In this document: piece after piece, positions 1 to 64,000 of the stretch
Numbering within the stretch: position 1 is the first letter of the stretch
Layout of the letters: each line of letters opens with the position of its first letter
DNA from: an uncultured Planctomycetota bacterium
GTDB taxonomy: Bacteria > Planctomycetota > Planctomycetia > Isosphaerales > Isosphaeraceae
Reading direction: 5' to 3'
DNA length: 64,000 bases
Assembly (NCBI GenBank): GCA_963845755.1
Contig: CAWJTV010000006.1
Coordinates: 1-64,000, forward strand
The notes under the pieces: generated by a model
The model's database searches: none
What the model was told of the DNA's origin: nothing
The model's input: only the letters and a program-made list of their open reading frames with translations
Program-made: the position numbers and the translations under genes

Positions 1-574
1 TTTGCGTTTTATCTCCAGGCGCGACGGCTTGCAAGAGGGTTGTTCCCGAAAATACGAATTTTTTGCACACGCCTCGCTTATCATCGCCACGATTCGACGC
101 AAGGCGCTTCCGAAACCATCAGTATGGACTCAACTTGAGGCGTCTGCCGTCTACGGCGAAACGTCTTTTTGCGTCGGCAACAGGCCGCCAGGTGATGACG
201 TGTCCCGCGGGCCGCGGTTCACACGAGGCTGGTTACCGAAGACGGCGAGGAGCCCAAAGCGGGTGCTGGGCCGCCTCGTCCGGCGCAGGTCGCCGCCTCC
301 GATGGCGGCGATCTCCTCGATGGTGCAAGCAGACGGGATGTCGAGGACGGGCCGATCATGCTCGTTGGGGCGTCGCTCAGGTCCGAGCGACTCGCCCCAC
401 GTACCCACCGGTCTTTGTCGTGAAAAGCCCACATGGCAGGATGCCACGTAGATAGCGATAAGGTGCGATTAGCGAATAGCTTGTAGCGTCTTGAGCGATC
501 GAGGGACTTCCGGCACCCCGGTGGTTGGAAACGATCCCACACGGCAAGCGATGAGAAGCCTCCTCTGCGACCGC

Positions 575-1660
575 GTCTCTTGTACATGCTGGAATGGCTG
601 CGAGAAGACCAGTCCGCTCATCCGGCCCTGGAAGCCATCAACGACGCCTGTCGCAAGCCGAATGAGACCCGGCGGCGCCGCTTCCTCGAGCCCGTCACAA
701 CCATCGATCTCTTCTAACTCCAGATCCTCCACGGCAACACTGCCCCACAGTTCGTCGTCCAGTTCGGTCGCTGGAGCGTCACCGACAGCGCCTACCGCCG
801 GGCTCGCGGGCGTTTACCGTTGCGCGTCTACCACCACCTGCTGGAGCAGACGGTCGCCGCGGTTCGTCGGGCGACCGACCAGGAGTGGCGATCGTTCGGC
901 CATCGGGCCCGGGTCGTCGAAGGCCCGAGCTTCTCGATGCTCGACACGCCCCGAGTTGCAAGCGGCGTTAGCGGCCTGGCTGCGGGTTCCCGGTGGCCAG
1001 GTGGCTGGCCCCGGCACCGGCAAGCTGCTCCGATCCGCGACGGCCCCGCTGCGGTCCCACGAGATGTCGCGGCGCGGCGCCATCGCCGATGACGACGAAC
1101 CCGGCGATGCCGTGAGTGGGGACGGGGGGTCAGCTCGTATGCACACCTGGCGATCCTCGTGGCCCGCCGCCCGCACGGTTTGCTCTGCGTGCTTCAGGAG
1201 CATGTGGTCGACTTGCCGCCGGGCGCCTCGGGAGTCGGCGCGGGAGTTCGACAACGCCCCGGCCCTGCCGCATTCGCGGCGGGTGCGGGCGCGGCGCGAG
1301 TCGGGCCAGGTCGTCGCACGGTACAAGCCGAAGGGTAATCCGGTGTGGACATCGGATCAGGAGTAGGCGGCGGTGCCGTCGGAGATCACGTTGCGCGGCC
1401 TGCAATACCCGGCGGAGTCGCCGGGATTCCGCGTCGGCGCGGTGACGGTGGCGACGACGCTGCTGGACGCGGCGGCCTACCCGGACGACGAGATGGCAGC
1501 GTTGTACTTCCGGCGCCGGCTGGTGGAAGTAAATAAATGTAATAATATTATCAATATTAATAAATTTATCTATCAGATGACCCAGGGCGTGCTCGAGGAG
1601 TTGACGACGTTCGCGCCACCCTGCGAACCTGGCGTGATCGGTGGCGACCGAGTCGGCGCG
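575..1660 (+). pseudogene. IS4-family transposase, decayed
   Basis: Fragments in several frames resemble planctomycete IS4 transposases: 'LEPVTTIDLF*LQILHGNT', 'SAYRRARGRLPL', 'GHRARVVEGPSFSMLDTP', 'PGFRVGAVTVATTLLDAAAYP..AALY..R..VE'. In-frame stops at 715-717 and 1364-1366. Confidence 0.75.
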
Positions 1661-2113
1661 GGCCCAGAGGGGCCGTAGGGAATCAGCCTGGTCGATACGA
1701 TCCGCTGGTTGATCGGGACGTAGGGAGACAGCGATATGGCCGTGCTTGGTGGTCAACCCGGCTCGTCCGGAGACGTATCTCTGGATTACCGAACCGCGAG
1801 CGTTCCTCCGGAAGAAGTTGCCCATGAAAGGTTTGTGACGATCTTTTCGGCATCCCGCCATGTCGCCGTTCTTCCCTTCGTCGTTCGAGGATGACTCGGT
1901 GCTCGGGAGCTACCGCCTGCAGGCCAGTGGCACGGATTCTCTCGGTCCAGATGATCCCCAGCAATCGACGATGAGTTATGAACCCGGCCGCTTTGGAGTC
2001 CTCACGGGCACCGGGACGTCAACGCAGGCTGACGCGAGGCACGGGACAGGCCGGTTGGCCGACATGGACAGGCCTCCCATCGCTCGTCCGGGTCGAAGTT
2101 CTCCTCGAGGGCT

Positions 2114-2156
2114 AAGAAAGAGAGCAGGCTGGCCACGGCCGTAGCCGTGGCCAGCC
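2114..2156 (-). terminator. Probable intrinsic terminator of the minus-strand gene run
   Basis: Perfect 13-bp stem GGCTGGCCACGGC/GCCGTGGCCAGCC (2127-2156) with a cUACGg loop on the minus strand, followed by UGCUCUCUUUCUU; just downstream of the 2179 stop. Confidence 0.65.
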
Positions 2157-2178
2157 CGTCTCGTCGATGGGGGTCGCC

Positions 2179-2508
2179 TCAGGGGCGGTAGAAGCGATGC
2201 TTGCGGAGCGCGTGGTCCGACAGCGCCATCGCCGCGACGCCGCCGAGGATCGCACCGGGGAGACCGGCTCCCTCGTACCCCATGAACGCGGCTATGAATC
2301 CCATGGCCACGACAGACCCCGTACTGGCCTGATTGAAAAACGTCTTCCGATCTCGTCCGCGAATGGTCGGGAATATCAGGTCGTAGACTTGTCTCAGGCC
2401 GAAGTCCATGAAGCTGTTCGGCCGGACCGGCGGCTTGCCACCACGATAGCGATGCGGCGGACGCCGGCCCGGACGCTTCCGACGACGATTCGGATAGGGT
2501 CGGCTCAT
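2179..2508 (-). CDS. Small membrane protein, unknown function
   Basis: 109 aa with two Gly/Ala-rich hydrophobic segments; ATGA overlap with the upstream gene at 2505-2508. Confidence 0.6.
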   Translation of the reverse strand: MSRPYPNRRRKRPGRRPPHRYRGGKPPVRPNSFMDFGLRQVYDLIFPTIRGRDRKTFFNQASTGSVVAMGFIAAFMGYEGAGLPGAILGGVAAMALSDHALRKHRFYRP

Positions 2509-3059
2509 CCGCCCTCCTCGCCGGCCGGCGGGATCGCCAGCGCCTCGCGCTCGAGCTGGGTCGGCTCGTCGCCGAGCAACTCTCCGACCTTGGTCCAGAG
2601 CTGGCGGACCTGGGCCGGAGAACAGGCCAGCCAGACGGTGTCGAGCAAACGATCCTTCTCGGCACGGAGCTGGAGAATCCGGCGGCCGACCTCGTGTTCG
2701 GCCAGCAGCTCGTCCTCGTGAACCGCCTGCCGCTGGGAAACCGCCCTGGTGACCTCGGTCTCGTGTCGGCCGTAATAGACTTCTTCGATCTGGTCGATCT
2801 CGACGCCGCGCACCCGGGCGAGCATGGCGCGCTGGGCACGCCGCTCGCGCCGGGCGAGCACCTCCTTCTGGGCGGCGATCTGGTCCAGTTCCGATTGGAA
2901 CTCGGCCAGTCCCAGCGAGGCCAGGGCGCGCCCTCGAGCCGAGAGCTTGATCCGGTCCAGCAGGCCGGGATCGCCAGTCAGGATCCCCTCGATCCGACGG
3001 TTGATCTTGGCCTCGATCCGGTCTCGCCAGTGGGTCTTCTCGGCGACCGTCAAGCCCAT
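2505..3059 (-). CDS. Hypothetical coiled-coil protein
   Basis: 184 aa, protein-like composition, GGAGG RBS upstream, co-oriented with neighbours. Confidence 0.75.
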   Translation of the reverse strand: MGLTVAEKTHWRDRIEAKINRRIEGILTGDPGLLDRIKLSARGRALASLGLAEFQSELDQIAAQKEVLARRERRAQRAMLARVRGVEIDQIEEVYYGRHETEVTRAVSQRQAVHEDELLAEHEVGRRILQLRAEKDRLLDTVWLACSPAQVRQLWTKVGELLGDEPTQLEREALAIPPAGEEGG

Positions 3060-3121
3060 GTCAGGTCCTCCATTCGATGGATGGTCATTCCGGGTTGTCC
3101 TCGACGCTTACCGACGGCTGC

Positions 3122-3604
3122 TCAGATCTGGCTGGCCGCCTTGAGGGTGTCGATGAGCCGGCTGGCCTGGGGCAGGCTCAGATCCTCCGGCCGATCGACT
3201 CCGAACTCCTGCAGCAAGCCCTCAAGGTCGGCATGCTGCCGGGTCGCGATGGAGCGAATCGCCCGGATTTGGTTCTCGGTCGCCGGCTTGCGAGTTCGGG
3301 ATCGCCCGGCCGGCGGAGGGTCGGTGCGACCGTTGCCGTTGGCGTGGCCATGGGTCGTCTGGCGGGGCGGTGAGGGCGGCGGGTCTTGCGGCGCCGCGAC
3401 CTGGACCTGCAAGCGGGCCAGTTCGTCGTGGACGGCCTGATGGGCGGCGACGTATGCGCAACGGACCCGGGCATGGAAGGCATCCAGGTCGCGATCCAGC
3501 AGGCCGGTGTCGATCTCCAGCTCGAGGTGGCACGAGGCGCCGACCGAGCCGTAATCCGGCTGGCCGACCTTGCGCGAGACCCCGACGTTCAACTTCAAGG
3601 ACAC
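3122..3604 (-). CDS. Hypothetical protein of mobile-element type
   Basis: GTG start after AAGGAGGT; N-term '[23 protein letters not shown]', low-complexity linker, C-term 'ATENQIRAI...[13 protein letters not shown]'. Confidence 0.75.
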
Positions 3605-3707
3605 GGTGTGGACCTCCTTCATGACAGGGCATGGGACCGGGCCGGCGATTCGGCCTAACGTTAGTCGAGCCCGGTGGCACGCCGGCCTGGTGTCGCGGGA
3701 TGTCTCG

Positions 3708-5186
3708 TCAGGCGACGACATCCTGGAGCTTCAGCTCGCGGAGCGATCTGAGGGTTTCGCTGACCAGCCGCGACTGCTTGCGCTGGCGCCGCAGGCCGGC
3801 GATCAGGCGGGCCGTTCGGGACTTGGCGTCGGCCAGGGCCGCGTGCAGGGACTCGGCTTCCTCGAGCAGGGCGGCCAGGTTGGTGCCGGGCGGCTCGGCG
3901 CCGGCGGGACTCGTCGTCTCGGCCCGTGTCGCCGCCATGTGGCCATGGGTTTCGGCCGCCCGCGTCGCGTGGCCATTTCTCCCGGCGGATTCCGACATCG
4001 GTCTCCTCGTGGTCTCGTTGCGGGTTCGGACACGACTTTCGGGGCCGGCCGCCGCGCTCGATTCGATGCGCGTCACGTGCGCGTTCCCGTCGAGCGGCGA
4101 CCCGCCGCTCAGGGGTTGGACCGTGAACATCTTCCCTTCAGCGCGGCAGACGAACGGCGAATCGACTCCCGCAAAGCCGACTTCCGTGAAGCCCAACCGG
4201 AGAGCCCGATCGAGCAAGACGCGATTCGTCGCGATACAGAGCGGCGAGCCGGTATAACTCGACCGGCTGAGGATCAGCTCCGTCACCTGCTCGGTCTGGT
4301 CGGCAGCGCTGGCCCGGACGGAAATCCGGCCGTTCAATTCCAGGGTCACCGGGCTGTTCGGTTCGTCGCCGCCAGGCAGTCGTTCCAGGGCCGATTCGAG
4401 GAACCGCGCGTCGGCCGGGTCCAGCCGCAGCCGGGTCGAGACCTCACCGTCGGTGGGAATCACCCGCTGCAGGTCGGGGAACCGCGCTTCCTTCTGGATC
4501 TCGGAGTAGATCGTCCAGGCCCCGGCGCGGATCACGACATGGGTGTCGGTCTTTCCGACCTCGACCGGCTGATCGTGAGGGATCGCCCGGCAGCCGAAGA
4601 TTGGGCGACCCTTGATCAGGAGGTTGTCAGACCAGGGGAACGTATAGCCCGAGCGAACCAGGCCCTGCCGGCCGTCCGTGGCCAGGATCTTGCCGTGGTT
4701 CCCCTGGAGCTGGATACACTCCAAGGAGTAGCGCGGCGAGTCGGGGAGGCCGATCTCGGTCGCCACGGCCAGGGCGCCCAGCAAGTCGCCCGGATTCGAT
4801 GCCCAGTTCGCGGGTAACGCCGGCATCGGCTCCACGCGATCGACGGGCGTCACGAGGTTGTACTCGCGGCTCTGGGGAATGCCGCGATCTTCCCATCGGA
4901 CGACGGTCCGATCGGGGCCGACCGACTCGAGGACGACGGGCGAGTCGGCCGAGCCCTCGAAGTCGGCCAGGGCGTCGAGCGGGATGGCAATACTCGTTGC
5001 AGGCCGGTCGCTACCCGGCTCGACGTGCTCGATTGCCAGGTCGCAGTACCGATATTGCGCCCGTAGTTGACCCCCTTCGGCGCGGAGCACGAGCTCGGAG
5101 ACGATCCCCCGATGGCTGATGCCCAGGGCCGCGCGGCGGAAGGCGACACGGAGCCGACGGACCTGGTTTCGGGTCAAGGTGATCAT
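3708..5186 (-). CDS. DNA polymerase III beta (sliding clamp)-like protein with C-terminal coiled-coil extension
   Basis: Clamp-like motifs '[10 protein letters not shown]...KILATDGRQ' (cf. R..L.G....VATDGHRL) and '[12 protein letters not shown]' (cf. EG.FPDY.RVIP); 492 aa. Confidence 0.65.
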
Positions 5187-5263
5187 TCAGGAAGACTCCT
5201 GGTGGGGTGTATCGTGGTCGATGAATGAAACGAGCTACGGTGACAGGGCTGGTGCTTTGGCGG

Positions 5264-5581
5264 TCAGGTGGGGATGTAGCGGCGCCGGGCCGGGGTCGGG
5301 CTCACGGCCGCCCGCGAGCTGGCCGGGAAGACGTCGCGGTCCTCGAACTCGAAATAGACATCGCAGCCGTGGCACTCGGCCAGGGCGTTCGAGCCGTTGC
5401 GGGATCGGCCGGGATACGGCACCTGGCCGCTGCAGAACGGGCAGTGGACGACCAGGCGGATCTCCTCGGTTACCGGCTCCTCGCAGGGCTGCGACTTCAA
5501 CTGGAAGCCGAGTCGGCGGATCACGGACACCGACTCGCCGGTCCTGGCGGCGATCCGCGAGTTGAGCTGGGTGCGGGTCAT
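5264..5581 (-). CDS. Small protein with helical N-terminus and Zn-ribbon
   Basis: ATG 5581 after GGAGG; 'MTRTQLNSRIAARTGES', CPFC...CHGC. Confidence 0.6.
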   Translation of the reverse strand: MTRTQLNSRIAARTGESVSVIRRLGFQLKSQPCEEPVTEEIRLVVHCPFCSGQVPYPGRSRNGSNALAECHGCDVYFEFEDRDVFPASSRAAVSPTPARRRYIPT

Positions 5582-5757
5582 GATGGCCTCCTGCCGCGCC
5601 GGCCCGGTGCCCCGCATCCCGGCGCGCACCCGCCTCCCGGCCAGGGCGCACCGGGAGGGAGCACTGCGGGGCCGGACGCGGGGTGATGTCGAGGGTAGTG
5701 AAGGAAAAGACGGCCGGATGCCGGCCGCGGGAAGGTCGAACGAAGAAGAGCAGGGTT

Positions 5758-6003
5758 TCAGACGGAGCCGTTCAGCCAGTGGCATTCCAGCCAGTCGTGC
5801 TCGGCGTCCAGGGCCTGGCTGCGGCGATCAAACGGACCGAGCACCGGGCCTCCCACCGGCGTCAGGTCGGCCCGCCAGCGGCCTTGCTCGTCGGGCTCGA
5901 CCTGGCTGGCCCGGGTGATCGTGGGACGGCCCAGCACGGTGAGGTCGATCATCTCGTTGTAGATCGCCAGGACCGTCCCGTCGGGCTTGACGAGCAGTTT
6001 CAC
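5758..6003 (-). CDS. Small hypothetical protein
   Basis: 81 aa 'MKLLVKPDGTV...RASQVEPDEQGRWRADL...EHDWLE', directly after the DUF3150-like gene. Confidence 0.7.
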   Translation of the reverse strand: MKLLVKPDGTVLAIYNEMIDLTVLGRPTITRASQVEPDEQGRWRADLTPVGGPVLGPFDRRSQALDAEHDWLECHWLNGSV

Positions 6004-6006
6004 GAT

Positions 6007-6988
6007 TCAGACTCCGCGGCCGGGGTGTTGCGGAGGATCCGCCGTCGCGGCCGGTCCACCAGCATCGCGTCGAGTGACGACTGGACCCGAGAGAGCTGGG
6101 TGGCCACCTGGCTCCGGATCGCCTCGCTGTCGCGCAGGTCCTGCGCACCACATTTCGTACGGCCCGCTGGGCCTGGGCCACCAGGTCGTCGAGCTGCTGA
6201 TTGGACCGGACGTTCAACGAGCGGAAACGCTCGAAGAAGTCGTCGAGATTGCCCACGACGGTGTCGCGAAACACCTTGGGCGTCCCGTCCTCGTTGGTAC
6301 CCGAGATTCGCTCCGTGAGATGGTTGACCAGGCGGCCGAACTCGTCGACGAACGCCTGCTCGGCCAGCCGAACGGCCTCCTCGAACCGGGCCCGGACCCG
6401 CTCCTGCTCGCGCTCGTAGAGCCCGGGCGCGAGCTGGACCAGGTAATCCGGCGGCTCGATCGAGGGGAAGTCGTAGGAGACGCCAAAGAGGCCGATCAAC
6501 GTATCCGGGTAATCCGACGGATTGTAGAGCGAGCCCAACCGGCGGGCCGCCGCCTGCTTCAGCTCGTCGAAATGGCGATCGAGGTTGGCGACCGCGTCGT
6601 CCAATTCGACGCGATAGTCGGCCATCTGGCGGTCGAACTCCTCCACGCTTTCCAGTTTGATGAGTCGGACTCCCGCCTCCGGGAATGGGAGCGAGAGGCC
6701 CTTCCAGTAATCGCCGATCTTGGTGCGGATGGCCGTCACGGCGCGGAACGCCGTGTGCTTCGTGTCGAGCAGTTTCTTGCCGGCGGACAGGAACTCGCCC
6801 TCGGCGTCGAACGCCTGGGCAGCCTGGGCCTTCTGCTCGGACGTCAAGGTGCGTTGCACGCCCCACCACGTGAACGAGACGCGGCAGGCGGCCATGGTCG
6901 TCCGGAGCCGCTGGGCCGCACCGGTCGTGACGGCGATGCCGTGGCTCGAAACGGGATCGGTATCAAGGTGGTCAAGCAAGGTCGGCAT
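6007..6988 (-). CDS. DUF3150-like protein (one frameshift near 6148)
   Basis: 'LSAGKKLLD', 'SLPFPEAGVRLI', 'LYNPSDYP'; the C-terminus 'QDLRDSEAIRSQVATQL...VDRPRRRILR' continues in another frame. 3' end approximate. Confidence 0.65.
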
Positions 6989-7117
6989 TTCACCTCCGGG
7001 GGAACGGGATCAAGACAACGAATCACGCTTTCCGGGCGACCAGGGTCCGGCCGCTCGCGAGTGCTGAGACTGGGGTTCAGACAGGGATGCGGACGGATAC
7101 GAGAACCCAGCAACTCC

Positions 7118-7732
7118 TCACCCGCACGCCGCCGGCCCGTCGTCCTGGAATCTTCGCCAGCTCTCGTGCAACCAGGACCGAGCCTGGCTGATCGCGGCCG
7201 GAGTCACGCCCACTTGCTGCGCCACCTCGAGCGTCCCGTGCCCCGCGGCCAGCAGCTCGGCCGTCGTCCGTCGCCGCGGTGCCAGGGCCTCGAGCCACGC
7301 CGCGTAGTCGACGCGAAAGCACGCCTCGTCTGCCGGAGTGCAGCAATTGGTCCAAATTCCCGCGTCTTCCTCGTCAACGGTCTCGTCGCCGCTGGCGTTG
7401 ATGACCCGGAATCCACGAGCCTTCTGTGCCTTGCGATGGTAAATGTCCATCGCCCCCCGGCCGCCCGACCGATTGGCGATCCGGCGGCCGTTCCGGACGT
7501 AGCGGACGGCGTAGTTGGCGATGCCGCAGACGCCGACCTCCAGCGGGTCCCGGCCGCGGGAGATCAGGCCGACCCAGGCGCTCCAGCAGGCGGCGATGGC
7601 CTCGGCCAGGACGTCCTCGTAATCCTGTCGCTTCAGCCGCAGGCGCCGGAAGGCGAAGCGGGTGGTCTTCTCGACGACCGGGAGGTGGGCCGTGAACTCG
7701 CGGTGGGCGTCGTTCAACGATGCGATGGACAT
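7118..7732 (-). CDS. Sigma-70/ECF-like DNA-binding protein
   Basis: AAGGAG RBS; region-2-like 'YEDVLAEAIAACW'; region-4 HTH 'GHGTLEVAQQVGVTPAAISQAR'. Confidence 0.65.
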   Translation of the reverse strand: MSIASLNDAHREFTAHLPVVEKTTRFAFRRLRLKRQDYEDVLAEAIAACWSAWVGLISRGRDPLEVGVCGIANYAVRYVRNGRRIANRSGGRGAMDIYHRKAQKARGFRVINASGDETVDEEDAGIWTNCCTPADEACFRVDYAAWLEALAPRRRTTAELLAAGHGTLEVAQQVGVTPAAISQARSWLHESWRRFQDDGPAACG

Positions 7733-8737
7733 GGCGGTCTCCTTGATGCTGGGACCGCCCCCGCCGGGAACGGTCCGTGGTTGAACCGTTCGAAGCGAGA
7801 ATAGACGAAGGATCTCGACCGATCCTGCCGAAAGGATGGGCCGATGGGGGTAGGTGCTCCGAGAGATTGCGTGAAATGGAACCTCGCCTTCGACATTCCA
7901 GGTCCGATGAACCGAGGGACGAGGGGATCACATTCGCTGAGATCAGGCTGCCATCGCAATGCAGCCGGAAGACGAATCCATTGCCGGGACGGACTCTACG
8001 CCGAGGAAGCCGCTGTGCTCGGCCGCCTGGGGCGCATTGACGACCGCCGCCTGGATCACCGCCGTCGCCTGAAGCTCGAAGCTCAACCTGGCGGCCATGA
8101 TCGAGGACCGGTGCTCGGACCGTCGCGTACTGGACCGGCCGATCCCGTCGCGCGGGCTCGAGATGAAGCGACTGGCGTTCCTGGCGGCGCTCGACCGGAT
8201 CGCGCCCGTGCCGCGCTCGAAGAAGCCGGCTGAGTGGCGCGTCGAGCTGCGCCAGCTCTTCGAGGTATCGCCGGGCGCGGGGCTGGACATCCCAGGGACG
8301 CGCCAACGCCGTCTCGCCACCCGCGGCAAACCACGGTCGCCGGCGCCGCGGCGGGGTTGTGGCGGTATCCGAGGGGGTTTGTTATCGCCAACCGGGAGCC
8401 ACCCTCCTCGATCGTGGTGGCCAGATGCCTGGAGGCCAGAAAGGGCCGGCGGCTGTTCGCGGGCTAGCGACGGTTCGGGCGCGGTGCAGCCTGGCGGGTG
8501 CCGCCTAACGTTAATGCGACTCCAGGATCCTGAGGGGCGGCGAGGAGTCTTCTCGATTGACCGTGGCGGATTGCTGGGAAGGTTGCCATGTTGGGCCTCT
8601 GGTCCTGGTGGACGCGATCGGCGACGACGAAGCTGACCACGATCCGGGCGGCGTCGGCGCACGGCACGTCCCAGACAATGAGACTTTGAGGCGGGACGGA
8701 TGCAGCGGGATGGGTCCACCACTCGGAAAGCGAGAGC

Positions 8738-9250
8738 TCAAGTTCTCGGCACGGGCCACAACGCCGGGACTGGCGAGCCCTCGAAATCCCCTCGAGGACC
8801 CTCGTGGCCGCATCGTCCGCAGTGCATGGCGATCCACTCGTAATCGGCCGGCGTCTTCTCGGAAATATCGATCGAGAGCCCATCGGCCGAAGTGGCATCG
8901 CGGATCAGTGTGGCCAGGGAGCTGATCCTGACGAAAAAGTCCTCCCGCTCCCCGCAGCGCCGGCAGCGAAGTTGGACGAGATTGGACATCGGTCTTCCTC
9001 CTTCGTGGCAAGGATCACGTGCCGTCGCGCGCCGGATGGCGCCGGCGACCAGGTGGGCGGCGCGGTCGGGCGGCAAACCCTGGGCGACGAGCCAGTTCGC
9101 CGCTGCGTTGTCCGTGGTCGCCCACTTCTGGCCGCCGGGATCAACACGCATGGCCAAGTGGCCGATGCCCGGGCTGACTGCCAGGCTCAGATCGAGGCCG
9201 CCGGCCCGGTAGGTCTTGCGGCCATGCCGCTCGACGTACGGGAACGTCAC
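8738..9250 (-). CDS. Hypothetical Zn-ribbon protein (possibly two genes, second start 8989)
   Basis: CRRC...CGRC motifs; internal GGAGG RBS before MSNLVQ. Confidence 0.5.
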   Translation of the reverse strand: MTFPYVERHGRKTYRAGGLDLSLAVSPGIGHLAMRVDPGGQKWATTDNAAANWLVAQGLPPDRAAHLVAGAIRRATARDPCHEGGRPMSNLVQLRCRRCGEREDFFVRISSLATLIRDATSADGLSIDISEKTPADYEWIAMHCGRCGHEGPRGDFEGSPVPALWPVPRT

Positions 9251-9257
9251 GGGGAAT

Positions 9258-9729
9258 TCACGGCTCGTCTTCGGAGGCGGCGATCAGCGGAGTGCGACCA
9301 ATCGCGGTGCAGTCGCGGACATAGGCATCAGCCAGGTCGGTCCAATCGGGATCGCCCGCCGGCGCGACGATCTGGTAGTCGTCGCGGATGCAACCGCCGG
9401 TCACCTCGATCGTCTGGATGAAGGTGTCCAGGGCCGACCGGATCGCAGCCACCGGCGCCTCGTCGAAATCATCCCGGGCCGACTCGTATCGGCACAGTAC
9501 TGTTGAACGCGTCGGCCAGATCAGCTCCGGACTCTTCGGAAGGTGACGGAGGGGCTGGCGGCTTGAGCCCGGCATCCTCAAGCACTCCCGAGACGTACTC
9601 GATCGTCTCGATGTTCCATTGCTTGTCCGGATCAAGCTCGTTGGTGCGGTGGTCGCGCCAGAGGATGTCTCGAATCTGATCCGCGATGGACTCCAACTCC
9701 TCACGCGACAGCTCGGAAGGGTTCTTCAT
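9258..9729 (-). CDS. Hypothetical acidic protein (probable frameshift near 9495)
   Basis: 'MKNPSELSREELESIADQIRDILW...' joins 'FIQTIEVTGGC...DWTDLADAY' across a frame change. Confidence 0.5.
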
Positions 9730-9808
9730 GGTGGACTCCGGGGTAGACGACCCTGCCGGGCTCTTGAACGGAATTCTCACGCCCGATTGAGACGACTGGT
9801 GGCCCAGT

Positions 9809-10075
9809 TCAGACCGGCGGCTCCTCGCCGTACTGGCGCCGGATCCCGGCCCGCATGAACGGCTCCAGCGTCGGCACCTTGACCTCGAACACGGCGTAAT
9901 GATGATCGAAGAGGGGCGTCTCATCGACCTGCACGAACATGCGCACCGGGACGCCCGGATGCTGCCGGGCATAAGCGACGCAGGCCGTCACGCCCTGTTC
10001 GAAGCTCGTGAAGGTGGCCGGGGCCTCCCGGGGTTCACCCGGGATCTCCAGGGCGATCCGGTAGGGAATACTCAA
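9809..10075 (-). CDS. Hypothetical protein
   Basis: 88 aa, GGAG RBS, co-oriented. Confidence 0.5.
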   Translation of the reverse strand: MSIPYRIALEIPGEPREAPATFTSFEQGVTACVAYARQHPGVPVRMFVQVDETPLFDHHYAVFEVKVPTLEPFMRAGIRRQYGEEPPV

Positions 10076-10214
10076 GAGCGGTTCTCCGGTGGTTCGGTGG
10101 TGGGTAGGGGATGGTGACCGAGCGCTTCATCTTCACGAGTGGCCGCGTGGCGACCGATCCCGGGCACGACACATGGCAGTGCCCGGAACCGATCCGCCCG
10201 TCCAGCGTTCCCGA

Positions 10215-11708
10215 TCAGTTATCGCGGGGATCGCCGCGATGAATGCTTCGCCCCGAGTTGGGCATTCCGTTGCCCTCGCGCGCGTAGATCCCCGGCCGCT
10301 CGGCCGACAGGCACCGCCCGCTGGCCCATTGCCGGAGCTTCTCCACGGCCTCGCCGGCCGTCACGGCGACCGGGACGATGTTCGAGGCGGCCTCGGTTAA
10401 CGGGACGTCCAGGAGGGCCGCCAGGCGACAGCACGATCGGATCTCCGCGCCGGTCCACTCGCGATCCTGGGGCAATCGCTGGGCAGGGTCGAGCCCGAAT
10501 TTGCGAATGTACATCTGCCAGATCGTCTGCCGCTCGCCCTGGCCCGGCAGGTCCAGGAAGAAGACGCCGTCGAACCGCTCGGCTCGCGCGAACTCGGGCG
10601 GCAGCTTCGAGATGTCATTGGCCGAGGCCACGATAAAGACGTCGGAGTCGTGGTCGCTCAGGTAGGTCAGGAGCGTCCCGAACATCCGGGAGGACACGCC
10701 GCTGTCGCCGGTGCTGCCGACGCCGGAGAGCGCCTTGTCCAGCTCGTCGATCATGATGACGCAGGGCGCCATCGCGTCGGCGATCTTCAGGGCCTGTCGC
10801 GTCCGTTCCTCGGTCTGGCCAATCAGCGAGCCCATCAGGGCGCCGACGTCCAGCAGCAGTGTGGGGCGGCCGGTCTCGTTGCCAAGGGCTTTCGCACAAG
10901 CGGATTTCCCACTACCTGGAGGACCCAGAAGCAAGACCCCACGAGCCTGGACGTCGGCCCTCCGGCCGGGCCGAAGGGCACGCGTGCAAAACGACTTGAG
11001 GGCCTCCAGGCCGCCCAGGTCGGCGAAGGTCTCGCCACCTCGATGCAGCGTGAGCAGGCCACTTTTCTTGAGCGTCTGGGCCTTGAGCTCCCAGAGCACG
11101 TCGGGCGTGACCCGGTTGTGCCGGACCAGGGACAGGCTCAGCGCATTCTCGGCCTCGACGCGAGTCAGGCCCGCCGCGGCGTCCAGCACGGCCGTGAGGG
11201 CATCGCCCTCGGGCAGCTCGCCGGGATCCGTGGCGATGCCCCTGGCGATGCGCTGGAGCTGGTCGCGGCCGGGCAGGTCATGCTCGATCACGACGAACTG
11301 GCGCTCCAGCTCGACCGGGATGTTGACCACGGCCGAAAGGACGACCACGAAGGTCCGCCCGGTCTTGCCGGCGGAGATCGCCGAGTCGAGGGCCTGGACG
11401 ATCTCGACGTTGTTGAGAAAGCGGTTGAAATTGCGCAGGACGAGTAACGACGTGCCATCGGGATTCGCCATGGCACCGAGTGAGCGGACGGCGGCCAGCG
11501 GATCGGTGGCATTGACAACGCTGGCGGAATCCTCGGACCGACCGGCGATGGTGAGACCACGGTCGATGTCCCAGGTCGCCAACGCCCAGCGCTGCTGGCG
11601 GCAGAGCCGGGCGATCTCGGCGATCGCGTCGTCGTGCTCGAACGACTGGATCCACAAACCGGTAAAGGCGGCGCGCACAAACTCAGCCAAACGCTCGGCG
11701 AGCGCCAT
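10215..11708 (-). CDS. AAA+ ATPase (Ycf46-like)
   Basis: Walker A GPPGSGKS, Walker B VIMIDELDK, 'ASANDISKLPPEFARAERFD'; AGGAGG RBS before ATG 11708. Confidence 0.9.
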   Translation of the reverse strand: MALAERLAEFVRAAFTGLWIQSFEHDDAIAEIARLCRQQRWALATWDIDRGLTIAGRSEDSASVVNATDPLAAVRSLGAMANPDGTSLLVLRNFNRFLNNVEIVQALDSAISAGKTGRTFVVVLSAVVNIPVELERQFVVIEHDLPGRDQLQRIARGIATDPGELPEGDALTAVLDAAAGLTRVEAENALSLSLVRHNRVTPDVLWELKAQTLKKSGLLTLHRGGETFADLGGLEALKSFCTRALRPGRRADVQARGVLLLGPPGSGKSACAKALGNETGRPTLLLDVGALMGSLIGQTEERTRQALKIADAMAPCVIMIDELDKALSGVGSTGDSGVSSRMFGTLLTYLSDHDSDVFIVASANDISKLPPEFARAERFDGVFFLDLPGQGERQTIWQMYIRKFGLDPAQRLPQDREWTGAEIRSCCRLAALLDVPLTEAASNIVPVAVTAGEAVEKLRQWASGRCLSAERPGIYAREGNGMPNSGRSIHRGDPRDN

Positions 11709-11775
11709 GAAGTCCTCCTGTTGTTGGTGATGGAGCGGGTTGGTGGGGGAAGTGGTCGATCGGAGCAGGTCCAGG

Positions 11776-12168
11776 TCAATCACGGTCGGGACCGCGGGTT
11801 TGGAGCAGAAACTCGATCTCGGACCGGTCCGTCAGGATCAGGTAGACGAGCCAATCGTCGCGGCCGTCCAGCTCCAGTCCGATCAGGTGATCGATCTCGC
11901 GGGCGTCGAGCAAGCCGGCCTCGAGCCGTCGCCGTGCCAGCCTCCCGAGGACCCGGCTCAGGAGCGCCGACAGATCCTCGTCCGGCGATGCGATTGGCCG
12001 GAGGATGGTCCGGGCCATGACCCGGAACGCCCGGTTGACCTGACCGGCTTCGGAGGTGTCATGGAACCCGGGCTGGTCCTCGAGCGCGACGCCGAACTCC
12101 TGGCGGAGCGCGGCGGCAATCGCCTCGATCAGGACAAACTCGTGGGTCTGTTCGCAGGCGTCGAACAT
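11776..12168 (-). CDS. Hypothetical protein
   Basis: 130 aa, GAGGAG RBS, lies between DUF2997 and the AAA ATPase. Confidence 0.55.
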   Translation of the reverse strand: MFDACEQTHEFVLIEAIAAALRQEFGVALEDQPGFHDTSEAGQVNRAFRVMARTILRPIASPDEDLSALLSRVLGRLARRRLEAGLLDAREIDHLIGLELDGRDDWLVYLILTDRSEIEFLLQTRGPDRD

Positions 12169-12207
12169 CGCGCGTCTCCTCGAATCGGACCAGGGCGGAT
12201 GCCGAGA

Positions 12208-12402
12208 TCACTGCGACTGCTGGATCTGCTGGTCGGTGGCCTGCGACTGGTAGAACTCGGCCGTGAGTTGCTCGTTGACCGGCTGGCCCAGGGCCTGTTC
12301 GATGAACCGGCTGGCCTCACGGCACTCACCACCCGTGAAGCCCTTCGTCTCAATCTTCGTCTCGCCCTTCGGGCCGACGATCACGCGAATGATCTTCTTC
12401 AT
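12208..12402 (-). CDS. DUF2997 family protein
   Basis: 'IRVIVGPKGETKIETKGFTGGECREASRFIEQALG...TAEFY'; ATGA overlap with DUF1257. Confidence 0.85.
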   Translation of the reverse strand: MKKIIRVIVGPKGETKIETKGFTGGECREASRFIEQALGQPVNEQLTAEFYQSQATDQQIQQSQ

Positions 12403-12767
12403 GTCGAGCCTCCTACCTCGATCTCGACAAGGATCGAACCGTCGGCCAGGGACTGCTCGGTGGTCACATAGCTCTTCTTGCGGGCCTCGATGCGGGACCG
12501 CTCGACGACGTAGGCTTGCACGAAGCGGTGGAGATGCTGCTCGTCGCCCCAGCAGCCCTCGAAGTTGTCATAGCGGATGTTGCCGGTGGCCGTGTCGATG
12601 ACGACCGGGTAGAGCCAGTCGGGCAGTTGGACGAGCAGCCCGCCGACATTGCCGCTGTAGAGCTGGGCTGTGCCCTGGAGCGGCCCGGGCAGTGAGAGCC
12701 GGCGGCAGGCCGCCGCGACCGCGGACTGGTCGCGGACCTCGGTCTTGACGGTCACGATGTGGCTCAA
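12399..12767 (-). CDS. DUF1257 (Ycf35-like) family protein
   Basis: 'MSHIVTVKTEVRD...YDNFEGCWG...FVQAY'; TTG start after GGAGG. Confidence 0.85.
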   Translation of the reverse strand: MSHIVTVKTEVRDQSAVAAACRRLSLPGPLQGTAQLYSGNVGGLLVQLPDWLYPVVIDTATGNIRYDNFEGCWGDEQHLHRFVQAYVVERSRIEARKKSYVTTEQSLADGSILVEIEVGGST

Positions 12768-12821
12768 GATGGTTCCTCCGTCGGTGAGAACAGGATCGCG
12801 ATGTGTGAACTGGCAGTGTTA

Positions 12822-12850
12822 ATGCTATCCACATTGATTTATGACGTGAA
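12822..12850 (-). promoter_or_regulatory. Putative sigma70 promoter for the DUF1257 gene run
   Basis: Minus strand TTCACG-N17-TAGCAT in an AT-rich patch ~55 bp upstream of the first start codon. Confidence 0.45.
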
Positions 12851-13111
12851 TCTCGGAGGATTTAAGCGTCGAGAGGTGGAGCGAGTGGGTTGTGATAGCC
12901 GGTTCGGAGAGGAGGGTGGTTATCGAACGACCATTCGCGGGAACGTGGGTTCCTCTGGTTACGGCGAGACGATCGAGAAACGATCGACTGGCGGGCGATC
13001 GAATGATCCGGGGGAGCAGAGCGGCGACCGGTTGCCCGATCCTTCGCGGCGAAGCCAGCCGTCCGCGCTCGTCGCTCGGAAGAGTCCTGAGTATTCCACC
13101 ATCGCAAAAAG

Positions 13112-13255
13112 TTAGTACGTCGCGATGAAGACGACGAGGGCGAGGTAACCCAGCGCGAAGACTCGGAAGCAGAGCCGATCGACTCGGGCAGCCACCGCCA
13201 CCCTGCCCTGGGTGGCGAATTTGTAGACCAGAATGGATTCCGCCAGAGCGATAAA
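13112..13255 (-). pseudogene. 3' fragment of a membrane protein resembling pentameric ligand-gated ion channel M3-M4
   Basis: 'FIALAESILVYKFATQGRVAVAARVDRLCFRVFALGYLALVVFIATY*', cut off by the IS1634 end. Confidence 0.45.
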
Positions 13256-13256
13256 G

Positions 13257-15220
13257 CCTACTTTCCGCACATCACGAGCGGAGTATCTTCGAATTTCCGT
13301 GGGTGCCCCGAATCCGGGGTCAGGCGTCGTAGGCCCTCCTCATCTTCAGGAGCCGGAGGATTCGGCGTTGCAACCGACTCAACTTCGTCGTGAAGACCAC
13401 GGCCGGGCGGCGGCCCGCTGACAACTCATGCCGTTGCACGTCCTCGAACAGGTCGATCACCTTCCGAGCCGTCGGCCGGCGGCATGCCCGTCCCTCCGGG
13501 TACAACGGCAGGCTCTCGATGCCCTCGCGCTCCATCGCTCGCCTCAGCTCTCGCTCCAGCAGCGACTCGACGAGCAATGCCAAGAAGTACACACAGAGCA
13601 AGGCCTGAATCCGACTCACCTCCTTCAAGAAGACCGGCGCCACGACGAAGTCGGTCTTGAGCTGCGCGAACCGCTTCTCGATCATCGGCTGCTGTTTGTA
13701 GGCCAAGAGCAGATCCGTCGCCGACATCGTCATCTCGTTGGTGATCAGCGGGAAGATCCCGTCGCACCGCGCCGCCTCGGCCAGCCGGGCGGCATCCACA
13801 CGGCAGGTCAGCTCGAACCGCTTTCGCTCGCTCTTGACGTACAGGGTCTCGGCATTGGGCCGCCCGCGCCGTTGCTGGCGAAACGTCTCCTCGGTTCGTT
13901 CCTCGATCGTGACCTCGATCTCCCCCTCGGTCCCGGTGTCGCCCAGGATCGCCTCGACCGCCTCGGCCACCTTGGCCCGCTCGCGATGCCGCGTCCGCGG
14001 CGAGGCCAGTTTCTCGCGCAGTTCGGCCAGGCGCCCCAGCGCTCGCTCAATCCGTTGCTGCCGGGCCACGGCATCCAGCTCGGCCTTGCGCGTGCTGTAA
14101 TACCAGATGAGGCGATATCCCTCTACGCTGGTGACCTCCGGCTCGTGGATCGAGAAGCGATCGACCAGCTCCCCCTCGTCATCGTACTTGTCGTGAATCC
14201 GTCGCCAATGGACCCGACCTCCCAGGATTTCCGCGCGGAAGGCGGCATCCTCACCGCGCGTGCGGGGCAAGACGCTCAAGAACCGGCCGCCGTGCTCATG
14301 GATGTAGGCCATGTTCCCGGCGGTGGCGAGCTTGCAGTCGGCCACATACAAGAAGTCGCGGCGCCCCGTCAGCTTGCAGAGCAGATCCCAGGTGTCGCGG
14401 TGCGAGCGGTCGTCGGTGGCGTTGCCGCTCTGGACGCGGAACTGCACCGGCACGGCGCCGTCGCGCGTGACCGTGAGGATGTAGAGGAGTTGCTTGAGGT
14501 CGGGGCGATGGTCCTTGTCGTGGCCCCAGGTGACGGCCAGCCGCAGCCGGCCCCGCAGGGTCCGCTCCCGATCGGCCGTCTCATAATCGCCGTGGAAGGT
14601 GATGGTGGTGGAGTCGTTGTGCAGCTCGTCGAGCTCGACGGCGAATTCACGGACGGCATGGACGACGATGGCCAGTGTCAGGGTGGGGATGTCGGCGTCG
14701 AAGAGGCGATCGAGGCAGCGGCCGACGCGATCGTCATTGAGCGCGGGCAATTGGTCAGGTCCCAGGCCCAGGAGCTCCGGGACGTGCCGCGCCGCCCACT
14801 CGCCGATGCCGTAGAGGGGCTCGCGGGAGACGAGGAGGTTCTTGAGCAGGAGTAACAGCCCGGTGGGCGTGGCGATGCGGCAGCGGCGGTCCTCGGGCGG
14901 GAGGTGGTCGCGGAGGATGGGCTGGAGTCGGAGCCGGTCGAAGAAGCGGTCGAGGATCGGCAGGACCCCGATGGAGTACGAGTTGAGGGTCCGACCTGCG
15001 GCGCGAGCGACCCGGCCGGGCCGCAGCGGTGAAGGAGACGGCTGGCGGGAGCGATCGGGTTTCTGATCCACGAGAGGTCCCCCCGGATGCTTCTGGCCTC
15101 GAGAGTGGGGTCGGCCTGACGGTCTGCCGGCCCCGCCGCCATGATCGCAAGGGAGGGAGAAAGGTCAAGCGGGCAAAATTCGGGAAATTACTTATGTCGA
15201 TCTTGTTGACGTAAGTCGAG
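13257..15220 (-). mobile_element. IS1634-family element (ends approximate)
   Basis: Transposase below; end motif ...ATGTGCGGAAAGTAGG; GACTTACG repeats at 15210-15260. No target duplication recognised. Confidence 0.7.
13320..15071 (-). CDS. IS1634-family transposase
   Basis: 'LHNDSTTITFHG', 'GHDKDHRPDLKQ', 'YVADCKL', 'YKQQPMIEKRFAQLK'. Confidence 0.9.
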   Translation of the reverse strand: MDQKPDRSRQPSPSPLRPGRVARAAGRTLNSYSIGVLPILDRFFDRLRLQPILRDHLPPEDRRCRIATPTGLLLLLKNLLVSREPLYGIGEWAARHVPELLGLGPDQLPALNDDRVGRCLDRLFDADIPTLTLAIVVHAVREFAVELDELHNDSTTITFHGDYETADRERTLRGRLRLAVTWGHDKDHRPDLKQLLYILTVTRDGAVPVQFRVQSGNATDDRSHRDTWDLLCKLTGRRDFLYVADCKLATAGNMAYIHEHGGRFLSVLPRTRGEDAAFRAEILGGRVHWRRIHDKYDDEGELVDRFSIHEPEVTSVEGYRLIWYYSTRKAELDAVARQQRIERALGRLAELREKLASPRTRHRERAKVAEAVEAILGDTGTEGEIEVTIEERTEETFRQQRRGRPNAETLYVKSERKRFELTCRVDAARLAEAARCDGIFPLITNEMTMSATDLLLAYKQQPMIEKRFAQLKTDFVVAPVFLKEVSRIQALLCVYFLALLVESLLERELRRAMEREGIESLPLYPEGRACRRPTARKVIDLFEDVQRHELSAGRRPAVVFTTKLSRLQRRILRLLKMRRAYDA

Positions 15221-15516
15221 CGGCAGCTGACTTACGTCGAGGCGATTGTCGTAAGTCGTCGAATGCCTGGGGTCGGGGCGGGGTCGGACATTGCCCTGCG
15301 GTAGGACAAAGCGAAGAATGGGGCATCAGGAGGTGGCCCGGCCGGGCCGGGTCGGCAACAGCCCCGGCGCGTCCCACAGAGCAAGCCATTCTCAGTTTCG
15401 ATTGATGGGCCGATCGGTGTGTTAACGACGCTCACTGTAAGTAGAATTCGCATGAGCGGTTCAAGGCGGTTCGGGCGGGGATGGGTGTCCACCGAGGCAT
15501 CCAGGGAGGTTCTGCC

Positions 15517-17048
15517 ATGACAACCAAACCGCAGTTCAGGTTGCGGAAACTCCTCTGGGCGATCGCCATCCTCGCCATCGGCTTTGGGATCGGTCGCTAT
15601 CCCTACTTTTATATCCGGTCCAACGCACGTTTTCAGTCACGATCCCAGCAGGCGACGGCTCTCATTTCGTCCTATCGCTCGAGTCGTCCGCCGGAGCTCG
15701 TCAACCTGGACTGGCAGACTGCGATTGATGTGGTCCAGGACGCGTGGGCCAAGACCATCGCGGGACGGGAGTACATCGCCGACGGCGAGCTCGAGGACAT
15801 CCTGAGTCGAATGCGCGGGCTCGCCGGCCGGTCTGACCCGGCCCAAGCCGAGGGTGATCTCTACGCGATCATGGATCTCTTGGGGCATTTCACCACACAA
15901 GTGCCGAGTACCAACTATCTTTACTCCATGCGCTCCGCTCTCAAGGAGAAACTGCAAGGTAAGACGGGGACCAGTACGGGCGTGATCCATTACGCCAGGA
16001 TGATGGTCGGTGTGAAGTCCCCTGACGTTTTCACCGAGTTGTCCGCGGGACTGACACACGCGGACTGGTTGACCCGCGCCATGGCGTGCCGCGCGCTCAA
16101 GGAACTGGGACTGGCGCGCCGCCGTAACGAGGCGATCGAAGCGGAGGCCCGTGCACTCAAGGACGACGACGCCCTTGTGCGACAGATCGCCCTCGAATCG
16201 CTTGCGGAGCTAGGACCGGAGGCCGCGTCAACCTTCCCGGCGATCGACAATCTGCTCCGTCGAGACCCCTCGTCGCAAGTCCGAGTCACTGCCGCTCACG
16301 TGCTAGCCCAGCTTGATCCATCCGGGAAGCTGTCCGTCCCCTTGCTCGCGGCGATGCTCGGCGACCCCGATTATGGGCTCCGTCGCGCTTTGCTCCGGGA
16401 CCTGGACAGTTTTGGGCCCAAGGGCGAAGCGGCAACTCACGGTCTGACCGAAGTCATCGAGCAGGATGACGATGACTCGGAATATGACAGGTCCGTCCGT
16501 CAGAAGGCCGTCCAGACACTGTCCCGGGTCAGTCCCGCGTCGATTTCCGTCCCGATCCTGCTCAAAGCGCTTCGTCGCGAGCAGAGCCGGAAAGATCGGG
16601 GAGTCGCTGGCTCGATCCTTCAGACGGTGGGACAGATCGGTCCCGGCGCGGCGCCCGCCATCCCCATGCTGGTCGAGGCGTACAACACGTCACCGAACGA
16701 GCACGAGCGCGGGTCGGCCATGATCGCACTCGGTGGCATCGGACTGAGTGCTCGCGTGGCCCTGCCAACGATCCTGAAGGCAACGAAGGACCCGCAGTGG
16801 TTCCCGCGAGGTTTGGCCCTCGAGGCATTGATCAAGCTCCAGGTCGAACCCGACGTCGTCATTCCCCCACTGATCTCCGCCCTGCAAGATAAACAGGGGC
16901 CGTTCAGAGAATCGCGGCGAAGAGTCTGGGGCAGCTTGGTCCGTCGGCGAAATCGGCGGTACCTGCTCTCGAGGCGGTGGTCGCCGATAGCTCGTTTCCG
17001 GCACGCCTTGAGGCTGCCTCCGCTCTGAAGTTGATCCGGGATGAGTGA
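15517..17048 (+). CDS. HEAT/PBS-lyase repeat protein with N-terminal TM helix (frameshift near 16915)
   Basis: Repeats such as 'LKDDDALVRQIALESLAELG'; the last repeat 'AAKSLGQLGPSAKSAVPAL...' continues in another frame to TGA 17048. Confidence 0.8.
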
Positions 17049-17273
17049 TGGATCGTCTCTGCACGTTCGATGATCGCGGCGCGATTCGATTGAATCACAG
17101 GCCCGGCACGGCCGCGGTGGAAACGGTGCCGGCCTGTTGCCCACAGAGCAGGTATTCGCTCAACCATACATGTGCTCAGACGAGAGGAAATTCCGCGAAA
17201 TTGCGAGTGTGATGTGCGGAAAGTCGGCTTGATGAAGTCAGTGTGCGTGTTTTGTAGGTCGAATTTCGGCGAC

Positions 17274-18262
17274 AAGTAGGCCGTCGCCAGCGGCTGGTTC
17301 AGCTTCAGCGCCTCCTCCAGCCGATGCTTCTCGTCCTTCCCCTCGTCGAGCTTCTCCGGGTTCTTCAGCAGCAGCCACCGCGTCCCCTTGAGCACCTCCT
17401 TGTGCTGCACGTAGGTCGCCTCGCGGTACAGCGCCCGTCGCAACTCCGAGGGCTTCTCGTTGAAGAGCTGGACCACGTGGAAGTGGTCGAAGACGATCTT
17501 AGCCTTGGGCAGGTAGACCCGGACCGCCGCTTGGTAGGCCCCCGACATGTCCATGGCCACCGCCTCAATCTTCGCCCCGCTGGGCCGCAGCCGCTTCCAG
17601 GAGGGCTTCAAGGCATCGGCCCCCTTCCCATCGCCGACGAACTTGACCACGCCGCTGTCGAGGTCCATGACGAGCGTCAGGTAACGATGACCCTCGGCGA
17701 CAGCGATCTCGTCGATGGCCATGACGGAGATGTCCTTGAGCCTGGGCTTGGCGAAGCGGCGCATCAGGTCGCGCTTCTGGATGTCCTTGATCACGTCCCA
17801 GCCGACACCCAATTGCGAGACCACGTCGCGGATCGTCATGCGGCGGGACAACTCCAGCGTGTAGCGTTCGAAGGATCGAGTGTAGCCGCGCCGCGGATCG
17901 GCGAAGGTGATCTCGACGTGCCGCACGACCCCACAGACGAGGCATTGCACGCGCGGGACGAGGAGGATAATCGTGGTCGGCCGGCTGCCGATGGGCAGCG
18001 CTCGGAAGCGGCGCTCGACCCCGCCGCGCGGCCGCACCGCGCCGGCGTCACAGGCCGAACAGCGGCAAGTCTCGAGGTCTTGGCTGATCGTGAAGAACAC
18101 TTCACCGCCCCGGTAATCGGTGCGGACGTAACGGTAGCCACGGATGCCGAAGGCATGATACAACAGGCTGGTGGACATGCTGACCGCCCCTCTTGGAGCA
18201 ACTCCAAGTGGAATCAACATGTCTACCTTTTTCAAGACCGGCGCGCAGGATCCGGATGAACC
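17274..18262 (-). mobile_element. ISL3-family element, 3'-truncated
   Basis: End GGTTCATCCGGA at 18262; transposase from 18178 with Zn finger CSAC/CLVC, 'AIDEIAV', 'AMDMS', 'FDHFHV'; similarity stops at 'ATAYL'. Confidence 0.85.
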
Positions 18263-18346
18263 CTAACTTTGCCCCCTCACGCTCTCCCCAGAGTTAGTGC
18301 GTATTTTGGACAGGATACTGCGCTTTCGGTCATAAGTATACGCTGG

Positions 18347-21277
18347 TCATCGAGTGAATGGGTCTGCCGGAAGGGTCAAGTCCAACAATAAGAGGTTGAA
18401 GTCCGAGCGCGAACGTATCGGATCTAGGGCATAGTCTGACTTCATGCGTGCGATGTCCATGAAGCCGCAGTGAACCGCACGTCGGATTAACTCGAATGCG
18501 CGGTCGGAGTATCTTCGTCGTTCCGACTGCTGCTCCAGCGTAAGGTCGACTCGCCCTCTGCCTACGAGAGGTATGCAGGAAGATAGACTTCGTGCGACAT
18601 CGTACAGCTCCGAAGGATCAGAGGGCCAGAGTTCTACACGATCCAGAGTGGCTCGTGAGGCTTCGGCAGGCCGCCCAAGCGTCCTGAGAATCTCCGCGAT
18701 CGTGGCGTAATTGTCGCTCAGGAACCGGCGGTGCTGTATTACCTGCGGTTTCTTTTCAAACGCTATCCGCGCGTGTGGCAGAGCAAGCTCGGCTTTGGCA
18801 AGTGCCTCATTCGGACGACCGTCCTTGGCGAGCCAAATTGCCGTGTTGTTCAGAACAGTTCCAAGGCGGCTATGGGCGTCGATATGATCTGGATCCTCGC
18901 GGAGAACCCGCTCCAAGAGACCTCTCGCCTTTTCGTACTTCTCCAGAGGATCGCCCTTACCTATGCCTCTTGCGAGGACATCGCCGATCTCGTAATAAAT
19001 CCCGGCGAGCCCACCGAGATGGTCCAGGGAATTGGGGTTGTTCCTCAACAAGCCCTCGCGGATCTGCCCGGCTTTCTCCAAGTCGTTGAGCGCCTGGGCA
19101 GACCGACCCACCTTGTCCTCGATACCTCCCATAACAGAGTAGCACGTTGAGAGCTGGCGGCGGTAGAAATCGACCGACGGGTTCTCGACTGCTAGCTTCT
19201 CGAACAGCACTCTTGCTTGGTCGAGCGACCGGAGGGCATCAGCATCCCGACCCTCTGCTCTTTGGAGAAGGCCGACCGAACCGAGGTGCGCTGCCAAATC
19301 ACTCTGGTAACTAGCGACGTCGGGATGTTGAGAGACGAGGTTTCCGAGGATGACCCGAGACCGTTCGAGGTAGCGGAATGCCTCCGGATACCGTCCCTTG
19401 GCTCGTTCGAGATCGGCTATCCTCTCGTAGATGTTGCCCGTTTGGGCTAGGGTTTCGACCTCGCCCGGGAATTCCCGCATCAATCGCTCATGTTCGTTGA
19501 GGGCCTCATGATATGCGTGAGCCGCGTCATCGGCGGTTCCGATACGCTGATATGCAAGGGCGATTCGGTACAGTGTGTCTGCATAGTCTTTTCGCAAACG
19601 AACGTCGAGGGGGTTAGCCCGAAGGATTTCACGCCGCAGTTCCATGGCTTGCCGATAAGCCTGAATCGCATCTGCCCCACTCCCGACGTCCAGCATGATC
19701 TTGCCGATTCCTTCGTAGGCTTCGACTAGAGTAGCTCTAGAATCAATATATATATTATTTGAATATTTATGAATATCATGAATTTTTTCATAGAATGAAA
19801 GCGAAGAACCCAGTAGTCTCTTCCTCAAAGATTCGAACTTGGGCTCGCGGAAGAGGATCTCCTCGCTGACTCCGGAGTGATAGCTCTTGACCACATCGAG
19901 GGCGAGGCGAAATTGGGCCTGTGCGAGTTCTTTTGCGTCACGCTCGCGCCGCCGCGAGAACGCCAACTTTTGGTTCGCATCCGCTTGTACCGCGAGGATG
20001 ACCATCAACCCAGCCAGGGTGACCGTCATCGCGGTGAACGCGATGCCAACGGTCGTTCGGTTATGCCTTGACCAACGGGCCAGACGAGTTAGCCACGGTT
20101 CTGGACAGGCGGCTACGGGCTCGTCGGCCATCCATTTTGCGATATCATCGGCCAGGGCGCGCGGGGAGGAATATCGGTCCTCGGGCCGTGCCGCCAGGGC
20201 CTTAAGGCAAATTGCCTGCAGCGCACCGGGCAGGCCCGGATTCTGCCGGCGCGGCGGGACGACCGCGGCTTCGCGCACCGCTCTCTGAAAGTTACCCCCC
20301 TGGAGCACCGCGTCGGCATAGGGCGACTTCCCGGTCAGGATCGCGTAGAGGATCAGCCCCAGATTGAAGACATCGCTGGCCGGGCTGGTGGGCTCGCCCC
20401 GGGCCTGCTCCGGGCTCATGTAGTGCGGGGTCCCCAGCACGGCGCCGGTGGCGGTCAGGGCCTCGGGCGACGGGCTCGGCGAGGGTGCGTCCCCATCGAC
20501 CTCGACGCCGGCGTCGTCCGTCCCGACCCGCTTGGCCAGGCCCCAGTCCATCACCAGCGTCTCGCCGTAGGGGCCGAGCATGATGTTCGACGGCTTCAGG
20601 TCGCGATGGATGACCCCCTGGTCGTGGGCATAGGCCATCGTGTTGCACACTGCGATGAACTGCTGGAGCAGGCCGCGAAAACTCAGGGCTCGCCGCCCGG
20701 AGTCGCGTCCCAAGGCTTCGTCTCCATGGAAGGCATCGATGGCCTCCTGGAGAGTCTGGCCTTCGATGAACGGCATGGTGTAGAAGGGTCCATCCTTGTC
20801 GTGCCCCAGGCCGTAGATCGGCACGATGCCGGGGTGTTGCAGCCTGGCGGTGATGGCGGCCTCGCGGAGGAACCGCCGCCGCGCCGTGTCGTGCAGTCGG
20901 TCGGGCCGGATCCGCTTGAGGGCCACCGTGCGGTCGAGTTCCTCCTGATGGGCGGCGAGCACTTCCCCCAGGCCGCCTCGCGCGTGGTAGCGTTGAGGCC
21001 GATAGACCGCCGCGGCATGCAGGTCATCCGGCAGCCGGCGATCGGGCCCCAAGCCGTCAGCACCCACGTCCCGCGGCGTTGCGGCCAAATGAGTCGGCTC
21101 GACATCGAGGACCGGCTCCAGGTCCCGGACGACTTCGATCCGACGCCGCAACTCGTCCACGAGTTCCGGGCAATCGGCGCACAACTCCCCGGCGGACACA
21201 TCGCGTCCCTGCCGGCGAAGCTCGTCCCACTGGAGCAGCAACTCGCCCAGCCGGTCCTCGGTCGGCACGATCGACAT
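18347..21277 (-). CDS. Ser/Thr protein kinase with TM helix and C-terminal TPR repeats
   Basis: GGLGEV, VALK, HRDLKPSN, DWG, GTPHYMSPEQ; TPR-like helices; GGAGG RBS before ATG 21277. Confidence 0.95.
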   Translation of the reverse strand: MSIVPTEDRLGELLLQWDELRRQGRDVSAGELCADCPELVDELRRRIEVVRDLEPVLDVEPTHLAATPRDVGADGLGPDRRLPDDLHAAAVYRPQRYHARGGLGEVLAAHQEELDRTVALKRIRPDRLHDTARRRFLREAAITARLQHPGIVPIYGLGHDKDGPFYTMPFIEGQTLQEAIDAFHGDEALGRDSGRRALSFRGLLQQFIAVCNTMAYAHDQGVIHRDLKPSNIMLGPYGETLVMDWGLAKRVGTDDAGVEVDGDAPSPSPSPEALTATGAVLGTPHYMSPEQARGEPTSPASDVFNLGLILYAILTGKSPYADAVLQGGNFQRAVREAAVVPPRRQNPGLPGALQAICLKALAARPEDRYSSPRALADDIAKWMADEPVAACPEPWLTRLARWSRHNRTTVGIAFTAMTVTLAGLMVILAVQADANQKLAFSRRRERDAKELAQAQFRLALDVVKSYHSGVSEEILFREPKFESLRKRLLGSSLSFYEKIHDIHKYSNNIYIDSRATLVEAYEGIGKIMLDVGSGADAIQAYRQAMELRREILRANPLDVRLRKDYADTLYRIALAYQRIGTADDAAHAYHEALNEHERLMREFPGEVETLAQTGNIYERIADLERAKGRYPEAFRYLERSRVILGNLVSQHPDVASYQSDLAAHLGSVGLLQRAEGRDADALRSLDQARVLFEKLAVENPSVDFYRRQLSTCYSVMGGIEDKVGRSAQALNDLEKAGQIREGLLRNNPNSLDHLGGLAGIYYEIGDVLARGIGKGDPLEKYEKARGLLERVLREDPDHIDAHSRLGTVLNNTAIWLAKDGRPNEALAKAELALPHARIAFEKKPQVIQHRRFLSDNYATIAEILRTLGRPAEASRATLDRVELWPSDPSELYDVARSLSSCIPLVGRGRVDLTLEQQSERRRYSDRAFELIRRAVHCGFMDIARMKSDYALDPIRSRSDFNLLLLDLTLPADPFTR

Positions 21278-21303
21278 CGGCGTCAGCCTCCTGGATCTCG
21301 CGG

Positions 21304-21924
21304 TCAGATGGGGAGTTGGCCGCCGAGGGCGTCGCCCAGCCGGACCCGCGCCGCCAGCCAGCGGCTGTTGACGGTCCGCTCGGTGACGCCCAGGATGGCG
21401 GCGGCCTCGACCTGGGTCAGCCCCTGGTACCACAGCAGGTCGAACAATTCACGGTCGGCCTCGCCCAAGGCGGCGACTGCGGCGTGGAACTCGGCCCACG
21501 CCGCCAGCCGCCCCGGGTCGTAGGTCGTCTCGGGTGCCTCCGCGGCCATCGCCACCCCGTCCGCGGAGTCGCCCCGGTCGCCGCGCGTGGCGTGGTGTGC
21601 CCCGAGCCCCCGCGGGCCCTGGTAGTGCCGGGCCAGGTCGATCAGCTCGCGGCGTACCTCGGCGGCGGCCAGGCGGAAGAAATCGCGGGCCGTAGGCGGG
21701 GTGACCGCCCGCAGGGCGCGGTCCAGGCGGATCAGGGCGTTCTGAGCCACGTCGTCGCCCTGCTCCCAGCGGGCGACGCCGGGGTAACCCTTGAGCATCT
21801 TGCGGGCCAGCCGCGCCAGCCGGTCGGCGGCGCAGTCCAGCAGCGCCGCGCGGGCCGATTCGTCGCCGGTGCGGAGGCGGTCGATGCAGCCCTGGATGAC
21901 GGTGGTGTGGTCCTCGTGGGCCAT
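21304..21924 (-). CDS. ECF sigma factor paired with the kinase
   Basis: 'DDVAQNALIRL', 'RELFDLLWYQGLTQVEAAAILGVTERTV'. Confidence 0.9.
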   Translation of the reverse strand: MAHEDHTTVIQGCIDRLRTGDESARAALLDCAADRLARLARKMLKGYPGVARWEQGDDVAQNALIRLDRALRAVTPPTARDFFRLAAAEVRRELIDLARHYQGPRGLGAHHATRGDRGDSADGVAMAAEAPETTYDPGRLAAWAEFHAAVAALGEADRELFDLLWYQGLTQVEAAAILGVTERTVNSRWLAARVRLGDALGGQLPI

Positions 21925-22178
21925 GGCCCGGTCCCCTCGCTCGGTCGCGCCAGCCTCGGCGATGCCGCCTGACCATACTCGTCGGCCGATTATAGCCCGA
22001 TGCGTGGCGGAACGCACGCATGGCGAGGAATTCTTTTGAATTCGGTTTCTGCCTCAAGGCGGGGCTCTCGCTCAACCAAGTAGAGGCACTCGACGGCCGT
22101 CAGGCGACGATGAGAGATCATCTCTCGGTGCCTGGACATCTTTCGGCATCCTGTCCCCGGATCCGAACTGGTTGAGGA

Positions 22179-23834
22179 ATGACCCCCATGAATCGGCGCC
22201 AACGCTTCGTGCCCTCGCTCCCCGAATCCCTGGAGCATCGTGTGGTGCTGAGTGGAACGCCCGCGGGAGTGGCCACCTGGATGACGGCCCACCCGGGGAC
22301 GATCTCCCTGGCTAAGCGGCAGACTGGCATCGTCGTGGCCCCGCTGTCAACCTTGACGCTTCACGGGAACTTCAGGCCGGGCAGCGAGATCGAGTTCGTC
22401 GCCAAGGCGGCTGGCAAGCACAAGTTCAAGGTCGTGATACAACCCATTTCAGTGGGGCCGAATTCGATCACTGTGCCGGTGCCGATCTACATCAACCCGA
22501 AGAATGGCGTGGCGGGACAGGGTCTGGTCAAGGTTGACGTACTGAGCCCATCCGGGCACAGAACAAGGCCGACCGTCAACATCAACAGCCTCTCGATCCA
22601 GAGCCTCCCAACAACCGGCCTCCCCCCAGGCACGCTCGTGAACGAAGTCCTTGGCGACATGAAGTCGGTGCTAGCAGATCAGGGAGCTGAGGCGCTCCAG
22701 ATCGCCCAGGCTTCGGGCAACCAGCTGAACGCATTGCCCTTTGTCGCGGACGTCATCACCCTCGGGCAATCGCTGAGCGAGGAGCAGCAGGACATTCAAT
22801 CGGTGATGGACGGCCAGACCGGCCAGATGGTCCTTGGAACGGTCGGCGGCCAACCCGTGATCATCAATTCCTCTTCGCTGGCGCTGATGGACCAGATGAT
22901 CGCCTCATCCCCGATCGGGTCGTACCTCCAAGGTCCGGGAGATGGCTCGGAGCTGCTAAACGTCGTCACGCAGAACATCACGGGTATGGAGAGCCAGTTC
23001 GTCGCCCAGGCCAATACCGAGGTCGGCACGTTCCGGGACGTGATGAACGAACTGGCGAGTCCCGCCGCCGCAATCGTCGGTTCGGTGGCCCTGGGACTAG
23101 GCACGCCCGAGGCCCTTGCCCTCGGCGCGGCGGCCGGGGCGCTGATCTGGGGCGTGACCACGTTCGCCGATCTGGGAATCATGACCAGCATCAGCGGAGG
23201 CTTCAACGAGCTGGTGAGCGGCAAGGCTTCGCCCAGCGACTTCTCATCCACAGTGATCGCGGCGGCTGGAGCGGCCGAGTCGGCCACCCTTTCACAGGCC
23301 CTGGGAGTACTGGGGGACGAGAGCTCTACGGGAGCCGGCAACATCCTCGCCAAGATGATCGACGAAACCCAGAGCGTGTCCCAGACCGTCTACGGCGACC
23401 ACGACATCCTCGGATTCGAGTCCGCTGCCTCTGGCATCCTGAACGCCATCGAGAGCGCGATCAACAATCCCTCGACCGGCGGTTCGGGAGGGGGTGGCAG
23501 CGGTTCGGGAGGGGGTGGCGGCGGTTCGGGAGGGGGCGGCGGCGGTTCGGGAGGAGGCGGCGGTTCGGGAGGAGGCGGCGGCGGTTCGGGAGGGGGCGGC
23601 GGCTCCGGCGGCGATTCTTACGTCTACTATGCGCTCTACCGATTCCCGGACACCGGCTTTGATTTCGAGACCCCCGACGAATCGACCCTCGACGCCGTGA
23701 TGCAAGATATTCAGCAAACCATGCAACTCGGGGAGGCGACTGGGGACCCGAACGAGATCCCCGCTGAATTCAAGATCTATAAACAGGATACTTCGACCGG
23801 CTCCAGCACGGAAATCGAAGATATCATGGAATGA
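22179..23834 (+). CDS. Secreted protein with planctomycete LEPR-xLL-type N-terminal motif
   Basis: 'RRQRFVPSLPESLEHRVVLS'; hydrophobic Gly/Ala segment; Gly-Ser linker before an acidic C-terminal domain. Confidence 0.8.
   Translation: MTPMNRRQRFVPSLPESLEHRVVLSGTPAGVATWMTAHPGTISLAKRQTGIVVAPLSTLTLHGNFRPGSEIEFVAKAAGKHKFKVVIQPISVGPNSITVPVPIYINPKNGVAGQGLVKVDVLSPSGHRTRPTVNINSLSIQSLPTTGLPPGTLVNEVLGDMKSVLADQGAEALQIAQASGNQLNALPFVADVITLGQSLSEEQQDIQSVMDGQTGQMVLGTVGGQPVIINSSSLALMDQMIASSPIGSYLQGPGDGSELLNVVTQNITGMESQFVAQANTEVGTFRDVMNELASPAAAIVGSVALGLGTPEALALGAAAGALIWGVTTFADLGIMTSISGGFNELVSGKASPSDFSSTVIAAAGAAESATLSQALGVLGDESSTGAGNILAKMIDETQSVSQTVYGDHDILGFESAASGILNAIESAINNPSTGGSGGGGSGSGGGGGGSGGGGGGSGGGGGSGGGGGGSGGGGGSGGDSYVYYALYRFPDTGFDFETPDESTLDAVMQDIQQTMQLGEATGDPNEIPAEFKIYKQDTSTGSSTEIEDIME
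23478..23612 (+). repeat. Coding tandem repeat (GGCGGTTCGGGAGG...) encoding a (GGGGS)n-like linker
   Basis: About seven imperfect 18-21 bp units. Confidence 0.85.
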
Positions 23835-24204
23835 TCTTATTACAACTGCGGAGGGATGGTCGGCCAATCGGATTCAGGGACTGGCCGCAGGCAAGTCCAT
23901 CGCAAACCCGCTCCCGGGTGGGGAACGCAAACGATCTCGCGGAGTAGACAGATTGATGCCCGGGCCGCTCGCGGCCGGGCGAACACGTCGTCGGTCAGGT
24001 CGGCGAGCCCCGGTTTTCTCTTCCAAGCACTCGCCAGTGCCGTCCTGCCCCAGCCTTCATGGAGCCGCACCACCCACCCCGCCACCGCGGCGAGTCGTTC
24101 CATAACGACCGCGGAGAATATCGGCGGCGAGGTCAAGGGTTGCTCACGAAACGGATGACGAACTCGGCCGATACGGTCAACGTCCCGATGGGGAGAGTCC
24201 TGCC

Positions 24205-27054
24205 ATGAGACCCATTCCGCGAATACGAACGCGTCACGAGAGACGAATCCGATTCCTTCGGCCCCGGGGAGAGGTCCTGGAGGCTCGGACCCTGCTGTCT
24301 CTCCCGGCCCTCTCGCCTGTCATCGCGCTCGACCCGTCGTTCGGTCAGGTCGATCTCAACGGGGTGGCGGTCGACTCCTCCGGTGATATCTTCATCACCG
24401 GGACCATCTATGGAAGTTCGATCAACCTTGATCCCGACGGGAGTTCCATCGTAGCGAGCGACCTCGTCAAAGGGTTCGTCGCCAAGTATTCTCCGCAGGG
24501 CGAGATCCTCTGGGATCAATCGTTCTCCGGCCCGTTTGGCCTCGGGGTGGGTAACGCCATCACGCTAGATGCCGAGGGTGACCCGATCGTCACTGGCAGC
24601 GAGGACTCGAGCATCTACATCGCCGAATTCAACGGGCAGACCGGACAGAACTCTTGGACCGACGTTTTCGGAGATTCGGCGCCCGACAGTGGGAACGCCA
24701 TCACCGTCAGCCCGTTCGGTTCGATTTTTATCACGGGTACGTTCAGCGACGCCTCGATCAGCTACCCGACGTCCGGCGTCCCGGCGCTCGTGAGGAAGGG
24801 AACGCAGGATGGCTTCATCATGGAGCTGAATACCGTTGGCGACCTGATCGCGGCGACCGACATCGGGGAACCGGGGTACTCGGGCGCAGGTCGCGGGATC
24901 GCGGTCGATTCGTCAGTTGACATCTACATCACAGGATACTACAGTTCGGCATCATCCGTGGGATCGCTCTTCGTCAGCAAATTCAACAGCTCCGGTACAC
25001 AGCTCTGGGTGGCAAACGACGCGTCCGGCTCATCCGCGGATAGTGGCAACGGGATCGCGCTGGACGGCCTCGGCGACGCCTACGTTGTGGGTACGGTGGC
25101 CGGGACCACCTCGTTCGGCGGGAACGTCGGCAGTCCGACGATCACCGACCCATCCGACCTCTTCCTCCTGAAGCTGAATGCTTCCGATGGAGAATCCCTC
25201 CAATTGCAGACCTTCGGCAGTTCGAAAGGTCCCAGTGAGGGGAATGCACTCGCGATCAGTGGCGGCACAGTCTACGTGACGGGATCGATTGATAGCCTTT
25301 TCAGTGGGGTCGAGTGGCTGGCCTTCGACGCCGCGACAGGGGCCGAGATTGCTAATCTGATTGAAGTGGCGGGGCCCAACTCCGCAGGAAGCTCGATCGC
25401 GGTGAACAGCTCCGGCAAGGTCGCATTGGCCGGAGAGTACACGGGGAACCTGACGCTCGGCGGCGACGACGGCATACTGCCGGCTCCTCCGTCGGGCCGC
25501 ATCGGCGCCTTCGTTGCCGCGAGCGGACTCGTTCCCCCGGTCGCGCAGGATGATTCATACTCGGTGGTCGGCGGTCAGACTCTGACGGTCACAGCGGCCG
25601 AGGGCGTCCTGTCGAACGACACAGCCCCAAATGGACTCACCCTCAGCGTGTCTTCTCACACAAATCCGTCGCGCGGCACCCTGGACCTGAACGCCGACGG
25701 GTCGTTCACCTACACCCCGTCCGGCGGTTTCAGCGGCCAGGATACGTTCACGTACACCATCGCCGACGGAACGGACCTGACCGCGACCGGCACCATCACC
25801 GTTCAACTGCCCCAGACGTCGACCCCCACGCTGACTTGGCCCGCCCCCGCGCCCATCACCTACGGAACCGCACTGAGCGGCACTCAACTCGATGCCACCG
25901 CCACATTCAACGGCGCGACGGTGCCCGGGTCATACGCCTACTCACCGCCGGAGGGCACGGTCCTGGATCCGGGCTCGCATACGCTCTCGGTGAAGTTCAC
26001 GCCGACGGACACGACCGATTATCAATCCGTCTCCGCTCAAACCACGATCATCGTCAGCGCGGCTCAGCCGACGGTCGCGACGGAGGCCGCCACGGCCGTC
26101 GCCCTCACGACCGCCACTCTCGAGGCAAGCGTCGAACCGGACGGGGAGGCGACGAACGTCACGTTCCTCTACGGCACCAGCCCGACCTTGTACACCGCCA
26201 TCCAGACCCCTGCGCAAGCCGTCGTCGGCGCCGCCGCCGTAGCTGTCGACGCGGAGCTGACCGGCCTCCAGGCCGGCACCACCTACTACTACGAGGCCGT
26301 CGCGACCACGTCAAACGGGACGTACGATGGGGCGATCCTCAGTTTCACCACCCCCGCCGTCCCCCCCGCCACGACGACCATGCTAGAGGTTTCTGTCAAC
26401 CCATCCACCGTCGGGCAGCCGGTCACATTCGCTGCCGTCGTCGGGACCTCGGCCAACCTCATCCCCACCGGAACGGTCACCCTGCTGATGGGAGGCGTCG
26501 CCCTCGCGACCGCCGGCCTCGGCGCCGGCGGGCAGGCCATTTTTTCCGTCTCGTCCCTCCCGCCGGGTATCGACGTAATCGCCGCGCGCTACTCTGGAGA
26601 CAGCAGCCTACAGGGCAGTACTTCCGATGCCGTGGCCGAGGTCATCCAACGCCCCACGCCGCCGCCCTCGCCGCCGCGCGTCGTGCAGGTGGAACCCCTC
26701 GTCGTCAACGTAATCAAAGGCAAAGGACGTCGCGCAAGGAGCGTCCCCGAGTTCGCCGGTTTCGAGATCATCTTCAACGAGGCCTTGAGCGTATCCAGCG
26801 CCCTGAGCCCGTCCAACTACCTGGTGAAACAGGCCGTGAGACGCGGCCGGAAGACGATCAACAAGCCGGTCGCGATCAACTTGCAATACAATCCCGCGGG
26901 CAGCGCCGTGGACCTGTTCGTCGTCGGTAAGCCCCGGTTCGCCAACGGCGGCCAGCTGAGCCTCAACGCTGCGGGAATCCTCGACCCCGCGGGCGAGGCC
27001 GTTGTCGGCCAGACCGTGTTCACGATCCTGGCCGGTGCCCGGGGGGTCGCTTGA
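24205..27054 (+). CDS. Secreted surface protein: LEPR-xLL motif, beta-propeller repeats, Ig-like/cadherin-like and Fn3-like domains
   Basis: 'GEVLEARTLLS'; repeats 'GIAVDSSVDIYITGY'; 'PVAQDDSY...GVLSND...LNADGSFTYTP'; 'LTGLQAGTTYYY'; 'NPSTVGQPVTF...ARYSGD'. Confidence 0.9.
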   Translation: MRPIPRIRTRHERRIRFLRPRGEVLEARTLLSLPALSPVIALDPSFGQVDLNGVAVDSSGDIFITGTIYGSSINLDPDGSSIVASDLVKGFVAKYSPQGEILWDQSFSGPFGLGVGNAITLDAEGDPIVTGSEDSSIYIAEFNGQTGQNSWTDVFGDSAPDSGNAITVSPFGSIFITGTFSDASISYPTSGVPALVRKGTQDGFIMELNTVGDLIAATDIGEPGYSGAGRGIAVDSSVDIYITGYYSSASSVGSLFVSKFNSSGTQLWVANDASGSSADSGNGIALDGLGDAYVVGTVAGTTSFGGNVGSPTITDPSDLFLLKLNASDGESLQLQTFGSSKGPSEGNALAISGGTVYVTGSIDSLFSGVEWLAFDAATGAEIANLIEVAGPNSAGSSIAVNSSGKVALAGEYTGNLTLGGDDGILPAPPSGRIGAFVAASGLVPPVAQDDSYSVVGGQTLTVTAAEGVLSNDTAPNGLTLSVSSHTNPSRGTLDLNADGSFTYTPSGGFSGQDTFTYTIADGTDLTATGTITVQLPQTSTPTLTWPAPAPITYGTALSGTQLDATATFNGATVPGSYAYSPPEGTVLDPGSHTLSVKFTPTDTTDYQSVSAQTTIIVSAAQPTVATEAATAVALTTATLEASVEPDGEATNVTFLYGTSPTLYTAIQTPAQAVVGAAAVAVDAELTGLQAGTTYYYEAVATTSNGTYDGAILSFTTPAVPPATTTMLEVSVNPSTVGQPVTFAAVVGTSANLIPTGTVTLLMGGVALATAGLGAGGQAIFSVSSLPPGIDVIAARYSGDSSLQGSTSDAVAEVIQRPTPPPSPPRVVQVEPLVVNVIKGKGRRARSVPEFAGFEIIFNEALSVSSALSPSNYLVKQAVRRGRKTINKPVAINLQYNPAGSAVDLFVVGKPRFANGGQLSLNAAGILDPAGEAVVGQTVFTILAGARGVA

Positions 27055-27579
27055 TGACCGGTCGTGTCCCTTCTTGCTGCCACGCTTCCACGGAGGTCGC
27101 CCCATACTCATTCGGCTTCCGGCCCTCCAGCCACCGTCTTCGTTCGTCCGCCACCGCCTCCGGCGGGGCAGGCCGAGGACCCCGTAGGTGGGGATGGAGC
27201 CGCTCGAATCGAGGGCGTACCGGCCCGTCTCTGCACGTTCGTGCAAGCCGACGCCGCGGCCGACGGGGCTGCCGGACCGCGCTTCGATGCGCACGTGGCG
27301 GGCCTAGCGACGCAAGCGTCGGCACGGCCCAACTGCCCAACGCCTCGTTCTCGCCGGGCGGAGGGGAGTCGAAGGCTCGGCTCAGTTCATCAGACCAGTT
27401 CAGCCGTAGCCCACCAGTCCATCGCCGCCATCGTAGTGAGGACGTCCATCCTGCCTGCGTGCTTCGGTCCTTTCGGCGAGGTCTCTCCCCATCCGGTACG
27501 CACTCGGGGCCGTTGAGAGTTGCGTCCCCAGGTACGCCGATCCCGGCAGGAAGGATTCCCGGAGCCGTGACGCAGGGGT

Positions 27580-27835
27580 TCACTGGCCCCTGGACCCAGT
27601 CAGCCGGATCTGGATGCGGCGCACCGCTACCTCGGCATCCTCCTCGCGCCGGTCGAAGTAGACCTCGGTGGTGCGAATGTCGCTGTGGCCCGCGAATTCG
27701 CGAACCTCGTGCATCGAAGCGCCGTTTCGGATGGCGTCGTTAATGGCGGTCTTGCGGAGCGAGTGGATGCCGATACCGCGCCCGCCCAGCCGATCGGGGT
27801 CGATCCCGGCGGCCCGGCAGTATTTCTTGACCAAG
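27580..27835 (-). pseudogene. Tyrosine recombinase C-terminal fragment, cut by group II intron 1
   Basis: Catalytic HSLR...GHSDIRTTEVY; similarity ends at 'LVKKY', where the intron starts. Confidence 0.8.
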
Positions 27836-28101
27836 GTGCTGCGCCGCATCGCGGCATGAATGATCCCCGAGCAACTCGGGAGGGGTTGAGCGTGATGCCC
27901 CTGGGTCACCAGACCTACCCGGACGCGAAAACGAAAGGGGACAACAGCATGTCTGGAAAGGCGGGATGCACTGAAACCATCAAGGTGCATGCCCGTCGAG
28001 ACCCGGATGACAAGGTGAAAGCTGAATTGCCTGAACCCGAGTGACCATTCAGTAAAAAGAACTGATCGGAGACGATGGTTTACCTCCGAGGTCTCCTTGA
28101 A

Positions 28102-28501
28102 CGCGGATTTCCGCGGGCCGAGAATTTAGTTAACCGTTTTACAGTTGTAGGGGAGAGTCAACAGCCTTGAACAAGCGGGAAAAGCCCCTTGCCACCCCTC
28201 GATTCGGCCTGAGAAGTTAATTATTTTCGAGCCGTTCGAGCCGTTCGGCCGCCGACTCAAAACGCGTTGTTGGAGCATCATACTCCTATGCTTCACGTGG
28301 CTGGGCTCACTTTTTCGCGATATTTTGGCCATCGAGCGCGGCAAGACGCATACCGATCGACCCACATAAATTCGTTGATGTTCGCCAAAAGGCGCGCGAA
28401 AATAGTTAACCTTTCACCGCCTCGAAAGGCCGTTTTTCCCGTGTTTCTGGGAGCTCGAGAGCCCGAAACATTAATTATTTTCCGCCCCGCGGAAATCCGC
28501 G
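28102..28501. mobile_element. 400-bp MITE
   Basis: Perfect 16-bp TIR CGCGGATTTCCGCGGG/CCCGCGGAAATCCGCG; 5-bp duplication TTGAA (28097-28101, 28502-28506); no credible ORF. Confidence 0.8.
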
Positions 28502-28763
28502 TTGAAATCAGCTCCGGCTGGTGGCTGATCTGAAGGAAGGCTGCGACAGGGCTGCGTTCCTCAAACGCTCCGGGAGACAAGGTTGAAATGATCAACCGCA
28601 AGGTCACGAACAGGGCACCTAAATCATCCTGAACGTCATTCATGCACGAAATGCGGGTGATTAGCGACAATTAGAATTCCCGCCCAGCGACAATCAGAAT
28701 TCCCGCCTCCTCTCGCTTGGTTGTTCACTACGTGGTTTCCTCCTCGGTCAGGAGGCAACCACC

Positions 28764-30274
28764 ATGACCAAGGACATCCAGGTTCTCAAGCTTCGCCAGC
28801 TTCTCGGCGAGGGAATGCCGCTCTACCGTGCGGCTTGGAAGGTGGGTATGGACGCCAAGACCGCTCAAAAGTACCGAGACTCGGATCGCCTGCCCAGTGA
28901 ATCGTGGACTCCCAAGACCTGGCGGACCCGGGAGGATCCGTTCCAGGAAGTCTGGCCGGAACTCCACGATCGGCTGGTGCTCAACCCGGGGCTCCAAGCC
29001 AAGACCCTGTTTGAGGATCTTCAGCATCGCTTCCCGGGCCGGTTCCCCGACGGCCAGCTCCGGACCTTGCAACGGAAGATCAAAGCGTGGCGGGCCACCG
29101 ACGGTCCACCCAAGGAGGTTTTCTTCGATCAGATCCACACGCCCGGCGCGTTGGCGCCTCCGACTTCACTTCCCTGAACGATTTGCAGGTCACACTCGCT
29201 GGCCAATCGTTCGATCACCTGGTCTATCACTTCGTTCTGACCTACTCCAACTGGGAGACCGGCACCGTCTGTTTCTCCGAAAGTTTCGAGAGCCTCAGCC
29301 AGGGGCTCCAGAACGCCCTTTGGGAACTGGGAGGGGTTCCCCAGACTCATCGCACCGATCGGCTCACGGCCGCGGTCAACAACCTCGGCGATCGGGACTT
29401 GTTCCAGCAACGATACCGCGCCTTGATGGCCCACTATGGCATGGCACCTCAAGCCATCCAGGCTGGTAAGGCCAACCAGAACGGAGACGCCGAACAGAGT
29501 CATAACCGGTTCAAACAAGCGATGGATCAGGCCCTGATGTTGCGCAGCGGCCGCGATTTCGCCGACCGAGCAGCCTACGAGCTGTTCCTTCGCCAGGTCT
29601 TCGCTCAGCGCAACAGCGGACGGATCCCGCGGTTCACCGAGGAACGACTGTTGCTGAAGGACCTCCCCTCGCGGCGGGTGGACGCCTGGCACCGGCGCCG
29701 GGTGCGGGTCACCCAGGGGAGTACGATCCGGGTTGGCTCCAACACCTACTCGGTGCCGAGCCGACTCATCGGTGAACAGGTCGATGTCCATGTGATGGCG
29801 GAATGCCTGGAGGTGTGGCACGGCGCGGTGCTGATTGAAAAGGTCCCTCGGCAGCGCGGCCACAACAAACACGTGATTAACTATCGGCACGTGATCGACT
29901 GGTTGGTGCGCAAGCCGGGGGCGTTCGCGGCCTATCGGCACCGGGACGCGATGTTCCCAACCGGCCGGTTTCGCCGAGCCTACGACGTCTTGCTGGCACA
30001 AAGCCCGGCCCGCGCCACCAAGGATTATCTCCGGATCCTGGAGTTGGCGGCGAAGGAGTCGGAAGTCGGGGTTGACGCCGTCCTGGGCCGGCTCTTGGAC
30101 GGGAACATGCCGATCACCCCGACCGTCGTCACGGAGCACCTGGGTCACGACCTGGGCCTGCCTCGCGCGATGGAGGTGGTCGTCACGACGGTGGATTTGT
30201 CGATGTACGACCTGTTACTCGAGACCAGGGAGGATATTCCATCAGTAAGCCAATCGATGTGCATGAGTCTCTGA
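28764..30274 (+). CDS. istA: IS21 transposase (frameshift near 29150)
   Basis: HTH N-terminus, 'SDFT', 'HRTDRLTAAV', 'NGDAEQSH', 'NTYSVPSRLIG'. Confidence 0.9.
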
Positions 30275-31035
30275 CGGACTGCCTTCGCGAGCTCCACCTG
30301 CCGACGATCCGGCAGGCGTACGAATCGGCGGCGGCACGAGCCCGTCAGGAGTTGACCAGTTACGAACGTTACCTCCTGGATCTGGCGGAGCGCGAGTGCG
30401 AGTCGCGGCGTTCCCACCGGGTCGAGCGGTTGTTGCGAGAATCGAGGCTGTTCATGGAAAAGAACCTGTCAAGCCTGGACCTGAAGCGACTGCCGTCCAA
30501 GGCGGCGCAGCAGGTCAGAACTCTGCTCGAAGGCGATTTTGTTGGACGAAATGACAATGTGCTCATATTCGGGAATCCCGGCAGTGGCAAGAGCCACGTG
30601 GCGTGCGCGATCGGGCAGGAACTGATCCGCTCGGGGCGGAAGGTGATGTTCGCGACGTGCGCCTTGATGGTTCAAGATCTGTTGGCCGCGAAGCGCGACC
30701 TGAAGCTGCGCGGTTTTCTCAAGAAGATTTCCCGATATGAGGTGCTGATCCTTGACGATATTGGATACGTACAATACAGCCGGGACGAGATGGAGGTGCT
30801 CTTCAACCTGCTGGCGGAACGGTACGAGCGCGGGAGCGTGATGCTGACGAGCAACCTGCCGTTTTCGGGATGGGAGGCGATCTTCAAGGATCCGATGACG
30901 ACCGCCGCCGCCATCGACCGGCTGGTGCACCATAGCGTGATCGTGGAGTTGAACGTTCCGAGCTACCGAGCCGAGCAGGCCAAGAAGTCGCGTCAAAAGC
31001 CGGTGGAACCGACAGACGCACGAGAGGAGGGATGA
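30259..31035 (+). CDS. istB: IS21 helper ATPase
   Basis: GNPGSGKSH, LILDDIGY, TSN, AAIDRLVHH. Confidence 0.95.
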   Translation: MHESLTDCLRELHLPTIRQAYESAAARARQELTSYERYLLDLAERECESRRSHRVERLLRESRLFMEKNLSSLDLKRLPSKAAQQVRTLLEGDFVGRNDNVLIFGNPGSGKSHVACAIGQELIRSGRKVMFATCALMVQDLLAAKRDLKLRGFLKKISRYEVLILDDIGYVQYSRDEMEVLFNLLAERYERGSVMLTSNLPFSGWEAIFKDPMTTAAAIDRLVHHSVIVELNVPSYRAEQAKKSRQKPVEPTDAREEG

Positions 31036-31295
31036 ACGAGCGCAGGAATGGTTGATCCCAGAGGCGAGAGGGATGGTCAATTGGCCAGAATCCCAGGGGC
31101 TTGTACACTATGGCCGAGTAGGGAATTCTAATTGTCGTTGACAGGGAAATCTAATTGTCGCTAATCAGGCGGGATCGCCTAAAGGGGGAGACCCCCATGG
31201 CGACGGAGCCCCCGTAGTAGTCCGAGACCGGGAAAGCCGGCCACATGGCGAAGGGGGGCAGGTGAGACGGATGGGAGCCTGTGGAGACACGTGAG

Positions 31296-31936
31296 ATGCG
31301 TACCATCGACACAGTGCTGGCCATCCACGGAGATCGAGGGTTCCGAGGTGTTCCTCTGGAACGAGTCTACAAACACCTGTTCGACCCCGAACTCATGCTC
31401 CGAGCCTACGGTAAGATCTACCGGAACGCCGGGGCCATGACCAAGGGCGCCACACCTGAAACAGTGGATGGTATGTGTCTCCAGAAGATCCAGAACATCA
31501 TCGGACTGCTTCGGCGGAACCAATATGTCTGGACGCCCGTTCGCCGAACGGAGATTCCCAAGGCAAACGGAAAGAGACGCCCGCTCGGCATTACTGCGTG
31601 GAGCGACAAACTCCTCCAGGAAGCCCTGCGAACACTCCTGGAACCATACTACGAACGGCGGTTCAGTTCTCACTCCCATGGCTTCCGGCCCGAACAGGGA
31701 TGCCACACGGCTCTCCGCGAAATCCAGAGGACGTGGAAGGGAACGACCTGGTTCATCGAAGGTGACATCAAAGGTTGTTTTGACAATATTGATCATGAAA
31801 TCATGATGTCTATCGTCCAACGAGATATCCACGACGACCGGCTCGTCCAACTGATCCGTGGTCTGCTCAAAGCAGGATATATGGAGGACTGGCGATATAA
31901 TGAGACGCTCAGCGGTACACCGCAGGGCGGTATCAC
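31296..31936 (+). pseudogene. ltrA: Group II intron reverse transcriptase 1, domains 0-4 only
   Basis: 'IPKANGKRRPLGI', 'SHGFRP', 'FIEGDIKGCFDNIDH', ends at 'GTPQGGI'; no YADD. Confidence 0.95.
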
Positions 31937-33953
31937 CACGCCCCCAACAATGTTGCAAAACTGTCCCTGATCCCCGACTCTGTCATTTCCCGATCGCGGC
32001 TCCGACCGAAGTATGGGCAAGGATGGCAGCCCGGGCTCGATCCCCGTCCAAGGCAGGCTGACAGCCGCGGTCTTGGAGAGGATGAGTCAACATGATTACA
32101 TCTCAACGGAGGTCAGCCCTGAGCCCTCCCGTCACCCGCCATTTCGAGTTCACCCGGTTTCAGGATGAGGCGATCGCGCTGGCATACCAGGCCTTGATCC
32201 CGGTCGTTTCTCGCCACCGGGAACGGTCGCGATCGCGATCTCACGACAACGAGCAGGCCACCACAACGATGCAGGGACTCCGATCAAAGGCCAGAGGAGC
32301 TTGACCCGTCATGCTCAATTGCGATCTCTGTGTGGGGACCTATGGCCGGGTCTCCGGGGACCAACAGTCCAAGGAGGACACGATCGCCAGCCAGCTTGAG
32401 GCGATCAGGCAGCGCGTCGCGAGCGACGGCTTGGTATGCTCCCCCGAGCTGTGCTTCGTGGACGATGGCTACACCGGGGATACCCTGGTCCACCCGGGCC
32501 TCGAACGACTTCGGGACCAGGCCGCTGCTGGGACCATCGATCGCCTCTACATTCTCGATCCCGATCGACTTTCACGCAAATATGCCTATCAGGTTTTGAT
32601 ACTCGAGGAACTGGCCCGGTGCGGCGTTGAGGTCGTCTTCCTGCACTCCCCTGGGCCACGGACCCGAAGAGAACCTGCTTGTGCAGGTCCAGGGCATGAT
32701 CGCCGAATACGAGCGTGCCAAGATCATGGAGCGGTGTCGCCGAGGCAAGCAGTACGCCGCCCGCCACGGCTCGGTCAACGTGCTCAGCGGCGCGCCGTAT
32801 GGCTACCGCTACATCGGCAAGCATGAGGGCGGCGGCGCGGCGCGTTATCAGGTCGTGGCCGACAAGGCGCGGATCGTGCGGAAGATCTTCGGGTGGGTCG
32901 GCCAGGAACGATGCTCGATCGGTGAGGTTTGCCGACGTCTGCAACGCGACGGCGTCCCCACGCGGACGGGCAAATCGGCCTGGGACCGCTCGGTGATCTG
33001 GTCGTATCTCAGGAACCCTGCCTACAAGGGGACGGCCGGCTTCGGCAAGACGCCGCGCGGCGCCCTCAAGCCGAAGCGGCTGCGAGCGCAACGCGGCCGT
33101 CCTGAGCAGCCCCGGCGTCCTGTCTCTCGGGTCGATACATCCGCGCAAGAACAAATCTTCATCGATGTCCCCGGTTTGGTGAGCGAGGAACTCTTCGGGA
33201 CGGTTCAAGCTCAACTCGAGGAGAACCGGCAACGCCGGCGCGAACGGCTCCGTGGCGACCGCTATCTCCTCCAGGGGTTAGTTGTCTGCAAACGGTGCGG
33301 CTACGGCTGCTACGGCAAGCCGGTGAGCCGGGCCTCGGCCAAGGGGAAGGTCCCCTACGCCTACTACCGCTGCACCGGCTCCGACGCCTATCGTTTCGGT
33401 GGCCAGCGACTGTGTTGGAACAAGCAGGTCCGCACGGATGTCTTGGACGCCGCCGTCTGGGAAGATGTGCGTCATCTCTTGTCCGAGCCCGAACGGGTTC
33501 GAGTGGAGTACGAACGGCGGCGGCACGGGCCGGAGACAGGCCCAGACCGCGAGGTGAAGCATCTCAACAAATTGATTGCGAATCTAAAAAAGATGATCGC
33601 TCGATTGATCGATGCCTACGGCGAGGGATTACTTAACAAGTCGGAGTTCGAGCCGAGGATCTTGGCAGCGCGCGAGCGCCTGGCCAAACTAGAGGATGAG
33701 TGTCGGCAGCAGATTGACGAGGCCAACCAGGAAGCCGAACTGCGGCTGGTGATCGGCCAGTTGGAGGAGTTCGCGAGACGCGTTTCCCAGGAGTTGCACG
33801 AGCCGGACTGGGCCACGCGACGGGCGATCGTTCGGGCTTTGGTGAAGCAGGTCGAGATCGACGAGCAGGAGGTCCGCATCGTGTATCGGATCAGTCCGTC
33901 CCCTTTTGAGGGAGGCCCCCAACAGGGTTCTTTGCAACATTGTTGGGGGCGTG
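31937..33953 (+). mobile_element. LSR element A (2017 bp): small ORF plus large serine recombinase
   Basis: Perfect 23-bp inverted ends CACGCCCCCAACAATGTTGCAAA (31937-31959) and TTTGCAACATTGTTGGGGGCGTG (33931-33953). Confidence 0.85.
32092..32304 (+). CDS. Small protein upstream of the recombinase
   Basis: 70 aa 'RHFEFTRFQDEAIALAYQALIP'; GAGGA RBS; AGGAG near its end serves the recombinase. Confidence 0.6.
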   Translation: MITSQRRSALSPPVTRHFEFTRFQDEAIALAYQALIPVVSRHRERSRSRSHDNEQATTTMQGLRSKARGA

Positions 33954-34204
33954 ATCGGCGAGCCCTGGGGGCTCCCTCTCCCCTCGTCCTTGTTCCGGGT
34001 GGTCCGATGACGATGGCCCCGCGCGTCGGTCTCTTCCACCGGTGCCTCCAGCCACATCTTGATCAGCTTCAGGACGAAGCGGTCGCTGATGCGCCGGGAC
34101 AGCGATTTCATCAACTCGGCATGGGGTATCGCGTCGAACGAAACCCTACCTTGATACCTCATTCAACAAGCCACTCGCGTCCACGCCCGAGGAGATCGAG
34201 GTAA
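32311..34204 (+). CDS. Large serine recombinase A (frameshift near 32650; reads through the right att site)
   Basis: 'YGRVS' catalytic Ser, 'DPDRLSR', 'APYGY', 'LRNPAYKG', Zn-ribbon CKRC..C..C, coiled coil. Residues after 33953 come from antisense RT sequence. Confidence 0.9.
33954..34138 (-). pseudogene. ltrA: Group II intron RT 2, middle piece (domain 3 to 4)
   Basis: 'FDAIPHAELMKSLSRRISDRFVLKLIKMWLEAPV...GSPQGSPI'. Confidence 0.9.
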
Positions 34205-34476
34205 CCGACCCGACTCATCCCCTCTTCGGTCGCCACTTCCCCGTCCTCTCGGTCTGCCGGCCACCCCACGGCACCCCGTTCGTGCTCGTGGCCTATCGCG
34301 ACGCGATGCGGCTGCGCATCCCACTGTCTTCGACCAGCCTGGCACCGAGCCCGATCCACCCTCCTCGGACAAGATGGACCGCGGAAGCCATCCAGGAACT
34401 TCTTTCCTTGGTCACGGAGGGTGACACGTCATGCCCCAAGCCCAAGACGTCTGGTCAGTGCTCCCGTCAGCCCTGA
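34139..34476 (+). CDS. DUF5372/Y4bD-like small protein; lacks its start codon in the integrated state
   Basis: 'EEIEVTDPTHPLFGRHFPVLSV...'. No ATG/GTG/TTG between the in-frame TGA at 34087 and 34282. Confidence 0.6.
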
Positions 34477-34664
34477 GACAGCAGGTGATCGACGACATCA
34501 CGGCCATCTACGCGGAGGTTATCCATGAGCATTTCCGAACACATTACCCCGTTCCATCTCGGCCGCAAGGCCCTGATCTATGTCCGCCAGTCCAACCCAC
34601 ATCAGGTCCTCACCCACCAGGAGAGCCGTCGTCTTCAGTACGCCCTCCAGCAGCGGGCTCGTGA
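34431..34664 (+). CDS. Small hypothetical protein overlapping the recombinase start
   Basis: GGAGG RBS; 'VWSVLPSALRQQVIDDITAIYAEVIHEH'. Confidence 0.4.
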   Translation: MPQAQDVWSVLPSALRQQVIDDITAIYAEVIHEHFRTHYPVPSRPQGPDLCPPVQPTSGPHPPGEPSSSVRPPAAGS

Positions 34665-36571
34665 GTGTGGCTGGGCGGCCCGAGGACATCGAGATCATCG
34701 ACGCCGACCTCGGCCAGACGGCCAGCACCACTCAAGGCCGGCAGGGATTCCAGGAGATCGTCACTCGGGTCACCCTCGACCAGGTCGGCATCATCTTCTC
34801 TTATGATGTCACCCGACTGTCACGCAACTGCACCGAATGGTACCCAGTCCTCGACCTCTGTGGATTCCGCCGTTGCCTCATCGGCGACCGAGACGGGATC
34901 TACGACCCCGCTACAATCAACGGTCGCCTCTTGCTCGGGCTGAAGGGCCAGATCTCCGAGCTGGAGCTTCATACGATCAAGGCTCGCTTGACGGCCGGCC
35001 TGCTCAACAAGGCACAGCGCGGCGAGCTGGCCCTGTCCCTCCCCGTGGGACTAACACGCGACCCACTGGGCCGCGTCGTGAAGCGACCGGATCGCGAAGT
35101 CCAGGACCGCCTCGACCTCGTCTTCGCCACCTTTCTCCGCATCCGCACCCTCAGTGGGGTCGTCCGTGCATTTCGAGATGAGGACTTGTTGCTACCTCGA
35201 CATGACGACTTCGGCGAAGTCGTCTGGCGCCGCCCAACCGTCCCCTCCGTCCGCTCCATCCTGAAGAACCCGGCGTACGCCGGGTCATTCGTCTACGGCC
35301 GCACCCGGACCGTGAGAGACGGCCCGGGCCGTCGGCCGGTCCAGAAGCCGTTGCCGATGTCCGAGTGGCGAATCCATATCCGGGATATCTATCCCCCCTA
35401 CATCGATTGGGCCACTTATGAGAAGATCCAGGGCATGATCCGCGACAACCACAGCGAATACGATCGGAACCAGACCCGGGGTGTCCCCCGGCCGGGGAAG
35501 GCCCTGCTCCACGGGCTCGTCGCCTGCGGCGAGTGCGGCCACAAGCTGACAGTGCAGTACAAGTTCAAGACGCAATATATTTGCAACTCGATGTGGAAAC
35601 AGCACCGCGCTCCGGTCTGCCAGCGGCTCCCTGCGGACCCGATCGATGACCACGTCGTCCGCCGCTTCTTCGAGGCGTTAGCCCCCGCGGAGTTGGACGT
35701 CTACGACCGGGTCCGGGCCTCGCTCTCGGAAGAACAAGAGCAGATCGGGCGGGCGCGACGGCAGCAACTCGATCGGCTCCGCTACCAGGCTCGACTCGCC
35801 GAGCATCAGTACCAAAAGGCCGACCCCGACAACCGCCTCGTGGCCGCCGAGCTGGAGCGCCGATGGGAGGTGGCTCTGCGGGAGTTGAAAGAGGCCGAAG
35901 AGGCATGGGAACGCGAGCAACACGAACAAGCGACACTGGAGCGTCTCGACCCCGAGACACGGCGGGCACTTACCGAAGCCGGGGAACGAATCCCGGAATG
36001 GTGGCGGGCCGACCGTTTCTCGCAGGAACAGAAGAAGGCGCTACTCCGGAGCCTGATCGACAAGGTCGTCGTCCAACGTACGGCGCCGGACATCGTGCGC
36101 TGCCGGGTTGTCTGGAAGGGAGGTGAGACGACGGACGCCGACCTCGCGGTCACAGTCGGTGCCTGGTCACGCCTGTCAGGCGGCCAAGTGATGGAGCAGA
36201 CGATCCTGGAACTGGCCCGGCAAGGAAAGACCGACCAGGAGATCGCCCGGAGATTGACCGAGGAAGGCCACCGTTCGCCACGGCATGCAATCGTCCTGCC
36301 GAGTACGGTCCAGGCCATCCGTCTGCACCATCGCCTGTACCGCGACCGGAGACGAGCACATCCGCGGCGGATCGCGGGGTTCCTGACCGTGCCGCAACTC
36401 GCCTCGAAGTTGAAGCTTCCCCGAAGCTGGATCTACGACCGCATCCACAATTGCAAGATTCAAGTTGATCTCGATGCCACATGGAAGCTCTATCTGTTCC
36501 CCGACAACCCTGAGACTCTCACCCGGTTTCGGCAACTCGTGGCTGGGAAGCTCAACACCTTACGTTTTTAG
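34525..36571 (+). CDS. Large serine recombinase B (frameshift near 34680)
   Basis: 'ALIYVRQS', 'DVTRLSRN', 'LLLGLKGQISELE', 'LKNPAYAG', CGECG..C..C, C-terminal HTH-like regions. Confidence 0.9.
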
Positions 36572-36591
36572 GAGGGCATCAAGATGCCGTC

Positions 36592-37109
36592 TCGAAGTAA
36601 CCGGAAAGATCGCCGTCGACCACCTCGGTATGCCCGTTCCGGACCAGCCGTTCGACTTGCCTCACGGCGTCGAGGGCGCTCCGTCCTGGGCGATACCCGT
36701 ATTGCTCCGGCTCCAGGTCGGCCTCGAAGATCGGCTCCAAGACCAGCACCGCGGCCATCTGCGCTACGCGGTCCTTGATGCAGGGAATCCCCAGCGGCCT
36801 TTGCTTGCCATCCGGTTTAGGGATGTACACGCGTCGGATCGGCTGGGGTGAGTACGTCCGCTTCTTGAGGTCGTCCGCCAATTCGTCCAGCCATCGGTCC
36901 AGTCCGTATGCTTCGATGTCGTCGAACGTCTGGCCATCGACCCCGGCGGCGCCACCGTTGGCACGGCAGCGGGCGTAGGCTTCCTCCAGGACGTCGCGGC
37001 GATAGACCTTGTCATACAGCGCATAGAACCGATAGTCAGGCGACCCCTTCGCTTTGGTGTGCAACGCCGTCTGGAGTTTCTGAACCGTCGGTGGAGGTGC
37101 TAGGCTCAT
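36592..37109 (-). pseudogene. ltrA: Group II intron RT 2, N-terminal piece
   Basis: 'GAAGVDG', 'YIPKPDGKQRPLGIPCIKDRVAQ', 'YGYRPGRS', 'VDGDLSGYF'. Confidence 0.95.
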
Positions 37110-37770
37110 TGCCAATCTCCTGGCTCTCATGCCCCTTGTGACGCTGACCTTGAACTGAGGCCCCTTTGCTCCGCCGGCGTTACCCGGCTTCCTCGCTCAT
37201 ACGGGCCTCTCCGCCACCTCGGGCGGCCCGACCTGGCCCTCGCGGGTTGTCGGTTGAGGGTCACGCGCCCTCACCGCCGAGGCTTCCCGTGTTGCGTCGG
37301 ATCTCCTCTGCAGGCATGCCACCGCCAATACCCCGGTGGAACCCTGGGAGCGTGTCGCGTCGTGAGGGGTAACCCCCTCTGTCTCCCAGGACGGCGGCCT
37401 TCCCCGTATAGCAACCGGGTCGGCTTCCACATCGGGTTGTTTCGGGGCTTGCACGGCGTTCACTGTCGTTGCGGCCTGCCTGCTCGCCGAACCGCCACAG
37501 CGGCCCGTTGTCTCGAAGGCTTCGACGGCTTTGTCACCTCCGCCGCCGCTCCGATCGCTACCGGATGGAGCGACCAGTTTTCCGGGCGGGATTCGCACCC
37601 GCTGAAGATCCGAGCCTTTTCACGGCGCACTGCTATCGGAACCCCAGCCCGCGTTCGGTGAGTTGGTCCAACAAGGTATCCAGGAGGAGCTGTCCGGCTT
37701 GGCCATTGACCAGGCGAGCGCGGAACTCGCTGAGCACGGTGTGGTTGAACCCAGGATCGTCCAGTTCTAG

Positions 37771-39236
37771 TACTACTCCGTTAAAATTTCCATTTGTTGG
37801 GTGTAGAGATGAGCACAAGGGTGGCAATACGGACAATCCGGTCGCGCCCGTGGGCTCAGCAACCGCTGCAAGGCGCGACGGATCGCCGGCAAGGTGATCC
37901 GTCGCGCCTTATCCCCTTTTTTTCTCGGCACGGCCGGGTGCTCTTTCTCTCGAAGTTGTTCCAGGACCAGGAAACCGAACGCCAACATCACCAGGCAGAC
38001 ATGGTGATGGAAGCCGCGCCACGAACGGCCCTCGAAATGATCCAGACCCAACTCCTCCTTCATCTGTTGGTAGCCTTGCTCGACCGGCCATCGGCTCTTC
38101 CACAATCGGACCGCCCGCAGCCGCGGGGTGTCGGCCGGCAGGTTGCTGAAGGCGTACTTCAACGTGCCGTCGGCCTGCCGCTCGATCAACAGCCAAATCG
38201 GCTCGGCCCCGGCACAGTCGCCCGTGGCCCAGCCGCCGCCGGGCCAGACCCGCAACCAGGCGAAGTGGCCCGACAGCTTCCCTTTGGTCCCCTCGCGCCA
38301 GGTCACCTTGTGCAGGGTCGTCCGTGCCGCCAGGTCCTTCAGGCTCACGGGCCGGGGGGTACCCTCGGCCAACCGGGGCCGCCGCCGCGGCCGTCCGCCC
38401 GTCCCCTCAGGCCGCGCCGCTGGCCCGGGTGGCTCCCACTGAGGCTCGGCGGTGAAGACGACCATCTCGTCGGTGACACCCACGATGTACGCCAGCCCAC
38501 GAGCGGCCAACCCCTTGCGAAAGTCCTCCGAGACCCCGTAACCGGCGTCGGCCACGGCGAGCCACCCCGGCAGCCCTTCGCCGCGCACCATGTCCAGCAA
38601 TCCCAAGGCGATCTCGCCTTTGGTCTGGGCTCGACGGACGGCCTCCGGAACACCCGCCGCGCCCAGTCGCTTCGGATCCTGGATCCAGGAGTCGGGCAAG
38701 AACAGCCGCATTGCCAACGGATAATGGCCCTTGGGGCTAACGTAGTGGACCGAGGGGGCCACCTGGCAATTGGCCTTCTTGCCCAAGGCCCCGCAATATT
38801 GCCTCTGGACACCGACGGAGTGCTTCCCCTGCTTGGGGAAACCCGTGTCGTCGAAGACGAAGATCCCTTGGGGGCTGGCGAAGGTCTGGGCCAGGTGCTT
38901 TCGATAGTCGCGTGCGAGCTCCTGGTCGTCCCAGGGGCTCTGGTTGACGAACTGCTGGAGGGCCTGCTCCTTGTCCTTGACGTCCAGGTCCGGCGGGAGC
39001 GTGACGCGACCGGAGAGGGGCTCGATGCTCTTGCGTTCGCCGTCCTGGAGCAGCCCTTGGAGAGAGACCCCGCTCCAGGCGGCCTGCGCCTTGTGGGAGA
39101 AGCCATCGCGGAACACGTCCGCATAATCCCGAAGTCGCTCGAGGACTTCGGGCGTCAGTTCGGGGGTGTAAGTCTTGCTCATAATGATCATACGAACAAA
39201 GGCCCCGAGAAGTTCGTAGGATCTAACGGAGTAGTA
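37771..39236 (-). mobile_element. IS701-family element; transposase 39182-37773 intact
   Basis: 13-bp IR TACTACTCCGTTA, CTAG duplication; 'FDDTGFPKQGKHSVGVQRQYCG', 'ADAGYG', 'RWPVEQGYQQMKEELGLDHFEGRSW'. Confidence 0.95.
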
Positions 39237-39237
39237 C

Positions 39238-40250
39238 TAGAGTCGCCTTACGTTTGCATTGCATACGCCGCACGGTGTCCGAACCAGCCCGCGATATCCT
39301 CGGGGAGTCACGTCATGCAAGGCCGAGACGAACGCCGCATAGACCGCCTCCTTCGTCCGCGCCGCCATCGATCGCATCGCACCTTTAATCTTCGAGGCCA
39401 TCTCCTCATAGGGCGTCAGGTCCGGACTCCACGGCGGCAACGGCACCAAGTCGGCCCCGGCCCCCGCGACAGCCTCGGCCGCCTCCTCCGACTGGTGCGA
39501 CGACAGGTTGTCCCAGATGACCACGTCGCCGGGCTTCAACTCCGGGACCAGGACATCCTCCACGTAGTTCTCGAACATGGCCTGATTGGTGGCGCCGGGA
39601 AGGCCAACGCCGCCGTCACCCCGGAGAGGCGAACCCCGCAGGTGAGCGTGATCGAATCCCAGTGGCCGGGGGTATCGGTGTAGACGCGCTGGCCCACCGG
39701 GGCACGGCCGTAGGTCCTCGTCATGGACGTGTTGGCCCCGCATTCGTCCACGAAAACCAGCCGGTGCGGGTCGATGCCGGAGAGGGCCTCACAGAAATCC
39801 CGCCGTTTCTCCTGGACCTCCGGGCGATCCTGCTCGTTGCGCGCGGGACCTTCTTCTTGCGCGGCAACCCCAGCTTGTCCAGGGCGCGACAGATGGCGGC
39901 GGTGCTGCAAGCGACGCCGAGGCGCTTTTGCAACTCTTCGAGGGTGGCGTCGGGCTGCTGGCGGACCAACTCGCGGAGCCGCTCGTAATCCTCCGGTCCC
40001 AGCGCCGGCGGATGACCGCCGCGGTGGGGCTTGGGCGCGATCGAGCCGGTCCGGCGGTGGATCTGCAACAAGCGAACGACGAACGAGAGGCTGACGACGA
40101 AGCGGCGAGCGATCTGACGGATCGAGCCCTCGCCGCGCTCGACCGCGTCCAGGACGCGTTGTCGGAGATCGTGGGAATACGGGGACATGGGTCACCTCCT
40201 CACGAGAATCTCCGTTCAAATCGTATGCCATCCAACCGTTCGGCGCTCTA
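39238..40250 (-). mobile_element. IS630-family element, copy 1
   Basis: TAGAG...CTCTA ends; 'FVDECG', 'IWDNLSSH', 'LPPWSPDLTPYE'; near-identical to 56031-57043. Confidence 0.9.
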
Positions 40251-40403
40251 AGGCCAGGGCGTACTTCCAGTCGATGCGGCCGCGGACGGCATCGGCGGCC
40301 TGGCGGTCGGAGAGGCCCTCGAGGTATTGGAGGACACAGACCCAAGCCAGGCGTGCGGGTGAGGCGGCCGGCTGACCACGAGTGGGGAACAGCGCGGCGA
40401 AGC

Positions 40404-40840
40404 GGTACGTCGCCGGCTCGATCCACTGGCGGACCGGGACGGTCTTCGCCACCTGTGGGCCGAAGCGAGATGCGAAGCTCTTCCTGGCCCATCTGGAGGA
40501 CCTGCGGCATCGGCTGAGGCGCTATCGGAAGGTCCATGTGATCTGCGACTGCGCCAAGTTCCATCACATCGACGAGGTGCGGGTCTACCTTTGGGAGCAC
40601 CGCGATCGGATCGAACTGGTGATGCTGCCGGCGTACAGCCCGGACGCTAATCCGATGGAGCGGGTCTGGTGGCTGGTGCGGGAGCATGTCACGCGGAACC
40701 ATCGGTGGCACGACTCGGCGAAATTGGTGGGGATGGTCATGCGGTATCTGGAGTCGGAAGCGCCCTTCCGGCTTGAGGATGAGGAATACAAGATCCCCAG
40801 GGCCGCGTAATTACTTGCCCTCTTGCGAGGACCTATTTAG
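40404..40840 (+). pseudogene. IS630-family transposase, 3' fragment of another element
   Basis: 'VICDCAKFH', 'LPAYSPDANPMERVW'; stop at 40810. Confidence 0.8.
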
Positions 40841-41081
40841 AATGATGCCACACCTCGACGTTCAGCCGCCGGGTCACGGCCGTTCCCAGGTCATCGGCAA
40901 GATTCGCGCCCCGGCCGACCGGAGACGAGATGACTCTTTTGTCAGCTTGCGCACATGTCAGGCCGCCCGTTCTCCGCTCCGGTCGGTGAATGGATCGGCC
41001 GGATCGAGGGGCGATGAATCGCGTAGGACCGTCGGCCCACGAGGCCAACAACCCTAAGGACCTTCATCAGGGCGAGTCAGG

Positions 41082-42145
41082 ATGAAGACGATCCCCACCG
41101 AGCCGATCGGCAGCATTCCCAGGCCCCTGAGCCTGATCGGGGCGCTCGCGGAGACCGACGGCACAGACCCGGCGCTCGATCCGCTCTACGACGAGGCGAT
41201 CCGCGACACGATCGAGCGATTCGAAGCCACCGGCTCGCCGGTGATCACCGACGGCGAGCAGCGGAAGTACCACAATTTCTGGACGTACTGCGTGCAGGGG
41301 CTGCCGAACACCGCCCCGGACGGTTTCAAGATCCCGTTCTCGGCCGGCCATACGCGCCGGATGCTGCGGCTGACCGCCGGGCCGTTCCGCTACCGCCGGC
41401 ACGCCGACAGCTACCTCGAGGCGGCGCTGAAATACGCCAGCAGGCCGGTGAAGCAGGCGGTCATCTCGCCCTCGGCCCTGAGCCTGATGTACCCGCCCGA
41501 TGAGATCCCCGGCTATCCGCGCCAGCGATTCATCGAGGACCTGTTGCGCGAGCACGAGACCGAGGTCCGCAACTGCCTGCGCAAGGGCGCCCACTCGGTC
41601 CAGGTCGACTTCACCGAGGGGCGGCTGGCCGTCAAGATCGACCCGTCCGGGGAGCTCCTCCACCGCTTCATCGACCTGAACAACCTGGCGCTCACGCGGT
41701 TTTCCGCCGAGGACCGCCGGCGGATCGGCGTCCACACGTGCCCGGGCAGCGACCGCGACTCCACGCACAGCGGCGACGTGGACTACGCGCTGCTGCTGCC
41801 CAGCCTGTTCCAGCTCCGGGTGGGGAACTTCTACGTCGCCCTAGCGGGCGAAACGGACCGCGGCCGCGTCCTGGAGATCATCCGTCGGCACGTCAAGCCG
41901 GGGCACCGGATCTTCGTCGGAGTCATCGACCCGATCGACCCGCGGGTCGAGACGCCGGAGGAAGTCCGCGACCGCGTGCTGGAGGCGGCGCGGTACATCC
42001 CGGTCGATCAGCTCGTCACGTGCGACGACTGCGGCTTCTCGCCTTTCTGCGACGACACGACGACCACACGCGAGACGGCGTTCGAGAAGATCCGGGCGCG
42101 GGTCGTCGGCACCGCGCTCGCTGCGGAACGGCTCGGGGGGGATGA
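41082..42145 (+). CDS. Cobalamin-independent methionine synthase II family protein (single-barrel MetE-like)
   Basis: 'EPIGSIPRP', 'ITDGEQ', Zn ligands 'GVHTCPG' and 'DDCGFSPF'; stop apparently lost in the poly-G run near 42135. Confidence 0.8.
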
Positions 42146-45011
42146 TGGCGAACCAGGACGACGAGGAGGAGCAACTCCGGACGGTCGCACTTCAGAACGC
42201 TCAGAGCATCCTCGCCGCCCGCCTGGAGGCCGAGGAGGCGCTCCGGCGGCAGTCCGAGTGGCTGCGGGTGACGCTCGCCAGCATCGGCGACGCGGTGATC
42301 AGCACCGACGCCGAGGGCAGGGTCACGTTCCTGAACGGCGTCGCCGAGGCCCTAACCGGCTGGACGAAGGAGGAGGCCGAGGGCCGCCCGCTGCCCGAGG
42401 TCTTCCGGATCGTCAACGAAGAGACCCGCCGGCCGGCCGAGAATCCGGCGCTGCGCGCCCTGCGGGAGGGGACGATCGTCGGGCTGGCCAACCACACCGT
42501 CCTCATCGCCCGCGACGGGACGGAGCGGCCGATCGACGACAGCGCCGCGCCGATCCGGGACGACGCCGGGGCCAGGACGGGGCGGTCCTGGTCGTCCGCG
42601 ACGTCACCGAGAGGAGGAAGGCCGAGAACGAGACCCGTCGCAAGGAAGCCGAGCTGATGGACTTCCTCGAGAACGCGAACGTCGGCCTCCACTGGGTGGG
42701 CCCCGACGGCATCCTCCTCTGGGCCAACCGGGCGGAGCTGGAACTCCTCGGCTATACCCGCGAGGAGTACTTCGGCCGGCACATCGCCGAGTTCCACGCC
42801 GACCGGCCGGTGATCGACGACATCCTCCGCAGGCTCCTGGACAAGGAGGATCTGCGCGAGAACGAGGCGAGGCTGATCTGCAAGGACGGCTCGATCAGGC
42901 ACGTCCTGATCAACTCCAGCGGGCTGTGGGAGGGCGGCGTCTTCCTCCACAGCCGCTGCTTCACCCATGACATCACCGATCGGAAGCAGGCCGAGGAGGC
43001 CCGTGCGCGGCTGGCGGCGATCGTCGAGTCGTCCGAGGATGCCATCGTCGGCAAGACGCTCGAAGGCATCATCACGAGCTGGAACCGGGGGGCCGAGCGC
43101 CTGTTCGGCTACGCGGCCGCGGAGGCCGTCGGCAATCCGATCACGCTGATCATCCCGCCCGAGCGGCTGGATGAAGAGCCGGCGATCCTGGAGCGGCTCC
43201 GCCGCGGGGAGTCGCGTCGATCACTTCGACACCGTCCGCGTCGCCAAGGACGGCCGGCGCATCGACATCTCGCTCAGCATCTCTCCCGTGCGCGATGGCA
43301 AGGGCCGGGTGATCGGGGCATCGAAAGTTGCCCGCGACATCACCCAGAGGAAGCGGGCCGAGAACTTCCTCCGGGAGCAGGGACGGCTGCTCAAGCAGGT
43401 GGCCGACGCCTCGCTGACGATCCACTCGGCGGGGTCGCTCGACAGCGTCATGAGGGTCATCGCGGGGGAGGCCAGGCGCATCCTCGGCGCCCACCGGGCG
43501 GTCTCCAGCGTGACCGTCGGGGAGGATGGGGCCCAGGCGATCAGCGCCGTGTCCGTATCCGAAGAGTACGAGCAGTGGCGCGAGCCGCGCATCCCGCCGG
43601 CCGTGGAGGGCGTCCGCGGCGAGGTCAGCCGGACCAACCGGCCCATGCGGCTGACGCCGCGCCGAGCTGGAGGCCCAGCCGACGTGGCGAGGAGAAGGCG
43701 TGGGAGCGGCGCCCTTCCCTCCGCTGCATTGCTGGATGGCGGCCCCGCTGGTCAGCCGCGGCGGGAGGAACCTGGGGATCATCCAGGTCGCGGACAAGAA
43801 AGATGGAGCGTTTTCCGAGAGCGACGAGGCGATCCTCGTCCAGCTCGCGTCGGTCGCGTCCGTGGCCGTCGAGAACGCCCGGCTCAACGGCGAGCTGCGG
43901 GATCAGGACCGGCGCAAGGATGAGTTCCTGGCGCTGCTGGCCCACGAGCTCCGCAACCCCCTGGCCCCGCTCCGCAACGGGCTCCAGATGATCCGCCTCG
44001 CCGCCCACGACGCGGGCGTCGTCGCCCAGGCCCGCGCGATGATGGACCGGCAGCTAGGCCACATGGTCCGCCTGATCGACGACCTGCTCGACATCTCGCG
44101 CATCAACCAGAACAAGATGGAGCTGCGGCGGGAGCTGCGTCCTCCTGGAGGACATCGTGGCCAGCGCCGTCGAGACGGCTCGCCCGCTCATCGAGATGGC
44201 CGGGCACGAGCTGACGGTGTCGCTGCCGGCCGATCCGGTGCCGCTCGACGCCGACCTGACGCGGCTCGCCCAGGTCTTCAGCAACCTGCTGACCAACAGC
44301 GCCAAGTACACCCAGCGCGGCGGCCGGATCTGGCTCTCCGCCGAGCTCCGCGGGGACGAGCTCCTGGTCACGATCCGGGACACCGGGATCGGCATCCCGC
44401 CCGAGGCCCTGCCGGGGCTCTTCGACATGTTCTCCCAGGTGGACCGCAGCATCGAACGCGCCACCGGCGGGCTCGGGATCGGGCTGGCGCTGGTCAAGGG
44501 CCTGACCGAGATGCACGGCGGGAGGGTCGAGGCGGCCAGCCCGGGACTCGGCCGGGGGAGCACCTTCATCGTGCGGCTGCCGGTGGCGGAGCCCCTCCAG
44601 CCAACGCCGGTGCACACCGGTGAGGAACCGACGGCGGCCGCGGCCGGGCACCGGATCCTTGTCGTGGACGACAGCGTCGACTCGGCCGTATCGCTGGGCA
44701 GGATTCTCAAGATGTTCGGCCACGAGGTCCGCACGGCGCACGACGGGATCGAGGCGGTGGAGGCGGCGCAGGAGTTCGGCCCCGAACTGATCCTGATGGA
44801 CGTTGGCATGCCGCGACTGAACGGCTACGAGGCGTCGCGGCGAATCCGGCAGCAGCCGTGGGGGCGAGAGGTCACGATCATCGCGTTGACCGGCTGGGGG
44901 CAGGAGGGAGACCGCGTGCAGTCGAGGGAAGCCGGCTGCGACGGGCACCTGGTCAAGCCGGTCGATTTCGCCGAGCTCCAGAAGCTGCTCGCCGAGCTGG
45001 ATAGACGCTGA
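42142..45011 (+). CDS. Hybrid sensor histidine kinase PAS-PAS-PAS-GAF-HisKA-HATPase-REC (four frameshifts)
   Basis: PAS '[10 protein letters not shown]', H-box 'AHELRNPL', N-box '[10 protein letters not shown]', 'DTGIGI', 'GLGIGL', REC 'LMDVGMP'. Frame breaks near 42578, 43210, 43660, 44135. Confidence 0.9.
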
Positions 45012-45068
45012 GCCGGCGCCGCGACCCACCGTGGAATCGACCCGGTTCGGAGGCCCAGGCAAGGAACT

Positions 45069-45185
45069 ATGACCGCTGCACCCCTGGACCGTCTGACCCA
45101 CCACTTCGCCATCTTCGAGATGGATGGCGAGAGGTGCCGGTTCCGGGAGTCGATGAAGATGAAGAAGAGTCGAAAGGCCGAGTGA
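45069..45185 (+). pseudogene. IstB C-terminal remnant
   Basis: 'MTAAPLDRLTHHFAIFEMDGERCRFRES'. Confidence 0.7.
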
Positions 45186-45384
45186 CACCGGTTCGTCGCG
45201 ATCCCGAGAGTCAAGGTGAGGTCGTCGAACTCGGTGCGGACCAGGCGACTGCCGGCGTGAGCGCGCAGAAGCTGGGACAGGAGCAAGGAACGCCTCCATA
45301 GGGGTAGAAACAGGGAACCCACGCAAAGAGGGGACAACCTATCTATGTTCTTGGATCATCAAAAGTGCGGAAGAGCCCCTTTTA

Positions 45385-45978
45385 TGCGCTCATTTCCAGA
45401 CGTACTCGGCCGGTGCGCTGTACTTCATCCGCAGCAGCGTCTTCGAGGCCTTTGCGATTCCGTCGGCCAGCGCGGTGCCGACGTTGCTCCCCGGTGATCG
45501 GTTCCTGGTGAACAAAACGACGTACCAGAGGCGATTCGTGCGCCGCGGCGACGAGGTGGTGTTTCGCGTGTCGTTGGAGCTGGGGCTGAACTGGGTCAGG
45601 CGTCTCATCGCGCTGCCCGGCGATACCGTCGAGGTGAAGGACAACGAGGTGTTCGTCAACGGGCGGCAGTTGCCGCACGAGCCGGCGCCGCGGGCGAGCC
45701 TCGGGGCCGCGGCGCAAGTGGTCAAGGGGGAACTCTTCGAGGAAACCAACGCCGGCCGCCGCTATCGGATTCTCCTCGCCACCGACACGAAGCCGTTACC
45801 GGACTACCCCAAGGCGAAGGTGCCGGACGGGATGTGCTTCGTGCTGGGCGACAACCGGAACAATTCGCGCGACAGCCGCACGATCGGCTTCGTGGCCCTT
45901 GGCGACGTGCTCGGCGACGTACAGTACAGGTACTGGCCAGCCGCGACGTGGACCCGGTTCGGCGTCCTGACCGAATAA
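45385..45978 (+). pseudogene. Signal peptidase I (S26)-like, 5'-truncated
   Basis: 'FAIPSASAVPTLLPGD', 'RRLIALPGD', 'FVLGDNRNNSRDSR'. Confidence 0.8.
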
Positions 45979-46090
45979 GCAACTACCTGATTCCAATCAT
46001 GAACCCGCCTCTCAACGGAACCTCCGGACCCATGCATGGTGGTTTCAGTGCTGTTCGATCTGGGCTATCTACGATCCGCCGCCAACGCCC

Positions 46091-46672
46091 TCACGTCGCC
46101 CCCTCGGCTTGCCTGAGATAAGCATAAAGCGTCGGCCTGGAAATGCCGACCACCTGGCAGATTTCGCCCACCGTCTGTTTTTTCTGCCGGTACAGCTCGA
46201 CGGCCAGGGCACGCTGCTTGTCGCCGAGCTTCGGCCTTCTGCCGCCCTTCCTCCCCCTCGCTCTGGCCGCCGCCAGCCCGGCATGCGTCCGTTCGCGGAT
46301 CAGATTCCGCTCGAATTCCGCCAGGGCGGCGAAGATGTGGAACACCAGCTTGCCGCCCGGCCTCGTCGTGTCGATGGCCTCCGTCGTGCTCTGGAAACCG
46401 ATCCCCTGCTCCTCCAGCTCGCCCATCAGCTCGATCAGATGCTTGAGCGACCGCCCCAGCCGGTCGAGCCGCCACACCGCCAGCGAATCACCCGGCCGCA
46501 GCATCTCCAGCACACGCTCCAGCCCGTCGCGTTTCACCTTGCCACCGCTGGAATTGTCCTCGATGATCTTCCCGCACCCCGCCGCCTTGAGGGCATCGCG
46601 TTGCAGGCTCAGATTCTGCTCGATGGTCGATACGCGGGCATAACCGATCTTCATCCCCTTCGCCTTTGCCAT
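46091..46672 (-). CDS. Small serine resolvase/invertase
   Basis: 'IGYARVST', 'WRLDRLGRS', 'GRKGGR', C-terminal HTH 'GISRPTLY'. Confidence 0.95.
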   Translation of the reverse strand: MAKAKGMKIGYARVSTIEQNLSLQRDALKAAGCGKIIEDNSSGGKVKRDGLERVLEMLRPGDSLAVWRLDRLGRSLKHLIELMGELEEQGIGFQSTTEAIDTTRPGGKLVFHIFAALAEFERNLIRERTHAGLAAARARGRKGGRRPKLGDKQRALAVELYRQKKQTVGEICQVVGISRPTLYAYLRQAEGAT

Positions 46673-46689
46673 CCCTTGCCCCCTTACCG

Positions 46690-46832
46690 CCGTGAGTTAC
46701 GAAACCCGTCGCAAGCCATCGAATATTTACCTTGATTTCTTTATGCAATTCCTTTACACGGAAAGCAAGGGAAATCCGATCCAGCGGCGAACGTCGCCCG
46801 CCTGTAAAGAAAACCCACGTTTGATTTACCAC
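46690..46832. promoter_or_regulatory. Probable res site/promoter of the resolvase
   Basis: AT-rich upstream region with an imperfect dyad GTAAAGAAAAC-CCAC-GTTTGATTTAC. Confidence 0.45.
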
Positions 46833-46951
46833 CGAGCAGAGGTGGTCATGCGGATAGGAGCTACGCGGGGGTGTCAGCTCGTCAACCTCAGCGCGGCCGA
46901 GTCGCCGCCGGGAATGGAAAGGGTGACCTATGGTTCATCGTTTACGGCTAG

Positions 46952-48840
46952 ACCCTAACCAAGCGTGATTTATGGTCCGCCTGGCCCGATTCTGAAGAAA
47001 ACGCTCGAAAACCCCGCAAGTTCTTGGAATAATGGAGGTAGGAACACATCCTCACCATTCCAAGACAAGGGGGCCTTCGAGTGAGCGCTACTCTCCGAAA
47101 AAAGCAGGCGGCACGCAAGAAGAGATTCTTCCAACAGGGGCGGCGGCGGATCCAGAAACGGCTCGCCAATACGCCTGGACCGGAGCGGCCGATACCCATG
47201 ATGACCGCCTCCAATATCCACTACGAACCGGCTCAGCGCACCCGCGGGCTCAGTGCCGGCGGCATCGGGGCCATCTTCCTCCTGGCTCAGAAGGTCGGAC
47301 TTATCCAGGAGATCGATTCCAGGCTCCACCTCCTCAAGCGGCATCTGCCGTATCACGAATCCGACCACGTCCTGAACATCGCCTTCAACATCCTCGCCGG
47401 CGGCCTGTGCATCGAGCACCTCGAATTGCGGCGCAACGACGAGGTCTACCTCGACGCGCTGGGAGCCCAACGCATCCCCGACCCAACCACGGCTGGCGAC
47501 TTCTGTCGCCGCTTTTCCGAGGCCGACGTCCTGACCCTGATGGACGCGATCCATGAGGCGCGGCTGCGGGTCTGGGCCCAGCAGCCACCCGAGTTCTTCG
47601 CCGAGGCGATCCTCGAGGCCGATGGCAGTCTCGTTCCCAGTGACGCCGAGTGCAAACAGGGGATGGATTTCGCCTATGACGGGCAGTATGGCTACCATCC
47701 GCTGGTGATCTCGCTGGCCAATACGGCCGAACCGCTTTACCTGGACAATCGCAGTGGCAACCGTCCTTCCCAGGAACGGGCTGACGAGTTCCTGGATAAG
47801 GGCGTCGCCTTGGTCCGTCGGGCGGGCTTCCGCGCGATCCTGATGCGGGGCGACACCCGCATCGCCCAGACCAAGCACCTGGATGGATGGGACGCCGCCG
47901 GCGACATCCGGTTCCTCTTCGGCTACGAGGCCTCCCCGTCCCTCCAAGCCCGAGCCGACCAACTGCCGGCCGGCTCGTATCGTCTCCTGGACCGACCACC
48001 GCGGTACCAAATCCAGACCGCCCCGCGGCAGAAGCCGGAACGGGTCAAACCCGAGATCGTCCGCCGTCGCGGCTACGAGAACCTCGAACTGATCGAGGAG
48101 ATGGTCGCGGAGTTTCAATACCGGCCCTTGGCTTGCCGGAAGCGTTATCGGATGATCGTCCTCCGCAAGCGGATCGGGGTCGCCAAGGGACAGCTCCGCT
48201 TGTTCGAGGAATACCGGTACTTCTTTTACATCACCAATGACGGCCGAGGAGGTCGTGTTCTCGGCCAACGATCGTTGCGACCAGGAGAATCTGATCGCCC
48301 AGCTCAAGAGCGGAGTCCACGCGTTGACGACCCCCGTGGACGACCTGGTGAGCAACTGGGCGTACATGGTGATGGCCTCGTTGGCGTGGAGCCTCAAGGC
48401 CTGGAGCCGCGTTGCTGGTCCCCGTGGCGCCACGTCACCGTGCCCAACACGAGTCGGAGCGGCGCACGTTGTTGCGGATGGAGTTCGCGACCTATCGCGA
48501 GGCGTTCCTGCGGATGCCGTGCCAGCTCGTGCGGGCGGGCCGCCGGTTGATCTACCGGTTCCTGTCGTGGAATCCGTGGCAAGCGGTGTTGCTGCGGCTG
48601 GTCGAGCGGCTGCACGCATGCCGGCTGTGTTGACCGGTTCGCCCCTGAAGTCGGGGTCCGGATGCCCCGATCCGCATGGGCCATCGAACGAAGAAAGGGG
48701 GTGGGTGATGTCAACGAGCAATTCGGGTCAGCAGGACGGGGCCAGCCTACCCCCGAGTTGTAGAGAGTACGTCTTGAGATAATATAAATACTCACATAAA
48801 TGATACATGGCCGCTTTTTTTTCTCACGCTTGTTTTGGGG
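46952..48840 (+). mobile_element. IS1380-family element; transposase 47081-48633 with two frameshifts
   Basis: 17-bp IR (14/17) ending CAAGCGTGA, CTAG duplication; 'IPDPTTAGDFCRRF', 'YGYHPL', 'MRGDT', 'RCDQENLIAQLK'. Confidence 0.9.
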
Positions 48841-48888
48841 CTAGATCGGCCGGTCGGGTCCGCTGTGATGACAGGCTCGGCTGGACCT

Positions 48889-49533
48889 CTACTCGCATGG
48901 GAACACCTCCGTGAGGGTCCTGGGCCGCCCATGTCGGCCCGCCGCCACGTCCCGGACGAGGTCCAGAACCGTGACCGAGACGATGTCGTCCGGGTCAAGC
49001 TGGACCGCCTGTGCCGCACACCGCCCGGCCTCCATGTCCTCGCCCGCCAGGCAGTGGGCCAGCGCCAGGTTGCGGACCAGCACGGGATCATCTGGCCCGA
49101 AAGCCACCGCCGCCCGACACAGCGCCAGCGCCTCTTCGGTGCGCCCGATGTCCATTGCAGCTCTACCGGCGTCCCGCACCAGGTCCGGGTGATTGGGCCT
49201 CTCCGCATTGGCCTTGGCGAACCACAGGAACGCCATGTCCAGGTCACCGAGAAGTTGGTAGATCTTGCCCAGCGCCCACATCGACGGCCAACCCTCCGGG
49301 TGGATCTCCAGCGCTCGCTCGAAGCAGCGAGCGGCCCACCTGAGGTGCCATTGGCCATACCCTCCTGGTCGCCTCGACGGCTCCTGGCCGTAGGGGAGGA
49401 GGTGGACGCTCGTTAGTTCCCATCCCCTGGCGGTGAGGTCCTTGTGCTTTTCTGCATCAGCCTTGGTGAACGCCTTCGCCATCTCGAAGCCCTCGGCCGC
49501 TCGGAATTCACGCGTTCCAGGTCTTGCCATCAT
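48889..49533 (-). CDS. TPR-repeat protein
   Basis: 'CFERALEIHPE..SMWALGKIY', 'AAQAVQLDPDD'. Confidence 0.75.
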   Translation of the reverse strand: MMARPGTREFRAAEGFEMAKAFTKADAEKHKDLTARGWELTSVHLLPYGQEPSRRPGGYGQWHLRWAARCFERALEIHPEGWPSMWALGKIYQLLGDLDMAFLWFAKANAERPNHPDLVRDAGRAAMDIGRTEEALALCRAAVAFGPDDPVLVRNLALAHCLAGEDMEAGRCAAQAVQLDPDDIVSVTVLDLVRDVAAGRHGRPRTLTEVFPCE

Positions 49534-49584
49534 CCCCGCCCGAGATCGCCAGCCAAGAACGGTCGGTGATAGCGTCGCCGGACC

Positions 49585-50156
49585 CTAGCCATCCAGCGCC
49601 CTATCCCAGAGTGGATGAGACAGATCGGCACGCGGGGATGAGACCAGTGACTTGCCGGGCTCGCCGGGAATGAGGCCAAGACGAGAGACGCTGGATGTTA
49701 GGTAGCGTTCGACGAAGTCGCTGAAGGAACTGGCTGCCTGGCCCACCCGGTACTCCCCTCGGTCCGAGAAGATCGCCAGGACGACATTCCCCGACGTCAC
49801 TTCGGGGGTCAGTCGAATAGCGAAGGTGGGGAGACTGATGGAGTGGTCAGCGAACGCGAAATACGACGCCTGGTCGGCGAGGAACAGGTCGGGATGAAAC
49901 CGCTCGGTGGCCGGCTCGACCTGGTGGAGCGGGAAGAAGCGGAAGAGATCGTCGTCCCAGCCGAAGGGCGGGTTCAAGTCCTCGGGTCCCATCCCGTCGA
50001 TCGCAAGGAAGTAGCCTCGCAAATCGTTGGGGAGCCGAACAGCGTATCGGGACTCGAATTCCTCCAGCCGCCCGGCGGGGACGCCGGTGGCAGCTTCACG
50101 CCTCGAGCTGACCAGGAGGTCCTTAGCCTCTCACCCAGGCTGCTCATCGCGTCCAC
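49585..50156 (-). CDS. SMI1/KNR4-family protein (frameshift near 50080)
   Basis: 'LEEFESRYAVRLPNDLRGYFLAIDG', 'FAFAD', 'ASSFSDFVERY'. Confidence 0.7.
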
Positions 50157-50197
50157 ATCCTACCACGAGTAGCGGCTCGGCTCGCCGAGTCATCTGC

Positions 50198-51621
50198 CTA
50201 GACCGACAATCCTCAATTGAGACACCAACAGCTTGATGACCCGGCTAGAATTACCCGGATTCGCTAGCTTCGCAACCACCAGGGAGGCTCTCGCCATGCC
50301 GGGCAAGACGGCCAAGGTCACCATCACCGAACGTCAACACGATCTCCTGGAGACGATCCACAAGGCCCCCACCGCCTCGTCTCAACTCCGCCAGCGTGCG
50401 GCCATCATCCTCTGGGCCTTCCAGAAGCGGGACAACGCGGAGATCGCCGCCGCAGTCGGGCTGTCGCGGCGGCAGGTCAGCACCTGGCGACGACGTTGGG
50501 CCGATGCCTGGGAGCGGCTCATCCGCATCGAGTGCACCCAGACCCACGCCGCGTTGCGCCGGGCCGTCGAGCAGGTCCTCCGCGATGAGCCCCGCGCCGG
50601 CTCCTCCGGCAAGTTCACTCCCGAGCAGGTCGTGGCGATCCTGGCACTGGCCTGCGAGCCCCCGGAGAAGTCCGGCCGGCCGATCACTCACTGGACGGCC
50701 AAGGAGTTGGCCGACGAGGCCATCAAGCGCGGCATCGTGCCCTCGATCTCGGTCACTCAAGTGGGTCGCTATCTCCGCGAGGCCGCCTTGCAGCCGCACA
50801 AGAAGCGGTATTGGCTCAACACCCGCGAGAAAGATCCGGTGGTCTTTGCGGGGCGGGTCCAGGCGGTCTGTGACACCTACCAGGAGGCGCCGGCCCTGGC
50901 GAGGGACCAGGGGACGCACACCGTCAGCACCGATGAGATGACCGGGTTGCAAGCGCTGGAGCGGAGTGCCCCCGATCAGCCGATGACCTACGGGAGGCCC
51001 GAGCGGATCGAGGCCGAATATACGCGGCATGGGACGCTGACTCTGATCGGCAACTTCGACGTGACGACCGGCGAGTTGATCACCCCCACGATCGGCCCGA
51101 CGCGGACGGAGTTGGATTTCGTCGAACACATCGCGCACACGGTGGCGACCGACCCGGAGGCGGGGTGGATCTTCGTGGTGGATAATTTGAACATCCATGG
51201 CTCGGAGATGCTGGTGCGGTTGGTGGCCAAGGCGTGCGGGATCGCGGAGCCGTTGGGGAGGAAGAACGTGCGCGGGATCCTCGAAGTCGGTGGCCAGCCG
51301 GCAAGCGTTCCTGTCGGAGAAGGGCCACCGGATCCGGTTCGTGTACACGCCGAAGCACAGTTCGTGGCTGAACCAGATCGAGACGGTCTTCGGAGTAATC
51401 ATGAGGAAGGTGATTCGGCGCGGCTCGTTCAGTTCGGTGGACGACCTGCAGAGCAAGCTGTGGAACTTCATCGCGTATTTCAATCGGGTGTTTGCCAAGC
51501 CGTTCCACTGGACCTACACCGGTCGCCCGCTGCGGGTGAAGGTGGCGTGAAAAGAGGCAAACGACGAAGGATGGAGAAGCCACCTTGCTCATGCTCACTC
51601 AATTGAGGATTGTCGGTCTAG
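50198..51621 (+). mobile_element. IS630-family element; transposase 50296-51550 with a frameshift near 51280
   Basis: Perfect 24-bp IR CTAGACCGACAATCCTCAATTGAG; 'STDEMTGLQALE', 'VDNLNIH', 'SSWLNQIE'. Confidence 0.92.
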
Positions 51622-51994
51622 TCTCAACACTAAATGAGGCTTTACACCAGGGATTCGACGTAAGTCCCAAAACGACGCCTCAGAGTCCGGGTGATCCTCA
51701 TCCGCACATGATACCGCGCCACGACGAATCCCGCACCAGGCCCGAGACGTCCATTCGCTGCCAACTGACCGGATCGGTAAGGCATAGCCGCTACTGAACA
51801 TCGACACCCCAATTGACAGCGATCAGCGAGTAAAGTTACCCCCTTTGCGGACGAGTTATTTTACTGTACTAATGTGCGCAAAGGAAACGAACGTTCGTTT
51901 CATCGCTGATTGACCGCTGTCCGGCAACCGAAAAGAGAAGGACGAAACCAATGAAATCTATCGACAGCCGCCATTCCCATCCGGGGCTCTTCGC

Positions 51995-52558
51995 ATGACC
52001 CCATGGCTGCTGCATCAATCGCTGGCACCGGATGAAGAAGCCCACATCCGCCAACTCCCTGCGCTGGAATTGCCGCTGGGCGACGCGCCCGACCTTACAG
52101 GGATCACCAGCATCGCCGCCTGCCGCAGGCGACTGGCGGCGCTCTATCCCGAGGAGCCGCCGGAAGCGCTGGCGCGGCGGCTGGAGCGCCTGTGGAGACT
52201 CTACGGTGGCGTGCAGAAGGAAGACATCCTCGCCGTCCCGCTGCGAAACCACAAAGCGCTGGCGCTGGCCGAGGTCAGCGGGCCATACCGCTATGAAACC
52301 GGTGGAGATGGTCGTCCCCGGCACCTCATTCCGGTCACCTGGCACGACAAGACCCTGCGCATCACCGGCTCGTTGAAGGACGCCATCGACCGCAGCGGCC
52401 AAGCCATGGCGGAGATTGAACACCTCGACGCGCGCCTCGCCATCCGCGACCGGCTGCCGCATGCCCACAACCGCTTCGCCAGGTGGAAATGGCTGATGGC
52501 CATGTTTACGGTGCTGGGTGCCCTGGGCATTGTCCAGCAGTTCGCGTGGCGGCACTAA
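51995..52558 (+). CDS. Protein resembling the N-terminal domain of Mrr-type restriction proteins, with a C-terminal TM helix
   Basis: 'DLT...LAALYPE...LWRLYGGVQKEDILAVPL...AEVSGPYRYE...RHLIPVTW'; hydrophobic tail. Confidence 0.55.
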   Translation: MTPWLLHQSLAPDEEAHIRQLPALELPLGDAPDLTGITSIAACRRRLAALYPEEPPEALARRLERLWRLYGGVQKEDILAVPLRNHKALALAEVSGPYRYETGGDGRPRHLIPVTWHDKTLRITGSLKDAIDRSGQAMAEIEHLDARLAIRDRLPHAHNRFARWKWLMAMFTVLGALGIVQQFAWRH

Positions 52559-52629
52559 AGATGAAACCGGATGCACCACATCAATTCGCGAGCGTAGCCA
52601 TGGATAATCTTCTGACGGTCGCCTTCGAG

Positions 52630-52655
52630 GCCTTATGCTGAGCTCAGCATAAGGC
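52630..52655. repeat. Perfect 26-bp palindrome next to the RIT end
   Basis: GCCTTATGCTGAG|CTCAGCATAAGGC. Confidence 0.9.
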
Positions 52656-52746
52656 TTCTAATGCCCAGTCCCCTATTATGCGGAGTCCGCCCCCGCCGGC
52701 CCCTGGCTTCTGGGGCTGGCGAGTGCGACCGCTTTGCATAATCTGA

Positions 52747-53754
52747 TCACAGGCCCTCCAGGAACTTCAGCACCTCATCGTGCGCCCGATAACGCAGCGG
52801 AAGGCTCGGCATCTCCTCGATCCGCGACAGCGCCTGCTCCTTCAAGGCCAGATTTGCCTCGATGTACCGGTGTGTCGTTGCCGTCCCCTCGTGCCCCAGC
52901 CACAACGCGATCACCGTGATATCGACCCCCGACTGCAGGAGGTGCATCGCCGTCGTATGTCGGAGGGTGTGCGGAGAGATCCGCCGCCCCTTCAACGTCG
53001 GGCACTGGGCACCTGCGATCTTTACCGCTTTCTGAAGGCGTTCTTCCACTCCCGAGCGGGAGAGCGCGCCGCCATGGGTGTTGGGGAACAAGGGCGACGA
53101 GGGCTCTGGGCCGATCCGCGGCAGCCACTCCTTCAGGCGGGCCGCCGTGCTGGGCCACAGCGGAATAACCCGCTGCTTCCGGCCCTTGCCTTCGATCCGC
53201 ACGGTCCGCGATGGGCTCAGCTCCACGTCCGACCGCCGCAAGCCGATCGCTTCGGAGACCCGAATGCCGGCGTTGTACATCACCGCCCAGAGGACCCGGT
53301 CCCGCTGGCCGCTTCAGGTCGATTCGGCCGGAGCGGCGAGGATCGCCGCCATCTCCTCCCGGGACAAGTAACCCAAGAGGCGATGCTGGAACCGCTTGGT
53401 CGGGATGGCCAGGACGCGATGCACGGCGAGCAGACAGGTCGGGTCGCGGGCAGACGCGTACTTTAGGAACGAGCGCAGCGCCGCCAGGCGCACATTCCGT
53501 GTGGCGATGGAATTGCCGCGCCCACGCTCCAGATGGTCCAGGAACGCGAGGACCGCCGGGGCATCCAGGTCGGCCAGCGTGAGCGCCGTCGGGGCCCGGC
53601 CCCGGTGATCGGCGAAGTAGCGTAGCAAGAGGCGGAACATGTCGCGGTAGGACGCCACGGTGCGGGCGCTGGCATTCTGCTGGGTGATTAGTCGCTGGCA
53701 GAAGAACTCCCGGACGAGCGTGGCGAAGTCGGAGGCGGTTGCCGTCGTGCTCAT
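52747..53754 (-). CDS. RIT tyrosine recombinase C (frameshift near 53315)
   Basis: 'GIRVSE', 'GKGRKQR', 'HTLRHT', 'WLGH...TTHRY'. Confidence 0.9.
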
Positions 53755-54707
53755 GAGGGGACTCCTTGATCGGGGGCGGCGAACTGCTCGAACCGGGCCG
53801 CGGCCAGGGCGAGCAGTTCGGGGATGGCGGTAAGGTACCAGTAGGTGTGCTTGACCTGGGCGTGACCGAGGTAGGTCGCCAGTGTGAGGACGGCATGGTC
53901 GAGATCCACGCCTTCGGCATACCAGCGCAGGAGGCGCCTGCAGGCAAACGTGTGACGAATGTCATGGATCCGCGGCGCGCGCCCATCGGGACACGCGGGG
54001 CCGGGCAGGTGCGCGCGGAGACACCGAAACGTGTACTCAACGGCCCGGTAGGAAAGGGGAGCGCCACCTTCGGAGACGAAGAACGCAACGGTTGCCGGGA
54101 GGGGATGGCAGCCGTCCCGGAAGCGCGCGTAGGTGTCCAGGGCCTGCACGGTCGTGGGATGCAGCGCGATCAGCCGCGATTTGTGGAACTTCGTATCGCG
54201 AATCAACAGCGTCCCCTGGCCCCGATCGATGTTGTCACGGGTCAACCCCAAGGCCTCCGAGATCCGCAATCCGGTGCAGCTCAGCAGGCCGATCAGCGTC
54301 GCATAAGTCCTCTGGCGCAGGCCGGTCGGCGACCTCAACCGGCGGGCGGCGGCCAGCAAGGCTCCCAGCTCGGACTCCGTGTAGATGTGGGGGGTGGGCC
54401 GGCGCGGGGCCGGGCCCAGCAGGCCCTCGGCTGGGATCTCGGTGCCGGGGTCGAAGATGGCGCGGTAGCGGGCAAAGACGGGGACCACGCCGAGCCGCCG
54501 GGCCTGGTAGATCGGCGTGGCGTCGGCCGGGAGCCGGGCCCAGCGCACGGCCAGTTCCGTCGTCAAGGGTCCGCGATGACCCGAGTCGTCGGCATAGCGG
54601 GCGAACGACCGGAGCGCCCAGCCCTCGAAGTGGAGCTGCGCGCCGAGCCGATGCCGGGACTCGAGATACGCTTCAACCAGTTCGGTCATCGAGCGGGATT
54701 CGCTCAT
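53751..54707 (-). CDS. RIT tyrosine recombinase B
   Basis: 'TGLRISE', 'TKFHKSR', 'HDIRHTFA', 'YLGH...TYWYL'; ATGA overlaps on both sides. Confidence 0.9.
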   Translation of the reverse strand: MSESRSMTELVEAYLESRHRLGAQLHFEGWALRSFARYADDSGHRGPLTTELAVRWARLPADATPIYQARRLGVVPVFARYRAIFDPGTEIPAEGLLGPAPRRPTPHIYTESELGALLAAARRLRSPTGLRQRTYATLIGLLSCTGLRISEALGLTRDNIDRGQGTLLIRDTKFHKSRLIALHPTTVQALDTYARFRDGCHPLPATVAFFVSEGGAPLSYRAVEYTFRCLRAHLPGPACPDGRAPRIHDIRHTFACRRLLRWYAEGVDLDHAVLTLATYLGHAQVKHTYWYLTAIPELLALAAARFEQFAAPDQGVPS

Positions 54708-55961
54708 AGCTGCTCCTCCGGCCAGGGCAATGCGACCGCGGCGAGGGCCGGCAGGTCGACCTTGGTGTAGATGGCGGTGGTATCGAGCGAGAGGTGTCCG
54801 AGGAGGTCGGCCACCTCCTTGAGGCTGGCGCCATGGCGGTGCAAGCGGGTGGCCGCGGTGTGCCGCAGAACGTGGGTGCCGGCCCACTGGGCGCACCCGT
54901 TCAACCTGAGCATAAGCACGATGCATCGCGGCACAGATCGAATGTCGGCTAATGGCCGTCCCGACCGGCAGGGTGTGGCGGACGAAGACCCGACGGCAGG
55001 CTGTCACGGGTCGGCCCGGCCGGAGGTACTCCGCGATCGCGCAGCCGACCCCCTCCGATAGGGGCAATTCTCTCACCCGACCCCCCTTTCCGCTCACGAC
55101 GCGCAGGATGCCCCCGCGCCAGTCCAGTTCCTCGAGGCACAGCGCCGCGACCTCGCCGCCGCGTAAGCCAAGGTCAACCTGGCAGCGGGCCATGGCATAG
55201 TCGCGGCAACCCGCAGGGGTCGAACGGTCGAATGCGTCCAGGAACCGGCGAAGCTGGTCATCGGACATCGTCCGGGGGAGACGATCCAGCGACCGGCGCG
55301 GGATGCGCGGGACGGCGGCCACCAACGTCGGGGCACAATAGCCGTGGAGTTGGAGGAACCGGAGGAGGCTGCGCAAGGAGCTGGCCACCACTTGGGCTTT
55401 ACCGGGTCGACAGCGGGCAGCGTATCCCTCGACGAAGGTGATCGGGTCCGCGGGACGGAGGTCTACCCAGTCGAGCGGCCCGTCGCCGAACTTGCCGCCC
55501 AGGAACTCGCGGGCGTACTGGAGTCGATAGGAGCACGTCACCTCAGTCAAGCCGCAGATATCGCGGAGGTGCTTTCGATAGCTATCGAGCACCACATCGA
55601 CCGGGGACGGAGGTGAGGCGGGCCGCGGTCGCTGCATCGGCCCACCGGGGAGCCGCATCAGGTGGTTTAGCGCGGCGAGGACGAAGCGGAGTGTGGTCGG
55701 CGCCGGGCCGGGGCAACGGCATGCGGGAAGATGATCGGTCAGGAACGAGCGGATGGTTACCCGGCTGAGTTCCCCAATGGCCAGGTGCTCGGACGCGAGC
55801 CAGCAGCCGAAGTGCTCGACGGATCGAACATATTCCTGGATGAGGTGCGGGGGATGCCCGCGCGCGATGAGGTAAGCGACGTACTCCGGGACCCACCCTC
55901 CCAGAGGATTGGCCCGGATGCGATCCCGGACGCTGGGGCGACGGAAGACGTGGTCGAGCAT
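54704..55961 (-). CDS. RIT tyrosine recombinase A (frameshift near 54905)
   Basis: 'LGLRGGEV', 'GKGGRVR', 'HVLRHT', 'LLGH...TTAIYTKVD'. Confidence 0.9.
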
Positions 55962-56030
55962 GGATGCCCTCCTTTCGGGTTGCAAGACCGTCGGAGAGCA
56001 TCGCGGATTTTGGGGGCCATCTCAAAGAAC

Positions 56031-57043
56031 TAGAGCCGCCTTACGTTTGCATTGCATACGCCGCACGGTGTCCGAACCAGCCCGCGATATCCTCGGGAGT
56101 CACGTCATGCAAGGCCGAGACGAACGCCGCATAGACCGCCTCCTTCGTCCGCGCCGCCATCGATCGCATCGCACCTTTAATCTTCGAGGCCATCTCCTCA
56201 TAGGGCGTCAGGTCCGGACTCCACGGCGGCAACGGCACCAAGTCGGCCCCGGCCCCCGCGACAGCCTCGGCCGCCTCCTCCGACTGGTGCGACGACAGGT
56301 TGTCCCAGATGACCACGTCGCCGGGCTTCAACTCCGGGACCAGGACATCCTCCACGTAGTTCTCGAACATGGCCTGATTGGTGGCGCCCGGGAAGGCCAA
56401 CGCCGCCGTCACCCCGGAGAGGCGAACCCCGCAGGTGAGCGTGATCGAATCCCAGTGGCCGGGGGTATCGGTGTAGACGCGCTGGCCCACCGGGGCACGG
56501 CCGTAGGTCCTCGTCATGGACGTGTTGGCCCCGCATTCGTCCACGAAAACCAGCCGGTGCGGGTCGATGCCGGAGAGGGCCTCACAGAAATCCCGCCGTT
56601 TCTCCTGGACCTCCGGGCGATCCTGCTCGTTCGGCGCGGGACCTTCTTCTTGCGCGGCAACCCCAGCTTGTCCAGGGCGCGACAGATGGCGGCGGTGCTG
56701 CAAGCGACGCCGAGGCGCTTTTGCAACTCTTCGAGGGTGGCGTCGGGCTGCTGGCGGACCAACTCGCGGAGCCGCTCGTAATCCTCCGGTCCCAGCGCCG
56801 GCGGATGACCGCCGCGGTGGGGCTTGGGCGCGATCGAGCCGGTCCGGCGGTGGATCTGCAACAAGCGAACGACGAACGAGAGGCTGACGACGAAGCGGCG
56901 AGCGATCTGACGGATCGAGCCCTCGCCGCGCTCGACCGCGTCCAGGACGCGTTGTCGGAGATCGTGGGAATACGGGGACATGGGTCACCTCCTCACGAGA
57001 ATCTCCGTTCAAATCGTATGCCATCCAACCGTTCGGCGCTCTA
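56031..57043 (-). mobile_element. IS630-family element, copy 2
   Basis: Near-identical to 39238-40250; TA duplication. Confidence 0.9.
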
Positions 57044-57216
57044 ACAGGGCGAAATCCGGCTCAAAGGCGTCGATCTCGGCATTCGGCCGCTCTGAACTCC
57101 ACATAATCTCATCCCAGCCCCTCCAGGTTCGGACGCGTCTGAGGCTTCATCCCAAATTGCTTCGGTGTCGTCGGACCGACGCGCGCAGAGCTCCGTTCCG
57201 CAAAACGCCCGTGAAT

Positions 57217-57274
57217 CCAAAACTAACCGCGTCCCCGTTCCCGTCCCAAAACTGACCGCGCCTCCGTTCCCGTC
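57217..57274. repeat. 29-bp tandem repeat, two copies
   Basis: CCAAAACT(A/G)ACCGCG(T/C)C(C/T)CCGTTCCCGTC, 26/29 identical. Confidence 0.75.
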
Positions 57275-57289
57275 CCCCGCGTTTTTTAT

Positions 57290-58843
57290 GACACTCCTCG
57301 CTGAACACCACCGCGAGATTTGCCGACGATAAGCCGTTTTGCTCTTGAAAGTTAGGGCCTGCGTCCCCGTGAATGAGGATTGGAGACCCCTCACCACGGA
57401 GGACGCAAGCATGGGCACCGAAGCACCCACCATCGTCACTATACCGGTCCACTGCGCACCCAAGAAGGCCCCGTGTCCCCAGTGTGGCAAACACGGCCGC
57501 CGCAAACGGAAGCTGCCACCGCGCCGGGTCCGCACCGTCATGTACAAGGCGATCGCCTACCTGGAGATCACCTGCGGCGAGTATCAGGCCCGGTGTGCCT
57601 GCTGCACCACGTTCCGCAATACCCTCGATGATGTCCTCCCCAGGGCCCTCTACGACAACAAGGTCCGCGACTTGGTCCTGGACCGCATCCTCAAGGATGG
57701 AATGAACATCGAACAGACCTTGGAGTCGTTGCGCCGCGAGTTCGTCCTCGAGCTCTCCACGGGCTTCGTCTACGACGTGCTCCGCCAGCGGGTCGAACAA
57801 CTCAATTTGGCAGCGCATCGTCGGATGGTCCTGGAGCAGTTCAGCGGCACGCTCTGCGTCGATGAGTTGCACCTGGGGCGATTCACGTTGCTGCTGGCCA
57901 CCGACCCGATCCGCGACCTGCCGGTGGCCTTCGCCTTGGTCGGCGCCAATGATCAGGAGCACATGCGGCGGTTCCTTCAGAACCTCAAGACCTGGGGCCT
58001 GATGCCCCAGGTCGTCATCACCGACGGCTCGAATCTCTACCCGGCTGTGCTCGAGGGACTGTGGTCCGGGGCCGACCATCAGTTGTGCGTCTTTCACATC
58101 CTCAAGGAGATCAATAAGCTGGTCCTCGATGCCGTGCGGCGGCTGCGGATGGCGATGAGCGGCCGCGGCCGGGCCGGGCGAAAGAAGAAGCGGGGCCGCA
58201 AGCCGGCCCGGGGCCGCAAGCCGGCCCGGCGCCGCGCCGCGGCCCGGCGGGGCCTGACGCTGAAAGAGAAGTCGGCCTTCGTGTTCCGGCACCGGCATCT
58301 GATCGTCAAGCGCCGGGAGAAGCTGACCGAGTCCGAGCGGGACGATCTGGCGCGGATGGTCTCGTACCTGCCGGAATTGGTGACCCTGCGCCGCTTCGTC
58401 GATCGGATCTATTGGCTCTTCGACACGCCCAAGGACTACCATCAGGCGAGCTGCCGCCGGGCCGTGATCGTGAAGGATCCCGCCTTCCAGGGTGTCCCCG
58501 AGTTGGTCAAGGCGCTGGAGCAATTGAGCCTGGAGAAGTTCCCCAAGATCATGGCGTACTTGAACAATCCGGTGAGCCAGCGGGTGCGAACCAACAATCA
58601 CGTGGAGCGGACCAACCGGATGGTTCGGTCGTGGGAGAAGGTGCGGTACAAATGGCGGCGGCGGAAGACGCTGGTCCGGTTCGTGGTCTTGCGGCTGGAC
58701 GCGATCTGGAGCCAGGAGAGTTCGAGGGAGGCCCAGGAACCGAAGGCGCACAAGCTTCTGTCAGGACGAAGGACACAGCATCCTTCGGGTAAAGAATCAC
58801 GTCGAGCGGCGTGAGAATACGGTGGTGTTCGGCGAGGAGTGTC
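57290..58843 (+). mobile_element. IS with DDE transposase (57411-58814), ISL3/IS256-like; family uncertain
   Basis: 24-bp IR (23/24) GACACTCCTCGC(T/C)GAACACCACCG; flanks (T/C)TTTTTAT; CPQC/CACC, 'CVDELH', 'ITDGS', 'HQLCVFH', 'TNNHVER'. Confidence 0.85.
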
Positions 58844-58864
58844 CTTTTTATACCCTTTTTATAC

Positions 58865-59097
58865 TCGTGGCTCGGTTCACGAGTAATACGCGACACTCCC
58901 AGGAGCAGACCCACCTCTTGATCGAGGTCACGAGTGAGGCTAGCAAACATGCAGGGCTACTCACGGATTCGGTCATCTCCTGCGTAAATCTCGCGACCAT
59001 CCACGAGACTCGGATCGATCGAACGATCGGAAGCCTGCCTGCATCGGTCATGGCCCTGGTCGATGCCTGCCTGAGGGTAGCCTTGGCGTTGCCGTGA
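58865..59097 (+). pseudogene. PemK/MazF-type toxin, 3' fragment
   Basis: 'VARFTSN...GLLTDSVISCVNLATI...IGSL...VDACLRVALAL'; 5' part replaced by the IS. Confidence 0.7.
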
Positions 59098-59126
59098 TGC
59101 GGTCATAATGGTGGTCCCTTCGCGAA

Positions 59127-60529
59127 TCACTTCGGTCGCCATCCGCCCGAGGCGGAGGTGTCGGTCACGACCGGCGTCTTTCCCGTGTCCAGATCGGCCG
59201 AGCCGTCATCGGGCAGGGTTTGCAGATAGGTCCCCACCAGGGCTTGATCAGAAGACGGATCTGTCCCATGCTCTCGTCGGTACGTTTCTTCGGCCAGCGT
59301 CAGGATCAGGTCGTGATACCCCCTTCGTTCTCGATTACGACCGGATGGCGAATACCAATCGTTCAGGAACGGGTCGGTGTCCCAGGTCGTGAGGAGCCAG
59401 CCCGCGAGTTCCTGAGGGGTGAGCGCGCGGCGCCGGCCGGCGCCTGGGGACTGACGGGGTAGAGTAGCAAACCAATTCTCCCGGATCTCGCGTAGACTCG
59501 AACGGCCGGGGGCTTTGTCCGCATTGCCGGGTCTTCGACATGCCCAAGCCAATTGGCGAAGACCAGCCGGGTGGCCCGCCGGCTTCGTTCGGGCTCTCGC
59601 GATGCGAAGTGGTGCGCGATGAAAACGTAGACGGCCAGGTCGGGAGGGAGTTGATAGCTCCCCAGGCGATAATCGAAGTCGTCCCTCATCGAATTGGCGA
59701 CCTCGTCATGACGTGGCTGTTCCAGCATTCTCATGATGAACAAGTAATCCAGCTTAAGCGAGAAGGCATCCCACTCGGGCCTTGGCTGAGTCGTGATGGC
59801 CTCGTCCAGGGCCTGCCGAAGCAGCGGGACCGCGGTCCGCCGATCGGCGGACCAGCTCTCGAGGCGGGGCTTTACCTGGGCAAATAGTCGGTTGGCGATC
59901 GTTCGTTCGATCATGCTCCCCCGGCGTCGAAAGTGCGTCAACACGCGGAGCATCGCACGATAGCAGTCCCAGGCGCCGGCCTGATCACCGCGTTCCTCCC
60001 GCCGCGAGCCTTCCAGGAACGCCAACCAAGCCAGCTTGTCGGGCTCGACATACCGGTATTCAGGAAAGTAACCCCCGCCGACCCGCGATACGAGCCCATC
60101 CGATTGATTGGCAGCATCCTGAAACAGTGCGAGCGCTGGTCCATTCGCCTCGACCCATGCGCGGAGCCTCGGAGCGGCCTTCGACCAGCCGACCGTCGCT
60201 GCGCTGTCTCGCACCTTCTGCGGCAAGTCGGGCAGCGGTGTCAGCTTCTGATTCGCCCGCCGGAGAAACGTGAAGGCATTCTGCTCGTCGGGGATCTGGA
60301 ATCGCTGAAACGCTGCGACATCGAACGGATCGCCGATGTCCGGGAGCCCATTGAGGCTGTTCAGCCACCAGATCCCGAAGATCCCGGCGACCAGTGCCAG
60401 GAGGAGAGTCAGGACCAGAGTGATCCACGCGAGCTGTCGCAGCCGCTTACGCAGCAATTGAAGCATCTTCTGCGAACCGCGACTCGGCACTGCCGGAGGA
60501 GCTACGGTCACTTCATCCGAACTCGACAT
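59127..60529 (-). CDS. Membrane-anchored hypothetical protein (frameshift near 59430)
   Basis: N-terminal TM 'WITLVLTLLLALVAGIFGIWWL'; C-terminus 'LAEETYRREHG...LVGTYLQTLP' in another frame. Confidence 0.7.
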
Positions 60530-61151
60530 GCGACTGCCCTCTCCAGGTGTCACCGGGTGTCCGCGGGAATGCAGACGTCATTCCGATGGCAGTTTCCCGA
60601 CAATTGTAAGATCAGGAGGAGATCCGATCAACCGGCATCATCCATCCGGGTGCAGTCGCGTTCCTGTGGGTGCCGATCCAGGGGCAAGGCGACCCGTCCC
60701 CGGACGCTCGAGAGCGACCCCGCCGCCGATACCCAGAACGCCCCGCTCGACCGTCTCCGCTGACGAATGCCCCTGGCCGTTGCGACCCGGCCTCCGCTGG
60801 CCCTCCTGCCCGTACGGCCTCATCCCTTCCACGGGACGGCTCATCGGCGCGATCGGTCTCTCGACCGCCACGCTGCCGGTGCGCGTGGCGAATGAGTGCA
60901 GACCGAGGCTCGGCTGACCGCCCTCCGGCACAGGATCTTCGACGGCAAACTGGACCGGGCTCGGCCCGATTTCCTAAGGGAGGTGCGGTGGTCGGACGTT
61001 GCGGCCGCAGCCCGACAAAGTGGCCCTGGTACCCCTCCGAGCCTGGCGAGTGGCCCCGATCGGCGGTCCCAGCGAGCGCAAGCCGCGTGCCACCCTGTCG
61101 GCTCCGTGGCAGCCCTGAGGGTTGCGCGCTTCGGTGTCGTCGGACGAATGG

Positions 61152-62603
61152 GTGCGCCGTGGCCAAGGTTTGTCTGGTCTTGTCGGGAGTGCCCCGACCC
61201 CGCTGGAAGAAGGCGGGTCAAACGTTCCGCCTACCTTCAACCGAAAGGATCGAGGGGACCACAGCATGCGGAAGAAGCGACGTGAGGCCCAGCGTCAAAG
61301 GGCCAAGAGTCGTTCGCGAGTTAGGCCACGCAGGGGTAAGGCTGGATTGCTTGAACTCCAGTCCCAGGGGGTGTGACCGACCGCCGCCGGGAAAGACGCG
61401 GAAACCCGGATTCCTGTCTCCCGGGGATCGGCCATTCGCCCCCGTGATCTTCCGGCAGGACACACCCTGCAATGAGCAGGGGCAAGGGATCAACGGAGGC
61501 CCTCAACGTGGAACGGACCTGACAGACAACCACGGGATCGCCTAAAGGTCGCAAGGCCCAGGGCGACAGAGTCCCCGTAGTAGGCATCGGCCCAAGGGGG
61601 ACAGGACACAGGGCTTCACCAAGAACGGGGTGACTCGGATGAGTCATTCAGCCCTGCTCAGGCTTGAAGCGCTGCGGAAGTGGTTGGACCGTGACACCAA
61701 TGTAGATCCTGTGTCTGGAGAGCCGGATGCACGAAAACGGTGCGCCGCGGAACGCGGTGTTGAATCCCTGACTCAGACAGGAGGAGCTCGGAGGGTTGCT
61801 CCTGGGTCATCCGATTGACCTGAAGGCGAAAGCCGGAGGGGAAAGGAGCATGTCGGAAAAGCGGGGGCCACTGGAAGACGCTGAAGGTGTCGTCCCGCAA
61901 GACCCGCGTGATAGGGCGAAAGCTGCATTGCCTGAATCCCAATCCCCAGCGGTGGAAGACGCACACCCGCTGCTACAGCGTCTGGAATGCAGCGCCACCA
62001 GGGGCGGATCGTTCGCGTTTTGCGATCGGCCACCTCCGACTGGCGGGGCGATGAAGAACGACTTCATTGAAGGGGATGAGTGGGGCGCCTCAGTCACGCT
62101 CGATACGTTCAACACCAACGGAACGTGGGATGGCCTAACGGGCGCGAGCCCCAGGGTCACGGAGTCTCCGTAGTAGTCCGAGGTGGGGAAAGCCCACCAC
62201 ATGGCGAAGGGAGACAGGTAGTCTGACGACCGAGACGTCAAGGTACGCGAGATGCGGTACGCCGAAACGATCTTGGGAGTTATCAGCGAACGTGGCGGCA
62301 CACGTTCAAAGCATAGACCACTGGCGAGCTGCTTGAGATCGAAAGACTCACGAGCGGTTCTGAGGGGGGCGGACGGAAAAGGACACAGCCGGTTACCCGT
62401 CACTGCCGCGGCATGACGAGCCCATAAACGAACTCCGGCATAAGCCGCACCTCGCCGGCCGCCTACCCTACCCCGTCCGGTTCGATGAGCGGGGTGAGGA
62501 AACGGGGCATGGTCGAGATGGTGGGACACCCGCAGACGAAAGGGCGGGCTAACAGGGGAAAACAAACTTCGACCTAAACCACCGCGCCTCACCTCGACTC
62601 TAC
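61152..62603 (+). mobile_element. ORF-less group II intron 3 (outer)
   Basis: GTGCG start; DII/III motifs; RT stub MSHSALLRLEALRK; domain V split GAGCCGGATGCACGAAAACG // CCCGTCCGGTTC; ends CGACTCTAC. Confidence 0.8.
61740..62471 (+). mobile_element. ORF-less group II intron 4 (inner)
   Basis: GTGCG start; RT stub starting MRYAETILGVISERG; domain V GAGCTGCTTGAGATCGAAAGACTCACGAGCGGTTC; ends CCTACCCTAC. Confidence 0.85.
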
Positions 62604-63262
62604 ACGGAGAAAAAACCAACGGACTTGGCTCGTAGCCCCAGATCCACCGGGTTTTTCCTTCTCGAAACCCGTCTCTGGGGCCCTGATTCGAGAAATCGCA
62701 TTCGAGAACGGTTATCGAGAACCCAGAACTCGGGGAATTACGCGGGATCGGCCGAAACCCTTAAGGCTTCTCGATTACCATCGTTTGCAAGAGAGGCTCT
62801 GAACACCTGTTATCCGGAAGATCGTTGTTTTTTTCGCGATTACTATCGGAACCCCATGTCCGTCGCGCGGGCGCTCAAGAGTGGGCCTGCACCGGGCCGA
62901 ACCCCAGGAATCGCGGGAGAAAGGGTACCGCCTCAAGCATGGCGGCGATCGGACGGACGAGAGGCCTGGCGCGTGTCGCATCGCGAAGGGATTCCGTTGC
63001 TGCTCGATCGCCACGTCCGACCATCCGGATTGCTCGCCAAATTGTCATGCAATAGTATGATATATTCTCTGGTGCCACTGTAATCGCGCAAGTCGCTGGG
63101 GCCGTTCGATCACGGGCATTTCATGGGGCGGCAAAAGGTGGGGCGACGCAACGCCATTTTGGCTCGATTTTTGCGACATGTTGAAGATGGATCGTGCCGA
63201 TATGAGGCCCGCCTGGCAATGCCTTTCACCCGACAGGATTGCATCAAGAAAGGAGGTCCGCC

Positions 63263-64000
63263 ATGACCGAGCCGCCCGACCCGAATGAGTCGACCGAACT
63301 GCCTGTCGCCGATCCCAATGCCGAGTTGCCGGCCCCTGACGAGGCCCCGGAGCGGATCTCGCTGGCTGTGCGACTGGCGGTCCTCGTCGTCATCATCGTC
63401 CCACTCCTCGGTGTGGTGGCCGCCCCGTTCATCGTCTGGGGCTGGGGATTCCGCTGGACCGATCTGGGCCTCCTGTTGAGCCTGTACGTCTTGACCGCCC
63501 TGGGGATCACCGTCGGCTACCACCGGCTGTTCGTCCACCGCTCCTTCGAGACGAACATCGTGGTCAAGTTCGTCTTCGCCGTCCTCGGCTCGATGGCCGT
63601 CCAGGGGCCGCTCCTGATGTGGGTCGCCAAGCACCGCCGACACCACCAGCACGCCGACACGGCGGGCGACCCACATTCGCCCCACGGCCACGGCGCAGGC
63701 GTCCTCGGCGTCTTGCGAGGCGTCTGGCACGCCCATATCGGCTGGCTGTTCGATCCCGACCCGCCGGACCTCGACCGCTACGTCCGGGACTTGAGACGGA
63801 GTCGTGCCCTGCGGGTGGCGAACGTACTATTCCCCGTGTGGATCGCCCTCGGCCTGCTGATCCCGGCAGCCCTCGGGGGGCTGATGACGAGGACGTGGGC
63901 GGGCGCCTGGACGGGCCTCATCTGGGGTGGGGTGGTCCGCATCTTCCTCGTCCATCACGTGACGTGGAGCATCAATTCGGCCTGCCACCTCTGGGGCCTG
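63263..64000 (+). CDS. Acyl-CoA (delta-9-type) desaturase, runs off the window
   Basis: AAGGAGGT RBS; His boxes 'GYHRLFVH', 'KHRRHH', 'DPHSP'; TM helices. Confidence 0.92.
   Translation, partial: MTEPPDPNESTELPVADPNAELPAPDEAPERISLAVRLAVLVVIIVPLLGVVAAPFIVWGWGFRWTDLGLLLSLYVLTALGITVGYHRLFVHRSFETNIVVKFVFAVLGSMAVQGPLLMWVAKHRRHHQHADTAGDPHSPHGHGAGVLGVLRGVWHAHIGWLFDPDPPDLDRYVRDLRRSRALRVANVLFPVWIALGLLIPAALGGLMTRTWAGAWTGLIWGGVVRIFLVHHVTWSINSACHLWGL

Follow-up and report, generated by a model that had tools for sequence, protein, structure and literature searches.

IS-sized serine recombinase elements lodged at conserved reverse transcriptase codons of group II introns: two families with probable RT-motif attachment sites

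The window analysed here, a stretch of 64,000 nucleotides from an uncultured Planctomycetota bacterium (contig CAWJTV010000006.1), contains two elements the size of insertion sequences (IS), A and B, that interrupt reverse transcriptase (RT) genes of group II introns. Very probably, these represent two unrelated families, each with its own large serine recombinase (LSR), that use the DNA of conserved RT motifs as attB, cycle through a circular form, and carry an attP that splits a gene of their own. Because A, B and their relatives in many bacteria sit at conserved intron RT codons, they appear to be parasites of another genetic parasite.

The target genes and their surroundings in the window are as follows.
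29087..31167, + strand: IS21-family element (istA 29087-30274, istB 30259-31035, right end 31167), context only
31281..31936, + strand: RT1, 5' part of a group II intron-type RT gene (RVT_1, E 1.2e-16), ending ...GTPQGGI(T)
33954..34138, - strand: RT2 middle fragment, lying between A and B and running from FDAIPH... to ...GSPQGSPI
36597..37130, - strand: RT2 5' fragment, ending ...VDGDLSGY(F) (RVT_1, E 2.2e-9)
37464..37604, - strand: group II intron RNA domains D1-D4, upstream of RT2 (Rfam group-II-D1D4-4, 100.9 bits, E 5.9e-22)

In this genome, element A is flanked by genuine group II introns. Three intact RT lineages combine RVT_1 with GIIM or Intron_maturas2 and with HNH, and Rfam matches to intron RNA include both D1-D4 and domain V/VI (D5-6). 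RT1 itself has RVT_1 as its sole domain match, and shares 44% identity with the RT of an intron family that is intact and has maturase and HNH domains. The IS21 element, identified by rve/Mu-transpos_C_2 and IstB_IS21 (E 4.6e-63) matches in Pfam, by right-end repeats visible in the sequence and by short-read contigs with loose ends at 31167, is inserted just upstream of RT1 and is no part of the A/B finding. An IS21 and an IS66-like element also occur inside RT genes of this genome, at scattered other positions.

Element A occupies 31937-33953 (2017 bp), encodes one LSR, and is organised as follows.
31937..31959, no strand: left 23-bp inverted end (P'-type half site), a perfect reverse complement of 33931-33953
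31937..32095, + strand: last ~53 codons and stop of the A recombinase, in frame with the main ORF only once the right end is joined to the left
32092..32304, + strand: small ORF of 70 aa, whose ATG overlaps the stop of the preceding terminal exon (ATGA)
32311..33953, + strand: main ORF of the A recombinase, with a frameshift near 32642 and without a stop codon inside the element
33931..33953, no strand: right 23-bp inverted end (P-type half site), with the core AT directly after it (33954-33955)

On the left, RT1 reads ...CAG GGC GGT ATC AC and A begins at 31937, the crossover position being the last two bases of RT1 (AC, 31935-31936); on the right, A ends at 33953 and is followed by AT and the reverse complement of ...CAG GGC TCG CCG from RT2 on the minus strand. 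The same 23-bp ends are present in all 6 A copies of the genome. The recombinase matches the Pfam families Resolvase (PF00239, E 1e-15), Recombinase (PF07508) and Zn_ribbon_recom (PF13408); in both elements its translation is ~600-680 aa long with the catalytic domain first, and contains the Y-x-R-x-S context of the serine nucleophile. The small ORF of A, in which a regular expression finds a FEP.RL...AYE..IP-like motif in 20 of 25 elements, matched no family in Pfam or NCBIfam, and its Atlas matches (unnamed clusters, score 0.88) offer a lead only.

Element B lies downstream of A in the window, inside RT2.
34139..36594, + strand: element B, 2456 bp, between two AA core copies (34137-34138 and 36595-36596)
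34138..34476, + strand: body of the small ORF, DUF5372-like, 112 codons plus stop, without a start codon of its own here
34525..36571, + strand: B large serine recombinase, frameshifted by 1 base near 34677 in the window copy
36570..36594, + strand: right-end ribosome-binding site (AGGAGG), ATG (36584) and first three codons of the small ORF

The ends of B are imperfect inverted repeats, and it splits RT2 at GGT TAC TT|C GAC, the AA core reading TT in the RT sense. B is a precise insertion, since an uninterrupted RT2-like gene on contig C22 aligns across both of its flanks (residues 98-200 with 36890-36588 in the RT2 5' fragment, and residues 198-259 with 34138-33953, the RT2 middle fragment, at 74% identity). 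A natural empty site is also available, on a contig of short-read run X2 that has the same RT region without B, reads GYFDSIPH, and has its joint from 34120 to 36592. The initial annotation, made from the window alone, had correctly placed B in the FD motif of RT2 and seen that removing it restores the frame, and set the right boundary a few bases short; the junction sequences it wrote for A and B are those given here, and all three sites lie, as it said, in RT core codons. The B recombinase matches PF00239 (E 1.1e-12), PF07508 and PF13408 in Pfam, and its relatives have open frames of about 697 aa. The small ORF is conserved in 13 aligned relatives, in 10 of which DUF5372 (PF17342) matches weakly (E at most 0.1, best 0.001, all below the 25-bit Pfam cut-off), and 29 of its 30 Atlas matches are DUF5372 clusters (best score 0.95). 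These elements had been described as minimal and cargo-free; the last term is nearly right, each element having one small conserved accessory ORF.

The insertion of A is site-precise within this genome. Its 6 copies (95-100% identity) are all flanked by the PQG..SP motif and inserted at one codon, in RT1, RT2 and two further RT lineages, and the same genome retains 8 empty sites of the occupied lineages (99-100% identity) that differ from the occupied ones by the element and 2 bp only. Relatives of A number at least 581, and those sampled elsewhere gave 58 distinct junction pairs, of which 56 were readable; RT sequence, called by regular expression, was present at one or both junctions in 42 of the 56, and 31 pairs are simple insertions between an RT 5' and 3' part, all of these being counts from sampled genomes that are kin and hence not independent. 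RT junctions were found in Planctomycetota, Chloroflexota, Acidobacteriota and Pseudomonadota, and include an A relative in an intron RT on the TOL plasmid pWW53. The remaining 14 junction pairs lie outside RT, 5 of them with canonical ends. With respect to the RT, 27 insertions among the A relatives are sense and 24 antisense. In one relative genome the A copies are 99.95% identical, which we take as a sign of recent activity.

For B, two further copies are present in this genome at 74% identity, matching end to end (1-2451 of 2453), and one own copy (C26) lies outside any RT. Among B and its relatives of at least 57% identity, 16 of 20 loci are at the ..FD.. motif with RT at one or both junctions, as judged from translations read by eye and with the same lack of independence among loci. 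Taken together, the flanks of homologues of both LSRs make it likely that conserved RT motif DNA serves as attachment site, as the initial annotation had proposed.

Core dinucleotides are mostly AT in A, and are AA at both ends in 3 own copies of B and in 12 of the 13 relatives that give a joined ORF. GT, CT and GC cores also occur naturally. Of the 31 simple insertions of A relatives, 22 have matching dinucleotides at their two junctions and 9 do not, a mismatch that canonical LSR chemistry would not lead one to expect. An off-centre TC crossover was considered for A and rejected: moving the register by 1 or 2 bases leaves 6-16 of the 31 insertions in agreement, versus 22 for the central one.

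Several other processes might place A repeatedly at one codon. Insertion might be random, with copies surviving only in dispensable mobile DNA, and in favour of this IS21 and IS66-like insertions are also found in RT genes; these are scattered, however, unlike A, which in 6 of 6 own copies and in the 31 simple insertions elsewhere has hit an identical pair of bases in a single codon, flanked by a 2-bp repeat, and we give this explanation almost no credence. A better case can be made for a single entry into an intron followed by passive copying, through composite retrohoming or gene conversion between introns. One relative genome has two composites of intron and A (4037 bp, 99.8% identical) in different chromosomal places, and its distinct A copies number 7 sense versus 2 antisense. 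An RT supplied in trans can mobilise introns that lack a functional ORF, as is established for Ll.LtrB. Against passive copying, A copies with 95-98% identity to one another occupy four RT lineages whose proteins share only about 30-44% identity, so that homology-driven copying cannot explain them; moreover, one intron family carries A in both orientations, and the same codon is targeted in four phyla. Independent orientations and lineages refute passive copying as the sole cause, and we consider it improbable as an account of the distribution, while it may still add copies.

The elements could also be kept by the host as reversible switches that silence group II introns or restrain them. An inserted element interrupts the RT gene, whose frame would be restored by precise excision, and both RT2-type copies and the only RT1 copy of this genome are occupied; but the eight permissive sites are still empty, the elements are multi-copy, variable in copy number and distributed across phyla and on plasmids, and the targets of sister clades include unrelated repeats and, in addition, a transporter gene, which is the behaviour of selfish elements. 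We regard a host function as very improbable.

In the reading that we prefer, that of mobile elements with RT-motif attachment sites, each element would excise as a circle whose joined ends form attP, and this circle would integrate by a 2-bp staggered exchange into an attB consisting of the DNA of a conserved group II intron RT motif. For A, attP would be perfectly palindromic over 48 bp (right end, then AT, then left end), and exchange would fall on bases one and two of the I/V/L codon that directly precedes SP in PQG..SP; in B, the exchanged bases would be the F codon's TT in the ..FD.. motif. A conserved motif, in introns that are dispensable and present in many copies, would offer many harmless landing sites in many hosts, and because the attP of A is symmetric and its core usually AT, insertion could proceed in either orientation. 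That the insertions would inactivate the introns was part of the initial annotation; the RT reading frame is broken by each insertion, and reduced intron mobility may be the consequence. A scan of public contigs for joined A ends (inner 12 bases on each side, any 2-base core) returned one metagenome contig, which was rejected as an A circle since it contains a related but different palindrome that is read through by the LSR ORF of a tandem pair.

The proposed cycle has a consequence for the elements' own genes. Integration would deprive A of the last ~53 codons of its recombinase, and B of the start of its small ORF together with the ribosome-binding site. When the ends of 25 A-type elements were joined in silico, the frame was open through the right end in 22 and ran on for at least 38 codons in 20, and 19 of them, from four phyla, retain L(R/C)..YG as a motif past the inverted repeat. 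Joining the ends of B in silico gives a small ORF of 116 aa in the window copy, and the same is true of 13 of the 14 relatives with a readable right end. Since attP cuts a gene in each element, full products would come only from the excised circle, and we infer that the split genes form a switch set by the state of integration.

The arrangement of A in the window requires separate comment. The initial annotation had a single element A integrated into two RTs, and this does not stand: the window copy joins the 5' halves of two RTs, facing inward on both sides, and is therefore not a simple insertion. The RT1|A|RT2 arrangement would thus appear to be either a chimera of two insertions, produced by rearrangement, or an assembly join. 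We consider an assembly chimera at the 2-kb repeat unlikely, though it retains an appreciable share of the probability. Inward-facing 5' halves cannot be produced by one insertion, and several A-type copies that are chimeric in this way (5'+5' or 3'+3') are known, some of them on tiny short-read contigs of less than 3 kb (L020, L021/L049). The junction of A with RT2 (33953/33954) is spanned by no contig of the four soil runs from which short-read contigs were obtained, runs that contain 0.13-0.33 of the sampled words, and gaps in cover at this position are uninformative. Assembly copies also show many indel differences, two of them contradicted by short-read contigs. On the other side, such chimeras occur within long contigs too (L062, L097), and recombination between two A copies oppositely oriented in their RTs would yield exactly this product, both orientations of A being common. 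As to the indels, frameshifts are present in all 6 own A copies and in the window copy of B. In each of the 4 runs, short-read contigs carry an additional GC after 32642, 2 bases that restore the frame of the A recombinase, and a 263-base contig of run X1, identical in all other respects, is one base shorter at 34677 in the B recombinase, which suggests that at least two of the recombinase frameshifts are assembly errors.

The RT specificity in the initial annotation needs qualifying, as it does not extend to all relatives, and targets vary by clade. More distant B clades split istB of IS21 (IstB_IS21, at profile position 60/62) or abut orf2 of IS66 (TnpB_IS66); an A-like clade sits in a REP-like repeat, and one related clade uses a dctP gene, encoding a transporter, as its target. 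LSR-B-like genes of 36-39% identity in this genome were set aside, as they are part of an IS66-like transposon of 5.25 kb that is flanked by 8-bp target duplications and do not share this behaviour. On a wider and more tentative view, to which we give somewhat less than even chances, the elements would form an old, cross-phylum guild of IS-sized LSR elements living only on other mobile elements (RT, IstB, IS66 Orf2, REP-like), controlled by an attP inside a gene such that the full recombinase (A) or its partner (B) is made from the circle only, with directionality achieved without a classical directionality factor; A would then be a natural orientation-blind serine integrase, and the elements might ride on intron retrohoming.

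Parts of this behaviour have parallels in known systems. The clostridial transposons Tn4451/Tn4453 (TnpX) and Tn5397 (TndX), like A and B, have an LSR as their only mobility enzyme. They move via an excised circle with a 2-bp crossover, are several kb long with resistance cargo, use GA dinucleotides and choose their targets loosely. In Tn4451 the tnpX promoter arises at the circle joint, and expression thus depends on the excised state, as we propose for A and B. By comparison, A and B are 2.0-2.5 kb long, with one small ORF each and no further cargo, split a coding sequence rather than a promoter, target a conserved RT codon, and have cores that are mostly AT (A) or TT/AA (B) and not GA; A, in addition, has perfect palindromic ends. 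Phage A118 in comK, SPbeta in spsM, skin in sigK and the fdxN element (XisF) are LSR elements in coding sequence whose excision restores the gene. These are tens of kb long and single-copy, and interrupt a host gene in one orientation, whereas A and B are IS-sized, multi-copy and found in a gene of a mobile element, and A occurs in either orientation. Among NCBIfam families, XisF matches the two recombinases best, though weakly (70.5 and 78.1 bits versus a cut-off of 375), none of the XisF, CcrA, CcrB and CcrC equivalogs in NCBIfam exceeded its curated cut-off for either enzyme, and A118 integrase is the only relative of solved structure found by sequence, again with a weak match (E 4e-4). Phage Mx8, which has a tyrosine integrase, carries attP within intP, and in IS911 and IS30 the circle junction completes a promoter. 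In all of these integration alters expression, as is proposed for A and B, where what would be completed is the C-terminus of the recombinase (A) or the start of the accessory ORF (B).

Enzymes of the IS607 type are small, have their domains in inverted order and are minimally specific for their targets according to PMC4058570; IS607 is IS-sized and has a serine recombinase, as A and B do, but the enzymes of A and B are large, have the usual domain order and are highly specific. LSR clusters that target one gene cluster, or sequences at many sites, were described by Durrant et al. 2022 (PMC10083194), in whose accessible text DUF4368 is typical of the multi-targeting LSR clade, that of TnpX and TndX (63% of members); a Pfam scan found no DUF4368 match in the A or B recombinase. 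The accessible main text of that paper has 0 occurrences of 'reverse transcriptase', and neither its text supplements, figures aside, nor the accessible part of PMC4853749 contains a serine-recombinase element inside an intron RT gene. Our literature search likewise found no description of such an element, in keeping with the initial annotation, which knew of none.

Should our reading hold, it would describe hyperparasitism in which LSR elements have specialised repeatedly, and across phyla, on catalytic-core codons of group II introns, and would bear on the limits to intron spread in bacteria. For recombinase engineering, the elements would offer compact sites (the palindromic attP of A, and an attB consensus from dozens of natural sites), would be useful for understanding how the central dinucleotide controls polarity, and, through genes completed only in the circle, suggest a simple control of directionality. 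In annotation, interrupted intron RT 'pseudogenes' beside 'recombinase family protein' genes, including those of pWW53, may be read as one element inside another. Both kinds of insertion can be found together: one RT of the complete genome NC_019892.1 (locus L048) holds an A-like element and a B-like one, 53 codons apart.

Two elements of insertion-sequence size, A and B, each with its own large serine recombinase, interrupt the group II intron reverse transcriptase (RT) genes RT1 and RT2 on contig C6 of this 14.27 Mb, 49-contig genome, in the following arrangement.

Features of the window region, left to right
to 31167: IS21 element (right end), leftmost of the region
31281-31936, +: RT1, 5' part
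31937-33953: element A, right of RT1
33954-34138, -: RT2, middle fragment, between A and B
34139-36594: element B
36597-37130, -: RT2, 5' fragment
37464-37604, -: D1-D4 RNA domains of the RT2 intron
37773-39191, -: DDE_5 transposase gene (E 3.8e-73)
39536-40711, -: weak DDE_3 match, beyond the DDE_5 gene

The DDE_5 gene and the weak DDE_3 match follow the RT2 intron, which makes the region a mobile-element cluster. Both element proteins contain Resolvase, Recombinase and Zn_ribbon_recom domains, a content that marks them as large serine recombinases, and at 26% identity over 227 residues they are distantly related only. As initially proposed, removal of B restores the RT2 frame, joining GGT TAC TT to C GAC GCG and so encoding G-Y-F-D-A; an uninterrupted RT2 relative on contig C22 aligns across the gap, and one contig of a public soil short-read run (X2) carries the empty form of the site. 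A second copy of B in this genome splits an intron RT at ..SCF|DEI.. while its five sister intron copies are empty, and another lies in non-RT DNA.

Element A is 2017 bp long, with perfect inverted ends of 23 bp, and is present in the genome in six copies (95-100% identity), all of which adjoin G(T/S)PQG.. coding DNA and/or, on the other side, ..SP(A/L)LAN. The initial claim that the junctions of A and B fall in conserved RT motifs is therefore borne out in the window and in all six copies of A, and the interrupted introns would presumably be affected. Four RT lineages host these copies: RT1, the RT2 type (33% identical to the RT1 protein over 153 residues) and two with intact copies elsewhere, the latter encoding RVT_1 with GIIM or Intron_maturas2, plus HNH. 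The intact copies, which also match Rfam D1-D4 and domain V/VI, are genuine group II introns. Eight empty sites are left in the two multi-copy host lineages, and occupied and empty sites, with flanks 99-100% identical, differ by exactly element A plus 2 bp. The genome also has a third intron lineage, in which the critical codon is GCC and 6 of 6 copies are free of A. A lies in both orientations relative to RT, even inside one lineage (contigs C3 and C47).

The copy of A in the window joins RT1 and RT2 in the same motif register, as first described, but both of its flanks are RT 5' parts, from RT1 on the left and from RT2 on the right, an arrangement that no single insertion can produce. In one possible route, two direct copies of A, sense in RT1 and antisense in RT2, would have recombined to give RT1-A-RT2 with deletion of the intervening DNA. 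An assembly join at the repeat is a less probable alternative: the junction at 33953/33954 is spanned by no contig of the four public short-read runs, which cover the genome partially, and comparable chimeric copies occur in other genomes on long contigs (L062, L097) as well as on very short ones (L020, L021).

The recombinase frame is broken in each of the six copies of A, and indels distinguish all copies. In the window, A lacks two bases after 32642 relative to short-read contigs of all four runs, and a 263-base contig of run X1, otherwise identical to B, lacks one base at 34677; because the short-read contigs disagree there, at least these two frameshifts are probably assembly errors, and GC-rich stretches of the assembly are likely to contain indel errors. 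Recombinase frames are uninterrupted in relatives elsewhere, and an identity of 99.95% between copies in a single relative genome indicates recent activity.

A search of the order with a 430-residue C-terminal query from the A recombinase (E <= 1e-30) found relatives in 32 of 121 genomes and 19 of 53 genera, often in multiple copies, and a scan with one genome per species counted at least 581. Relatives with names put the genome in the Isosphaeraceae (Planctomycetota). Junctions were taken from the six copies in this genome and 129 further loci (L018-L126, L157-L176); both ends are present in 83 elements, giving 58 distinct pairs, 56 of them readable, which were classified by a regular expression on translated flanks.

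Flanks of distinct A junction pairs
Simple insertion between RT 5' and 3' parts: 31
RT 5' part at each junction: 4
RT 3' part at each junction: 2
RT on one side only by regular expression: 5
Non-RT: 14
Too short for reading: 2

RT thus lies at one or both junctions in 42 of the 56 readable pairs, to be taken as a pattern and not as statistics, since the sampled genomes are related to one another and the classification of flanks is simple. By eye, three of the five one-sided pairs have on their other side an RT with a 1-base indel or behind a duplicated end. Nine non-RT pairs have variant end sequences and five canonical ends, one of the latter (L054) lying, as judged by eye, in a sequence that resembles the motif. 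RT-flanked relatives (recombinase 45-58% identical) extend to Chloroflexota, Acidobacteriota, Phycisphaerae and several Pseudomonadota. One such relative, 50% identical, occupies this motif in an RT gene of pWW53, a TOL plasmid of Pseudomonas putida (NC_008275.1, 75413-83672; L177), whose gene table shows there only two recombinase fragments, labeled 'recombinase family protein'. An A-type element with a 50% identical recombinase also interrupts an RT gene of TOL plasmid pDK1 (NC_014124.1); in both plasmids the element lies between a benA-type gene and xylS and adjoins a second recombinase gene pair.

The attB consensus of the 31 simple insertions is G-T-P-Q-G-G-x-(I/V/L)-S-P-L-L-A-N, with exchange at bases 1-2 of the I/V/L codon; the second crossover base is T in 28-29 and the first is variable. 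In the usual naming, PQG..SP and D....FD are RT motifs B (RT4) and A (RT3), respectively. In 22 insertions both junctions share one dinucleotide (AT 16, CT 5, GT 1), compared with fits of 6-16 for registers shifted by 1-2 bases; the nine mismatched sites could have arisen through tolerance of mismatches, through mutation after insertion or through exchange among copies. In each attB half-site the inner 9 bases resemble the ends of A (GG.GG..TG versus GGGGGCGTG), and attB is partly symmetric because its G-G and S-P codons form a GG..CC dyad. The ends of A, once joined as attP, form a perfect palindrome around AT. In serine integrases polarity is set by the central dinucleotide alone, as established for phiC31 and Bxb1, and the observed 27 sense and 24 antisense copies of A match the prediction for a symmetric site.

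Targets differ among clades. A sister clade of A (six copies in this genome, recombinase 47-58% identical, different end sequence) occupies a REP-like double-hairpin repeat, not RT genes, and the repeat is empty in at least 38 copies of the same genome.

Copies of the A sister clade
C42:185853-187483
C11:827481-829111
C11:819763-821395
C18:9665-11299
C13:234819-236434
C20:3530-5093

Another variant of A, with ends starting GACGCC, lies in a different hairpin-rich repeat whose left flank itself resembles the element end (L019, L067, L072, L077, L081, L175, L176).

For B, flanks were read by eye at 17 loci of relatives in the order (57-83% identity), and RT was found at 14.

Flanks of B relatives
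RT motifs at both junctions: 9
RT at the sole readable junction: 4
RT at one of two junctions: 1
IS21 istB, split precisely (67-68% identity): 2
Other DNA: 1

In the istB cases, Pfam profile positions 2-60 and 62-237 lie on either side. A B clade of 50-52% identity adjoins IS66 orf2 at FDGL (L143 and a copy on contig C9). Among 427 plasmid records with B relatives, mostly rhizobial, one lies beside an IS66 transposase, and a Microvirga element (L184; NZ_CP016619.1, 857902-864788; recombinase 57% identical) separates two fragments annotated as TRAP transporter DctP, so the targets of some clades include host genes. In the complete genome NC_019892.1 (L048), a single RT from a different lineage contains two elements, one B-like and one A-like, with 53 codons between them. 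The proposed use of conserved RT motifs as attB thus holds for A and close relatives of B, with clade-dependent targets beyond them (istB, IS66 orf2, the REP-like repeat, dctP). With this correction and two others, to the single insertion of A and to the absence of cargo, the initial observation is confirmed and its interpretation supported.

The elements are small, as the initial annotation held, but not strictly cargo-free, having accessory ORFs of 70 aa (A) and 116 aa (B). We infer that recombination would proceed through a circle in which the genes split by the attachment site would be whole.

Split-gene pieces in the window
31937-32095: terminal piece of the A recombinase, read in frame upon joining the ends
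36570-36594: start of the B 116-aa ORF (AGGAGG, ATG, three codons), right end of B
34138-34476: body of the B 116-aa ORF, left end of B

The recombinase ORF of A lacks a stop codon within the element. A script that joined the ends of 25 elements, drawn from four phyla, left the frame open across the right end in 22; it continued for 38-79 codons in 20, and 19 kept an L(R/C)..YG motif beyond the inverted repeat, so that what is conserved in this part is a protein sequence rather than a binding site. The terminal-piece stop overlaps (ATGA) the start of the 70-aa ORF, whose motif is present in 20 of the 25. The B recombinase is complete in place, and of 14 relatives whose right end is readable, 13 have the small ORF of B split in this way; the aligned bodies share 17 invariant columns and are DUF5372-like (weak Pfam matches in 10 of 13; 29 of 30 Atlas neighbours). 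A 3243-base metagenome contig (L183) has a tandem pair of related recombinase genes with an intact palindrome between them (2256-2281), which resembles the joined ends of A but differs in its outer bases; the upstream recombinase ORF passes uninterrupted through this palindrome.

Neither recombinase reaches a curated equivalog (XisF 70-78 bits against a cut-off of 375), and a Pfam domain scan found in neither the DUF4368 that the text of PMC10083194 gives as typical of the TndX-like multi-targeting clade. The closest working analogues are Tn4451/Tn5397 and gene-splitting serine-integrase elements, from which A and B differ in their insertion-sequence size, an attP that splits coding sequence, the use of conserved motifs in other mobile elements as targets and, for A, a perfectly palindromic attP and insertion in either orientation. 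We found no description of such elements in the literature searched, which included text of PMC10083194.

Other mobile elements were noticed in the genome. A 5.25-kb element in at least 8 copies (99.5-99.9% identical), with long inverted ends and apparent 8-bp target duplications, encodes an IS66-type transposase and, as passenger, a large serine recombinase. Intron RT genes also hold other insertion sequences, at positions other than the A and B sites: an IS66-like element whose transposase has 488 aa, and IS21 copies similar to that at 29087-31167 of the window.

Locations of these elements
5.25-kb element: C21:77202-78856; C19:34082-35736; C19:9145-10802; C22:61714-63370; C20:716279-717934; others
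Other insertion sequences in RT genes: C16:1240-2773; C24:2357-3889; C24:4443-6930; C36:46582-49014

One RT on C24 contains three nested elements.

Follow-up and report, generated by a model that had tools for sequence, protein, structure and literature searches.

The locus described here raises the question of whether a gene can be divided between the two ends of a mobile element, so that it is complete only when the element has been excised as a circle. Element B occupies positions 34134-36596 of the window, i.e. of the whole 64,000-nt stretch of DNA that was analyzed. It is a minimal large-serine-recombinase (LSR) element of 2,458 bp plus a shared TCGAA, and is inserted antisense within a group II intron reverse transcriptase gene. 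From the letters alone, a sequence-only reading had placed a ribosome binding site (RBS) and an ATG at one end of this element and the coding body of a DUF5372-like gene at the other, and had proposed that the full gene is present only when the ends are joined.

Insertion site, junctions and half-sites of element B

The interrupted gene encodes a reverse transcriptase of group II intron type. Its N-terminal part (36597..37130, - strand; Pfam RVT_1, E 3.1e-10) ends in ...DGDLSGYFE, with the final codon spanning the junction, and the continuation (33960..34133, - strand; ORF 33689-34162) runs from …FDAIPHAELMKSL… to …PQGSP. Farther along, the gene is broken again by element A, which has an inverted-repeat end at 33931-33979. 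The reconstructed target sequence is VDGDLSGYFDAIPHAEL, the DNA for the F-D of the reverse transcriptase motif D-x-x-x-(F/Y/C)-F-D-x-I-x-H, with element B antisense to it.

An uninterrupted target site, with left flank, core and right flank in one piece, was found in a 492-nt contig from an RNA library (metatranscriptome). This contig joins position 34133 to 36592 with 5 shared letters and skips 2,458 nt. Compared with the window, it has 3 + 3 differing letters over 261 nt, and it may represent an uninterrupted relative of the intron rather than an excision product. As a family, the elements target conserved motifs in the genes of other mobile elements (intron reverse transcriptases and IS66 tnpB), an insertion habit that is relevant to mobile-DNA ecology.

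The pentanucleotide TCGAA is common to the left junction (attL, 34134..34138, + strand) and the right junction (attR, 36592..36596, + strand), and had been taken as the core at which the ends are joined. The join is in frame, as had been claimed, but the crossover is the dinucleotide AA (34137-34138 at the left and 36595-36596 at the right) and not TCGAA, because the left and right junctions of two paralogues in the source genome (L002 and L003) have only AA in common. Relatives with other core dinucleotides (TT, CA, TA, AT and GT) were also found.

The left half-site (P' arm of attP, 34139..34162, + strand) contains CTTGAT (34150-34155) and doubles as residues 2-10 of the DUF5372-like protein. 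The right half-site (P arm of attP, 36571..36594, + strand) contains GGAGG (36571-36575), ATCAAG (36578-36583) and ATG 36584 together with three codons. In the window sequence, the GGAGG overlaps the LSR stop codon TAG (36569-36571), and the ATG (36584-36586) stands 8 nt after the GGAGG. The symmetry of ATCAAG and CTTGAT about the AA of the core, noticed earlier, was confirmed: each is 11 nt away from AA on its side, and the left arm, once reverse-complemented, agrees with the right arm at 14 of 22 positions. Element B shows a 2-bp core once per junction and imperfect inverted half-sites in attP, as is characteristic of serine integrases, and the relatives have the same arm structure, with left and right half-sites.

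A gene divided between the ends, and its relatives

The right end of element B reads ATG CCG TCT CGA A, and the frame at the left end begins CGA ACG AAA CCC TAC. Head and body join in frame, because the CGA of both TCGAA copies is a codon of its own frame, and in the joined frame the crossover AA straddles codons 4 and 5, i.e. it lies within the element's own coding sequence. The body (34135..34476, + strand) has 113 codons and ends with TGA (34474-34476). Its first ATG, GTG or TTG is GTG 34282, which is codon 49 of the 113; upstream of the body, the same frame has a stop at 34087-34089, with no start in between. GTG 34282 was ruled out as the true start, as it lies 3' of the conserved DPxHPL core and its position is not kept. 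In the inserted state, the ATG of the head opens a meaningless 64-codon frame into the flank (ORF 36584-36778).

At the level of sequence, joining the ends yields an expression signal, a Shine-Dalgarno sequence (SD) and ATG before the body, that is absent when the element is inserted. SD, ATG and body form a complete cistron only in the joined ends, and the arrangement of head and body goes beyond chance. The opposite placement of RBS plus ATG and coding body can be read directly from the window coordinates; the further claim, that the full gene is present only in the joined ends, is borne out by the lack of a start in the first 48 codons of the body and by the preservation of the layout in relatives.

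Eighty complete relatives were available for comparison, 37 from the bacterial family of the source and 43 from metagenomes. In 78 of the 80, an SD-like run was present together with an ATG that is in frame and 11 or 14 nt ahead of the crossover, and the right arm was not located in 2 of the 80. For 58 of the complete loci, the right arm could be found without using the ATG, by searching solely with the reverse-complemented left arm; all 58 arms found in this way had an in-frame ATG at 11 or 14 nt before the crossover, and the placement in L156 was spurious. Among the other 22 complete loci, the arm adjoined the LSR stop in 13 and was at a contig end in 3. In 4 of the 22, as well as in L156, it was located 416-615 nt beyond the LSR stop, yet still where the element ends. 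One group with 37% identity has the ATG 3 nt farther out; the frame is kept in this group, because the ATG moved by 3 nt while the arm length stayed the same. The two paralogues in the source genome (74% identical, with intact LSR and different flanks) delimit the ends of the element and join in frame with a different head.

A proposed check was whether other DUF5372-LSR elements are start-less too and have an RBS-ATG in frame behind the LSR; the in-frame SD-ATG was present in the same 78 of 80. The cross-att frame, on which the proposal had been staked, is conserved in this set and in several phyla: the layout was found in Chloroflexota, Alpha-, Beta- and Gammaproteobacteria (10 Wolbachia copies included), Acidobacteriota, Cyanobacteria and Rubrobacter. 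Culturable carriers named in the records include Thiorhodococcus mannitoliphagus DSM 18266 and Roseovarius indicus DSM 26383. These comparisons place element B in a widespread family of minimal elements of about 2.4-3 kb that are moved by an LSR.

Conserved internal starts in homologues had been named as the other observation that would count against the proposal. An in-frame ATG between crossover and domain was found in only 1 of 129 distinct sequences; GTG or TTG codons were scattered over 48 of the 129, and 80 had none. The commonest internal candidate, a GTG at the Val before T-D-P (19 of 129, with GTC in 70, GTA in 27 and GTT in 12), looks like plain synonymous codon usage. For 43 loci of the source's bacterial family, the first canonical in-frame start was inside the body (codon 11-59) in 35 cases and came from the flank in 8. 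In some inserted copies, the codon at the junction is a stop (TGA in L055 and L059, TAG in L237). Within 20 codons after the crossover, no stop was present in the body frame of any of 109 distinct sequences, compared with 33 and 91 for the other frames. The body frame was open up to the crossover, and for at least 20 codons upstream of the DPxHPL motif, in all 144 distinct copies. The possibility that the body is a dead remnant was ruled out, as the domain is kept at 35 to 100% identity in more than 140 distinct copies with zero stops. In RefSeq, the body is without annotation in most plasmid records; annotation pipelines miss the gene because the inserted copy is start-less.

It could be argued that the right-end ATG and purine run are a recombinase binding site only, that translation of the inserted body begins at a weak or non-canonical start within it, and that the cross-end frame is an inherited accident. 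The arms of the relatives do mirror each other at 11-17 of 22 positions, ATCAAG and a G-rich run on either side included, the residues that follow Met in the head vary (M-P-S-R, M-P-D-P, M-R-D-R, M-H-D-R, M-K-R-H-R), GTG or TTG precedes the domain in the 48 of 129 distinct copies mentioned above, and all copies share a common ancestry. With a single ancestor and an arm length set by the recombinase, the copies have partly inherited the in-frame relation rather than each acquiring it anew. The left arm also has mirror images of the G-rich run and of ATCAAG, so that part of the "SD" may reflect binding-site conservation. We nevertheless regard this reading as unlikely. The ATG is present in 78 of 80 right arms, whereas the mirrored left-arm positions are variable and are not ATG (but GTA, AAA, GCA or TTG), and in one subgroup the ATG has moved by exactly one codon at constant arm length. 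No internal start is conserved in position, and the frame is never closed from crossover to domain (0 of 109; 144 of 144 open), which would be needless for a start at the domain. In loci with additional DNA beyond the LSR, the SD-ATG is still found at the end of the element.

A circle junction, with the LSR end directly upstream of the body, was not present among 80 metagenome loci. No back-joint of the circle was found in contigs from four runs (contigs only, with a depth of ~2 over element B), no free form was found in IMG/VR, where the 2 loci are both inserted copies, and no public run contained more than 0.10 of the sampled words of the stretch. The sequencing runs have no bearing on whether circles form.

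Recombinase gene, orfX and the DUF5372-like protein

The LSR gene (34525..36571, + strand) has its N-terminal 51 codons in one frame and the remainder in the next frame, due to a 1-nt surplus near 34677. In the main frame, Pfam matches were found to PF00239 Resolvase (1.1e-12), PF07508 Recombinase (9e-15) and PF13408 Zn_ribbon_recom (1.5e-07), and the N-terminal 51 residues, with the ...YVRQS... stretch, sit in the neighboring frame. In a tblastn search with the LSR, pieces 1-51 and 52/55-681 accordingly fall in two frames. Intact LSR relatives have 681-691 aa (intact ORFs in L044, L052, L057, L064, L068 and L070). The frameshift near 34677 is probably an assembly error, because a metagenome contig that is otherwise identical across 34475-34738 does not have base 34677. 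The last ~15 nt of the LSR gene (…TTGCGTTTTT…) show strong DNA-level conservation across phyla.

A small overlapping gene, orfX (34431..34664, + strand, 77 codons), starts within the 3' end of the DUF5372-like gene and crosses the LSR start in another frame, with GGAGGG (34414-34419) upstream of its start. Codon-position entropy in the orfX frame was 0.77/0.58/1.01 (28 distinct spacers), and orfX was also found in an AT-rich IMG/VR relative. Judged by this pattern, orfX appears to be a conserved small gene that overlaps the DUF5372-like gene and the LSR start; searches of Pfam and Atlas gave no family match for it. The body stop and the LSR start are in one frame in 78 of 86 loci. A read-through fusion of the DUF5372-like protein and the LSR was ruled out, as extra in-frame spacer stops occur in 5 of 78 and the codon pattern fits orfX.

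The similarity of the body to Pfam DUF5372 (PF17342) is below the cut-off (E 0.0056; 17.1 bits, cut-off 25) and covers profile positions 1-52 of 78. At E up to 0.01, PF17342 was matched by 9 of 15 aligned relatives (best 6.3e-4), and a precomputed PF17342 assignment was present for 5 of 78 database homologues. In Atlas, 29 of the 30 nearest clusters were DUF5372 sets, with a best score of 0.95. The predicted structure has four strands and a helix (pLDDT >92 over residues 21-70), and the protein is predicted to be an SH3-like barrel plus helix. Among solved structures, sequence comparison gave no match below E 0.2, and Foldseek gave no match to the model at E up to 0.001. A wide fold search returned only generic small SH3/KOW/Tudor-like barrels (best Z 5.4), with no function indicated.

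Co-folding of the DUF5372-like protein with the LSR gave a score of 0.60, compared with 0.00 for the best control, which the procedure classified as "weak support". The runs shared at least 83% of contacts, with a partner pLDDT of at least 62. In the benchmark of this mark, 116 of 157 solved complexes and 2 of 215 mismatches passed, and scores of 0.60 or lower were obtained for only 18 of the passing solved complexes and for both passing mismatches. The LSR is encoded downstream of the body in 77 of 80 metagenome loci; the remaining contigs are without LSR.

A protein probably made in the circle, and comparison with known systems

In our judgment, element B is probably an LSR element with a gene that is split at attP, is completed in the circle, and has an LSR accessory factor as its product. 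Sequence and comparison show that attP sits within the first codons of the element's own DUF5372-like gene. The right half-site doubles as SD, ATG and three codons, usually overlapping or abutting the recombinase stop, and the left half-site codes for the next roughly ten residues. Because attP has this position, integration at AA leaves the head of the gene at attR and its body, without a start, at attL. In the circle, recombinase stop, SD, ATG and body would be in one line, and ribosomes and transcripts exiting the recombinase gene would continue into the DUF5372-like gene. The SH3-like protein would be made solely at this stage, and would most likely assist the LSR as an accessory factor during the free stage of the element; it might promote reinsertion or damp further excision of other copies.

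Whether the DUF5372-like protein is an integration or directionality factor, as the sequence-only reading had suggested, is a guess. An excision-factor role is unlikely, because the protein would be absent before excision, and orfX would be the better candidate for a factor that is present in the inserted state. More speculatively, and at best as a tentative proposal, the protein could be a new type of LSR cofactor with a state sensor, made in the circle only, which binds the LSR and biases reinsertion or stops the excision of sister copies; the family would then be widespread parasites of parasites.

Two further explanations concern what the split is for. It may mainly switch the whole operon, with a right-end promoter, SD and ATG driving the DUF5372-like gene, orfX and LSR in the circle only, in the manner of the Tn4451 junction promoter for tnpX, and with the LSR as the product that matters and the DUF5372-like protein as no more than the first cistron. 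The order in the circle (head, body, orfX, LSR, on one strand with overlapping or abutting signals) fits such a switch, as does the strong conservation of the last ~15 nt of the LSR gene across phyla, and precedents for state-dependent transcription of integrases exist in Pcirc of ICEclc and P3'end of ICEKp1 (PMC13023037). However, no sigma-70-like promoter was found in or around element B in the inserted-state sequence (33900-36800), with a consensus that may not apply to Planctomycetota, and excision itself requires LSR made from the inserted copy. This explanation is possible rather than favored, and is compatible with a gene completed in the circle. We give considerably less credence to the DUF5372-like protein as a classical recombination directionality factor that switches the LSR to attL x attR excision, which seems very unlikely. 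The gene for the small protein always neighbors that of the LSR (77 of 80 metagenome loci), and the co-fold weakly suggests a contact between the two proteins; yet the inserted copy appears to be without SD and start when such a factor would have to be available, so that it could act only in trans from an already existing circle, and neither the sequence nor the fold of the protein resembles that of a solved protein with known function.

A gene that is complete only in the free form would be a simple, hard-wired way of sensing whether the element is integrated in the chromosome or free of it. For the insertion of large DNA into genomes, serine integrases are leading tools, and the control of direction is the central question in their biology. 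To our knowledge, the direction factors of serine integrases are few, mutually unrelated and hard to predict. If the DUF5372-like protein acts on the recombinase, it would offer a new handle on integration efficiency, and if the cofactor reading is true, gene assembly, in place of a regulated excision factor, would set the direction.

In the literature on circular intermediates of serine recombinases, on attP sites located inside ORFs, and on LSRs together with group II introns, we found no paper that describes a gene completed only in an excised circle, or this element family; a search for "DUF5372" returned 0 papers. Among known systems, Tn4451 and Tn4453 of clostridia are transposon-like elements that are moved via a circular form by the LSR TnpX. 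In work of Lyras and Rood from 2000, a promoter at the Tn4451 junction reportedly drives tnpX in the circle. The promoter Pjunc of IS elements likewise depends on joined ends. Element B resembles Tn4451 and Tn4453 in that it would be moved by an LSR via a circle, which for element B is deduced from sequence, and in that joined ends make a circle-only expression signal. In Tn4451, the junction is a promoter for the recombinase gene, whereas in element B it joins RBS and start to the body of a separate accessory gene. Element B is also far smaller, has no cargo, and inserts into a motif that is conserved in genes of other mobile elements.

In mycobacteriophage BPs, attP lies inside an accessory gene, and the inserted and free forms encode different products (PMC4557955). 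Both BPs and element B have attP in a gene other than that of the recombinase, and in both the element senses its own state. BPs differs by having a tyrosine integrase, an attP near the 3' end of the repressor gene, and translation of both forms, of which the inserted form is active. Element B has attP at codon 4-5, the inserted form is start-less, and only the free form is complete. In the "suicidal" tyrosine integrases of SSV type from archaeal viruses and plasmids, integration splits the ORF containing the recombination site, as described in PMC7253208. The likeness to element B lies in a recombination site within the element's own ORF, which is split upon integration; the gene split in SSV is that of the tyrosine integrase itself, whereas in element B the LSR gene is not crossed and a neighboring small gene is split.

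Gene expression from Pcirc of ICEclc and P3'end of ICEKp1 depends on joined ends (PMC13023037). These promoters and Pjunc operate at the level of transcription, with a whole coding sequence, whereas in element B the coding sequence itself is split. The split DUF5372-like gene adds a coding-sequence version to these promoter-level cases of circle-dependent expression.

Architecture of element B and its crossover

Element B, a large serine recombinase (LSR) element, extends in the window sequence from TCGAA at 34134-34138 to TCGAA at 36592-36596. Its left end consists of the body, a start-less DUF5372-like frame (34135-34476, plus strand, 113 codons) with a Pfam match below the cut-off (E 0.0056) and DUF5372 sets as nearest Atlas clusters (score 0.95). 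The frame has an upstream stop at 34087, and its first ATG, GTG or TTG is the GTG at 34282, codon 49. At the other end, the stop of the LSR gene (34525-36571, plus strand; Pfam Resolvase, Recombinase and Zn_ribbon_recom) is directly met by GGAGG (36571-36575, plus strand), then ATCAAG, and then the ATG of the head at 36584 (plus strand), which continues CCG TCT CGA A. The coordinates (36571-36586 versus 34135-34476) bear out the sequence-only reading, which had placed an SD and ATG at the right end and a start-less body at the left. As each TCGAA copy contributes its CGA as a codon to the frame it lies in, joining the ends fuses head and body in frame, as had also been claimed, and the proposed symmetry about AA holds as well, with ATCAAG and CTTGAT each 11 nt from AA on opposite sides and 14/22 arm positions mirrored. 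Judged from this layout, integration parts the SD and ATG from the body.

TCGAA had been put forward as the recombination core, which was not borne out. The source genome (14.3 Mb, 49 contigs) contains two more copies elsewhere, which differ little from one another, show 74% identity to element B and have intact LSR genes. Their head (ATG CCC GAT CCA A) is a different sequence of equal length, in frame with its own body. Since the two junctions of these paralogues have only AA in common, the crossover is the dinucleotide AA and not the five-base TCGAA. A dinucleotide crossover is the expectation for a serine recombinase. Among the relatives, the core dinucleotides are AA, TA, TT, AT, CA and GT (TT in L139 and L209, CA in L095, TA in L222 and L223, AT in L103 and L104). 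Locus L139 is reversed within its reverse transcriptase (RT) gene; on a near-palindromic site (GATCG-core-CGATC), this is what one would expect were orientation set by the core alone.

The LSR gene of element B is split into two frames by one surplus base near 34677. This base is missing from one soil metagenome contig (depth 2.9) that is otherwise identical over 34475-34738 (263 nt), so the frameshift probably arose in assembly rather than through decay.

Conservation of the split and the right-arm ATG

The body is present in 25 of 121 genomes of the bacterial family, the source genome included, at up to nine places per genome. We retrieved 40 full-length loci from the family and 80 from metagenomes, out of at least 482 metagenome relatives. 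The first canonical in-frame start of 43 family loci lies within the body (codon 11-59) in 35 cases and is flank-derived in 8. Gene-caller N-termini of homologues are ragged, drawn from flanks or from chance GTG or TTG codons, and in most RefSeq plasmid records the body is not annotated. In some inserted copies the junction codon is a stop (TGA in L055 and L059); in an IMG/VR copy it is TAG when inserted, with CAG predicted for the joined form.

In order to avoid circular reasoning, right arms were sought solely as the reverse complement of the left arm, ignoring the ATG. Among 80 complete loci, this search gave 58 sites. All have an ATG in frame, either 11 or 14 nt ahead of the crossover; one of them (L156) is a spurious place, the true arm being 415 nt past the LSR stop. 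For the remaining 22 loci, the arm adjoins the LSR stop in 13, is at the extreme contig end in 3, lies 416-615 nt beyond the LSR stop in four more, with extra DNA carried between, and was not located in 2 (L076, L115). In total, 78 of the 80 complete loci have a right arm with an in-frame ATG, and the cross-att frame first read from element B is thus kept among its relatives. As seen from these positions, the SD-ATG signal tracks the element end, not the LSR stop.

The same layout is found in contigs titled Chloroflexia, Anaerolineales, Ktedonobacteraceae, Thiorhodococcus, Thiodictyon, Lamprobacter, Marinobacter, Burkholderiaceae, Bradyrhizobium, Acidobacteriaceae, Gloeobacterales and Rubrobacter, and ten times in one complete Wolbachia chromosome. 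An arm with an in-frame ATG is visible in at least 32 of 51 such cross-taxon loci; the others run into the contig end or yielded no right end.

The main doubt is that the right-arm ATG could be merely part of the recombinase binding site and no start codon. That explanation would fit with the recombinase binding to the arms, with the descent of all copies from a common ancestor, and with the mirror images of the G-rich run and of ATCAAG in the left arm. However, the left-arm mirror positions of the ATG read GTA, AAA, GCA or TTG, never ATG. In a 37%-identity subgroup, the arm length is unchanged, with ATCATGAAG in place of ATCAAGATG, yet the start is shifted by exactly one codon. Between crossover and domain, the body frame is free of stops in all 109 distinct sequences, versus 33 and 91 with stops in the other two frames (mean G+C 0.53), and with the DPxHPL anchor, which is independent of alignment length, at least 20 upstream codons are open in 144/144 distinct copies. 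Nor is an internal start conserved, which had been named as a point to check in homologues: over the same interval in 129 distinct copies, ATG occurs in 1, scattered GTG or TTG only in 48, and none in 80. The commonest internal start, GTG in 19/129, encodes the Val before T-D-P and stands alongside GTC (70), GTA (27) and GTT (12). These four sequence observations favour the ATG as a start codon.

Target sites and neighbouring elements

The flanks of element B are two parts of one group II intron-type RT gene on the minus strand (36579-37130 matches Pfam RVT_1, E 3.1e-10), and the target rebuilt without the element reads VDGDLSGYFDAIPHAEL. In a soil RNA library, one contig of 492 nt fuses 34133 to 36592, skipping 2,458 nt with 5 letters shared at the joint and mismatches at 6/261 flank positions; it is an exact empty site, of the same intron or a near relative. 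The RT motif D-x-x-x-(F/Y/C)-F-D-x-(I/V/L)-x-H is encoded on the opposite strand in 48 of 64 distinct rebuilt targets, several further targets being RT-like but missed by the search pattern. In the 37%-identity subgroup (L070, L071, L075), the target is the MRKSFDGL-coding motif of IS66 tnpB and not an RT gene, and the IMG/VR copy L240 (3275-3890), whose core is GT, interrupts a phage capsid-like gene. Both target classes have a TTCGA-like stretch coding F-D in common.

Mixed flanks occur among loci L038-L051 (G069, G070); those of L047 come from two RT types (left ...FDSIPHHEL, right VEVDIRKF...), which suggests between-copy rearrangement in multi-copy genomes. A second LSR element, element A (about 31932-33958), is frameshifted as assembled, has terminal inverted repeats (arms 31911-31959 and 33931-33979), and its insertion point is the RT-gene motif PQGG. 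On either side of it stands an N-terminal RT half that faces inward (31281-31970, plus strand; 33960-34133, minus strand). The flanks therefore derive from two different introns, suggesting inversion or exchange between copies. The surroundings (29087-31035 and 37773-40800) are dense in mobile-element-like genes, as judged from ORF translations, among them an IS21-like pair (integrase-core-like 29087-30274, ATPase-like 30259-31035) and transposase-like ORFs at 37773-39191 and 39237-40188, both on the minus strand.

Predicted products and comparison with known systems

A small frame, orfX (34431-34664, plus strand; SD GGAGGG at 34414-34419), shares sequence with the two genes beside it, the DUF5372-like one at its 3' end and the LSR one at its 5' end, and is read in the third frame. 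It has no Pfam or Atlas family match. Its pattern (W..L....RQQ.I.DI..I..EV.HE) is accompanied by a codon-position entropy of 0.77/0.58/1.01 over 28 distinct spacers, a pattern indicating that orfX is a real gene, and it is kept in an AT-rich relative. Body stop and LSR start share a frame in 78/86 loci, with a spacing of 3 to 51 nt that is always a multiple of three, probably because of the overlapping orfX constraint; the remaining 8 have the two overlapping as ATGA. From the spacer codon-position analysis, read-through fusion of the DUF5372-like protein to the LSR is unlikely.

The DUF5372-like protein is predicted to fold into four strands followed by a helix at the C-terminus (pLDDT averaging 75.9, and 92-96 over residues 21-70), its first 14, att-arm-encoded residues being disordered in the model. 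No sequence relative was found among solved structures and no Foldseek match at E ≤0.001, and a wide fold search gave generic KOW/SH3/Tudor-like barrels only (best Z 5.4, rmsd 2.2 over 48 residues). For the protein co-folded with a cognate LSR that is intact, the scores were 0.60, 0.60 and 0.59 versus 0.00 for the best control, with at least 83% contact agreement and partner pLDDT of at least 62. This was rated weak support; the mark is passed by 116/157 solved complexes and 2/215 mismatches, and scores up to 0.60 comprise just 18 of the passing solved complexes plus both passing mismatches.

In the circle, LSR stop, SD, ATG and body would become contiguous, from which we infer that the DUF5372-like protein is made at the free stage only and in step with expression of the LSR. 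Being absent until excision has taken place, such a protein could not serve as the excision factor; it more likely aids reinsertion or holds back sister copies. Its gene may also be no more than the first cistron of an operon turned on by joining, as in Tn4451. By comparison, orfX is complete when inserted and would be a candidate factor acting in that state.

DUF5372 is not mentioned in the literature searched, and further searches gave no description of this element family. A circle-dependent promoter was reportedly the subject of Lyras and Rood in 2000, going by the title. Pcirc and P3'end are likewise circle-dependent promoters (PMC13023037), attP lies within the repressor gene in mycobacteriophage BPs (PMC4557955), and in SSV-type elements it lies within the integrase gene (PMC7253208). 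Each of these three arrangements offers a precedent for products that depend on the state of the element, but in none of them does a serine-recombinase element have an accessory gene whose start codon is parted from its body.
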